Assembly (NCBI RefSeq): GCF_036321535.1
Contig: NC_087436.1
Location: 76,386,001-76,450,000, forward strand
From: Camelus dromedarius
Lineage: Eukaryota
Length of the DNA: 64,000 nt
Direction of reading: 5' to 3'
This document shows positions 1 to 64,000 of this stretch, one piece after another. Each line of letters starts with the position of its first letter. The stretch's first letter is position 1. The notes beneath the pieces were generated by a model, which made no database searches, was not told the DNA's origin, and was given only the letters and a program-made list of their open reading frames with translations. Made by a program: the position numbers and the translations under genes.

Positions 1-148
1 TGTGCCAAGGACTGGGTGGCTTAAACAACAGAAATTTGTTTTCTCACAGTTATGAGTCTAAGATTAAGGTATTGGCAGGGTTATTTCCTCCAAGGACTCT
101 CTTCTTGGCTTGTAAATGGCTGTGTTCTCCTCTTTGTCTTCACGTGGT
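1..148 (-). mobile_element. MaLR LTR fragment (MLT1-type)
   Basis: gactgggtggcttaaacaacagaaatttgttttctcacagtt...tctttgtcttcacgtggt is typical MLT1 sequence. Confidence 0.8.
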
Positions 149-450
149 GAATCACATTGATTGATTTGCAGGTATTAAAAAACCCTTGCATCCCTGAGAT
201 AAATCCCACATGACCAAAGTGTATGACCCTTTTAATGTATTGTTGAATTCGGTTTGCTGATATTTTGTTGAGGGTTTTTGCATCTATATTCATCAGTGAC
301 ATTGGCTTGTGATTTTTATTTTTTGTAGTGTCTTTGTCTTGTTTTAATATCAGGGTGATGCAGGCCTCATAGAATGTGTTCAGAAGTGTTCTTTCCTCTG
401 CAAATTTAACAAGTAGTTTGAGAAGGATAGGAATTAACTCTTCTCTAAAC
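149..450 (-). mobile_element. L1 ORF2 RT fragment (inverted 5' part of the adjacent L1)
   Basis: ORF 81..302 peptide [27 protein letters not shown]...[11 protein letters not shown] is L1 RT. Confidence 0.92.
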
Positions 451-1771
451 GAATGAAATTAGAACATTCTCCAACACCATATAGAAAAATAAACTCCAAT
501 ATAAATTATAGCAATATTTATTTGCATCTGTTTCCTAAAAAAAGTAAATAAAAGCAAAAATAAACAAATGGGACCTAATTAGACTTAAAAGCTTTCACAC
601 AGCAAAGGAAATAATCAACAAAATGAAAATACAGCCTACTGAATGGAAGAAAATATTTGTAAATGATATGACTGATGAAGGGTTAATGTCCAACATATAT
701 AAAACAGCTCATACAACTCAACATCAAGAAAACAAACAACCTGATTAAAAGATGAGTGGGAGAACTGGATAGACATGTTTCCAAAGAGGAAATGCAGATG
801 GCCAACAGGCACATAAGATGCTCAACATTGCTAATCATCAGGGAAATGCAAATCAGAACCACAATGAATTATCACCTCACACCTGTCAGAATGGCTATAA
901 TCAAAAAGAAAAGAAATAATAAACATTGGCAAGGATGTGGAGAAAAGGGAACCCTTGTACATCATTGGTGGGAATATAAATTGGTGCTGCCACTGTGTGA
1001 AACAGCACTGAGGTTTCTTAAAAAACTAAAAATAGAGCTACAATATGATCCAGCAATTCCACTTCTGGCTATATATCTGAAAAAACAAAAACAAAAACAA
1101 AAACAAAAACACTAATTCAAAAAGATACATGTACCCCAGTGTTCACAGAAGCATTATTTACAAAAGCCCAGATATTGAAACAACCTTAGTATCCATCAAC
1201 AGATGAATGGATAAAGATGATGTGGTATATAGGTATATATGTATGTATGTATATAGGTGTATGTGTGTGTGTGTATATATATACACACACATACACATAT
1301 ACACAATGAAATACTACTCAGCCATAAAAAGGAATGGAATTTTGCCATTTGCAGCAGCATTGATGAACTTGGAGGGCATTATGCTAAGTGAAGTAAGTCA
1401 GACAGAGAAAGACAATGTATGATGTCACTTATATGTGGAATGTAAAAAATACAACAAACTAGTGAATAAAATGAAAAGGAAGCAGACTCACAGATACAGA
1501 GAACAAGCTAGTGGTTACTAGTGGGGAGAGGAAATGGGAGGGGTGAGATGGGGTAAGGGAGTAACAGGTAGACACTATTAGGTATAAAATAAACTACAAG
1601 GACATATTATACAACATGGGGAATATAGCTCATATTTAATAATAACTATAAATGGAGTATAACCTTTAAAAGTTGTGAATCACTATATTATTGTACATCT
1701 GTAACTTATACAATATTGGACATCAACTATACTTCAGTTAAAAAAATAATAAGTAAATAAATTTGAAAAAA
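451..1771 (+). mobile_element. L1 ORF2 C-terminus, 3' UTR and A-rich tail (cetartiodactyl-type)
   Basis: Peptides [29 protein letters not shown]. 3' UTR ends catcaactatacttcagttaaaaaaa. Internal CAAAAA and TA/TG/CA microsatellites. Confidence 0.93.
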
Positions 1772-1789
1772 GTAGGAAACTCCTTAGAA

Positions 1790-2124
1790 GCCAACTGTAG
1801 AGGGACAGAAGGAAGAAGTAGTAGTAGCAGGGACAGGGATGGGATTACCTAGTGGAAGCTGGAACCATCCAGGGCCTGGAAACACTGAAGCCTCACAAGA
1901 AACACAGGGGCTGCCAGAGGTAATGCTCGAGGCAGAGAGAGAGGCGAGAATGCTCTAGTCTCTCCCCTCCTCTTAACTCTCTATTTTTCTTCCAGGGCCC
2001 CTAATGGCCAACCCTAGACAGAAGCCTGGCAGTTACAGCCCGCTGGGGTCTGTTCTGCATTTCAGAGAGAACAGGAGGAAGGCAAGGAGTGAATGTGAGG
2101 GCAAACGAGCCCAAGACAGGTACA
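1790..2124. mobile_element. Ancient LTR fragment (LTR33/LTR78-like)
   Basis: Purine-rich LTR-like sequence ending gaatgtgagggcaaacgagcccaagacaggtaca. Family assigned by recollection only. Confidence 0.5.
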
Positions 2125-2959
2125 AGTACTAAGACATTGGACATTATAAAGTGATTCAAAATCCTTCAAATTAATGAAGGCAGATTTACATATTTATATT
2201 TATGGTTAGGGACTGTTATATAAATCTACCCACAACTGCCCAAACAAGACTTACTTTATCTTGTAATTTCTTTAAAAATATTTCTTCTCTTCTTTGCCTG
2301 GAAGACCCATTCCCCCTCCCACCCCACAATCTGTGCATTTCTAAATTCTAAATGTTTTGTAAAGCCTTGCTTAAATTCTCCTTGAAGTTTTCCAAATTCT
2401 TCTTTTCTCTTCTTTCTTCTTAACCCCATTCACTCTGTACTGGTCTCAGGGCACTGAGAATGTTCCCATCTATATTAGCAACTGTTTATGTTCCCAGTAT
2501 GCACTTTTTAAGAGTGGGGCCTGGGGCCTTTATATTTCATACAGTTTTTAATACTGCAGCTTGCACATTATTAAAGATCAATAAGTATATCTAGTAAATA
2601 ATTGTACTTAAGAAAACTTTTATAATAATGGCATTATTCCCACTTAATGTTTTTAATCTTGTTATCTTTCCTACAATTTTTCCATCATCTTCACCATCCT
2701 GGATAACAAAGCTAATAGAACACAAGCATTTTTTTTTTTTTCCTTTTGGATTCCCTTTTGAGGGAAGATGCATTTCATTTTATGTTATGTAGATGAGAAT
2801 CCTTGGACTGGGAGTCAGGGAAATTACCCTCTTGTCCCATCTAAATATCAAAAGGCACATGAAATTTTGAATGCATATGCGAAGTTAATAGATCTTTTCG
2901 ATTACCTTTCCCTCTTTGCATGGCCACTTTTGTAGATCTTGAAATAAATCTATTCCTTG

Positions 2960-4155
2960 CACTACATTTATTGAGTACTGACTGTGAGCCAGGCATGTTC
3001 TAGGCATTTGAAATATGTCAGGAAACAAAACAAATCATTTCCCCCCCTTGTATTCTAGCAAGAATAACAATAAACATAAAAAATTTATAAGTTTACTTGA
3101 GGCAATGTCTAATGTGAAGGAAAATTGAATGAGGTTAGTAAGATCAGAAATGCAAGGACGGAGGTGGGGGACAGGTTGCCATTTAAATAGGATGGTCAGA
3201 GGTGGTAAAGGTGACATTTGAGCAGAGACTTAAAGGAAGTAATGAAGTTGGCAATACAGGAGGAGCTTTCCAGACAGAGAGAACAGGATATAAAGGCCCT
3301 AAAGTGGTAAAACACATGAAACAGATGTTCCTAAACTTCTTAGTTTCATGGAGCTCACAGTGTCTGTCCCCACCCCAGTGTCTCTAGACGAAAAGAAGTA
3401 TCTAACCAGTTCTATTCATGAAGTTGTCACAAACAACTTGATAAGTATTTTTGTCCAAATTTAGTAGTTGTTTGGCAATGTACATATATTATAGATAACT
3501 TTTTTTTTCATTCTTACATAACCACAGTTACTTATGAATGGACTGTGTGTTCCCATTGGGGACTCACCTTGGATGAGGTAGTAGGATTTGGTCAAACTTT
3601 AGATTTATTTTGAAGGTAGAGCTAGTTGGGTATGTTGATGGATTATATGTGAAATATGAGGAAAAGAGAGGAGCCAAGGATGACTCTGAGATTTTGGGCT
3701 GAGGAACTGGAAGGAAGGAGTTGTCATCAAGAGAGGGAGGGTGGACTGTGGGTCAGCAGGTGTGGGAGCTTCTTTCTTGACATGTTCAGTTTCAGACATA
3801 AATTAGACATGAAAGTAGAAATGCCAACTAGGCAGCTGGTTATAGGAGTGTGATGTTCAGAAGGGAGGCTTGGGGTGAAGATGTGCTTTGGGATGATGAG
3901 AGGTACATAGATGGTATGTAAAACCATGGAGCTAAATGAGATCTTGTAGAGAATGAGAGAATGAATGCAGATGGGGAGAGAAAAGATCCAAAGACCGAAT
4001 GTTGGGACACTTTAATAAGAATAGGTTTGGGAAAAGTGAAGGAACTAGAGAGTGGATTTAAAAAATTAGGGAAAAAACCAGGACAGTGTGTTATTCTGGA
4101 AGCTCAGTGAAAAGCAGATCATCTACTTTGTCTGATACTTTGGAGAGGCCAATGA
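2960..4155 (-). mobile_element. L2 3' region, interrupted at ~3322-3570 by a hAT-Charlie-like fragment
   Basis: acatttattgagtactgactgtgagccaggc, ggtgacatttgagcagagacttaaagg, ttttgaaggtagagc. The insert begins cagatgttcctaaactt. Confidence 0.8.
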
Positions 4156-4283
4156 AGATAAACAAATAAAATGCAGTTTGTTAAACACTTCAGTAAATTC
4201 AGAAATGAAATTCTTTTAACAAAATAACTAATGTTACTATGTGACCTGTCAAAAAAGCAAAATTTTTATTAGACTCTTCTATT

Positions 4284-4400
4284 AAAGAATATCAAAATGA
4301 ATCTATGTATGTTAATGTATGACTGAAGCATTATGCCCCAGAAATTGATGCAATATTATAAACTGACTATACTTCAATAAAAATATAAATGTACTAAAAA
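4284..4400 (+). mobile_element. Very short 5'-truncated young L1 3' end (camelid-like)
   Basis: gtatgactgaagcattatg...ccagaaattgatgcaatattataaactgactatacttcaataaaa, related to the 20830-21444 element. Confidence 0.75.
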
Positions 4401-5104
4401 ATTTTTTTAAAGATGAGAAAATCAGGAGATCCTCAGTTCTTATTTTATAATTGACTAGCAGTATCTAGTGATAACCCTGTAATGAGTTTTATACCAAAAT
4501 GGAAATTTGTTAAATCTTAAGAAAGTTAATTAAAAATAATCACAGTGATCTTGATAGACAAAATTTATTTTCAATTAAAAAAAATTGGCAAGAGAAATAT
4601 GTTTGAGATCCAGTGCTTTTTTTTTGCATAGTGACTTAATATATACCAAGTGATGCTGAATATTTGCAGAACATCTGGTAAGAGCAGGTAGCAATTTCCT
4701 TTACAATATGTTTTAAACGGCAATTTGATAAAGCTGGAAAATAACAATTTTAATGTTCATTTAAAAGTGACTTTGCAAATAAGCAATTTTATTCCTGTTT
4801 GTTCTTACTGCTTGAGTTGGTTTCCTCACTTTAAACTAAAATTTCCTTAAATAAATTTGATAGAAAATATGTTAAATTATATTTCATCATTCTTTAAACA
4901 AAAGCTCAACTCTCTCACTTTCTTTTTGAAACCTTCTATTGTCAAAACAACTTACTTATTCTTTATTCCAAAGGCACTGTTTTGACCCCATAAAGTTTAT
5001 AATTATTAGGATTTCTGTGTGTTCTCCAACAGATTCCTTCTTAATCTCTCTCGCTCCTGTCCAGCTTAAATCTCATGACTGATCATCTGAACTATACTTT
5101 CCCT

Positions 5105-5450
5105 GGTTATATCAGTCTGGGTTCAGTTAAGAAAACAGAGTCACACTAGGTATTTAAAACATGATGAATTTAATATAAAGAATTACTGAAACATGATGGC
5201 TGAGCCAAAAACCTAACAGGGAATGGTGAGAAAATTAGCAAAAACAAGAAGTTGCTACCATCCCCAGGACTGAAGAGAAAGCTGGAAAGGGCAACATTCT
5301 GAGTGCAGAGGCAGGGCTTACTGAAGGGAGCTAGACCTATGGGAGCTGGGATCAGCAAGGGAGACGATGTGCAAGGAGAGTTGGAGGAGATACAACTGCT
5401 TTCAGAAAGACCAGTCAAAGCAGAGCAACGGGGGTTAAGCAGCCCTAGTG
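5105..5450. mobile_element. Ancient LTR fragment (LTR33-like)
   Basis: atcagtctgggttcagttaagaaaacagagtcacactaggtattt...gaatttaatataaagaatt resembles an LTR33-family terminus. Confidence 0.55.
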
Positions 5451-5659
5451 TATCTGTCATTGAATCTAGTTAGAAAAAAAGAAACCATAGAAATTATTAT
5501 TATTGTTGTTGTTATTATTATTATTATTTACAGGTGCACAGTGTTTATTGAATGGATGAGTAGGGTATGGCAAGACGAAGTTTTAGACTATAACTGTTAC
5601 AGTAACAAAGGTCCACTGAGTCGCAGGCAGAGCTGTGAATAAGGAACTGGAATCCTTAG

Positions 5660-5840
5660 GTAGATGTCTGTAGATAAAATGTTATTGGAACACAGCCGTG
5701 ATTTTAAATTTACATGTTGTCCATGGCTGCTTCCACACTACAGAAGCGGAGCTGAGTGGTTGTAACAGAGACCAGGTGGACCACACAGCCTCCAATGTTT
5801 ACTATTTGGCTCATTACAGAGAAAGTTTGCCCAGCTCAGT
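5660..5840. mobile_element. MER58-type hAT-Charlie MITE
   Basis: ttattggaacacagcc...catggctgcttccacactac...tttactatttggctcattacagagaaagtttgcc. Confidence 0.85.
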
Positions 5841-6254
5841 TTTACACCCACACAAGAATCATGCTGGTAGAAATCATACAGCCATGCCGATTAATATTCT
5901 CTTTTATGGGCACTCGTTTTTCTTACACTTGTACTTGGTTATTTCTCAGTATCTTTAACGTGTCTTCATCAAGTCTCTACTCAACACTCATCCCTTACCC
6001 CAAGCCAAGTGCTATGCACGATCACTTCATTGACAAAATTGGGGTAAAAAGAAATTGCCTTTTCTTATTTCCTGTTTGAGAGCTACAGACATATATATTA
6101 ACAAAGCCTGCCTTTCCTTTTTGTCCTCCAGTCTCAGAGAGTGAGTTATCTTAGGTACCCGTTTCACCTCTCCACCTGACATTGTCCCATCCCACCTGTC
6201 CCTTCACTATTAATCCAACTGTATCATCAATCTTGGTCTCCTTTTTAAAGACAT

Positions 6255-6480
6255 TACGGAGTAGTGGTCAGGAACTTTTAAATTGGCCAACTAGGCTCTG
6301 ATTCTACTCTACTACTTACTAATTCTGTAACCATTAGCAGTTTCTTTTGATCTTTATCACCCTTAGCATCCTTCTTTGTAAAAATAATTATTCATAGAAT
6401 TTTTGTAAACATTAAATAAGATGCTACATGTAAACATTTAGTGCAGTACCTGCCATGTAATGTGTTTAATATGTTTTAAC
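6255..6480 (+). mobile_element. MIR SINE
   Basis: ctctactacttactaattctgtaacc...tgtaaacatttagtgcagtacctgcc. Confidence 0.7.
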
Positions 6481-6499
6481 TGTTTTCAAAATATCACTA

Positions 6500-7890
6500 A
6501 ATTTTTACCATCAGCACTTCAACCTCTAAAAATATTCAATCCTTTCTCAAACTAAAAAGAAAAAAGTCCCTTCAATCCTATGCCTCCTTCTGTTACTACT
6601 GTCTTAAACCTCCCTTTTTCATTCAGATCTTACTTCCTAAGTAGTCTTGTCTCATCATTTTACTCTTCTTTCATTTCACAATTTAACGCATTGCAATTTG
6701 ATTTTCTCCTTTAACTGGCCTTCTGAAAATGCTCTTGCAAAGGTCAACAATGATGTTCTAGTTCCCAACTCCGTTCATACTTCCCAGTCTTTATATTATT
6801 TACTCTCTCTACAGCATTCAGTCTTGTTAATTGCTCACTCCTTTTGTAAGTTTCCTATCCCTGGCTTCTAACACATTACAGTTTTCTGATTTCTCAGCTA
6901 ATTTCTCTCATTCTTGGTTGTTTCTTCACCTGTCCATGCTGGAGGTTTTAGTTGTCCTCACTGTACATGCCATATCATGTACTTACTGGGTAACTCCTCT
7001 GTCCCAGGGTTTCAAATTGACATCCATATGCATACAAAACTGTAACTACAACCCAGATCTTTCCCAAGCTCACGCATAACATTACTAGCTGCCTGTTGTA
7101 CATTCATATCAGTGTGACCTACTTTTAAGTTCAGTATATCCAAAGACTCATGTTCTTTCTAAACCTGACTCCCTTTCTTCATTTTTGACACAATTCTTGG
7201 CTATTATCACTCAGTCAGAAAGCTCTGAGTCATTCTTGACTCTTTCCTTTTCCATATGCTCCAAATTCAGTGAGTTTCAAAGTCCAGCCGTTTTTTTTCA
7301 CTCTTAAATATCTCACTCTATTTTCTAGTGTGAGGACTCACACTTGGGCTCATCTCTTTAACCCTCACCATCTCCAGACTGTGCTGCAATAACAGCCTCC
7401 AATTGAAAGCCTTTCTACCTTCAGTTTTGAATGCATCAAATCCAAACCCATGCAACAGCCAGCTGTGTGTCTATGTATATCTGACTATGCTGCCCTTCTA
7501 GGTAAACCCCTCAAAGATTCCTCTGAGTGTATGTTAAACTTGAAGCTTTTTCACATGCCATGTAACATCCTCTGAATTGGGGAAAATGTCTTCCTTTCTA
7601 GCCTCATATCCTGCAGATCTAAAAATCATATTTTATATTTTTGCAGCACTGAACTAAGGGTTCAGAAAGAAGGATCATCAACTCTTTTTTCTCTCTGGGC
7701 TTGGCTCTTGCTGACTTCTGTGACATCCTTCCTCCATCTTTCCTCCAGCCCTCTGCATAGCCAAGTGCTTCTGCATCACTTAGGATCAGCTAAGGCGCCC
7801 TCCCGCTGTAGGTCTTCCCAGTCTAGGCAGTCTCTCTTTCTGTGCTTCCTTCTGTTTTAGCTTTGCATTTTCTGCTGTATTATAATTATA
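6500..7890 (+). mobile_element. Degenerate L2
   Basis: gaaaatgctcttgcaaaggtcaacaatga, ctctctacagcattc, gagtcattcttgactctttcc. Confidence 0.7.
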
Positions 7891-8779
7891 TAACATAGTG
7901 TTTGGAAATGAGTTGGCATTTCATATCTCTGAAAATTTTTTGTGTGTGTGGAAAGAATTATCCTAGGTTTTATTCAACACTTAATTGTTATTTAAATGTT
8001 ACTTACAAGGTAAAGGGCTAAGTGCTGGGATGTTCAAGGATACATAAGACATAAATCTTCCTTTCAAGGTTAGGTGGTCAAGGAAGAACAATGTAGCAAG
8101 CAGAGAGTTAACTAATTTACAAGCTAGAACAAGGTAGAAAGTGTCAAGTGCAGAACAGCAGTGAAGATGAAGTATTGAAAGAATTCATGTGAGATAGAGA
8201 TTAATTCCTTATAGTATATATTGCCAGATACTCAAAGCACTACCCAAATATTTTGATGTTATATCAATTCAATTCAAGGATTCTGATTTGTAATCACATC
8301 ACTACTGAAACTTCAGGGCAAATATGGCTCCTGTGGCACAACCCCCTACCCATTGTTGATCAGGTGTATTTCTGACCCAATTTCTTTGGCATCTCTAGTT
8401 TCCTGATAGTCCACAGCCACTTGCCTAGTATTCATTGAGAAATCTTAAAAAATATTATTTCTTTTTCTTTACATTTTTCTCCAAGAATTTGAGAAAAACA
8501 GTAAGGAATAAAGCATAAATGCTGTTTTCAGCAAGGAGGTAGGAAAGTGAAAGAATGAGAAAAATGAGGACGATTGACCATATTTTTTTCCCTCTTCCTC
8601 CTTTTTTTGCTTTGTGGCTCTGGCTCCAAATATCCTAGATGTGTGAACTTAGGTACATTATTTCACAAGTTTGAGCCTCAACTTCCTCTTCCATAAAATG
8701 CAGATAATCACACCTACATCAGGTATTTCATGGAGCTGCATGAACATGGACCAAGAGTCTACACCTGTGACTTGAGGCC

Positions 8780-9070
8780 CCTCACATTTGGACAGCAGTT
8801 AGGGATGGGAAGAGAGGGGCTGTGGGCTGGGATCCAGAGGTCTGTTTTCCCCACGCCTCCATGCTCCAGAGGAAAATCTGAGGAGTCTGAGAATTCTAAA
8901 TTTGAACCTTGTAGGTTGTTATAATATTTATTGTCAAAGTGGAATAGAGTAGATCACATTTTATTTAACATTTTGTTAATTTGATTTATAACTTTAAATA
9001 TTTAGATGTATGGCATAAGGCCTACATTTGTTCTTTTGCCTTTGCTCCCATAATCTTAGGGACAGGCCCG
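8780..9070. mobile_element. hAT-Tip100-like DNA transposon fragment, preceded by a MIR at ~8610-8750
   Basis: Ends gctcccataatcttagggacaggcccg. MIR core gagcctcaacttcctcttccataaaatg lies upstream. Confidence 0.5.
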
Positions 9071-9138
9071 TGCCCAAGTCACTAAGTCAGCCAATGATAC
9101 ACCAAGACACATGTTTTAAGGTGATGTTCCTATGACAC

Positions 9139-9315
9139 CAGTGCTTCCTAAACTTGACTGGTCGTAAGAATCATTAGAGTGCTGGAAGCTGGCTAAAGTG
9201 TAGGTTCCTTGTTTCTTCTTCAGTGATTCCCTCTCAGTGTTTTGGATTAGTGCCTAACAATTTAACAAAGGCTCCAGGAGAATTTTATGCTCAGGCAAGT
9301 CTGGGAAACACCATC
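9139..9315. mobile_element. MER5-type hAT MITE
   Basis: cagtgcttcctaaacttgac...caagtctgggaaacacc termini. Confidence 0.7.
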
Positions 9316-9759
9316 CTAGTCAGTCAGTAATCAGCCATTGTACTATTAGGTTGGCACTTACAATCAACCTTGTATTGCAAATGGTTAGATGTTTTATTTT
9401 TCCTGATAGGTCTTCATCTCCCTGACTGAAGGAATGGTTTCATGTACAACTTTTTATCTTGTGTAGCCTCCCCTGTAGTACTTTTTTACGTTAGAGGGGT
9501 AGTCAACATTTATTGGATAAATGATTAATATTTGAAATTATTTTGTAGAGTATCTATTAACAGTGTGTATGAAAGTGATAGTTTTTATGTCTTACCATAC
9601 ACAGGCTAAGAAAATTAAGAAGGTTGCCCTTATATGTATTGTGTATTCTTGTACCTATTTCTATTGAAGTTTCATATTGTATTGAATGACTGTTCCATTA
9701 GCTATGAGTCATTTGAGATCAAATGTTCCATTTTGATTTGTTCATCACCTAGTGCGTTG

Positions 9760-10064
9760 GTCTTGGAGATGCGCTGTCAAGATCTCTCTTTAAATAAGGA
9801 CTTGTTTCCCCAACTATTGACTGGTCACAGTTGAGGCATAAAGGTCTGACCATTTCAGCTCATGGTGAAACAGTTTTCATGGACTGGTATGTTTCGGAGC
9901 TCCCCTTTACGTTGGCCAGGGCTTTGTTGGACCTGCAGTGAAGTTCAGCTTCTCCCTCTGCCCAATTCTGTTTCCTCCTCCTCGTTTTCCAGCTATGTTG
10001 GCGTAAACATCTGACACAGCAAGCACTGTCTCAGTGTCTGTCTTTCAGAATCCTGCCTGTAACA
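9760..10064 (+). mobile_element. LTR16-like ERVL LTR
   Basis: cttctccctctgcccaattctgtttcc...tctcagtgtctgtctttcagaatcctgcctgtaaca. Confidence 0.7.
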
Positions 10065-10139
10065 TCTAGCCTATTGGAGACTCAATATATTTCTTGAATA
10101 TATGGCAGATACGTTAATAACAACAATATTAATCAACAT

Positions 10140-10410
10140 ATAATATGCTTACTACGTGGTAAGCACTATTCTAAGTACCTTATATGTATTATATGTATAA
10201 CAATATGTAACAACATATATTAATATAATTATTATAAAACATATATATCATTATATTATTATAATTTTGAGGTAAATATTATTATTATCTTCTTTTTACA
10301 GATAAGAAACCAAGGCACAGAGAAGTTATGTGACTTGTTCAGGGTCACATGATTGAGGAGCTTATATTGGAACCCAGGCAGTCTGGTTCCAGAGCCCATG
10401 TTCTTAGTCG
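10140..10410 (-). mobile_element. MIR SINE
   Basis: ttttacagataagaaaccaaggcacagagaagttatgtgacttgttcagggtcac. Confidence 0.85.
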
Positions 10411-13069
10411 TCTAATTAAAGTGTTTTCCAAATACATTTAATTAACCTTCACTGGATGGATGAATTAAAAATACATTTCTATGGTATAAGTAGTCAATTA
10501 ATATGTTATTGATTATGCTTTGCAGTATCTGAAAATATGGTTGTCATTACTAGATTCTAGTAGACTTGTTTTTATTCTTCAGAATAAAATTTAGAAAAAT
10601 GAATAATTTAAAAATTTACCTATTAGAAGATATTTATTCCTGATTTTTCTGCCTATATTTGAGAGAAAACTCATTCTAATTTTCCTGTTCTGGCTTTATC
10701 ATTCTGTTGTATCCAGGCTTTTGTGCAAGTTCTGTTTTTTGGAAATCATTTGGGGAAGACCTTGTAATTAAAGGCCTGTGGCATTCTCTTCTTAGCATGT
10801 GGGCTAACTCTCCTCTGTGGTCCTTGCTTCTCCTCAGCCCGAGGCCCAACCCCGGCCTGCACTGAAAGGATACAATAAGGTGGTCTTGGCAGTGGTGCAA
10901 GGGCCATCCTTGAATCAGTTCAGTAGTGAATTTTGGTCCCTTTCTCCTAGGGTCTCCTAGGGCGGGTTACTCTCTTGGGCCTCATTTAGAGGCTTCCTTG
11001 CTGCATGCTTTCATGTTTTCATTCACTTGGCCCCCATATTGTCCCCACATCTTACAGGAGTTGTGTTTCTTGGTCAGAACATCTAGTTACCGCATTTCAT
11101 TTTTATCTAACTGCTGCTGTTTGCCCAGGTGATCACAGCTAAGAGAATCTATAATTAAATCACCATCAGCTGCCTACCCTGCTTGGTGAATGTTCTACTT
11201 GTTCTCACTGTATTTTGGAATTTTTGCTAGAGGCAGTCAACCAGTTGCTTTTTGCCCCACTTGTCTGTCTACTGACTTCCTAGTTCTGCTCCGTTATATT
11301 TTCATCTGTCTGACACTAGGATGACTGATCTCAGTCTTGCTTCTTTGTTGATACCTCTTGTTTGTTAACTGATTCTGTAATCCACTGGGAGAGATTAATT
11401 CTGGCCTTATTATGTTAGAGCAAATTTCTTGTCGTCTGTTTCACAGTTATATTGATCTTATAGTCATTGAAAAAGTAAAATGGCTTGTCAAGTTATTGCA
11501 GATTAAATCCATGCAGAAAAGTTAATCCAAAGGCAGAAAACTCCTTTTTTGGATGATAGTTCACTTTGTGGCCTGCATTATTTTTACATAATTGCTCCAC
11601 TGTTTCATTGATTTTGCCAAAATATCATCAGACAGCACAACATAGAAGTAATTTCACTTCATTTTTTCCTCAGATGTTAGTAGTAAATTATTTATTGGCA
11701 GATATTTATTGAGTGGTTACTATGTCTAGGTGTGGAGCCTGCTTCCACACCTTCCAGGTGCAAGGAATGAAATGTTTTTGTATCTATATTTCTTGCTTTT
11801 CACATGTCTGCACTTTTTGACCAAAACTCATGATTACTCTATGAAGATGCTAAGGGAAACATTATTATTCTTACTATAAAAATGAATTAATGGAGTCTCA
11901 GAGAAGTTCCAGCAACTTGTTCAAGTTCAGTGCAGAATAGCACTGGGAGTAAGACTTCAGATGTCCTGTGTGAATCTTTTTTCTACTGAGCACATTAAGA
12001 GATTAAAACTCATAGGGAAATGTACATCAGACATAATCTCATGTGGAATTACCTATATTAAACAGATCTGATAAAAAGGAATTCTGACACATCCACAAGT
12101 AAGTGTTTAGAGTTCTGCCTTTTTTTTTTTTTTTGAAAGCAGTATTCTAAATTCCTTTTTTCTGAAAAATGTGATGAACCCTTTGGAAAATTCCTCAGTT
12201 CCATCATGCATCCTTTAGTAGACATGCTGTCATTCCATTTACTTGGATGGTCATTTTTCATAATGTTCTCCTTGAAGTATCCTGACAAGAAAAAATATAA
12301 GCTATTTCACACAGGGAGATGTACAGCTGGGAGAATCTAGCCCACTGGTATTTCTGGGATACGTACTTGCATGATACACTAAATACAGTCAATGCATGGA
12401 GAGACACAATGTAAACTGTTACTTTGAAATGCTTGCTTTTGGCACAACTTCCTCACAGGCATTTTACAATTTACAAAGCAGTATGGAGTAATGTTGACAA
12501 CTTCTGTGTTTACAAATTCACTGGTTTCTCTTTACGCAAGGCAGGATTTTTGGTTTTGGCAACTTTTCAGATGTTCGTCATTTCTTCCCAGTGTTTTTGC
12601 ATCTATCACTCTCTACCCTATTAGCATGGATATTATCTTATCCCAAGCTGAATGGGCCTCATTGAGGCCATGTGACTTACAAGAGGAAATATTTCTTATC
12701 CAATGGATCTGATGCAAGATTCCAACAAAATGCCTTGCTTCACTGCATTTAATACATCAAAAGAAGGATTTTGTTTTAGCAATGACTGGAAAGCAAGAAA
12801 CGTGAATTATGGTTTTAAATGATCATTTTTTTAATGTGAGATCCTGAGAGAGCTTTTGAAAACAGTTACTTCATTGCTTTTAAGAAAATAAGACATAATG
12901 AAAACAAATCTAAAGCAGTTATCACTGAAGTATTAAGGAATATCTTTTTGGCAATTTTTGAGATTCCTGAGATAAATATCTCTAGGATGGCTAAAATGTT
13001 GCCACATCTATAAAGTGAAAGAAAGATCAAGTATTGAGTAATTGTCATACTTACAATGAAAGTATTAGC

Positions 13070-13310
13070 AAGAATAACATCTATCGTGTGCTGTAGGCTT
13101 ATTCTGTGTCAGACAGTATTCTAAGAGCTTTATGTGGATTATTTATTTAATCCTCAAAGCAACTTTATGAGGCTTTCATTATCCCCATTTTACAGATGTG
13201 AAAACCAGAACACAGAAAGTTTAAGTAATTTGCCCAAAGAGATTCAGATAACAAGTGGTGAAGTTTGGAGCTTAACCAAGGAGTTTGTGCTAATTAAGTG
13301 TTAACTATGG
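13070..13310 (-). mobile_element. MIR SINE
   Basis: atccccattttacagatgtgaaaacc...aagtaatttgcccaa. Confidence 0.85.
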
Positions 13311-13409
13311 ACTAGTCATTGTGCTGTAGTTATGGGTTATTGCCGGCAAGGGTTTACGTCTCTCTGTGGAAAAAAGCATAAGTTCTACACCAGTTACCGT
13401 TGGTTTCTA

Positions 13410-14540
13410 AATAAATAGATACATCCCATTCATAGATTGAATGGCTCGATATGGTTATGTTCCCCCAAATTAATGTATAGGTTCCTGTAGGTTATTTTGA
13501 AGAATAGAGAAGCTATTTCTAACATTTATGTGGAGATAGAAAGTATGTGGAATGACCAGTTTTAAATGAAGACTTCCACTACCTGATTTCAAGATTTAAT
13601 ATAAAGCTAGAAGAATAGAGTGTGGTTTTGGCATACAGATGGATAAGTAAATAAATGGAACAAAATGGAAGGTTTCAAAATAGATGCACAGATACAGGAT
13701 TAATCGATTTTTGAAAAAAAATGTAAAGGGAATTTCAATCAGAAAAGAGAGGTCTTTTTTAACAAATGCTGCTGGAACAATTAGACATCTGTATGGAAAA
13801 CTCCTCTGTCACTCTTTAAACACACACACATGAAGTCATTTGAAATGGATCATAGACTTAAATGTAAATCCAGAATCATGAAACTTCTAGAAGAAAACAT
13901 AATGTAATATATTTACAACCTCTGCATTGGAAATTTCTTGGTGAAGACACAAAAAGCACAAACGATGGAAGAAAAAAGTTAAATTAAGCTTTGTTACAGT
14001 TAAAAACTTATGTTTATCAAAATATACCAGAAAGAAAAGGTCTAATATTCAGAATATATAAAGAACTTCTCTAAGTCAACAATAAAAATTCAAATAATCC
14101 AATTAAAAAACTGAGCAGAAAACTTGAACCCACATTTACAGAGAAGATACACAAATAACCAATAAATGAAAAAGTGCTCAGTATCATTATTCATCAAAGA
14201 AATGCGAATTCACAATGAGTTACTACATCGCACCCTCCAGAACACCAATACTAAATGTTGTTACAGATGTGAGAACCTGGAGCTGTCATATATTGACAGT
14301 GTCAAATGGTACAACACATCCGCCCTATGACATTGTAGCTCACTTTTAGATATTTACTGAAGAAATTTAAAAACGTGTGTACAAAAGATTTGTATAAGAA
14401 TACTCTTATTCAGGAAGCCCAAAATTGGGAAGCAACACAAATGTTCAACACTAGGCAAATAAATAAACAAATTGTGGCATATAGATGACTACTTACCAGT
14501 AAAAATAAATGAATTACTGATACATGCATTAAATGGACTA
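13410..14540 (+). mobile_element. Ancient L1 (L1ME-like) ORF2 3' region
   Basis: actacctgatttcaagattt, aacaaatgctgctggaacaattagac, aaacttctagaagaaaacata. Confidence 0.85.
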
Positions 14541-15077
14541 ATTCAGGCCCTGGCATCATTTACCTGTTTGCAGAATTCTTCTGCGATTGGAACCACTCTT
14601 CACTTTTAGTATGTATAGATGAAAACTTAAAATTGAAAATGAGCTACATTAGTTTAGACACAGCTGTTTAACCTAAATGAAAAATTATGCTGAATAAAGT
14701 TGTATGAAATTCAACTTTTGCTGCTACATGTGTTAGAGTCTTCAGATGTATTATTTTAAAAGTGACTACTAACAGTACTTCTCAGAAAATTTGTTTCTTA
14801 TGGTTTTCAGGGGTCAGTGATATTGTCGTGGCTCCCAAGGTGAATGACAAATGTTAACAATTTTTTTGTGAAAGTTATGTGATCATTATTTACCTTTCTT
14901 AGAAAGAGGGATGTATTTCTTGAGTTTTCTTTACAATACATTCTGATTTTATTGAGTTTATTACTGCCAAAAACTTTAATACAGAATACAAATACTTACC
15001 AAAAAATAAAAAAGAATACTTGTAGATTTGACTTACAATAGTTACAAAACTACTGTGGCAAAGGGTACACACTATAT

Positions 15078-15265
15078 CCATGTTGTTCAATAGAAATTTG
15101 GACAGTGATGACAATGTTCTGTACCCACACTGCCCATTACTGTAAGTCTTTAGTCAAATGTGGCCCTTGGAATGGGGCTAGTGTGATTGAGATACTGAAT
15201 TTTAAATTTATTTAATTTTAATTAATTTAAATTTAAATAATCAGTGATTATCTATTGGGCAGATA
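15078..15265. mobile_element. MER3/MER33-type hAT MITE
   Basis: gttcaatagaaatt...gtgatgacaatgttctgta...ctgaattttaaatttatttaattttaattaatttaaatttaaata. Confidence 0.75.
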
Positions 15266-18200
15266 GCTATACACTCAACAACAAACTGACTCAGCTTCTT
15301 CCTATACACACTGTAGTTACAGGCACAGCTAACTTGTACCTCTGATCTCACCCACTAAAGACCCTGATAGCTTCATTCATCTTCCAGGCTGTGATATGAA
15401 CCACAGAACAATTGGATGGAACCTTACATGAACATCTGCTGCAGCCATGTCAAATACTTTTCCCACTACCATCCAAGACCAGAAGGCATTAGCTGTCCCT
15501 AGTTGTTAGAGTTTCCATTTAAACTCCATTTTTCTGTGAGTGCTCAGTATGCTGTCCTTGAAAGGGAGCTGTTTGCTCTATTGCATATGGAAAATATTGG
15601 AGATTCTGGTTACTGTTGATCACCTTTGGACTGAACCACAATGTTGCTTCATCTGCTTCTCACAAACTATCATGGTGAGAGCTAGAATTAGGTGGAAGGT
15701 ATAAGCCATCTTGCTTCATTTTATGTATCTATTAATAACAATACTTATTTTAAAAAACATTAAAGTCAGGAAAAATGCTAATCTACATGGATGCCTCTAC
15801 AATATATATAATCTGGGACTGTCCCTGGAAAATTGAAACATATGGCCACCTTAAGGATAAGACATTATCTTGTCTCAAACAAAAATTCAATGGTGGAAAA
15901 AAACAAATAAAAGCATAAGGAATTTATAATTGGGATTAAAAATACCAAATAATTTAAAAAGCATGAAAGAGGTGAAATACACTTAAAAGTATTGCTTTTG
16001 GGGCAAAAATCTGCTGCTAAATTATCATCTGTTCACTCAAAATAAAGTGAAAAATTAAATTTATGTGAAATTCACAGTTGAAAATAGTTTACTTCTTGTA
16101 AGACAACAGTTTCTATTAAAAGTGCAGCCAAGTCTATTTCATCTATGATTAAAAGCAAATTTCTAGAGTTTCTGGAAATCAGAGCGAAAAAGAAAGGATA
16201 AGAAATAATTCTACTTTTGAGTTCATAGTTTATTCCTAGAAAGTGTTTAATTTCTAAATTAAATATTTGGAATAATAACGAAGGAAATCTTTTAAGACAT
16301 GTAAGTTTTTAATGTCCTCAGCTTATTTGGTAATATGTAATGAAACAAGCAACCGATCCTGCAATAAAGTAATAGTTGTTGCATACAACTGCCAATTAAA
16401 TTATTTTTAAGTTTTATTTATTTTTTATCACATATCTCAGTCCAACTTACACAGTTATAAAAATGCATCTTCAGCAAATATATCTGTTTAAATTCATCTG
16501 TCTAAAGTGAAGGATCTGGCTTATAATGACACCACCAAATCAGTGGAAACTGTAATAAAATGAAAGCAAAAATTAAGAAGGAAAGTGAGTGAGCATTATA
16601 TATACTTAGTCATTTACATCTTGTGAATTTAGTAGTGATGAAGATTTGTAACAAATTAATCTGAAGTGCTGTCACTATTGTTATATGTCACTTGTCATGT
16701 ATTTCTGGAAAAATTAGCAGATTTACAAAATATATAGGTAGAGAAAAAGCATTAAATACAGGAACCTTCACTTTTCTAAAAGATTTTGTACCCATTATGC
16801 ATTATTGGTGGAGATGGAGGAGATCCCAGAGGTTATCAACACATGAGCAATTGTACTGAAAGCTTGAATATTCAATTAAACAAGGGAATCAAGGAGTGTC
16901 TGGGTACTGATTTACAAATTTGGATTTATCTTAGTTTAAAATGTCTTTATAGTAAAGAAAGTGTTATAGGAAGTCTTTGCAAAAAGTTTAAAAATAAAGC
17001 AATATGCCTGTCCTTTGTGTTCAAAAGTTTTCTGTTTAGAAATCCGAAGGATAGCTTTCTTAATTTGGCATCTGGAAGAAGAAATGACAAATTCAAAACT
17101 ATTTTTCCTTCTGAAAAGAAAAAAATCTGAAAGGTAAGAGATTAAAGAGAAATTTTAAATCCATTTTGTTAGAATAACAAAACTGTTATATTTAAAATTT
17201 GTTCGAATAATTTAATTTATGTACTTTGCATTTTGGAACCACCATTTAATTGGGGAAAAAAAAACCCTATCCATGAGTTTTGGGTTGTGTACCCAAGAAT
17301 TTTACTGTCTTAATATGACTTAATATGATCTTATAAACTTAATTTTATCATATTTGTGGATATCTTAAGTTCATCAAAGCCGCGTACACATCTCAGTACT
17401 GTGTTCATACTAGAGAGTTTTCAAAGTCATACTTCTGTCATCACTACATTGCTATATATTGCTTAGGTTGGCCAGTCTCTCCCCTCACCTTTGTTCCAGC
17501 CTGGTTTCTTCTGCTCTTAGACTCCTTAGAATGCTAAAGTCTGTTATTTTTGTTTGGAATTTGAAATTGATTACATTTCTGTTTAATTTCAGAACATACT
17601 ATTTCAAAGAAAAATTTTATGTTTTATATCATTTTTGCATTATATGAATGATCCTAAATCACTTTAAAAATAGCTGTAGGTCCATCATAGCTTTTCTCAA
17701 ATGAAAACATTTGTAAATTATTTTGATATGTACTTAGTGCTTTTTAAATCTCTAAAGCTAGCACCTCTCATCCTTTTTTGATACATAGATTGATTTGTAT
17801 CTTGTTACTCTGATTTCTTTACAACCTTCCCATTCTCCCCCCAAATTTTCAACCATTTCATGATGGGGAGATTGGTCACTCTCTTTAAAAGTTTCATGAA
17901 ATAAGAGACTGGCTATTTTATAAAGAAGGTTGTCATGGGACCTCCTGGAGTAACACCTCTACTATAATAATACCTGAAAAGTTGTATATCCCAGTACCTA
18001 TTAGAGTACCTGCTGACAGAAGACATTCATTGTTTGTGGAACAAAATGTACCACTCAAATGCAAGATTCTGATTGGTTGTTGCCCATGTAATACCACTCT
18101 CACTTGTAATCACATTCTTAATATAATTTCTATAAGTTTATTCTCCTATATTTCTCTTTCAGTTTTCTGAATGAACTTATTTTGTCATTAAGTGGCAATT

Positions 18201-20539
18201 TTGATAGTATTATCTGATATTTGCCCAACAGAGGGAACTTTCATGTGTATCTAGTCCTATGCAAGTGTTCAGATTCCTGTTTCTGAAACTTCAATACTTC
18301 TGTGAAGGCAGAGGCTACATAGATAGGTATTTATACTCTATTCTTATTTAAAGGAAAGTTATTTTCCATATCCTGAGTGATAAGAACCTTTGAAAGAAAA
18401 AGTGTCAGAAGATTTATTTGATTACCCTAGTGCTTAAATGGGTTTCCAGGTTGCTAACTAGGAGGAATTTGCTCTTTATAATTTAGCTCAAGAAAGAGCA
18501 TGCTTTCAATGCATGCTCTCATGCTCTCAAAACATCCTGTCAAAAGACCTTGCGAAAATTAATGGCTTAGAACTGATGCTAAGCTTTCAAGGATGCTGCA
18601 GTGATTTATTGAGTGGTGCCAGTCTCCGTCTTCGTTGGGTGGAGAGTACTTGTCTTCATGTAACAGGGCTAATATTACTTCAAGCTGTTGTCAGTTGACT
18701 TGGTAAAATTGCTTAGATACACTCCCCATGCAGTTAGCTGGTGATGATTACCCTTAAGTATTCACAAAGCAGAAGCCCCGGGGAAGCACTAATTAGCCAC
18801 CCGCAAGGATGATGTTCCAGCCACGCAAGCAATCTCCTGAAGTCTCTGGGCTGTAATGAGGACCAAGCCCCAGTGACAGGGCCTGCTCTGTGCTGTGCTA
18901 CTGCATCAAGGTTCAGCAATTTTCAAGGAGAAAGTGATTAGAGTCAGATCCGGGACTGCACGAAGTCTGTTAATCACCACACAGAGACTTCGGGTGTTCT
19001 GAAGCCACAGGAGGGAATAGGCTCTTAAGAGCTAAAGGAGGAACTGGCATATGTTGTTGAGTCAGGGAGGAGGAAATCTGCTTAAATATTTAGAGATTTA
19101 GAGTATGAGATCCCTTTGGTCTCTGCATAGTTAGTACCTGGATCTCTTTCTTTTAATTAAAAAAAGCAAAAAGTATAGCTTCACTGGGTAAAATTAACCT
19201 GGCTAGTGAGTGTCCTAGTATCTCTTTATAGCTTCCCTCTTCTTTCTCCTCTATTAACAGAGCAGTAATCAGTTTGACACTAGACAAAGAAGGATGGCAG
19301 TGAGGTGTGTGTGTGGGTGTGATGTGCAGGTCCATTTAGTTGTGGCTTCACAGCAGGAATGTGACTGGATCTGCATCAGGATAACTATAGTTTTCCATGA
19401 TGGAAAACTTTGGGGAATCAAAAGCTAATGGAAGCAGGACAAATAACTCTCCTTTGCTCCCTGATAACGATAAAAGTTAGGAGAAAGAGGAAAAATAAGA
19501 ATTCTGAAAATGATTCCTAGAGGAGAATTGGGACTTGATCACTCAATTCCTGGCAGTGGAAAAAAGCAGTAGAGGCTTCCTTTGGTTCAAAACTGAAACA
19601 GTTGAGAAGAATGAGGAAGGACCATGAATACCCACACTAATGTCAAAAGTTAACTTGGATCCTTGATTTACAGTAAGCAAAGGGAAAAGTTCACTTCTAC
19701 ATGGGGAAAGAGTGATTTCCAACTATTTGTAATGTAGTGGCATTCTTCTATGGATAGCAGTTTCTAACCTGGGTTTTTGTTGGCACTGCAGCAAGCATGA
19801 CTCAATTGTTAATTTCATCTCGAAGTTCCAGAGAAGGCCAGGACGTTTTTGCATGTGAGAACTAAATAATGAGGATATTTTTTGTGCCACAAATTTAGGA
19901 AATTATAATGTCCATTTAAAAAGTTAGGGATGGCTGTATTTGGCAATATGTTAGAGGTGGCTGTATTATACATGTGATATTGGTATATTTAAAGGATTAT
20001 TATTATAGTTGCTACAATTTAAGGGGAAGATAAAACAAAAGCAAAATAGCAAAGGCGCAAAATGGAAGTACTGAGTTTTTCGTTAATGAAAAGTAAAGGA
20101 GAGAAAATGATTTCTAGATAGAATATTTCAATATTTATATTGAATAGTAAATATTAATATCTTGATAAGTAAAATCCTCATTAATAAAATGAATGAAGTT
20201 TAGGAGGTATCTTTTGTTGTAGCTTTGCAGAAAATCAAATCCTTGAGTGTGTCTGGAAATTTGTGCAAAGAATGTGGAATAAATTCCCACATTCTTATAG
20301 TTAATTACAAGTTATCTTGTAGTCTTGTAATTAGATAATGTAGTTATTATTTTTTGGTTGTGCTATCTTGATTTTTTAAATTTTATATAATAGAAATATC
20401 TTTCAGGGGTAAAATCTTTTGTTCTAATTTTATGAAATGTATTTTACACTAAAAAAGTTAAACTAATTTTATTCAGAGCCTTAAAACTCGATTTTATCAC
20501 CCTTTTACAATATTTAGTTTGAAAGACGTTCTTCAGGGC

Positions 20540-21674
20540 ACTTCTAAAGAAAAAAATGGCGCTGCATGGAGTTAAACAGGCAAAGGGAAGACTATTCAAG
20601 ACTATTGCAGTAAGGGTCAAAAATACCCCACTAGGAGAGAGAGCTTGAACTCAACTCCTTTGAAACAAAAGGCAGAGAAGTTTGTAAGCTTGGGATGAGC
20701 TAGTGGGGAAGTCCAGGCGGATATTATGGGGAGTTTGGTCAGTGTGACTAGGCCATCCTTGTTTGCCTATTAGTGCTTACAGGTTTCTGCCCTCCTGAAG
20801 AGACTGAGAGATAGGGGCCTTATCTTTCTTTCATTTTTAAAAAATTTATTTATTTATTTCCTTTAGATGAATTTTTTTTTTAATTGAGGTATAGTCAGTT
20901 TGCAATGTTATGTCAATTTCTGGCATACAACATGATAGTTTAGTCATACATATACGTGCATATATTTGTTTTCATGTTCTTTTTCATTAAAGGTTACTAC
21001 AAGATATTGAATATAGTTCTCTGTGCTATATAATATAAATCTGTTGTTTATCTATTTTATATATAGTAGTTGGTATCTGCAAATCTCAAACTCCCAATCT
21101 ATCCCTTCCCACCCTCTTCCCTCCCTGGTAATCATGTTTGTCTTCTATGTCTGTGAGTCTGTTTCTGTTTTGTAAATAAGTTAATTTGTGTTTTTCTTAT
21201 ATTCCACATATAAGTGGTAGCATATGGTACTTTTCTTTCTCTTTCTGGATTACTTCACTTAGAATGATGATCTCCATGTCCATCTATGTTGCTGCAAATG
21301 GCAGTATTTTATTATTTTTTATGACTGAATTGTATTCCATTGTATAAATACCACAAGTTCTTTATCTAGTCATCTGTTGATGGACATTTAAATTGTTTCC
21401 GTGTCTTGGCTATTGTAAATAGTACTGCTGTGAACATTGGAGTGTGATTACATCTCAAAGGGATGGCTCTAAGTTCTTGAGAAAGACGTTCTTGGGTTGT
21501 ATAACTGGCAAGAGGCTGGAAGAAGATCTACATCTCAGAAGGAGAGAAATAATTTATAATGACAAGTTTTAAAGTAAATGCTCTAAGAAAAGAGGTCAGG
21601 GACCTATAGTTGGAAAGAAACCTGTCTGGAGTTTAGTCAAGCTAAGGGGAACAGTAAGGCTGTTTTTTCTATCA
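20540..21674 (-). mobile_element. MER67-like ERV1 solo LTR, split by an L1
   Basis: Minus strand begins tgatagaaaaaacagccttactgttccccttagcttgactaaactccagacagg...cttagagcatttacttt. Halves at ~20540-20829 and 21445-21674. Confidence 0.75.
20830..21444 (-). mobile_element. Young 5'-truncated L1 3' end (camelid-like)
   Basis: Poly(T), then aattgaggtatagtcagtttgcaatgttatgtcaatttctggc...ggttactacaagatattgaatatagttc. Confidence 0.9.
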
Positions 21675-21899
21675 ATTGCTAATACAGCACAGTATCAACA
21701 ACTGTAAATGTAATTTATTTTCTCCAGAACTGCCTTAAGATCATGAAAGTTTTCATTTTTCAGTTCTTATAGTCACTAGGTAATATGGAGCAAATAAAAA
21801 TTGTCTTGAAATATTCAGAGAAATAACTTCTAAAATATACCAAATACAAATTTTAGAAATGTTATTAATAAAATAATTTTAAATGAAATAGTTAATACC

Positions 21900-22095
21900 A
21901 ATATATTATTGAGATATGACCTCATGCCAGGTTGTGTGCTAAATCTTTCACCTCTCTTCATCTTCTGCCGATCCACTGGTTGCATGTATAGCTATCACCG
22001 TTTTGCAGATGAGGAGAATGATACTCCCAGGGGTTGTGACTTCCTTTGAGTCCCACAAGTGATGAATGTAGAGTGAAAGTTGATTTTAGACTTTT
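21900..22095 (-). mobile_element. MIR SINE
   Basis: atgccaggttgtgtgctaaa...gttttgcagatgaggagaatga. Confidence 0.65.
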
Positions 22096-25000
22096 TACCA
22101 GAATGTGTGACCAGATACATTTTGTATGAAACATCAATATGCAATTTTTATATAATTTTATTTTGACTGCTCACTCAGCCTGTGAAAAATCTAATTTTTG
22201 CATCTAATGTAGATCTATAGACATTACAACAAAACTCTGTGCACTCTGTGGATTATGTAGTAGTCTGAAAGACCTTGCTGTAGGTACTGAGGAATACTGG
22301 GTATTGTTTCCTGAGGGCTTTAAGTGGGTGTACATCCCTCGTGTGACTTAGATGGATTCTTACATGAACCAAAGGGAGAAGGACGCTCGGAATGCATTTT
22401 CTTCCAAATTCAGGATTCAGTCATTCCATATCAACACTTGTTTTCCTTTTAGTTTGTAAGTGGAAGTAGATACATTATTAACTTAGCTCAAACAATAAGC
22501 TTTCATTTCCAATATTTTGTTCACTTTTTATGTCAATATTGCTAAAAGTTAAAAGTACTGCTTTTAACTATGATGCCTTGGATATATTTTCAGAAAAGTG
22601 CATATAATTTAAGCTTATTATGGCAAAGTATTCCCAGGAGCTTCATTCAGTGAGAAACCATAGTTAATAAAAGAAAGGTTTATAAAAGCAGAACTCTGTG
22701 ACTCATTTCACTTGAATCAATATAATAGGATACTATCAAAAATTATTTACTTGAACTTCACCTAGTATTAAAATCTTCCCTTAAAGGATACAGTGTGAGT
22801 AAGAGAGACCTATTTCCTGCCCTAACAAAGATTGTAGTCCCTTCCAGTACCTACTTCTTGTTTTCTATTTCAAGTAGAAGTCATCTTCTTTTAAAAAATA
22901 AAGTAAAATTGAGAATTAATTTTTAAAAAAATGATAGCATGACCGATTACTCTATTAGACTTTTATACAAGGGTGATTGTCAAGAAAAGCTTATGTGATA
23001 CTTTTTTATCCTTCATCCTGGTTTTCTAATCATAGCATATTCACACCAAATACTGAAGACAACTAAGGGAATACCAATTAAGTGTTTTATGGATAGGTGA
23101 GAGAAGAATCTGGTTCTTTTACTATCTTAATACTAATGTTCAGAGAACCAGGGAAGGGAAGCTATGAGTCACCAATAGCATAGTCAGTCTTGGTCATTAA
23201 AGAAAGGGCTACCCCCTAGTTACAACGTTAACTCATCAGATTGTTGTCGGGGTTTCTCTCTCAGTCCTGTGTTTTGCAATAGCAACTACTGCTCAAGTGG
23301 CAAATCTTAAGACATTTGAGTTTAATATGATTGATGCAATTATTAGTTATCATTCGAATATCTTCTTGGTTTTTCATCCTATGTCACACCATTTCACTTA
23401 CAACTAAAGGTAAACTAAAAAGAAGTTATGAGATTTTTCTCAGGGCTTCTTTTTTTTTCCCTAAGGGGCTTCAAGTCAGCTGTGGTTACTGTGCTTCTTA
23501 CTCATTCACCAAAGCTCATAAAAAGAGTAGCAGTGCTTTCACACTAATAGCACTAATAACTACTTCATTATGTTTCAAGTGGCTTCCTTTCTGTCTTATG
23601 TTTATATTTAATAACAGTAGCAGCTTCAAGTTCTATTTCCCTAGATATTGTTATTGTTCCTGAAAATGCTGAAAGATCTTATATTTTATATGGATCCTGT
23701 TAAAAACTTAACATATGTGTGTCAGTGAGGCTTTCTTCACATAATCCTTGAACTTGACTATATACAATTGGAGACCTGTTGTTAAGGGTGTATGTGTGTG
23801 TTTAATTAACCATACAGGTCAGACTTACTTTCATTTTAGTTTGATTTATTGTGGTTGATCGATTGATTGCTTTTTGGTACAGAAAAGAAGGTCTGAGAAG
23901 AAAACTTTTGACTATGTCATGTCAAAATCCTCAACTAAGGTTCTCATTTATTTCTAATGTTGCTACTGCCTAATTATATTAATCTACTGATATATACTGT
24001 GTGATTATCTACAGAAATGAGTAAAAGTATTTATTAAAATTTTTAGAAAGCAAAGAAAAAATAGAAAAAAATTAAAAAACAAACAAAAAATAAAATATTT
24101 AGAAAGCAGAGAGAAAAAAGATTTCTGAGGAGACACAATGCTGAATGTCAAATACTATTTTAAAATGAAAACAAATGTAAGGATTGAGTTGGTGTATGCT
24201 TTTTTTCATATATACTAGTACAGTACACAGTGGTGTCAGGCTATATTTCATCTGTTACAGCAGAGACTTACAGGCAAAACTATTTTTGTTTTTTTCAAAG
24301 CATGAGATAGCCAGCCACATGAAATGCTTCTCTCCCATGAAGTATAGGACGTTGTATGTTTGCTGTTAATTTCCTGTGTCCTGCCTGTGAGTGGGTGAGT
24401 TGAGTGAGTGAATCACTGCTGGTGCTCAAAGACTTTCCAGCCTAAGAAGTTCTTAGGCTATCTAACACGTTCCATGTAATCCACTTAATTGCACACATAA
24501 GCTTGTCAGGAGAACTTCCAGCTAAAAGAATCAATAATGTATTCAGAGCACAGTTGGAAGACACTGATAATAGAGTTTCAGCTTTCCAGAGTATGCTGGG
24601 TGACTCTTGGCAGCCTGGTCAATAATTAGGCCAATAGCTTCTGGAGCTTGATGGTCAGGATTTGAGATTCTGATTAAGTGACAGTGCGAGTGAATTAGGA
24701 GTCTGACTGCCATATATTACATCCTAAATTATAATTGGGGATCTTCCAGTCTAGTCAGTTAATTATGAAACCCATAGCCTTCATTCTAGAAATACTCGTT
24801 AGTGTCCAAATGCATGACATAAAAAGCATAAGGTGACTTTTTACATTTTGTAAAACATATATGTAACTATTGGGCAAACTCCCAAGTGAAAATTAGGCCA
24901 TGCATTGCTTTACTGCACTTACTAAAACTGCGTTTAACACTTTTTCGGTCTTGCCATTTAAAAATGAGAGTTGTCAGTGACGTTGGACTGCTCTCTTTAT

Positions 25001-25419
25001 CTCTCTCTGTTTCTCTCTCACTCTTTCTGTCTCTATTCCTCTGTTCTACCACATCTAATTCTAGTTTTTTTGGTATAAAGAAAAACATTTTTACCTCTTT
25101 GTTGGCTTACATTAAAATTTCCTATTTCCAGAAATATTTAGAAAAATATCAGAAAAAAAATTAAAATGGCATTAGGCATATTATACATGGTCAATGTAAT
25201 ATAAATTCTGTTTGTATATGGTCCTAATAATATATATCCAAATTCCCAGTGTGAGGGAGTGAACTGGATGATTACTAGATGTTCCAGATGGGTTTGTGTA
25301 AAGAAACAAAACTCTAGAAAAAATTGCCTTATTGTCATTGAAAGTTATACTTCTGTTTACACACATGTAAATTTCAGTTGCTTTGGGTTTACATTTAAAA
25401 AAAGACATTCATCTTATTC

Positions 25420-25800
25420 ACAAGTACTTGTGGTGTATCACATGCACAAAACACACAAGGTGGTTGTTCACAAGCGTCATGTGCTAATGGAGTGGGGTTC
25501 AGGAAATAAAGCATACGTGCATGGATACATAACTATACACATGCATAAATAAGTAAAGAGAATTACAGATCAGAAAACATGTTAACATGAAAAAGTGACA
25601 AGGGGTATGGGATACACTTTTGACAGACAAGTCAGAGAAACCCTCTCTAAAGAGCTGACATTGTGACCTGAGATTTCAGTGATGAGAAGGAGCCAACCAT
25701 AAAAAGATCCAGATGAAAAAGAAACTCCAACACAGAGGCTCTGAGGAGGGAGCAAGATGACCATCAGGATGATGGGAAAGAGCCATGGGATTACAATGTC
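25420..25800 (-). mobile_element. L2 fragment
   Basis: gtcagagaaaccctctctaaagagctgacattgtgacctgag...gaaggagccaaccat. Confidence 0.7.
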
Positions 25801-26204
25801 AGAAACACAGACCAACTTCCCATCTTGGATAAGCTCATATATTTCTCTGATGAGTTTCCCTTACTGAACAACAGGGCTGGCACATAGTAGGCATTCAGTA
25901 AGTGCTCATCAGATGAATAAATGGACGAGAAACAAATCTCTTAAGTGAAAATGATACATTGTTCTGATGTTTCTGATGGACTATGTTGTTATCAACTGGT
26001 CAAGACAAGAGTAACAGAGCAAGTCTGACATTATGATGCCGTACTGAATTATCTGGGTTCCAATCCACTAAGTAAGAATTAGATTACATAATATTTGTCA
26101 CTTGTTTGAAAATGAAATTTTAATAAAATGAGGTAATACATGTAAAAAAATCATAGAATCAGCAAATTCGAAACCTAACAGAGACAACAGAAATCATCTG
26201 AACT

Positions 26205-26670
26205 CTCTTGCTACCTGAAATTTGGTCTGGGGACTAGCCGCATCAGCATTGCCTTGGAGCCTGGAAGAAATGCAGAACCTCAACTCCCAACTCCACCTCA
26301 CAAATGAGAATTTACATTTGAACAAGATCCTAAGGTGACTGATTTTTAGGCACATTAAAGTGTGAGTAGTACTACTGCAGAAGGATAATTTCCAGATACT
26401 AGATTTTGCAGCTCTTAATGGTGGTCACTGGGAGTAAGGATTTTTTATTTTTAGATTACTGGCCCCCGACCCTTGAATAGTAAAGTTCTGGATTAGGGAC
26501 ACGTGTATCAAACAGACAAAAACTGTCTAGTTGATTCTGATGCACTCTAATCCATTCATTTAGGGTTGCCAGATTTAGCAAATAATGTGACAGCTTACAT
26601 TAAAAATTATTTGCCATTTATCTGGAAGTCAGATTTAACTCTGCATCCTCCATTTCATGTGGCAGTTTTA
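26205..26670. mobile_element. Cluster of hAT MITEs: MER5A, a second MER5-like element, and an internally deleted MER53 (~26560-26670)
   Basis: gcatcagcattgccttggagc...gaaatgcagaacctca. tagggttgccagatttagcaaataa is a MER53 terminus. Confidence 0.75.
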
Positions 26671-29269
26671 TTCATGTGACGTATTGTCAGAGTTGCAGTT
26701 TAAATGTCTTTTATAAAAATCCCATAACTAAACATACATGCTAGAATTCAAGCTGAGGTTTCCTGAGTACAAGACTTCTTTGTAAACTATAAATGTGTAA
26801 AAAGTAAGGCACTGGTACCCGTGTTAATTAAATGATATTTTGCTTAATATTCTTTATGTGTTGATGGCCTTATGCAGCTCAGTCTTTTAAGTCAGCTATT
26901 GTAGATAGCACAAAGAGAAAAGTGTGTCTCTACGTACTAGAAAACCAGATAAAATTTGTTACAGTGTGGTTATTTCCTCCTGAATAATCCAATAGCATCA
27001 TTTAAAGAGAAAAGCCAAGTGTCGGAGATTTGTAACAACTTTTTTCTCAACTTTGAATAAATTTGAACATAAAAAATTAAAAAGCTATATAATATCTATT
27101 TAAATCAAGAGCATTTTTCACTAAAACGAAGTCTGAAGCCTAAAGTCCTCTCACACGATAATATTATACCAGTTCTTTGAAAATAGAGGTCTTCCCTATT
27201 AGAAAACACATAAGCATTACATTTGGAAAATACAGAAATATAGAAGAAGAAAAAAGTTAATAAGCCATAACCATGTCACTAGGAGACAATCACTATAATG
27301 ACTGAGCATATCATCTGCCAAATATTTTTCCCTGTAAACATAGTTTTGTTTTTTATAGCTGTAATAATATTGTACCATGTTACATTGTGCTTTTGGACTT
27401 CACATTATATTATAAGCACTTTCCTTATTATTACAAATAGTACTTCATTCATCATTGATTAATATCCAGTTAAGTAGATATGCCCAAGTTTTATTTTTTC
27501 CCTCAATTTCTCTGAGTTTGGGAAGTATTGTACAAATTCCAGCCCTTCATTAATCACACTGTAGAGAATGCACAGCAAAACAGATGAAAATGTGGCCCTC
27601 TCTGTTCACCTTAGCTCATGTAAACCTCTTCAGTCTCTAAAGAACCAAAAAGAGTGTCCCCTCGATAAAGGACAGGGCCTCAGTTTCTGAGCAGCTACCC
27701 CTGCTTCCTATTATTTGAAAAACAACAGATTTTTTTTAGACTGGTTCCTACATACAAGCACTCTGAAAACTCTGAAATTGAACCACAGCTGTCACTCCAG
27801 TGTGAGTAAGACCAAATCTAATTTGTTGGGTGGAAAGAGTTAAATGAACTTTAACTGAAAAGCTCTCTTTCTCTTCCTCTCAGGGTAGAAAATAGCCAAG
27901 GGCAACAGCGGATGACTAATGTGTAGAATATTGCAATTAGTATAGCAAGGTACTTACAGGGATCAAATTAAAAAATTCATTAACGTACGCACTTAATTAA
28001 GAAACACTTTTCAGTTTACATGATAAATTATGACACCTATTAAATCTTCCAGTACAAGCTGTAATGGCTTCTTTGCTCCCGGGTAGAGAACTCTCGCCTT
28101 TGAGGTCCTTTGAAACTCCCCAAGGACCGGCGGCATTAGTTACCAGTGTATTAAAAACAATGCTTTTCTCCTGCAAGGTGCAGGAGCATCTTTATTGGAA
28201 ACTAATTTAAACTTAAAAAAGCATCAGGGAGCAAGAGGCTATCATGCTGCAAGCCAATGAAAACAAACATTAAATGACCTTGAAAAGGAAGCAGCCTTTG
28301 CCCCTCAACATTCCCGGAAGGGAAGTGGCAGGGATGGTGCCTGTTTTTTGTTTGCTCTTGAATCCTTTGTTTTGTCCCCGTCCCTCTCCTTCTCCCTTTA
28401 AGAATATACCAGTGGAGAAAGGACATATTGGAAATAAATTATGTATTAGTAAGTCATTAGTAAATATGCTTTTTTGTTTTCATTCAATGGAAAGAACTGG
28501 GAAGGAAAGAGGAAAGGAAGAAAGGAAAGGAGGATGGGAGGGATAAGAGTAAAAGTCAAATATATGGTTTTTGTGAGGTATCTGAACTGCTCTCATTTGT
28601 AGGAAGGAGGACTCCAGGGAAGAAGTGATAGAGCAGAAGTCATAAGAATCTGGGGCAAAGGAGGCAGAATTGACAGAGCAGTGGCTTTCCTAGCTCATTT
28701 CTTCCTGAGCCTGTCCCCACTGGAAGTTACGTTTTGGGGTCATAGCTGCAATTCCATAAAGCAACTCCAACTTCTGACTTATAACATGTGGATCGTGCTG
28801 TCTTTGTGTCTTCTCTCTCAGCACTGTTTATCACTCTTCCTTTAACTTTTTGTCCCCATGCCTGTTATAGAAGCAACATGAAAACCACCTTGAACAACAT
28901 TTTGAAAAAAAAATTAAAATTAAACTCTAGCACAATTATTTTCATTTATATGTCTTAACAGAAGCCACCTCAGCCTGCATTATCGCAATCTGCAATTATC
29001 AAGTGCAATAGCAAGAATTTTAACAGATGAATGAAGCAGGAGACAGGAAGTGCATGGGAGGAGGTATAGCTTGAAATGGTCCCCCACGATTCTGACACTT
29101 CTCTTTCAGTTGAGAACAGTGTGTGACAGATGAATGGCTTTCAGACTTTTGTAAACTGCAACCCAGAGTAAAAACAAACCAATAAACAAAAATTGACATT
29201 GACGCATGTACATACCTAAGTGCATATTGCTGTGTTCTGAATAAGAGACAAGTGTGTGTCTGCAAACCA

Positions 29270-31772
29270 AGAGACAGGAATCAGCTCCCTGGCATGGCCC
29301 TTAGTTTATAACTGTGGCAGAAGCCACAACAGTCTTACTCCAAGACTGTGGGAACAGTCTTAGGATTGCCCTTGCCAGAATGCAAGGCCAGTGTTCAAAC
29401 TGAGGAACTGAGCCTGGTACAGTCTGTTTCCTGAGCCACTCAGATCCGCTTTTCCTCTGATGATACTTGAGTCTTGCTTGGGATCAGGATGACCTCCCTT
29501 TTTCCATGATTGAGTCCAGTCCTTCAGGTCCAGCTCCTGGTGTGTAATCCAGACCTTCAAGAAGGTAGTCATTTCTTGACTCCTCAAAATATTTTAAGAA
29601 GGATTAGCAAACCAAGTTATTATTTCCACTTCTGCTTCTGACTCTGAATACGTAATTGGTATTATTACCTTCCTCTTCAAGTGCCCATCTAAGGTTTTCT
29701 TATCCCAGGCCAGCACTTCAGTGCTTGCCTCAGGGAGTAAATCCAAATTTGTATTCTCAGTTCTGACCTTTTGGTTGTATTACCCTTGCCTGGCTATGAC
29801 TACTATAGTTACTCATTTTCTGTTAATCACTGGGCAATGAAACAGCAAGACGTTTGGAAACCACTTAGATTTTGGTCATAATCCTCCTTGTCTCCATTGT
29901 GAGGCAGCAATCCTAGCTTATTGTGATAACCAGTGTAGATTATCCCTACCAGTACAGTAATTCCTTCCTTTGTCTGACAGTCTACTACCAGCATATGGAG
30001 CTCAGAAGGCCCAAAATAACTTGAAGCTTCCATTTCTGTGGAACCCTTCCTGTGACTCTTAGCAGAGGAATATTCCCAGGAACCCAAATCTCTAAGCAGA
30101 CGGTACCTAAGCTTTGGGGGCAAGAAACACAAGTACTGCAAGTGGGACAATGGGAGTAATAATGACATGGGACCAATCCTACTTCAATCTCTTTGTTCTT
30201 ATACTCATATATTTTAGTGTCTAGTATATATTGGTCATTACAAGAGTGCATAAACCAAATCCTGCAGGACAGCACCCTAACTGGCAGCATGTTGCCCCTG
30301 GACCGATACCTTAATTGAGCCTTTAATAGGCTATTTCACCATTATATGATACTGGCATCTTCTAGATGGCGGTCAGTGGATACCATGATCTCATATCCCT
30401 TAGCTCATTAATTCCTTGGTCCAAGGGATCATTATGTGAGATATGATGTTGATTGATCCGATGTTTTATAGGCCTTCAGATGGCAGTTATGGATGAAGTA
30501 CTGTGGACAGAAAAGGCAAACTCATGTCTGAGTATTTCCTGATTCCAGTGAAGACAAATTATTACCCCTTACCAGGTGAAAGAGGTCTTTATAGAATTGA
30601 CCTGACAAGTGGTTGGCTTGTGTCCCCAAGAAATGGTCCCATATAAGACTTAGCAGTCGTCTCCATGATGGGAGGTTGGGTTTTCAGAAATAACTGAATC
30701 AACTTCATATACTTCTAGCCAGTTCTTCCTCCATATAAAATGAACAAATGCACTACTCAGAACTCTGGTGAATGGGAGAACGGGAGAATTTCCTTTTACC
30801 TTGGACTTTGGACCACCTCTGTGTGGGGTTTTAATGAAACGGTGGTCCATTTTGAGCTAGTGCAAATATCTGATGCCTAATTGTGAACCAGGCTCTTCTC
30901 TGTCACAGAAACATTTAATAAAAACACAGATATCATTTGAGGAAGAGGTGCTGGAACAACAGAGGTGGGAGAATGGGCGACCTATTGCACTTCACCTAAT
31001 TATGAATTGCTTATGCTACCTGGATGTGCCTAGGGTCAGTCCTGAATGTATCAGTCCTATTATATCATGGATTTCTGCTGTGACTGGGTGCATCTGATAA
31101 TACCCAGTCATAATGGGCAGCTACATTTTTCACAGTCTTTGGTATCCCATTTTCAGGTGCTCACGTTCTATTTAAACCCATCAATAAGCCAGAAACTCTT
31201 TGTGAAAAGGAGAATTCTCTGCCATGGGAGGCATGGCCTTGCTCTAGAACTCTTTATGTCTGTGCTGCAGTGTTCCTGTTGGGGCTTGCCAGAGATTTCA
31301 GCTTACTTCCTATTCATCATGGATTCCTCTAGCATGGTAGATATGCTAGATCACGTGGTCTGAAAAACAGGGCAGCTTGCAATAAAGCTTGCACAAAATA
31401 AAAAGCCCTCTTTGCTCTTGACCCTGTTTGAAACTGGCAGCCTTTCAAGTTATCCAATAAATGGATTGGGTCAGTTTTCCCATGTGTAGTTTATGCCAAC
31501 ATTAAAAGTCAAAGGAACCCACTGAGCACTGTCTTTGCTAGTGTTATCATGATAAAGAATTTAGATATTAGAGAGTCCGCTTCTATGGTATCATCCCCGT
31601 CAACTCCAGTCTGAAGGAGACAAGCCACCATAGATGCCCTCAGGCTTTCCCAAGGTGCCTTACTGATGGTTAACTGTTCTGTAGTTTTTTTTTTTTAACA
31701 AGGCATTTGATGTCATCAAATGCAGTAGTCCCAAAACACATTCCTTATAATCATTATTTCCCCCAAACTGCC
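29270..31772 (-). mobile_element. ERVL (HERV16/ERV3-16-like) internal relic with pol and dUTPase-like remnants
   Basis: ORF 29827..30168 contains KEGITVLVGII...KLGLLPHNGDKEDY, similar to the ERVL dUTPase-like region. Abuts an LTR16-like LTR in the same orientation. Confidence 0.75.
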
Positions 31773-32202
31773 TGTCTTAGTTTCAATTTTCCCAGAAACA
31801 AACCCTGAAACCCACATTGAGTGCTGGGATCCTGCTGAGAAAGTACATGTTATACCTGTAGGAAAGCAAATGTGTAAAACATAAAGGATGCATTCTTAAG
31901 TCAACTAACACAGTAGGCATTTGGGGCTTAATCCCACAGTCAGCCTTTGGAAGACTACAAAACCCAAGCCTCAAAGTTAGTTCACTCATGGACAAGGGGG
32001 CTGAGGTGGCTACATAGCAACTCCCAAGAGTCTTTAGTTGAAGGTTGCTGGTGGGAGTGTTAATTCCTTGACACTTCCAATCTGCTGTGCACATGGGTAT
32101 CAAGGCTTCCTATCATTCTAGGAAAAAAGCACTTAAAATCACAGATGCAGATACTGTCTCTTAGAAGACAGCAGAGCATCCTCAGACAGAAAATCTGCCA
32201 CA
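31773..32202 (-). mobile_element. LTR16-like LTR (5' LTR of the ERVL relic)
   Basis: tgtcttagtttcaattttcccagaaacaaaccctgaaaccc...ccaca. Confidence 0.75.
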
Positions 32203-32311
32203 CCTATGAAGTACAAGTCTGGTAGTCACTGCATATCTCGTAAACTCATCTCATCCCATTTAAACACAAGTTAATGTCAAGGGTTATCAATAGGGCCACT
32301 CTTGTTCTTCA

Positions 32312-32800
32312 CTGTCTGGGTTTCCTATTAAATAGGACCTGAGTCAAAAGCTCTATGCTAACACTTTGTTGGTCAGTACACTCTCACATAAACAGGTGTG
32401 AGTGAAAATGGACATGAAGTAGGAAGGGGAAAGAACAGATAGAAGTGTGTTGCCAAGATGATCATAACTTCATAAAAGCTGACTGCTTAGTCTTAGAGGA
32501 CTTCTAGGAGGTTTATCAAAGCCCTGCATCCACATATTCAATGGAAGAAAGGGAGGAAAATTTGTCCACCTGTTTTTATTCCCAATTGATTAGTTTGCTC
32601 TACTGGATGCTAAATTCCTATCTTTTGTATTTGCACTGAATGAAATCACAGTGGGTCCTGCAACCTGTCAAGACTTAGTGTCAATAGAGGAACTCAAGAA
32701 TGAGAGCCAAGTGTCAGGGGTTTGAAGCAATGAACTGTGGAACAGTGCCCGTGAGCTTCAATATCATCTGCAAGATTAGCCCCACATATCTAAGGAACTT
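32312..32800 (-). mobile_element. Second LTR16-family-like LTR
   Basis: tgtctgggtttcctattaaataggacctgagtcaaaagc. Confidence 0.5.
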
Positions 32801-34499
32801 TACTCTGGTGTCTTTTCATCATCCACTTCATTTGCACTTGTTTCCATGCTTTTTTTTATGTGTAAAACTTCTTAGTAGGTAAATTCCTAAACTACCCCTA
32901 TTTGTCCCCAGCCCACAGTAGCTAATAATAATGGTTAGCATGTATTAGGATTATTATTAGGATTAAGATTATTATTTAGTACTCACAACACATGTAAGTT
33001 TAGAACTGTTAAGTGACTTTCCCCAAATTCTTAAGTTGCTAACTAGTGGAGCTGAGTTTTGTCTTCAGGTAGCCTGACCCCAGAGTAGAATTCTAAACTT
33101 CTTTCCAAGGTTACTTATTTAGCATAATTACTAAAGGATCATTTCAGAAATTGGTGAACCTTATAGAGAAGAAGGGAAAAATGAAGGAAAGATGGAGAAA
33201 TGGTCTCATTTGGGAGCTACCTTAATGTTATCAATTGTGCAATTCTAGAAATAAAAAAAAGCAATATGGTCATTTTTTATTTTTTAATGAAATATTTTAA
33301 AATTAACATTTAAAAATGGTTGCACCATAATCCCCTCCATTTACTTTACAGGACTAGAATAATGTTATTTTTTGAATAGCACTATTGCTTGCACAGACTA
33401 TACAGAAAGGATATGTGTGTGTGATTTGCTCATTTGTTACTAGATTTTATGGACTTTGTTTTGCTACAGAGTGGAAATTCCAAGTAAAATTATTTAATTT
33501 CGAAGTCAGATTGTTTCATGGAGTCTGTTTCTTCCAATGGTCTTTGGTGTTTCAAAATATGAAAGAAATAGGTTTTAAAGGATCTTGAAACTTTTAAAAT
33601 AAATCATTGAATAGAAATGTCAGCATGAGGCTATTTTTTTGTCAGGTGATGAGGTATTCAGTAATAGATCATCCATATTAGTGATTTTCTTTGCAGATTG
33701 TTTTGTGTGAAATAAGATCCCCTATGAACGCTCCAAAACAGCCTGTAATAGCTGCTAATCACCCAAGTGTCAGAGCTTATAGCTTCAATATATCTTGCTC
33801 AGACTACATCAGAAGACAGTAACAATTTCAAGAAACAGTGCTTAAAACTGCCATCAAATGAATTCTCAGTCCCATTTCACCTAACTGTACATCTCTATTT
33901 ATGAGAGAGGAGGGCAGTTGTCCTTAGTCATGAGGAAATTCTCATTGAAATCTGACTTTCAACTTTTTCTAAAATAAAAAAAAAGAAAGAGTCTTCATTG
34001 GGAAAGCATCATTCCAGTGAGACAGTGTGATCTCTGGGCAGAATGCTGCAAGGTCTCCTCTCAGCTGTAGCAGGCATACTGTGTCGCCTTGGGCAGGGGG
34101 TTTTCTGAGCCTAAGCCACCTCTTCTTCCCTGGTTAGCAAAGTGAGTGTTTTCTGCCCCAGCCTGTCAGTTACTGCTTCTGTCTCGACTGCCTCTGTGGT
34201 CACTGGCTCCTTCTCACTCTAGCTTGGTCGTCTGCTTACATTGGTGATTCAGGTTAGCTACCTTTCTCATATGAAGACTCTTGAACTGAACTTCCAGTGT
34301 TTTTCTTACCAGTGCTTTGATCCTGGTGCTTGCTTTGTCCTGCTCTAATATACTTCTGTCTGTGATTTTCCTCATTATCCTGCCACGTGAGATTAAGAGC
34401 CTTTTGATTATTGTGTGTCTGCCTTACTTTATGAGCTTCTAATTTCTCTCAGCGTTAACTCTTGTATGTCTTTGGACTGACCTGCCCATTTTTTGGAAA

Positions 34500-34778
34500 T
34501 TATTTTATTTTGTTTTTTATTGAAGTATAGTTGATTTACAGTACTTTGTTAGTTTCAGGTGTATTGCAAAGTAATTCCGTTACATATCTGTAACTCCTGA
34601 TTCAGTTATACATATAATTATATATTATATGTATTATAATATATATTCTTTTTAATATTCTTTTCCATTACAGGTTATTACAAGATATTGAATATAGTTC
34701 CCTGTGCTATATATAGTAGGTCCTTGTTTACCTCCTTTATGTATAGTAGTATGGATCTGTTAATCCCAAACTCCTAAT
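34500..34778 (-). mobile_element. Short L1 3' end (cetartiodactyl-type)
   Basis: ttttattgaagtatagttgatttaca...ggttattacaagatattgaatatagttccctgtgctat. Confidence 0.88.
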
Positions 34779-37749
34779 AACAGGTGGCTTGATTTTGGCT
34801 CTTGTTCTTTTAAGTTGTGTGAAAGAATTAGTCCTGAATGTTCTTCCTTCTCTAATTGCCTGATAATTCTGTCTTTATATGACAGTGACTAATTCATATG
34901 TCATTGTGTATTATGGATATATTTTTATAAATTTTCATATAAGATTTTACTTTATGCCTCCTTTAGAGTATATAATATTTTGTGTATTCTGCACAGTTTT
35001 GTGTATTCTAAAAATTAATATAAAAAGTAAAAAGGCAGATATCCCTGGAGCAAGATGTGGAATGGATATAGATTTCAGTCACCATCTCAGAGTGGAATTC
35101 CTATTCCTAGGTCGTATGTTTGGGAGAAGTTTCCTTCAAACAGAAGAAAAAGATATAAAGGATTCCATGGAAATTTGAGCTGGCATCTTAATTAAATCTG
35201 GCTCCCCAAACTTTGAAACCTTGATGTAATTTGTGGAATCTAAGAAATGTATTTTTTTCCTGAAATTGCAAACAGATTTCTGTCTTGTAAGAAAGAGGTG
35301 ACTTGAATATAACTTGGGGGCACATACTCTGTGTGTGTGTGTGTGATGAGAAAATCACCTGTACAGGACATTTAGTTAAGCAAAATATAAAGTAAAGGAC
35401 ATCTTCAGATGATAAAGTATAATTATTAGAAAATATATTGAACTTTATCTTTGATTTACACAGTACATTACCAATTTCACTTTCTCTGTACAATATAAGC
35501 ACAGACTGCTTTTTGTTCTAATATTCACTTATACAACATTTATTCTTTCACATTTTTAGCATCCATTATGTGACAACCACTGTGAAATTACTGGAGATGC
35601 AATTTTCTTCTTCTGAGAAGCTTTCAGTCTAGTAGAGGAGTCTGTAACATTTCCAAAAGCTACATTTTTAGAATAACTTGCTGATAAAAGAAAATTATTT
35701 ATTCTTGTTTCTTATTAAAAATAAATTGTAGCATGTATAAATAAACCTCCCTTCTATTGATTTCTATCTAATTATAATGGATAGGGTATAAAAGTTTTCT
35801 ATATAATTGTACCCATTTAAATATCCTCTCTAGTTTTTATCCTAGAGTAACTTGGATGTGAAAGCCAGAATTATTAAATTATTTCTGGTTTCCAGTGATT
35901 GTGTTAAAATGAAATGCTTTTCACAATACCAAGGGAACACTTAGATGTTAAGGTTCTGGTAAAAACGAATCTTAAAACATGAATAGTACAAGTCAACATA
36001 CTGCTATCTAAGAATTAGAGAACTTGATGATATAGCAGGAGAAACAGACAAAATGAACCACTTCAGTCTTCCCCCATGCCCCAGATACACATTACATAAA
36101 AGCAAAATGCCGTATCATTTTTTCTCAGAACTTCCATTACAACAAAAATGAGTTGCAAATCAAAGAGTCATCAACCTCAGAGCGTAACAGTTCCCAGTGT
36201 TCATTTATCTTGAATGGGAAATTGACACACATATCCTTTTGAAGAATTATGATTTATGTCACTAGTTCGTTTTTTCCCTTCCACTACCATCACCCAAGAC
36301 TACCTTCTGTTTGAGGGCAAACCCGGTACCAAACACCTGTGTGGCAGCTATGGTCTCTGCCTTCCTTTCAGATGATGTTAGCCTGGTCCATCTGCAAGAT
36401 AAGTCTGTGTGCCAATTCTGACTATTCAGGTGGGACTCGACGCTTTAGAAATTTGTAAGAATCTAAGAGATGTTAAATAGCTTTTCTTCTACCAGCTTTT
36501 CTTGATCTAAGTGTCTTACTGTTTTATTTTCTGTCTTTTCTCTGATAGGAGTGGCCTTGCATATCAATGAGGCTTACTTGATCCAGGGCCAACCAGAACT
36601 TGTAGGATAATTAATTGGCATACTGGTTGGCAAAATCTCAGCCCAAATTTTTGTAGGTGATTTTTGGCCTAGGTAATTATCTACTTGTGAATAATTTCTG
36701 AAATTGTGGTTAGCAAATAGTAAGTGATATTTTGATTCTGAAGCAGCTTAAGAATTACTACATAAAATTAAAATGACAAGTTTAGTTTTAATTTTAAAAT
36801 ATTTTTGACCAGTCTACCTTCTGGGACATAGGAAAACTATTTTTGAGTATTTAAGATAAGTTTCCAGTATACTGTAACAATGATGCAATTTCTACTTCAG
36901 ATTTAGAAAAAGTTTTATTTCTCTCTCTCTCTCTCTTTTTTTTTTTTAAGTGATAGCATGGAAACATTTTGTGGGCTTGTTTATTTATTTAAAAATTATT
37001 TATTGAACCCGTACAATGCATAAGCAACTATATGAATGATTGGGGCTTACTCTTTGATGCATAGAATATTATCTATAAAATTACAGACAACGAAAGCATA
37101 CAAAATTAGTTTAATCAAGAAGCAACTATTAAACTCATTGAATTGAACAGTTAAATTGCATGCATTTTACTGTATGTAAATTTCATTTTACTATATATAA
37201 ATTATATCTCAATAAACCTGACTTTAAATAAAAGAACAAGCAATTGAGCACCTATAAAATGACCAACATCATGCTGGTCACTGGAGCTAGAGGGATAACT
37301 CAGATTTAGTCCCAGTTTTCAAAAGCTCACCATCAGATAAAGAATAGACTAATTCATACAAAAGGAGACCACTCAACAGTACAAAATATAACAATGGAAG
37401 CATGTTAAAGGAGGAGGATGTAGTATATAATGAATGCTCAACTAATCTTTGGAAGATAGACCAGAAAGACACGTATGGAGAAAAGATTTAAAAATTAAAC
37501 TTGTTGTACTATGTAAATCATCTCACTCATTCATGTCTTACTTTTGACAAACCTCTTCCAGAACATCTTCCTTGAATCCTTTATCTGGGCTAATGGCCCT
37601 TCTCACAGAATTCTGGGCATGGTGCTGCCATGGAATTTTTGATTTTATAATACTCTATTAGATGACTAATTCTTCTAAGACAAAGTTCCATGCTTGGCCT
37701 AAGGAAATTGATCTGTACACATTTACTTACCTGAACTAAACTGAATAGA

Positions 37750-39449
37750 AATGATAGCAGAGATGGATGGTTAAGGAGCTTTTCATTTGGGTATGGGGGG
37801 AATGGAACTTAGAGTGGAGAGAACTTTTGGTCCTGAAATGACAAACTGTGTTCAGGCAACCATAAATAATTTGATGGTGTCAAGGGCATGGGGACAGGAG
37901 TAGACGGAAGAAGATAATTAGAAGAAACAAAACTGGAGAGTATACAAGGAGGATCTTTCTTTTCAGAAAACTATTTTTTTACCTGTAGGTGCTAGGAGTC
38001 ATTGAATAATTTTAGGCAGTGCTGTAACACGATCAGATTTGTCTTTTAGATAATTCATTCTCTGGTAGAATAACATTAGGAGGCTAATTATGGAAGCAGA
38101 AATTTGGTCAGGATGTATTGAAAAAATTCAGGCAAGAGGTTATGTGGACCATAATTAGGACAGAGGCAATAAGAATGACAGACAAAGTTTGCATCTAAGA
38201 GAGAACTGCCAAGTTTTTGATGACTAGTCAGTAATGGTTCTTAAAGAAGAGAGGCTTTCAGGTGACAATAATGCATAACATTTTGCACATGTTGAGTGTG
38301 TAGCTGAGATGTCTAGTAGGCAATTAGATACATCAGTTTTGTATTAAAAATGAAAATGTTAGTTCAAATAGTAGGAGTTTGAGATCCTAAGTACAGAAGA
38401 CATAGAGTAAGAGAAGAAGAGAGCAGAAGACAAACTCTTAATTAAACCTCAGCTCAATTGATTGTGTATACAGAAGGGACTTTAGTGGAGAAAGTTCAGG
38501 ATATTTGGAGATGCAGAAAGAGAAGCATAAAGAATTGACAATGAAAAATCAGCTTAAAACAACCCAATTATTTTCTCACAGTTTTTGTGACTCAGGAATA
38601 TGAACTTTGCTTATCTGGATCTTCTTTGTGGGGTCTTGCAAGGTTGCTGTCAAACTGTCAGCCAGAACTGGGTTTCATATGAAAGCTCAACTGGGGAAGA
38701 TTTCACTTCTAAGCTCACATGGTTGTTGGCAGGATTTAGTTTCTCATGGGTTGTTGGAATGAGGATCTCAGTTCCTTTTTGACTGTTAGCCAGAAGCCAC
38801 TCTCAGTTCCTTGCCACATGGGCCTCTTTAACTTTGCTGCTTATTTCATCAAATCATGGAAGCCAGAAAAGCAATAGAGAGAGTTTGCTAGCAAGACAGA
38901 AGGCACAGTCTTTTGAAACCTAATTATAAAAGTGACATCCTATCACCTTTGCAGCATTCTGTTGGGTAGAAGAATGTCATTCTTAGAGGAAGGGCATGAA
39001 TACCAGAAGGGCATGAATACACAAGGGCATAAATACCAGAAAGTGGGGATCATTGGGGGTGGGGCATCTTACAAGTCTGTTTACCACAGTTGATGACCTT
39101 TTCCAGGAAAGTGTTTAGAAGAGTTTCAGTGGAATAGTAGGAGCAGAAACTGGTTCCCAGTGGTTGAGAAACAGATGTCAAATAAGCAAGTGGAGTTTTC
39201 TGTAGACAACTACCTTAAGAATCCTAACTGAGAAAGGAAGGGGAAAGTTGGGAGCCTGGAAAAAGGAAAGGCTTTCTAAGGATGGGAGAGAACTGAGCAG
39301 GTCTACAAGATGAGGGGAAGGAACCACTGGGAAGAGACGGAGAAGAAAGAGAGAAGAGGAGGGGATAACTGATAGAGCACATTACTTGAGAGAGTATATA
39401 GGATGTGACTCACAGCTCAGAAAAGGAGAAGGGTTAGCAATAAACAGTA
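37750..39449 (-). mobile_element. L2 (left part of the element hosting the retrocopy), interrupted by MLT1
   Basis: gatcagatttgtcttttagataattcattctctgg, ttttgcacatgttgagtgtg, gagtttcagtggaatagtaggagcagaaac. Confidence 0.7.
38545..39089 (-). mobile_element. MLT1 (F/G-like) MaLR LTR
   Basis: gcttaaaacaacccaattattttctcacagttt...aagctcacatggttgttggcaggatttagtttctc...gtctgtttaccaca. Confidence 0.85.
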
Positions 39450-39549
39450 AAGGAACATCTTTTCTTTCTTTCTTTTTAAAATGTAAGCATTATTTTATTT
39501 TTATAACTTGTCATTTCTATAATTTAAAATTTATTTAAGCCTTTAAACA

Positions 39550-40751
39550 TTTTTAAATTGAAATAATTATGGATACATAGTAAATTGCAAAAAAAAAAAT
39601 TGTGCAGAGAGATTCTGTGGATCCTTCACCCAGTTTCCCCCAATTATACCATCCTATATAACTAGAATATAATATATCAAAACCAGGAAACTGACATTGA
39701 TACAATCAGAGATTACTCAGATTTTGCCAGTTTTGCACTGCAATCATTTGTGAGTATGTGCATGTATGTGTGAGTGTGTGTAGTTCTATACAATGTTGTC
39801 ACATGTGAAGATTCAGGTAACTGCAACCACAAACAAGATACATCACTGTCCCACTACAAGACTTCCACCTGCTGTCCATTAGACCTACCCACCCACCCCA
39901 ACCCCCAACTCTTGGCAACCAGTAATCTATTCTCCATGTCTATAGTTTTGTTATTCCAAGAGGGTTATACAATGGAATCATGTAATATCTAACTTTTTGA
40001 GATTAACTTTTTTTCATTTAGCCTAATTGCTTTGAGATTCTTTGAAACTGTATCAATAGTTCTTTCCTTTTTATTGCTAAATAGTATTCCACAGTATGGA
40101 TGTGGACCAATTTTTTTAACCATCAACTTTTTGAAGGACATCTAAGTTTTCCCCAATTTTTGGCTATTCTAAATAGATCAGCTATGAACATTTATGTACA
40201 GGTTTTTGTGTGAACATAGGTTTTCATTTCTCTGGAATAAATACCCAAGAGTGCTATTGCTAGGGTTCCATGGCAAGTTTAGTTTAGTTTTGCTTTTGCT
40301 TTTTTTTAAAACAAATTTTAAAGCTGTCCTCCAGACTGGGTCTACCATTTTACATTTCCACAAGCAATGTATAAGTAATCTAGGTTTTTCAAATCTTCAC
40401 CAGAATTTGGTGTTGTCATTATTTTTTATATTAGTTTTTTCTTATAGATGTCCAGTGATATTTCATCATAGTTTTAATTTCATGTTGCTAAAAGCTAATG
40501 AAGCTGAGCATCTTTTCATGTGTTTATTTGTCATCAGAACATCCTGTTGAAATGTCAAATCTTTTACCAATTTTCTGACTGAATTTTTTTTAATTTTTGT
40601 TTTTTCTTTTTTATTCTTGAGTTTTGAGGGTTCTTTATATATTCTAAATGTAATATATTTGCTGGATATGTGGCTTACAGTCTCTCCAAGTCTGTAGCTT
40701 GTCTTTTCATCCACTTTGTAGGGTCTTTCACAGAACAAATGATTTTAATTT
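39550..40751 (-). mobile_element. Old L1 (L1MB7/8-like) ORF2 end and 3' UTR, carried inside the retrocopy
   Basis: Diagnostic 3' UTR ccttcacccagtttccccc...atatcaaaaccaggaaactgacattgatac. ORF track remnants TNKHMKRCSASL and WKCKMVDPVWRT. Confidence 0.85.
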
Positions 40752-40940
40752 GCTTTCCCCTAATATCAGTGATGGCAAGAATGTCTTCTCTCACCATTTA
40801 TATTCGACACAACACTTGAAGTTCCAGGTAGTACAATAAGACCAGAAAAAGAAATGAGAGGCAAACTATTGGAAAGGAAGAGATAAGTCTGCCCTTACTT
40901 GCACATAGAACGATCATCTATGTAGGAAGTCCCAAGGAAT
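40752..40940 (+). mobile_element. Old L1 ORF2 (RT region) fragment, antisense to the retrocopy
   Basis: Degenerate match to the L1 RT segment from GCPLSPLLFNIVLEVLA to the FADD region and YVENPK (ggcaagaatgtcttctctcaccatttatattcgacacaacacttgaagttcc...gatcatctatgtaggaagtcccaaggaat). Confidence 0.85.
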
Positions 40941-42090
40941 TGGGAAGTTCTTTTCAATGGCACAGAACACAACATCCATACAGAGGAACACCCCTGTCCG
41001 GCCCACACAAGCACTACAGTGAACAAGGATGGGTTCCTGTAAGGTGGCTCTTCCTCACATAACGAACATACTTTATGAAACCTTCTGCTGAGGCAGGAAT
41101 GCCGTGGTCTGGCCAAATGGTGAACTGCAAGTGTTTTACAAAGTGACTAGTTCCTGTGGACTTCTGACAACTTGAAATATTCAAACAACAAAACTCTGAA
41201 GTATCTGGTAGTTCTCCAGGAAGACATGACAGCTTTTCAATTCCAAAGGCTTTTTCATAGAAATGGGCCAGTAATGGTGGCATTTCATAACTCCATCTTC
41301 TACCTCTCTGGTTATGATGACAATAACATTAGAGTTATTTTCCACAACCATTTGCCAAAAATCATCTGTGGTGCCTGGCAGTGGTCCTTGGGTAGCGATA
41401 TAGTTATACTCTTCTCCAGAATGGACTATTTTAATATAACTAGCATTGATGTAGTCCTTGTTTTCTCCAGGAAGAACACGTGTTGAAACATATGAAAGAG
41501 TATCTTGATATCTGTTTTTGTCTCTGTCATGTAGTTCATTCCCAGAGTTGAACACAGCAGGCAGATTCTTAGATCCCAAAGCCATAAATTCCTGGATGAT
41601 TTCAAATTCTGATACTTTTCTCTCAAGCATTTAAAAATAATCCTTCATGGTTGAATTCTCATGAATACTGAATGTTAATGGTCTAACCAGAGCCAACTGA
41701 GCTAGCTCCATTTCGGAAACAATTTCCATCCCTGAGACGTAGGGGAGTCAGTCGGGGAAGGCCCTGTGAACTCCTCCTCACTGCTGGACCTGTCTTTTTG
41801 GAAGGAGCTGCTGGTCATTGACAAGCTGGGGTTACTGTCATTTTCTGTATCCTCAAATCCTCAAAATCATCATTTTGTTGGAAATCCTGAAGAAAGACTT
41901 TTACCTTCTCTAAGTTAACTTCACTTTCCAAAATCTCAGAGCTCACTGATCTAGGTGTCATGTCCTGACTTGATGAAGGCAAATCTTCCTGATCTGATGA
42001 AAGCACAGATGGATCCAGGTTTTTCATGTCAGAGTCCTCTCCCTTCTGACCTTTTCCAGACTCTGCTGTGGCATTCTTGGGTGAAGACAT
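40941..42090 (-). pseudogene. PTPN20: PTPN20-homologous coding portion, disabled
   Basis: ATG at 42090. Frameshifts near 41855, 41738, 41165 and 41034. In-frame stops TAA 41633-41631 and TGA 41183-41181. Homology ends at ...AIEKNFP (40941). Confidence 0.92.
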
Positions 42091-42603
42091 GTTGTCCCCA
42101 TGTCTGGAGGACGTGAGCAGGTTTCTGCAGGTGCTGGGCCTTATGTTCTGAGAGTCAGGCAGCAGGTCTAATTAGTATCCTGGGGCCAGCACACAACTGT
42201 TGTTCACCAACAGTCACTAATTTCAAATCTTCCATGAAAGTCAGCAGAACTCCCAGAGCAAACAGCTTTGATCAGAAACGCATGTCCATTTCTGGTGTGT
42301 CCGTTAGTGCAGTGAATTTGAGATAATCCTTAGATCTTTAGATTCTGTAGATTTCCATTTCATCAGATCCGGTAAGAGTCAATTATGAAGCTGTATATGA
42401 GATAAAGTTCATCTACCAATAAGTAATGTAACCACACTGGGAGCCAGACTTCCAAGTAGCTGCAAACTGTGGTGGACTTTGGTTTGATTGGAGAACATGT
42501 CACAGGAGACAATACTGACTGGCGGTAAATGTCAGTCTGGACCTGCCGCATCCAGCCTCACCCGAACCGCCCCACCACCAACAGCCAAGAAACATCTTTT
42601 CTT

Positions 42604-43255
42604 CAGCGATAGAAGGGAAGAAAATAATTGTCAGTGTTAGTAAGCTTGTAAAGGGAGAGCTTTAACCTAATTCACACCTGGTAACTTCAGGTTTCCTGTT
42701 GAGGTAGGAAGAGAGGTGAGAAATAATCTGTTTTGGTCTGAGGGTCAGAGACAAGCATAAAATTGAAGAGGGTAACAAGAATACTAGCTGAGCTGGATGG
42801 GAAAAGGTAGGAATAACTGAAAATGGTACCTAATTACATCTGAGTATATTTCCTATGTATAAGCTATCTATAATGTGTAATAGTCGATAAGCCTTTAACC
42901 TTCTTGATTATGGGAATGACATGATGAAAAAAACTGTTTAAAGAATAACTTGGCTATGTTATAAATAGTTGAGTAAGAGACAGATGACCTTGGTCTTATG
43001 AAGAAAGCCACTGAAGCACTTGTGGCTGTAATTCTGGCAGGAGGCAGTAAGTTTCCAAACCCAGATGGGAAGGTAAAGAAAAGGGATAGGATGGTTAAAC
43101 AAAAATGTGATAATAACACTGGTATGAGATAGATGATCATGAGAATAGTGTGAGGATAAGGAAAAATGAGATATATGTTAATAGACTGGAATAAGTAGGC
43201 AGTGCATAAGAACTGAGTTTTGTGTCTCTAAACAAGTTACTGTTGATTTTAGAGA
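42604..43255 (-). mobile_element. Degenerate L2 (probable continuation beyond the retrocopy)
   Basis: Purine-rich L2-like sequence resumes right after the TSD. Confidence 0.5.
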
Positions 43256-44300
43256 TCTTGACATCCTCCAGCTTTCTTACTCTGTTACCTCAATCAACTA
43301 CTACTCTAATAAAACAAAGTACACACTAATTGCTTGTACAATTCATGAGATAAAGTTTATCTACCAATAAGTAAAGGAATTTTTTGGAAGGTGCAGGTAT
43401 CATAAAAATCAGGTTACCTGAATGTCCTTAAATGTGAGACAATCTCAGGGTAAGGGGAAATTAGATATTTCCTGGGTGATGCTCTAAGAGGGCCAACCAG
43501 CTTGCCATGATATATGTGAACTAATAGTTTAACTCATTATAACAACCCTTTGCCTATTGTCACTTAGGCATGGTTGAGTGTTCTAGCCTAGTCTAGGACA
43601 CAACAAGAAGGGGACGTGAGTAGGGTAGTTTTGATTTTTAATAGATTAGGAAGAAAGGTTAGGATAATTGAAAGATGCTAAATGAAAATATAGAGAACTT
43701 TACAATCCAGGTTTCTGAGAGGCTAGTTTAAATTTGCATTAGCCTACATTTAAGTAGCAGCTGTTTGAGCTTTCATTTTCTGTAAGTGGGCTGGACTGCT
43801 TGGTGGCAGGTCAAAATTGTAAATAGCAAGCCTGCACCTCCAACTACTTTAAGGCTGCCAGGGACTGAATGCTTAATTTATGATTAACGCATGATTAAGT
43901 GTTAAATGGCAGTCAGAGAGACTTTCTGAGATTATCTGATTAGCTTTTAGCACCCAGAGATCTCTTCTCAGTGGAATTTGTGCTCTATAATTAAGGCCTA
44001 GTAATATAAATATCTAAGAGAGAATTTTGATTCATGTACCAACAACACACTCAACACACTCACAGAAGGTAAGTTATCAGAAAGCATTTAAGAAAGGATT
44101 TGAGATTTTGAGTATCTAGTGAGTTTTTTTAATGAAAAACTCATTATATAAAATTTAATGTCTGAATTTTGGGCTACATGAAAAATTTCATTTTGTTGCT
44201 TTGAAAAGTAAAATACTAATATGCATTTGATTATTTAAAAATTATTGGTTTTAAATAGATGTATTTTTATGCCTTGCTCAGGTCACTACTGAGCTATTCT

Positions 44301-45608
44301 TTATTTTTATTGAAGTATAATTGATTTATAATGTGTTAGTTTCTGGTGGACAGCATAATGATTCAGTTATATGTATATATATTCTTTTTCATATTCTTTT
44401 CCATTATAGAGTGATTACAAGATATTGAATACAGTTCCCTGTGCTATACAGAAGGTCCTTGTTGTTTATCTATTTTATATATAGTAGTTTGTATCTGCTA
44501 ATCTCAAACTCCTAATTTATCCCTCCCCTTTTCCCCTTTGGTAATCAGAAATTTGTTTTCTGTGTCTGAGTCTGCTTCTGTTTTGTAAATAAGTTCATTT
44601 GTATCATTTTTTTAGATTTCGTGACATGATATTTGTCTTTCTCTGTCTCACTTAACTTCACTTGGTATGATAATCTCTAGGTCCATCCATGTTGCTGCAA
44701 ATGACATTATTTCATTCTTTTTTATGACTGAGTAGTATTCCATTGTGTGTGTATATATGTATATACATATATACACCACATCTTCTTTATCCAATTATCT
44801 GTTGATGGACATTTAGATTGCTTCAATGTGTTGGTTATTGTAAATAGTGCCATAGCACATGGGGATGCATGTATCTTTTTGAATTTGAGTTTCCTTTGGG
44901 TATATGCCCAGAAGTGGGATTGCTGGATTATATGGTAAGTCTAATTTTAGTTTTTTAAGGAAACTTCATAACGTCCTTCAGTGACTGTACCAATTTACAT
45001 TTCCACTAACAGTATAGAGGATTCCCTTTTCTCCACACCCTCTCCAGCATTTGTTGCTTGTGGACTTTTTAATGATGGACATTCTAACCAGTATGTGGTC
45101 ATTATAGTTTTGATATGCATTTCTCTGGTAATTAGCAATGTTGAGCATCTTTTCATGTGCCTGTCAGCCATCCCTGTGTCTTCTTTTGAGAAATGTCTGT
45201 TTAGGTCTTCTGCCCATTTTTTGATTCGGTTGTTTGCTTTTTGGTATTGAGTGGTATGAGCTGTTTGTATATTTTGAAAATTAAGCCCTTGTCAGTCACA
45301 TGGTTTGCAAATATTTTTTCTCCTTGTCTGTAAGTTGTCTTTTTGTTTTGTTTATGGTTTCCTTTGCTGTACAAAAGCTTTTAAGTTTGATTAGGTCCCA
45401 TTTGTTTATTTTTGCTTTTATTTCTATTGCCTTGGGAGACCAAAGTAGGAAAACATTGCTACAATTTATGTCAGAGATGTTTTGACTATGTTCTCTTCTA
45501 GGAATTTTATAGTGTCCTGTCTTATATTTAAATCTTTAAGCCATTTTGAGTTTATTTTTGTGTATGGTTTGAGGGAGTGTTCTAACTTCATTGATTTACA
45601 TGTGGCTG
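44301..45608 (-). mobile_element. 5'-truncated L1 with perfect 16-bp TSD
   Basis: TSD actactgagctattct at 44285-44300 and 45609-45624. ORF2 C-terminal and 3' UTR sequence lies between. Confidence 0.95.
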
Positions 45609-48604
45609 ACTACTGAGCTATTCTAGGAATGCATCATTTCAAAAACCTCCAAACTTAAATTATCAAAACTGGGGATACCTAATTAGAGTAAATTTTGATA
45701 ATAAGTTATTTGGATATTACATACATAATTATTATAATCTTTTTTTGAGTTTATTTTTTAAATTATGATTTTAAATTTCAGTGTTCAGAAATATATTTCA
45801 GTTGTATAACCACTAAATAATTAATTTCAGTGGTAAAAAATACCTTTTAAATTTTGTCAATTTTTTTTATAAAAACATATTTTTTAGGATATTTGTAGCC
45901 TTTCCTTGAAAAGAATTTTATGGTTAAGCAATGTTCTGCATGTCTCTTTTCTGAATGAATTTTCTGAATCATTAATATGTTACCCTAATTGTGTACCATA
46001 AAGAGGACTACTTTATCAAACATTCATCTACAGTGCCCTGAATGGAACTCATTTGGGAAACAATTATTTGTTCATCTCCTGTAGTTTACAATGAAGTAAC
46101 TAAAGCCCTCAAAAGGCAAAATTATCTTCACACGGCCATGTGTCTACTTAGTGACAGAAGCATAAAGCATAACCACAAAGTTTGAGTTTCATCCCTACTA
46201 TCTTGCTTCTCCACACTAAGAGTAGATCTCTCAAACAAACATTCTAATAACCAGTATCTTTTGATAAATGTATACTAATCTTCTAAATTAGCTGCTTGGT
46301 TTAAATCTCTTTGAAATTCAACAGTCAGTATCAAGTCACAGGTTTCCTTTTAAATGACACACCTACCATACTCATTTTAAATTATTTTTGTCATGAAGTA
46401 GAGATTAAATAAAAAAACTTTTCATGAAAAAGGAGATGACTTATTTATTAAGGAGATGATTTATTTTTATGAGATGATGCATGAAAGACTTGGTTTAAAT
46501 AATATATGTAGTACATTTTTACAAGTTAAAGAAAATGAAGATACCAATAAATAGGTAAATAATAAAATGCCTTAAAATCTTTTTTGTGTGCTTTTCCCCT
46601 TTCAATTGAATTTGTAATAATTCTGTTATGTTCCTAAATACAAGCATCTGCTCAAAGAGCAAGCCCCTCTTAATCACCTCATTTGCAGGAACATATATTT
46701 GACACAAATTGACAAGTTTGTAGGCTGGAGCAATGCCATGTGACCTTTCTACGGTCACAGAACCATGCACAGAATGCTGGAGGTAGGCCAGTGGTTATTG
46801 GTTAGAAAAGAAGGCACAGAAAAGCATTTAGCTTTTTCATTTCAAGTTAAAGCAAAAAGCCTTATATTTCAAGAAGTCAGAGCAGTCAACTGAAACCCTG
46901 ATGTGTGAACTTACCAGAAGATTCTTTGTTCATTGATACAATACTCACAAAATATTGAAATGATATCTGAAAAATAAAATATTTTACTGGGCAGATCACC
47001 TGCCCTTGTCGTCTTTCATATGATCATGATTTCTCAATTATTTCAGGGAGGCTTCTAAATTGCTTCATACTTTCATAAATCTTACCAACATTAATTTATC
47101 ACACACACAAAATTGTTCCATTCCCTTGCATTTGTTTAGTGAAGGTTTATAATTTAATTCCTTGGATGTTTTTGCTAAAAAGAGTTCTTTCAAAGCTCTT
47201 ACACTTTTTTTTTTATTTTTTGCCAATTAAAATGTTTCTTTTAAATTTATGAACTTTTCTTTCTCATGGACACTAATTATCTTCTCTTTTGCAGTTATAG
47301 CCTAATAACCCATTAATTTTGTTCTTTCAAAGATGCATTGTTCTTGGAATAGTCATGGAGTTTTGCAAAGCACAGGTGGATGAAGTGTGGACCCCATGCT
47401 GTTGCTGCTTCTGTCAGTGCACTTTATAAAACAGAAACACTAAATACAGCAATTAGAAAAAAACAACCATCAAATAAAGGATGAATAATTAAAAATATCA
47501 GAAGTTTATAAAACTTAGTAATCTTTGTAAGTTATGTAAAAATGAGTAAATTCCTACTTTAATTCAAAGTATGCTCACACTAATTATAACAATGCACCAG
47601 ACCTTTTTAAAAGCACATTCTTTGTTCTTGGCCAAACTGCAGTATGAGCTGTCCTTTAACCCCATCCATAAGGATTTGAATACAAGAACACAAAATGAAT
47701 CTGGTGAAGAGCATTAAAATGAGTTACCTTAAGAGGTATATAAATTGTATATGCTTATTTATTACAGTAAACGGATTCTATGCCAAATAGGAAAGAGGTA
47801 ACAAACATCCCAAAAAACTGTAGATAAGTCTGTAGATATTAACCTTGGAAGAAAAGATATACATTAAGTTTGAAGTATGTACTAAAACTCAATGTTTCTA
47901 CCTACAGCCTGAAAAGCAAAGTTCAGGAAAACTAAACATAAAATTAATTGTATATGTTATTGACATCACTACTCTAGTGGAGCAGAAATTAGTTCAGACA
48001 CAGAACACTTTTCTTCCTTCCATTCTCTCTCCCCATCCTCCTCTTTTTTTATCCTGCCTCTTCCTTCTCTTTTGCATTTTCCACCCTCCTTCTTCACTTC
48101 TCCGATTCTCTTCTCCGTTCCCCTCTCCTTTCTCTTCCTCGTGGACTCATTCCTTCCTCTCAGAGCTGTACTGCATCCTAGGAATTGTCATCTCCAAATG
48201 GATGCATAAGTAGATGCAAAATTCTACAACTTTCTTTTTGGAATTTCTTAAAGATCAATCAGTTCTTGGATATGTAGAATCAAGCTGGGACACTCACTAA
48301 AGTCAGTAAGATGTCAGTTAGATTTCTAGTGAGTTTCCTGTAGCTTCTAGATTCTCTTTTCTCTTAGAAAAAACTTAGAAAAGGACTTGATCAAATAGTT
48401 TACAAAAAAAGGAAGTACACGTGACTTACCAACATATAAAAAGATGCTTCATGTTACTTGTGACTAAAGACACGCAAAATAAACCATTAGGGAGATGCCA
48501 TTTTAAATGTCAATGGTCAAATGTATATCTTTAAGCAGTAAGTATATTTTAAAAGAAGAAAAACAGTTATTTCATTTTGCAGAAGTGTTTTTGACATAAA
48601 GTAC

Positions 48605-48956
48605 TGCAGTTAGACTTTTTATATCCCCTCAAAGTTGTGTTGAAACCTAATTCTCAGTGTATTGGTATTAAGAGGTGGGGCCTTTGGGAAGTGATTATAT
48701 CATGAGGATGAACCCCTCAGGAATGGGATTAGTGCCCTTATAAAAGAGACCCCAGAAAGCTCCCTTGCCCCTTCTGCCATGTGAGGACACAGGGAGGAGA
48801 TATTCATCCATGATCCAGGAAGCAGATTCTCATCAGACATCAAATCTGCTGCTGCTTTGATGTTGGACTCCCTAACCTCCAGAACTGTGAGAAATATGTA
48901 TTGTTTATAAGCCAGTTTATAGTATTTTTAAGTATCAACCCAAATGGACTGACACA
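48605..48956 (+). mobile_element. Complete MLT1A-type solo LTR
   Basis: TG...CA ends, 5-bp TSD agtac (48600-48604, 48957-48961), gggattagtgcccttataaaagagacccc core. Confidence 0.92.
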
Positions 48957-50060
48957 AGTACTATAGTACATATAAAAAACAAAATAAATTTAAGATTATA
49001 GGGGATCTGAGAGTCAGCTACATCATAAATTCTTTCTGAATTTGTAATATAAAAATAATTACCCTCATTTCTGATAACTGGTAACACTCTATCTGCATCC
49101 TTCTTCCAATAGTTCTCACTTTATTTCTAATGCATGTACTCTGTCTCATAATTGTAGGATTCTAAGAAGCAGTGTGGCTTCCACCTTACTCAGCATGGGT
49201 CTCCTTTGTCTTTATGGATCCTGAGTAATGACATGAATGAACTACAAGAGATTATTAAACACTAAGGAAGAGATCAGTGTGTAAACTCAACTTTAAGCCT
49301 AAGGTTTAATGGAGTTGAAAGTCATGTACCTGAAAGGTGATACCAAATGTTGCTTATGCGCAAAAACTTTTCACCTACAAAGGATTCGCTCAGTGTGGGA
49401 AATCCCCAAATTAACTGGCTCTTTAGATCAAAGAATTGAGAACCCTACAAAAGAACAAATAAATTTTATGGAAGGATCACTATTTTATCATGTCATTATT
49501 CATTTGTAATTGAACCAGTTTAATTTATTAGATTCATCTAGGCAGAAGGAGGCCAGAGCAGCTTGGCTTGAGACGTATGGACAAGATTGGGTGAGAGAGC
49601 AGGGAAGATCCATAGTTTATCCCAGTGTGGGAGAGTCTGGATAAAGTTTCAGGACAGTGGGCTGGGCATTGGGAAGAAATGGGAATGGGCGCTGCCTTTG
49701 AGTTAATGCATGAAGTATACGGAATTAGTCATTGGTCTAATTTGTGGTCCAAAGGGAAGAATCAGGAGAGAACACATGGCCAACTTCAATTTCACAAAAA
49801 GATGAGTCTTACATTTTGAGTTATGAGCATAATTTCTTATGCTGGAAAGATAGAAGGATCAGAGAACCCTGTTCTAATTTAGACTCTGATGGCTTCTGAG
49901 GTTTTACTGAACTTACTATCCTGTATCTCATTTCCTCCATCTATGAAAAGAAGATAATTTATATTATCTACCTTGCTAAAGCATGGCATGTAATTATAGC
50001 AGTTACTATTAGAATGAGGGAGTTTTAAAATGTAAAGCTTTATTAATAATTAAACACACT

Positions 50061-50525
50061 TTAAAAATTGTGGCAAAATATATGTAAAATGAAATTTATC
50101 TTTTTAAGTGTACAGTTCAATGGCATTAAGTATATTTACATTGTTGTGCAACTACCACCATCCATCTCTAGAACTTTCCATTTTCCCAAACTGGAACTCT
50201 GTACCTGCTAAACAATAACTTCTCACTTCTCCCTCCCCCATCCCCTGGCAACTACCATTCTGCTTTTAGTCTCTATGAGTTTGACCACTCTAGGTACCTC
50301 ACATAAGTGGAATCAGACTATATCTGTCCTTTAGTGTCTAGCTTATTTCACTTGGCATAGTGTCTTCAAGGTTCATCTATAGTATAGCCTGGATCAAAAT
50401 TTCATTTCTTTAAGACAGTAATTTCCATTGTATGTATATACCACAAATCCATTCATCCATCATGGGCATTTGGATTGTTTCCACCTTTTGACTGTTGTAA
50501 ATAATGCTGCTAGAAACACTCATAC
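50061..50525 (-). mobile_element. L1MB-like 3' end with 10-bp TSD
   Basis: TSD taaacacact at 50051-50060 and 50526-50535. ttttaagtgtacagttcaatggcattaagta. Confidence 0.9.
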
Positions 50526-51813
50526 TAAACACACTCTATTTTTAGAAGAATTAGGATTCCAGTTAATAAAACATACTGAATTGCACAGCTTTGGTAGGCA
50601 TAAGTGTAAGTTATTCAAATGAATTTTAGATAATATCACTAATAAGCACCAGGTTTAGTTTCAGAGATTTTTAAAAATGCAAATGATTATTTGAACAGCC
50701 CAAGTGATATTAGCACTTAGCACTTAGACTATTGTAACTTAGCATCTGGGCTCCATCATGTACAAATTTATATAAAATCATCAAATGTCAGAAATTGACT
50801 GAGCTTTCCTAATTCTCTTTAGTCCTCTAAAAATTATTGTTAAAAGGTTTTTTTTTCCTAATCTTCCTTGTAGGCTTCCATTCAGCAAGTTTCTTGCTTT
50901 GCCTAGGGCCTAGCCTTAAAGCTTGGGGCATGAAGATAGCAGACGTTTTTGTACAATGGGATGTTTAAAGTAAACTGTTCATCAGTGAATGTTTGGTTCA
51001 GAACAAAAACTCTTTACTTCCTGATGAATAGAAATGCATCTCTGAAGATTGACATAGTGTTTGGTCAAGTTTTGATGTTCTGAAGTCTTGGCAAACAATT
51101 GGAAGCCAGTGGTGAAGAAAGGGGAAATTCCAAGAAAATAGGGCATGGAAATCAGAATGAAGCAATTATCTTTTAGTGAAGAAAGGAACAAGAAGGCAAA
51201 ACACATAATGAGTTCCATTCTTTTGTGGCGTATAATTTGGTGCCTTTCAAGCAGCTTCTGGAATCACTGCTAAAACTTGGCAAGGCTGACGAATTAAATT
51301 TAGATGTGAAACAAAGGGAGAAGGCCATGCTCCATAGGCATTACTTGCTTGCTTCTGTGATAACAGAGTGATTTGTGTCAAAAAAAGAATAAAAAATCTG
51401 CACTGTAGTTATTTACTGAATCCTCCTTATACTCCTAACTGAAACTTAATTTGATCTAACATTAAAATGAAATTAGTGGAGAAGGAGAATTATGTTTTTC
51501 ATTTCTGAATGGACCTCTCCAGATGCCCCTTCTCATGCTTTCTTTAATCAGAGCCAGATCTCGGAAAATTCTAGACTAAATGAAATGAAGCACAGAAAGT
51601 GTGTTCAGGTTGTCAAATGTTTTCCATGGATCCATGTGTCCTCCTGAGCTGGACTGAGCCTTGATTCTGAAATTAAAATTTTAACTTGCCTTTTTGGTTT
51701 GTGACCTTACCACCTTATAGTTGATTTAACCGTATTTTTAGTATTTAAGAAAATGGTTCTAAGCTAGTAAAGGATCTCATACATAAGTCAGAATATCCAG
51801 AATAAACTAGAAA

Positions 51814-52275
51814 CAGGCATACTTTGTTTTGTTCTGCTTCACAGATACTGCACTGTTTACAAATTGAAGCTTTGTGGCAACCTCTGTTGAACAAAAGTGT
51901 TTCGGCACCATTTTCCATCAGCATTTGCTCACTTGGTCTGGGTGTCACATTTTGGTAATTCTCACAATATTTCAACTTTTAAACTATCATTATGTTTGTT
52001 ATGGTGATCTGTGATCAGTGATCTTTGATACTACTTCCGTAAGTTGCTAAAGACTCATGATAGTTAACATTTTTTAGCAATAAAGTATTTTTAAATTAAG
52101 ATATGCACTTTTTTAGACATAATGCTATTGTGCAATGAATAGACTACAATGTAGTGTAAACATTACTTTTATGTGCACTGGGAAGCCAAAAAATTCTTAT
52201 GACTTGCTTTATTGCAATATTTGCTTTATTGCGGTGATCTGAAACCAAATCCACAATATCTCAAAGTTGTGCCTG
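51814..52275 (+). mobile_element. Tigger1-derived non-autonomous DNA transposon
   Basis: caggcatac...gtgcctg termini followed by TA. Both Tigger1 ends present, transposase absent. Confidence 0.88.
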
Positions 52276-55200
52276 TAATTATGTGAAATTTAATAATATA
52301 CTAAATTGTCAAAGACTTCTATTAGTCCTAGTCTGATTAATTTCAGTTTATTTAACACATATCTTTGGACTAAATACTTAACTTCCATGGTCAGTAATAT
52401 TTTCATTTAATTATTAAATGAGGAGCTTTCATTAAATTATCCCTAAACTCCCTCTTATCTCTTAAGTTTTATAGTTCTGTTTACCTCACTTTCTCCATCT
52501 GTAAAATGAATATATTCCTAACAGCATTTTTAGATTTCTCTTCTCTACCTCTGTTATTAATTACTAGTTGGAAATGATTCATGGTGGAGGAAACATCTGT
52601 CTTAGCATTGTATAGATAAGGATAATGTTGATCTTTTATTGGGAGACGTTAGGTCACATTAGGTGACTTTGCACAGTAGAGAAATGCATCTATGTTGATT
52701 ATCTTTGAGATGGCTCACCTGTTTTAGTGATGGGTAACTAATTATACCACATTTTGGCGTCACATTTAACCACACTTAACCTAAGGTTCTTGTGCTCTTT
52801 TGAGCAAGTTTTATATTTACTCATATTGGCCTCGTCTCAACACTTTTTGTAGAATTCTTCAAAACAGACAAAATCTTACATGTATTTTCAAATATTTGGG
52901 AGATTGATTTTTTATATACAATGATTCTGCAGTTTTCTAATCAGTAAGGGCACTTTCCTCTGGGTGATAAATATGTTAGTATTATTTTATAGTCACTAAA
53001 CCAGGAACAATAATAATAATAAAAAAAAATCCCTGTCCATAAGTAACTTCAGATTGCAGTTTATGTAATGACATCACATCCCTTCTTTCACTGAAACACA
53101 GAAATCTCATTTACTTGCTAGTATGATAAACACTGAAATTTTTTTCAGATTGAAATTTAATATAGACACATAATGTATGACATTTGTATTCAAAAGAGAT
53201 AATGAAGAGATGATGAAGAACTGATAAGTAAATGATGTGATAATGTATGCTGTAATGGGTAAGATGGGAGGTGGACAGATGATAAAACCACATTTCTTTT
53301 TTAGACACAGTTCCCTGAATTTTGCAGCATGTACATTTCCAGACAGTGGAGACAGATCAAAACTCAAGTGGTGACAAGAGAGCTTACTGCTCTGGTTTAA
53401 GTATCTTCCGTTCCATGAATATTTATCACAGCAGCACCACACAGAACACTTCTCCCTGCTTATTGCAGTCATCTGCTGTACATGCCATCACAGTTGAAAG
53501 TCCATACCTTTCCCTGTTGTGAGGCTTACTGTTTTGTGGCTTAAAGCATCTATGCGCCTTGATAAATGCTGCCTTGATTAGGCTGAGATGACGAGCAACT
53601 TTCGAGCAAAGTTTTACTTTTGTATGATAACATTTTGTGACTTTTAAAAATGGTTGTTCCTTTTTACTAACTCAGTTTAAATCTGAAATCAATTTAACTT
53701 TTGACAATGATCTCTTTCTAGTGTGATATACTTACTGTATCTAAGGTATCCATATTAACATAGACATGTTACTGTTCACATGCAGTTGTTTCTCTCACGT
53801 CCGATTGCCATGTAGCATCCAAATCTGATTCCAGAGACCACAATTGGCTTAGTCAAACAGAAGCCCTAAGGGTGTTTGGTATAGCAGTTATAAATAAAAG
53901 CTATATAAATTTGCTCCACAGAGCCTATTTTGAAACTAAAACTCACAAATGTTAACCAGGTTGACGAATAAGTGACAAGCTCAGCACTGATTCATATATG
54001 TCAATATATGGTTTGTAAATATGTGTTAATAAAATGTCTATCAGCCTTGTCAATTTTCCTGTTTACCTCAAAAGCAGTGATTAGTACAATTCTAATTACC
54101 AGTTGTTTCTAACTATTCATAGTCACATTGTTTTGCCAAATTGGTTATTAAAGAGTTTCTATAGTGGTAATAAGGCACAATCAACAATTAAGGAGATTGA
54201 CTAAATTCTTCAGTCCTTATAAGAATTATTTATAGTAATTAATTTTAGATAATACTAAATAACTTATGTTGATGTTATATCTTTTTGGAGTTATATTTGA
54301 TAAAGTATGATATTTCTTTGAAAATAAAACAGTTCTTCCTAAGTTTCCTGATTCTTCTCCATCCCCAGAGCCAAGCCTTTCATTAGGTCAATTTTTAAAA
54401 ATTGATGTAACAACTCTAATTAAATCATGTTTCCAGTCTTATGTGATGATAATTATACTTCTCCTCAGTATGTTAACTTATTAAACAGATGTTAACTTAT
54501 AACTGAAACAGTGGACTTAAAGTAATCAAGAAACTAAAATTCCTTAAGAAAATAGAATGTCCTAAGCCCCATGAGGGTAGGGAGATGTTTATCCTTGTCA
54601 CTGTTAGCTTCTCACTGCCTAGTACAGGATCTGGTACATAGTAGGCAAGTCATAAGCACCAGTTCAATGAAATAAAATATAATCGGTATCTTTATCAAAT
54701 ACTTTTGTTCTATGTACTCCTATTTTATGCCTCCATTGTTTTGTTTATAATTTCTTCTTTCTTGAATTCCTTTTTGTTTTTTCTTTATCAGGCTAATACT
54801 CATCCTTCAAACGTCTGAACGATTTGGATCATTTTATCCAAGAAGTTTTCTGGCTCCTCCACAGCTGATCAAAGCATTCCCAAAGCTTAATATTTTATCT
54901 TACACAGTTTACATGATTCTCTGGATCAAGGTTAGGTTCCTAATCTTTGTGTATATAGTATTTAGGACAGTGCCTAGTACATAAAAGCAACTCAGTAAAT
55001 ATCCATTGCACTTGAATTTCTTTAAGGACCAAAGAACAACTGTATTTTTTTGAGATGGTGAGAGAGTGTTCATTGTTTATTTGTTAGTTGTTTTACCCAG
55101 TCTAACTTTGTTCTTACATTAAAATGTTTTGGTGTTCATGCCAATGGAAATTGATAGAACAGCAAACTCTACTACTTAAAAATATTTGACCTATGATTTG

Positions 55201-56444
55201 GAAATTGTTTCTGATCATTAATTAATGTAACAAGAGACATAGAATAATTTGCTTGGCTAGTGCAAATATGTTTTAGGATAAAGAGGTTTTATAAAATGCA
55301 TGTGTATTATTTAATCAGGCTTTATTTAGATTCTCATGAAGACAAAACAAATTGTAAGCTATAACAGATAATGGTTAAAAAAACGCAGATAATTGTTAAA
55401 GCATAGAAAGCCATTTAGATGATGGATCAGTTACCAGACTATGTGTTAGCTGTCACCTTTATTTGCAGCTGATACAGCTCCAAATCATATGATTTTGGAG
55501 ACATCTAATTCTGTGCTTTGATTTTTTTCCCTTGTTGGTATTAGGAAAAAAATAAATTCTTTAAACTCTGAACCACAAATATTCCTAAAACACTACCTGC
55601 CTTGAACACTTCCAGGAAAGATATCATATATGTTCTGAGAACATTGTTTTTAAATTGAATCTCAGTAAAGAGAAATGAGAGGCACTTATAACCCAAGCAG
55701 ATTGGAGGAGAGATAACTGATTTAGCAGAATCGAGGAACATCCATCTTCAGTGCACCTCACCAGTGAAGCACTTCCAAAATACAACTGATTTTCCCAGAA
55801 TAATTCCAGAAAAACCTCAGAAATTGGAAGAACCTGATACCAAAGGAAGCAAGAGTGGAGAAAAGAGATAAAATCAAAGATACTATTTGAAAGTCCATCT
55901 AAGAAATAGTAACAAATCTAGATTTTTGCCCTCCTTACTTCTTCCTTCTCTCCCCAGCCAGGTAGTCAGACAGTTAACCCTTATCTACCTTTCTGGAAAT
56001 AGATAATTTGTTTTCTGGAGAAACTGAACCAGAAAGGATCTAGGCATGAAGGATATGAGACTTTCTTTTTTAAATGTGAACTTGAGTTATTCAGTGATGT
56101 TTTAACCAGTGAGTAATTGTATAGCTTATATTTTTCTTTTGTCTTAGAGGAAAAATGGAAAACGTGCAAATTAATTAATATGATGAAGTGGTTCATTTCT
56201 TACTTATTTTTATTTTAAGCAAACATTTACTGACTTTTAATTTTCTATTGAATTTTAATATACACAGAGAAAAGTACACAAATAATAAATGAAAATGTTA
56301 ATGTTTCACAGATTTAGTGCTCTTTGTGTAACCAGCACATCCATGAAGATACAGAACACTGCCAGCACCTGTGAGGTGCTCCTCACAGACATTCCTAACA
56401 CACAAACAAACCCATGTGATTAATTATCACAGATTATGTTTGCA

Positions 56445-57232
56445 TTTTTTTTATTGTGGTAAAAAACACATAACACAAAATTTAGCATCTTAACCGTTTT
56501 TAAGTGTACTGTTTAGTAGTATGTTCACATTGTTGTGAAACAAATCTCCAGAACTTTTTCATCTAGCAAAACTGAAACTCTACATCCATTAAAAACATCC
56601 CTTTTCCCTCTCCCCTGAGCCCCTGGTAACCATCACTCTACTTTCTGTGTCCTGAATTTGACTACTTTAATAAAATAGTCGTAAGAGAGGAAGCGCACTA
56701 TATTTATCTTTTTGTGATGGACATTTCACTTAGCATGATGTCTTCGGGGTTTGTCCATGTTGCAGAATGTGACAGGATTTCCTTCCTTTTTAATACTGAA
56801 TAAAATTCTACTGTCTGTGCATACTATATTTTGTTTATCCATTCCTCCATCACTGGATACTTGGGTTTCTTCCACCTCTCCTCTGTTATGAATAATACTG
56901 CTGTGAAAATGGGTATGCAAATATCTTTTGAGACACTTTCAGTTCTTTTGGTTATATATCCACAAATAGGATTGCTGGGTCACAAGATAGTTCTAATTTT
57001 AATTTTTTGAGGAATCTCCATACTGTTTTCCATAGCAAGTGCATGATTTTACTGTCCTATCAACAGTGCACAAGAGTCCCAACTCCCCTGTGTCCTCACC
57101 AATACTTGTTATTTTCTGGTTTTGTTTTGTTTTGTTTTAATTGTAACCATCATAATGGGTGTGAGATGCTGTTGTGATTTTGACTTCATTTCTCTGATGA
57201 GTAGTAATGTTAAGCATCTTTCCATATGTTTA
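56445..57232 (-). mobile_element. L1MB-like ORF2 end and 3' UTR (an older L1 3' end lies at ~56230-56440)
   Basis: ttattgtggtaaaaaacacataacacaaaatttagcatcttaaccg. ORF 56726..56920 is frameshifted L1. Confidence 0.88.
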
Positions 57233-59430
57233 TAATACTTTGGCCTTTTAACCTTTGTATTGGAGCTAAGTGTTAACACATCACCATGCTGAAGTACTGG
57301 AGTATTTGGAATCTGACTATGTGTGTATCTTCACCAGGGTGTTGTATGTTTTCATGTATTTTTCTGTTACTTATCAGGATCCTTTCATTTCAGCTTGAAG
57401 AACTTTCTGTATTTCTTGGAAGGCAAGTTTAGTGGTTCAGCTTTTGCTTATCAGGGACATTTTTTAATCTGGCCTTCGTTTCTGAAGGACAGATTTGTTG
57501 GGTAAAGTATTTTTGGTTGGCAGTTTTCTTCTTTCAGCACTTTGGGTATATAATTTTATTCTATCCTGGTCTGCAAGGTCTGTGTTGAGAAATCCACTGA
57601 TAGCCTTATGGGTTTCCCTGGTATGAGAGAATTATTTTTTTTCCTCTTGCTGCTTTTAGAAGTCTTTCTTTTTATTTGATTTTTAGACAGTTTTATTTTA
57701 ATGTATCTTAGAGAACGTTGTTTTGGATTGAAATTTTGGGAGGGACCTATTATTATGATCTTAATATCCGGTTCTCTTCCCAGGTTTGGGAAGGTCTCAG
57801 CCCTTATTTCTTTAGATGAGCTTTCCAGCCCTTTCTCTTCTCTTCTCCTTCTGGGACTCCAGTCATCATACATTATTCCTCTTCATGGTGTCCTATAAGT
57901 CCTGTAGGCTTTCTTCATTCCTTTCATTCTTGTTTTCTTTTTGCTCCTCTGATTGAATAGTTTCTGCTAGTCTGTCTTCTAGTATACTGATTGTTTTCTT
58001 CTGCATGGTCAAGGCTCATATTGGAGCTCTCTATTGAATTCTTTAGTTTAGTCATTTTATTTTTCAGCTCCAGAACTTCTGTTTGTTTCTTCTTTATTTT
58101 GTTTATTTTTTTTTGTTTAACTTTCATTTTATTGCTGTATTGTTATCCTGATACCATTAAATTGTTTGTGTTTTCTTATGACTCTCTGGGCATCAGTAGA
58201 ACACTTATTTTGAATTCTTTGTCTTGTAATTTCTGGATCTCCATTTCTTTGGGGACAGTGACTGCAGGTTTAGATTTACTTTATTCCTTTGGTAGAGTCC
58301 TGTTACCTCTGATTTGTTTTGTTCCCTATTGCCTTGCAGGTAGGTGTCTGCACATTTGAAAAAGCAGTTATCTCTTACAGACTTTAGAGACTGACTTCTG
58401 TAAGGGAAGACTTTTACATGCAAGTGGGAGACATGCTGAGCATGCTGTGATGCTGGGTCTAACAGTGCAAAATGTAAGGGTATGTGGCAGCACTCATTCC
58501 AAGGGGACATGATGTCTCATCAGCTCAGGCCGCTGGGGTCCACAGCATGGACAGCTGTGAGGTCCTTGGTGAGAACTGCAAGTGGTCCACAGTGATTACA
58601 AGGGCTGTTGGGGTCCTCGGCAATATGTGTAGCTCCAGTGGCAAGGGACCAGCGCAGACAGCAGTGGTGGGCAGAGCTGGTGGTGTACTCACGCAGCTCT
58701 GGGGGCCAGCTGTGCAGGCCCGTGTAGTGGCAAGGGATGGTTGTAGAATCATGCTTGTGCAGCCAGGGCAGGCTGCTGGGGTCAGGGCTAGCTTCAGGCT
58801 TACTGGCAGCTGCAAAGGCCCTGACTGTCAGTGTGCTCTCCTGTGGTGGCTCTTTCAGCTCCCAACAGTGTACACTGTAGTGGGGGCTAATGACAGGCAT
58901 CACACTGGTGGCATGCCAGTGCACAGCTGGAGAGGCCCGTGCACAGCAGTGGGCCTCAGCTGGAGTTGTGTAAGCTGGTGTCATGCATTCATGCAGCCAC
59001 AGGGGCCTGAGCTGGCTGCTGGTGTGTTTCCTGAGCCCTGGCAGGGCCAGGGAGCCGTCAGGCAGCTGGTGTCTTGTACTTGTCCAGCTTCAGAGACCTG
59101 AGCTGGTTGCTAGTGCTGGCCTTGGGATCTGGCAGGGGTAGAGGAGGAGGGAGTGGAAGGAGTCAGGTAGTTGGGGTCCACCAGTGTGAATACCCATGGG
59201 GTGAAAGCTGGTGAAATCTGCAGGGGGTCGTCGGCAGCAATGCTGGCCCTTGGTTCCTTCTTCAGTGGCAAAATCTGCTGAGTTTATCTTTTGAGCGGGT
59301 CTCTGTGGACCTTGATTGCTCCTGCTGTGTGTCTGCTATTAATAACTCCTGTTTTCCTTTGTTATTCCTGGCTGTGTCTGTATATCTCAGCTTTGCTGGT
59401 CTGGGTAGGGTGAAACCAAAATGGGATATT
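57233..59430 (-). mobile_element. L1 5' UTR and decayed ORF1
   Basis: Peptides EVLELKNKMTKLKNSIES (coiled coil) and EIRAETFPNLG...KPIRLSVDFSTQTLQTR (ORF1p). GC-rich 5' UTR at ~58400-59400. Confidence 0.85.
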
Positions 59431-59439
59431 TTTCATCAG

Positions 59440-62400
59440 GTTAATATGGCCAGCCTTCCTGTGCTTACCACATAATATTTTTTTCCATCCATTTGCACTC
59501 AGTGTAACTTTTGTCTTAATTTTAAAGATCACCTTCTGAAGATGATATACAGTTGGTTTTGCTGTTTTATCCATTTTAACATTCTCTATCTTTTGACTAA
59601 AATGTTTAGTTCATTAAAATTAATGTACTTATTGATATTATGGAGTTTTGGTTTACAGTTTTAATATTGTTTTTTCTCTTTCTGTTTTGTTTTTTTTCCT
59701 TTCTTATTCTGTTCCTCCCTGCTTTTGGACACTTGAATACTTTTCAGAATTCTATTTAAATTAATTGTTTTTGAGCTATCCCTCTTTGCATTATATTTTT
59801 ATTGATTGCTTTAGGGATTACAATTTAAGTGCTTAAGTTTTTGTATTAATCGTAGGCCTAATTTTGTACCATTTTATATAAAATGTAGAAACATATCAAC
59901 TATATAGTTCCATATATAGCTATATAGTTATATAGTTTTATAAATATATAAATAGATATAATTGTGTAGTTATGTAGATAGTGCCTCACTGTCATTTATT
60001 CCCATATTCATAAATTCTGATGCTTTCATTTTTCCATATTCATAAATTCTGATGCTTTTCATTCATTCTTGAGGAGTCAAGTTTCCCTCTAGTGTCATTT
60101 CACTTTTGTTGAAAACTTCCCTTAGTATTTATTGTATTTTTTTTTTTTTGGCTTTAGCTTATTACATCTTTATTTCATTTATATTTTGTTGCACATAAAA
60201 TTCTGTTTACTTTTAAAAACTTGTTTTTTTTAATTCTGTTTTGGTTTGTATCAAAAACTTGAGGGTGTTGTTCCATTGTTTATTGATGAGAAGTCTGTGT
60301 TTTCCAGTTGTTGTTCTTTGTGTATAATGTATCTTTTTTTCCTGTATGCTTTTTGAGATTTTTGTCTTTCTTTGGTTTTCACAAACTAGATTTATTTCGC
60401 ATATAGGAATCAATTTCTTAAAATTAATTCTGATTGGCCTTTTTTGAACTTCTTGATTCTGTTCATTCATAAGCTTTCACTAAATTTGAGAATTCTGCTA
60501 GTATTTTCTCAGAAATAATTTACAGCTCATCTTCCCACTCCTCTTCTTCTGAGATACCACCTAACTGTATGTTGGTTGTATTTTTGAAAATTTTCTGTAG
60601 GTCCTTTTGGTTTCTTACTTAATTTTTTCAATCTTTTTTCTCTCTTTTTAAAAAAGTTGATTTCTTTTGATTTTGCTTCAAGTTTACTAACTTTCATCTA
60701 TCATATCTAATTAGCTCTTAAGCCAATCCAGTATATTTTTCATCCTTCAGATTTGATATATTTCAGATCTGAAATTTCCATTTGGTTCTTTATTATATGT
60801 CCTGTTTCTAAGTTTTTCTCTCTTTTAATTCATTATAAGTGTATTCTCTCTTATTTCACTGGGCATAATTATATAGTTTCCTTAAAGCCTTTGTCTGCCA
60901 ATCCAACATGTGTACAGTGGGCTTTGTCTGTTGACTGTTGCTTCCTTTGAGACTGGGTCATATTCTCCCTCTCTTTATATGTTGAGTAATTTTGGATTAT
61001 GCCCTGAACATTTTGAATATTCTTTTGTGGAGACTTTGGGTTTTGTTGCACTAAAGACTGTTGGTGCTTTTGTTTCCATATCAACTAGCTGTGCAGTGTG
61101 ATATAACTGTGGGGGCAGCAGTTCAAATCTCATTTCAGTCCTCCGGGTCTCAGCTGCAAGCTGCTTTTGGTTTACCATATACGTATATAGTTTAGGGATC
61201 AGCCAGAGACCTGGGCTAAGTTTAAACACATTTCTTGGAGTTCTTTTTCTCTGATTTCCATGGCTCCCTCTCACTTGTTGGTTCTTATGCCAGGGGAAGT
61301 ACCTTGTTTATTCTATGCGGAAAGACTACAGGCTTTGTATAGCCATTTTGGCCTTGTATGCCCCGCTTCAACTTCAGCTGCTCTCAGGGAAAAGTTAAAA
61401 TAAATTTAACTCACTCTATAATGAACACTTACTCTAACTTATGATTTCTAAAATCCAGGTGCTTCTGTTTAGTCTCCAGGGCCTTCAGTTAGTTGTTTTT
61501 TTTTTTTTTCTTTTTATATTTTGTCTAAAGTTTATTGATAATATTTGTGGAAGGATCAGTTTATTAGATTCTTATTTTTCCACACCAGAAGTGAAATTCC
61601 TTATGGTAGTTTTAATTTGCATTTGCCTGATGACTATTGAAATTGAATACTTTTCATATGTTTGTTTACCATTTTTATGTCCTATTTTGTAAAGTGCCTG
61701 TTCAAGTCTTCTGGCATTTAGTTTTTTTTGTTAGGTTGTCTGCCTCATTGATCTTTAGAAATGTTTATACATTCTGAATGCAAATTTGTTGTTAGATTTA
61801 TTAAAAGTACTTTCATTCTGTGGCTGGTATTTTTGTTCCTTTTGTCTTTGGATGAGCAGAAGTTCTTAATTTTAATGCATTCCAATGGAAATTTTTCCTT
61901 TCATTTGTGGTTAATGCTATTTTTGTTTCCTTTTATGGTTAGTTTCCAGTTTAGGGGAACTTTGCATATCCTAAAATCATCAAGAAATAATTCTGGTTTT
62001 TTTCCCCATAGAATTTTAAATTGTCATATTTTCAAAATTAGATGTAGAGTCCATCTGGAATAGAATTTTTTTTTGTCTAATATAATGTAGGGTAATATTT
62101 ATTTATATAAATATCTGATTGACTTATTTATTGATAACATATTATTATTTCCCTGCTGCACTGCAGTTTTACATTTACCATAAATCCAGGAACTAAATAT
62201 ATATAGGCCTGCTTCTTGACTTTCCATTCAACTTTATTGATCTATTTGTCTATATTTGTATAATGCCACACTGTCTTATTTACTGTAGCTCTGTAGCTTC
62301 TTAGTGGTTCTGTTTTTTATTGACTGATGTTTCTTCTGGTTATAGTTTCTTCACTGGTTTAGAATTTTTGATTCTGTAGTCTGTTGTATTTCTTTAATGA

Positions 62401-63000
62401 ATGCTTTTTTGTTTTGGCACATGATTAATTTTCTTTTTACTTTTTGATCATACTGGCACTTCCAAGTCTAATTTTTAACATTAGGGTAGGACTATGGCTG
62501 ATGTGATCTGCAGAATAATGCAGGGCTAGACTGGCTATAATATAAGGCATAGCCTTTCTGTGGTGACAGCTGAATGCCCATGGTGACCAGCAAGGTCCTT
62601 CTTTTCTGGCTTGTTGGAATTTTATTGTCCCCAGGCGTGTGCAAACTCCAGAATCCCTTTTAGGTTTACAGATTCCTGATAATTATTCTTTCCTGGTTCC
62701 ATGGAATCTTGGCAATTTCATCAATTGAAATAGAAAGTTAATAGCATGCTGGAATATCTACAACTTTAATGTACAGTATTACAATCATTGAAGTGTAGAA
62801 ATGTAATTTTCTTATTTTTTTCTGTGAACTGGATTTGATTTGCTCATAAGCCCCCATTTCTGCTATGGCATAGTGAGGGTAATAGTCACAGAAAGTTAAT
62901 CTTGTCAATAAAACATAATTCAAGCATTTCAAGTTTCTTTTTGTCTCTTTCAGGAAGTTACTGGGTGAACTTAGTAATTGAAAGTTCAGTTAATTCAAAG
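59440..63000 (-). mobile_element. Stack of older L1 fragments (ORF2 start, ORF1, 5' region, ORF2 3' part)
   Basis: T-rich antisense L1 sequence such as ttgatgagaagtctg, cagatctgaaatttccatttggttc, ttttaatttgcatttgcctgatgact. Confidence 0.75.
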
Positions 63001-63634
63001 TTGAAACTCTCTATCAGAACTTTCCTCCAGTTCATAGGTTGTTTTCTTTCTTTTTGCATTTCTGAGAAGGTGTCTGAGGACCGAAACTGTATCTATGTAT
63101 CACTATGGTATTTGATATGAGAAATGGGAAATGACCATTCCATGTGGTGTTCCATGGTTCTTACTGGGTTTTGCTTTGAAATGTCTATGGCTGGTGTAAT
63201 TTGCAGTTGGCTCTCTCTGTGTGGTGCCTCTTTTCTGATGTGACTGCTACTCTCCTTTTTATTGTTGTACTTATCTTTTGAGATCAGTCAGAAATGCCGC
63301 TGAAGCCCAGCTCTGGACTGTCCACCCCACTGTTTCTGTCACTGGGTGACGCTCATGCTGCCATACTGCAAGATGTTCATGGCATACCGACTGTCAGTTA
63401 ATTCTCACATGTCTTCTGCACCAATACTAAAGGGGATACAACATTTTTCATATCTCTTTTATGTTTCCTGAAGTCAAGGACTGCCTTCAACTTGTGTAAA
63501 ATTGCCATGCTGCTATTTTTAGTCTACAGAAGGCCCTCTTCTATGTAATCTTCTCCAAGATGGGAGGTGAGGCCCATGTCCTTTATGCTCTGGGATTTCC
63601 AGATTTATTTGGATGTCTTTCTTTATCCACATAT

Positions 63635-63692
63635 GTGTGCATACATGTGCATGTGCACACACACACACACACACTCACATATGCAGACACAT
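63635..63692. repeat. (CA)n microsatellite with TG/CA flanks
   Basis: gcacacacacacacacacactcacat. Confidence 0.9.
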
Positions 63693-64000
63693 GTTTTTGT
63701 CCCCAGGAGGGTACCAAGGAGAAGGCCCCTATTCTAGCATCTAAATGCTCTGGCTTGCCTCTTTTTCCAATTCCTGGCCTGAATGTAGGAAATAGTTTTT
63801 ACTTACTCATGCTACTCATCCTGCTGTTTCTCTTTGGCTATGATAAACAAATAAAAAAATAAACCTTAGTGATTTCGGCTCTCCCAAATCTGGTTATCAA
63901 TATTAAGTGAGAAATGGAAGAAGTGAAAATAAAAACCATTGAGTCCTTAGGTGCTAGAGGTGCTTGCTATTGGAAGTCTGGCTTTTGAGACTAGTGCTTC

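Follow-up and report, generated by a model that had tools for sequence, protein, structure and literature searches.

A stretch of 64,000 nucleotides of dromedary DNA, hereafter the window, carries on its minus strand a PTPN20-like coding sequence that breaks off after the catalytic motif of the phosphatase and continues into L1 sequence. This raises the question of where the join was made: in an mRNA spliced into an L1 of the parental gene, during reverse transcription, or after insertion of the copy. The elements of the locus, in the direction of the copied mRNA, are as follows.

42587..42603, minus strand: 5' copy of the target-site duplication, 16/17 nt identical to 39450-39466
42115..42586, minus strand: likely PTPN20 mRNA 5' UTR, GC-rich at its start, flanked by the duplication and the coding homology
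40941..42114, minus strand: PTPN20 coding homology, intronless and disabled, corresponding to residues 1-394 of alpaca isoform X9
40914..40940, minus strand: L1-derived tail IPWDFLHR and stop, 8/8 residues identical to the end of XP_072799782.1
40752..40940, plus strand: L1 ORF2 RT fragment (PDB L1 ORF2p matches), antisense to the mRNA, start of the proposed alternative last exon
39478..40751, minus strand: old L1 ORF2 C-terminus and 3' UTR (ORF2 fragments, nhmmer), rest of the proposed alternative last exon
39494..39499, minus strand: poly(A) signal AATAAA, 16 nt before the A-rich remnant
39467..39477, minus strand: A-rich remnant of the poly(A) tail, 11 nt, seen in the sequence
39450..39466, minus strand: 3' copy of the target-site duplication, 16/17 nt identical to 42587-42603

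About 3.1 kb long, the locus at 42586-39467 on the minus strand is a processed pseudogene, now dead, of the camelid PTPN20 gene. It is colinear with a spliced mRNA, with no intron-sized gap across 397 aligned residues in 1.2 kb. The domain upstream of the junction matches 244 PDB sequences at E ≤ 0.001, which mark it as a tyrosine-phosphatase domain, and its named relatives are PTPN20. Including the tail, 335 of 397 aligned residues are identical to those of alpaca X9 (P0075 = XP_072799782.1). Because four frameshifts (near 41855, 41733, 41164 and 41034) and two in-frame stops (at 41631 and 41181) lie upstream, the retrocopy codes for nothing and cannot itself encode the truncated isoform that it records; the last C of its HCSAC motif is a change from G found in the retrocopy only. 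No host-gene exon was evident, as judged by eye, among the 34 window ORFs of at least 95 aa, and Rfam gave no matches.

Both the PTPN20 part and the L1 part are enclosed by a single target-site duplication with one mismatch, and the extended pair is identical at 21 of 24 nt. Compared with the L1 endonuclease target TT/AAAA, the duplication has a purine-rich start but is preceded by TG, not TT. Later insertion of the L1 into an existing PTPN20 copy was ruled out, because no PTPN20 homology resumes 3' of the L1 and the duplication flanks both parts. At the other end, the first 111 nt of the putative 5' UTR are 55% GC and contain 4 CpG (window CpG observed/expected, 0.13), and by its composition this stretch is likely to lie near the transcription start. 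Two local repeats were observed alongside. Thirty nucleotides within the putative 5' UTR (42397-42426) recur on the same strand with one mismatch at 43345-43374, a flank position some 750 nt beyond the duplication (0/100 shuffles gave any match); this repeat is unexplained, and could be a common old repeat fragment or local templated copying. Directly 3' of the insertion, 38989-39041 holds three tandem units of 16-17 nt, which we take to lie probably inside an LTR-like repeat.

Read on the minus strand, PTPN20 homology runs through VHCSACVGRTG...CAIEKNFP and gives way at 40941/40940 to IPWDFLHR, followed by TGA at 40916-40914, so the sharp switch described in the first-pass annotation of this DNA is borne out by the reading frame. 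Its further claim, that the Q-loop is missing, also held: tblastn with 194 proteins found no PTPN20 homology below 40923, and the segment carrying QTxEQY is absent. The only tblastn matches outside the retrocopy were L1-derived alpaca tails, which fell on an L1 at 812-957.

The sequence after the junction begins with 189 nt of antisense L1 RT sequence, and its earlier assignment to L1 was upheld by a 37-aa piece (40773-40883) with only five PDB matches, all of them L1 ORF2p chains at modest E values of 0.03-0.07, aligned to residues 659-690 in the full-length chains. The frame piece 40832-40939 had no PDB match, and neither piece had a match in Pfam. Among 150 RT-side L1 relatives, most of which stop short of this region of ORF2, none matched the antisense part at E ≤ 1, and the window holds no second RT-region L1 from which the acceptor could be read. 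At 40752/40751 the orientation flips from antisense to sense. In the sense part, 113 of 120 L1 ORF2 fragments match within 40054-40738 (best E 2e-23), nhmmer links 39478-40751 to six further L1 copies in the window, and we assume an L1MC/L1MD-like subfamily. The L1 sequence totals 1.46 kb. Its upstream segment is thus antisense and its 3' end sense, the arrangement that twin priming gives in 5'-inverted L1s as outlined in the available portion of PMC10760644, and we infer that 40752/40751 is the inversion point of the element rather than a second splice junction.

The L1 had been called ancient, and it is older than the retrocopy: its ORF2 part shows 30-53% identity to the best rows of a comparison set that is not subfamily-specific for this L1, and is to be read accordingly, against 85% (322/379) between the PTPN20 part and its parent. 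The poly(A) site had been placed beyond the L1; this part of the first-pass annotation did not stand, as the site is the 3' end of the same L1.

We then surveyed the endings of 362 listed PTPN20-type proteins, a collection that is no census, and set aside 33 without the P-loop motif. The remaining 329 comprised 298 with the canonical continuation and 31 that continue otherwise, namely 12 with a carnivore KFCPP exon, 5 reading on as VS.., 4 partial models ending there, 3 from deer mouse, 1 alpaca model with IPWDFLHR, 1 cattle model with IP-stop and 5 others. Most of these 31 diverge at the residue of the retrocopy junction, the 12 carnivore models (into another exon) and the 5 VS.. models exactly so. 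Since other annotated PTPN20 isoforms part at this same residue, the junction is an exon boundary and splice donor, as the first-pass annotation had proposed. The KFCPP.. exon, presumably of MER5-like origin, follows the same donor in P0018-P0030, P0115 and P0471 (dog, wild dog, jackal, leopard cat, panda); some carnivore KFCPP models run into an L1-derived tail, that of P0026 matching the L1 at 45.2 kb (E 2e-4).

The counterpart is a model of the living gene. RefSeq XP models are translations of the genome at their own locus, usually with RNA support, and alpaca models X1-X12 each come from a 46.9-Mb contig and have neighbouring accessions. Among them, PTPN20-like isoform X9 is identical to X1 and X5 over its first 394 aa, carries the parental FHAIERNFP, and then ends in IPWDFLHR and a stop exactly as the retrocopy does. 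Sharing of both junction and tail implies that the parent gene holds the L1 segment, as the first-pass annotation had predicted, although this indirect view, through the alpaca and deer-mouse protein tails, takes in only 24 nt of coding sequence and some 120 nt of the L1. The tail occurs in 1 of 23 listed camelid-type proteins, a predicted model, and in no Camelus model; the junction motif had no match in metagenome or viral contigs. Part of the retrocopy is held by 20 of 24 listed sequencing runs, 14 of which are DNA-type or unlabelled, with shares of 0.89-0.92 and two organism labels; two RNA-labelled runs of one study, possibly DNA, hold 0.54 and 0.46 of its words, and four more hold small shares; none of these RNA-labelled runs is counted here as evidence of expression.

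Alpaca offers two further observations. A second PTPN20-like locus on another contig (P0083, XP_072796118.1) is near-identical to the parent, but its P-loop reads HCSAR and it has two additional residues at the same junction; it is likely a recent duplicate. Six alpaca models (P0057, P0070, P0076, P0125, P0127 and P0148) end in L1 sequence matching window 812-957, so that L1 accounts for two different endings of this gene.

Endings outside the camelids bear on the age of the intronic L1. Three Peromyscus isoforms, X3, X5 and X1 (P0171, P0402 and P0403), have a terminal tail of 47 aa; across the whole window it matches best at 40743-40624 (E 1e-5, 18/41), beginning within a few bases of the putative L1 inversion point. 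The frameshift-aware score of this match is 74; none of 40 shuffles exceeded 48, and the younger L1 at 45.3 kb reached 38. The deer-mouse tail and the window both have II before CS, a feature of none of 45 ORF2 fragments with the motif (40 have SF), which suggests either the same L1 copy or a trait of an old subfamily. In cattle, Bos indicus x Bos taurus isoform X5 (P0391, XP_027386578.1) ends KNFS-IP-stop; the two residues are suggestive of the acceptor of the camelid tail and, if the site is the same, would date that acceptor to the artiodactyl ancestor. Taken together, these protein endings suggest that one ancient intronic L1 was exonised more than once, at two acceptors.

The age of the retrocopy was estimated from a tree of 21 rows, comprising the retrocopy and 20 proteins chosen by clade, trimmed at the junction. 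The retrocopy is sister to camel plus alpaca, with 100/100 on both branches; it shares 322/379 residues with alpaca and with wild camel, and at most 74% with the others. Camelid-derived residues in 304 informative columns are shared by the retrocopy in 22 cases and not in 15 (0.59; 95% interval 0.42-0.75). The tree and the shared residues therefore place the insertion before the camel-alpaca split and after the split from other even-toed ungulates. In the text available to us, these splits are put at 11 million years from fossils or about 25 from a mitochondrial clock (PMC1939714), and at 55-60 million years (PMC9374477), respectively. Linear interpolation by hand gives the retrocopy an age of roughly 25-45 million years, a soft figure. 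Its own amino-acid changes number 17 (up to 23) in the 304 columns, compared with about 20 in the parent since the split, and branch lengths are 0.081 and 0.09-0.10. This low count (42090-40941) may reflect a younger copy, fast evolution of the parent, or constraint for a time; the six disabling changes fit plain decay. Given the same ending in an alpaca model, the retrocopy likely dates the minor splice form to before the camel-alpaca split.

What such an mRNA would encode can be judged from X9, which keeps the pTyr loop KNRY, the WPD loop and the HCx5R P-loop HCSAGVGR. It covers positions 1-199 of the 234 in Pfam Y_phosphatase, compared with 1-233 in X5, and the residues lost, 395-436, include 14 columns invariant among 50 orthologues. 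In the predicted structure of X5, whose best structural match is PTPN13 (1wch), the lost part comprises a helix at 397-407, the Q-loop and a helix at 415-434, at pLDDT 82-94; a fold predicted for X9 from its sequence alone had a mean pLDDT of 39 and was not informative. In PTP1B, a single Q-loop substitution leaves very low activity, according to the consulted part of PMC9266312. With the Q-loop and two helices gone, the X9-type isoform is likely inactive as a phosphatase, a prediction from sequence and model that supports what the first-pass annotation had supposed.

We consider it probable, at about 80%, that the locus is a retrocopy of a minor PTPN20 splice form whose P-loop exon had been spliced, at a cryptic acceptor, into an old L1 of the intron, likely one with a 5' inversion; the encoded phosphatase is predicted to be inactive and most likely has no selected role. 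Under this reading, an inverted L1 would have landed in the intron after the P-loop exon, probably before the rodent-ungulate split, to judge from the deer-mouse tail. The donor after KNFP would at times have been spliced to a putative acceptor AG in the antisense RT part, yielding IPWDFLHR and a stop, and the transcript would have ended by way of the AATAAA close to the 3' end of the L1 itself. As the duplication, the A-rich remnant and the tree show, one full-length mRNA of this kind was reverse-transcribed and inserted on the camelid stem, likely by L1 machinery in the germ line. The retrocopy has since decayed, and the parent, to judge from one alpaca RefSeq model, likely still makes the isoform. 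Germ-line expression, the origin by inversion, the acceptor AG and escape from nonsense-mediated decay are presumed steps of this scheme.

Two rival accounts concern the making of the join and the survival of the isoform. A single duplication around both parts also fits a join made in reverse transcription, by template switching or twin priming between PTPN20 mRNA and an L1 RNA, or one made by trans-splicing with L1 RNA from an unlinked site, and such chimeras exist, 15 of 17 human cases having no intronic source in the available part of PMC13174262. This origin is nevertheless very improbable here, in keeping with the first-pass annotation, which had ranked a template-switch chimera lower: the alpaca parent model has the same junction and tail, so that an intronic L1 source is present; the L1 was already old and rearranged and not of insertion age; and the same L1 segment contributes to a PTPN20 model in a rodent. 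Alternatively, the isoform could have existed at the time of copying but be extinct now, with X9 a model built from retrocopy reads aligned to the parent locus. The presence of the tail in one model only, together with the two RNA-labelled runs that hold about half of the retrocopy's words, lends this some colour, but the copy is about 15% diverged in protein, enough that reads from it should align where they belong, and X9 carries parental residues up to the junction; we regard such an artefact as improbable.

A different objection to the preferred splice-form reading is that the isoform is functional, a regulated phosphatase-dead PTPN20 that retains the N-terminus, pTyr loop, WPD loop and catalytic cysteine and acts in spermatids as a decoy, substrate trap or dosage brake. 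This one donor repeatedly leads to endings without a Q-loop, in models from alpaca, cattle, deer mouse and carnivores; the tail and its stop are unchanged between retrocopy and alpaca; and a stop in the last exon, being of the kind that escapes nonsense-mediated decay, would spare the transcript. We rejected conservation of the tail as a sign of selection, however, as with an overall identity of 85% all 8 residues would agree by chance with a probability of about 0.27. The tails also vary by lineage in sequence and length (2, 8, 24-50 and 47 aa), folding is doubtful since two core helices are lost, and many further endings in alpaca come from L1s or introns, which is what leaky splicing in testis should produce. 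A function of this sort thus seems unlikely. The same holds for a broader, tentative scenario, in which the post-P-loop intron serves as a recurrent off-switch. A single L1 that predates the divergence of rodents and ungulates would have been exonised in camelids, cattle and deer mice, with two acceptors in use; carnivores would use another exon at the same donor; and the resulting PTPN20 without a Q-loop would be a selected spermatid decoy or substrate trap, kept by camelids since before the camel-alpaca split. Most likely, we infer, the isoform is a tolerated leak of testis splicing with no selected role. PTPN20 is described as heavily spliced and little studied in the portion of PMC9900141 consulted; mouse Ptpn20 is highest in testis, 415-fold above choroid plexus, in the accessible part of PMC9164390; and L1 exonisation and cryptic poly(A) use are released in testis, as reported for sense L1s in excerpts of PMC10901741.

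The locus resembles several known systems, each with differences. With alpaca X9 it shares the donor, the IPWDFLHR tail and the stop, but X9 is a predicted model of a living gene, whereas the retrocopy is an old, disabled genomic copy, and an old genomic copy of an isoform's mRNA sets a minimum age for that isoform. The carnivore KFCPP.. isoforms (dog, African wild dog, leopard cat and giant panda) likewise use this donor and lose the Q-loop, but the exon that they splice in is another one and does not match this L1. Shemesh et al. (2006) reportedly treated L1-mediated processed pseudogenes as archives of transcript isoforms, and retrocopies appear in this role in the available portions of PMC4772013 and PMC5470649. 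Like such pseudogenes, the copy is intronless, flanked by a duplication, has a poly(A) remnant and records a non-canonical splice form; it differs in that the exon on record comes from a transposon and has its match in an extant model from a sister lineage.

Antisense L1 splice acceptors can cause L1 exonisation (PMC2176070), and L1s can act as gene traps providing last exons with cryptic poly(A) sites (PMC10901741), as set out in the parts of these papers available. Host donor, L1 acceptor, premature stop and L1 poly(A) signal are common to those cases and this one, but the elements described there are mostly young or sense L1s in mouse and human, whereas the PTPN20 L1 is old and rearranged; its antisense part would supply the acceptor, its sense part the poly(A) signal. 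In the consulted sections of PMC13174262, mRNA/LINE-1 chimeric insertions (MAP3K13, FHIT and RAP1GDS1-L1PA2, the RAP1GDS1 case arising by cis-splicing to an intronic L1) similarly place spliced host exons and then L1 within one target-site duplication. Those chimeras join first exons to near-full-length, coding, then-active sense L1s, whereas the PTPN20 retrocopy contains almost the whole host mRNA with a dead, partly antisense L1 as passenger.

Neither this copy nor the L1 exon appears in the titles and abstract openings that we covered on PTPN20 splicing, camel and testis, a set with few subscription papers. The processes involved are already described and the isoform is already a database model; the retrocopy is a clean new case of them. 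Without evidence of function, it leaves the general picture unchanged. It does offer a tidy case of how long exonised L1 endings last without evident function, and it marks the post-catalytic intron of PTPN20 as a place where forms without a Q-loop have arisen repeatedly across mammals. Through it, a low-confidence database isoform becomes a dated event: a splice form of transposon origin, presumably present in mRNA of the germ line on the camelid stem and still modelled in alpaca.
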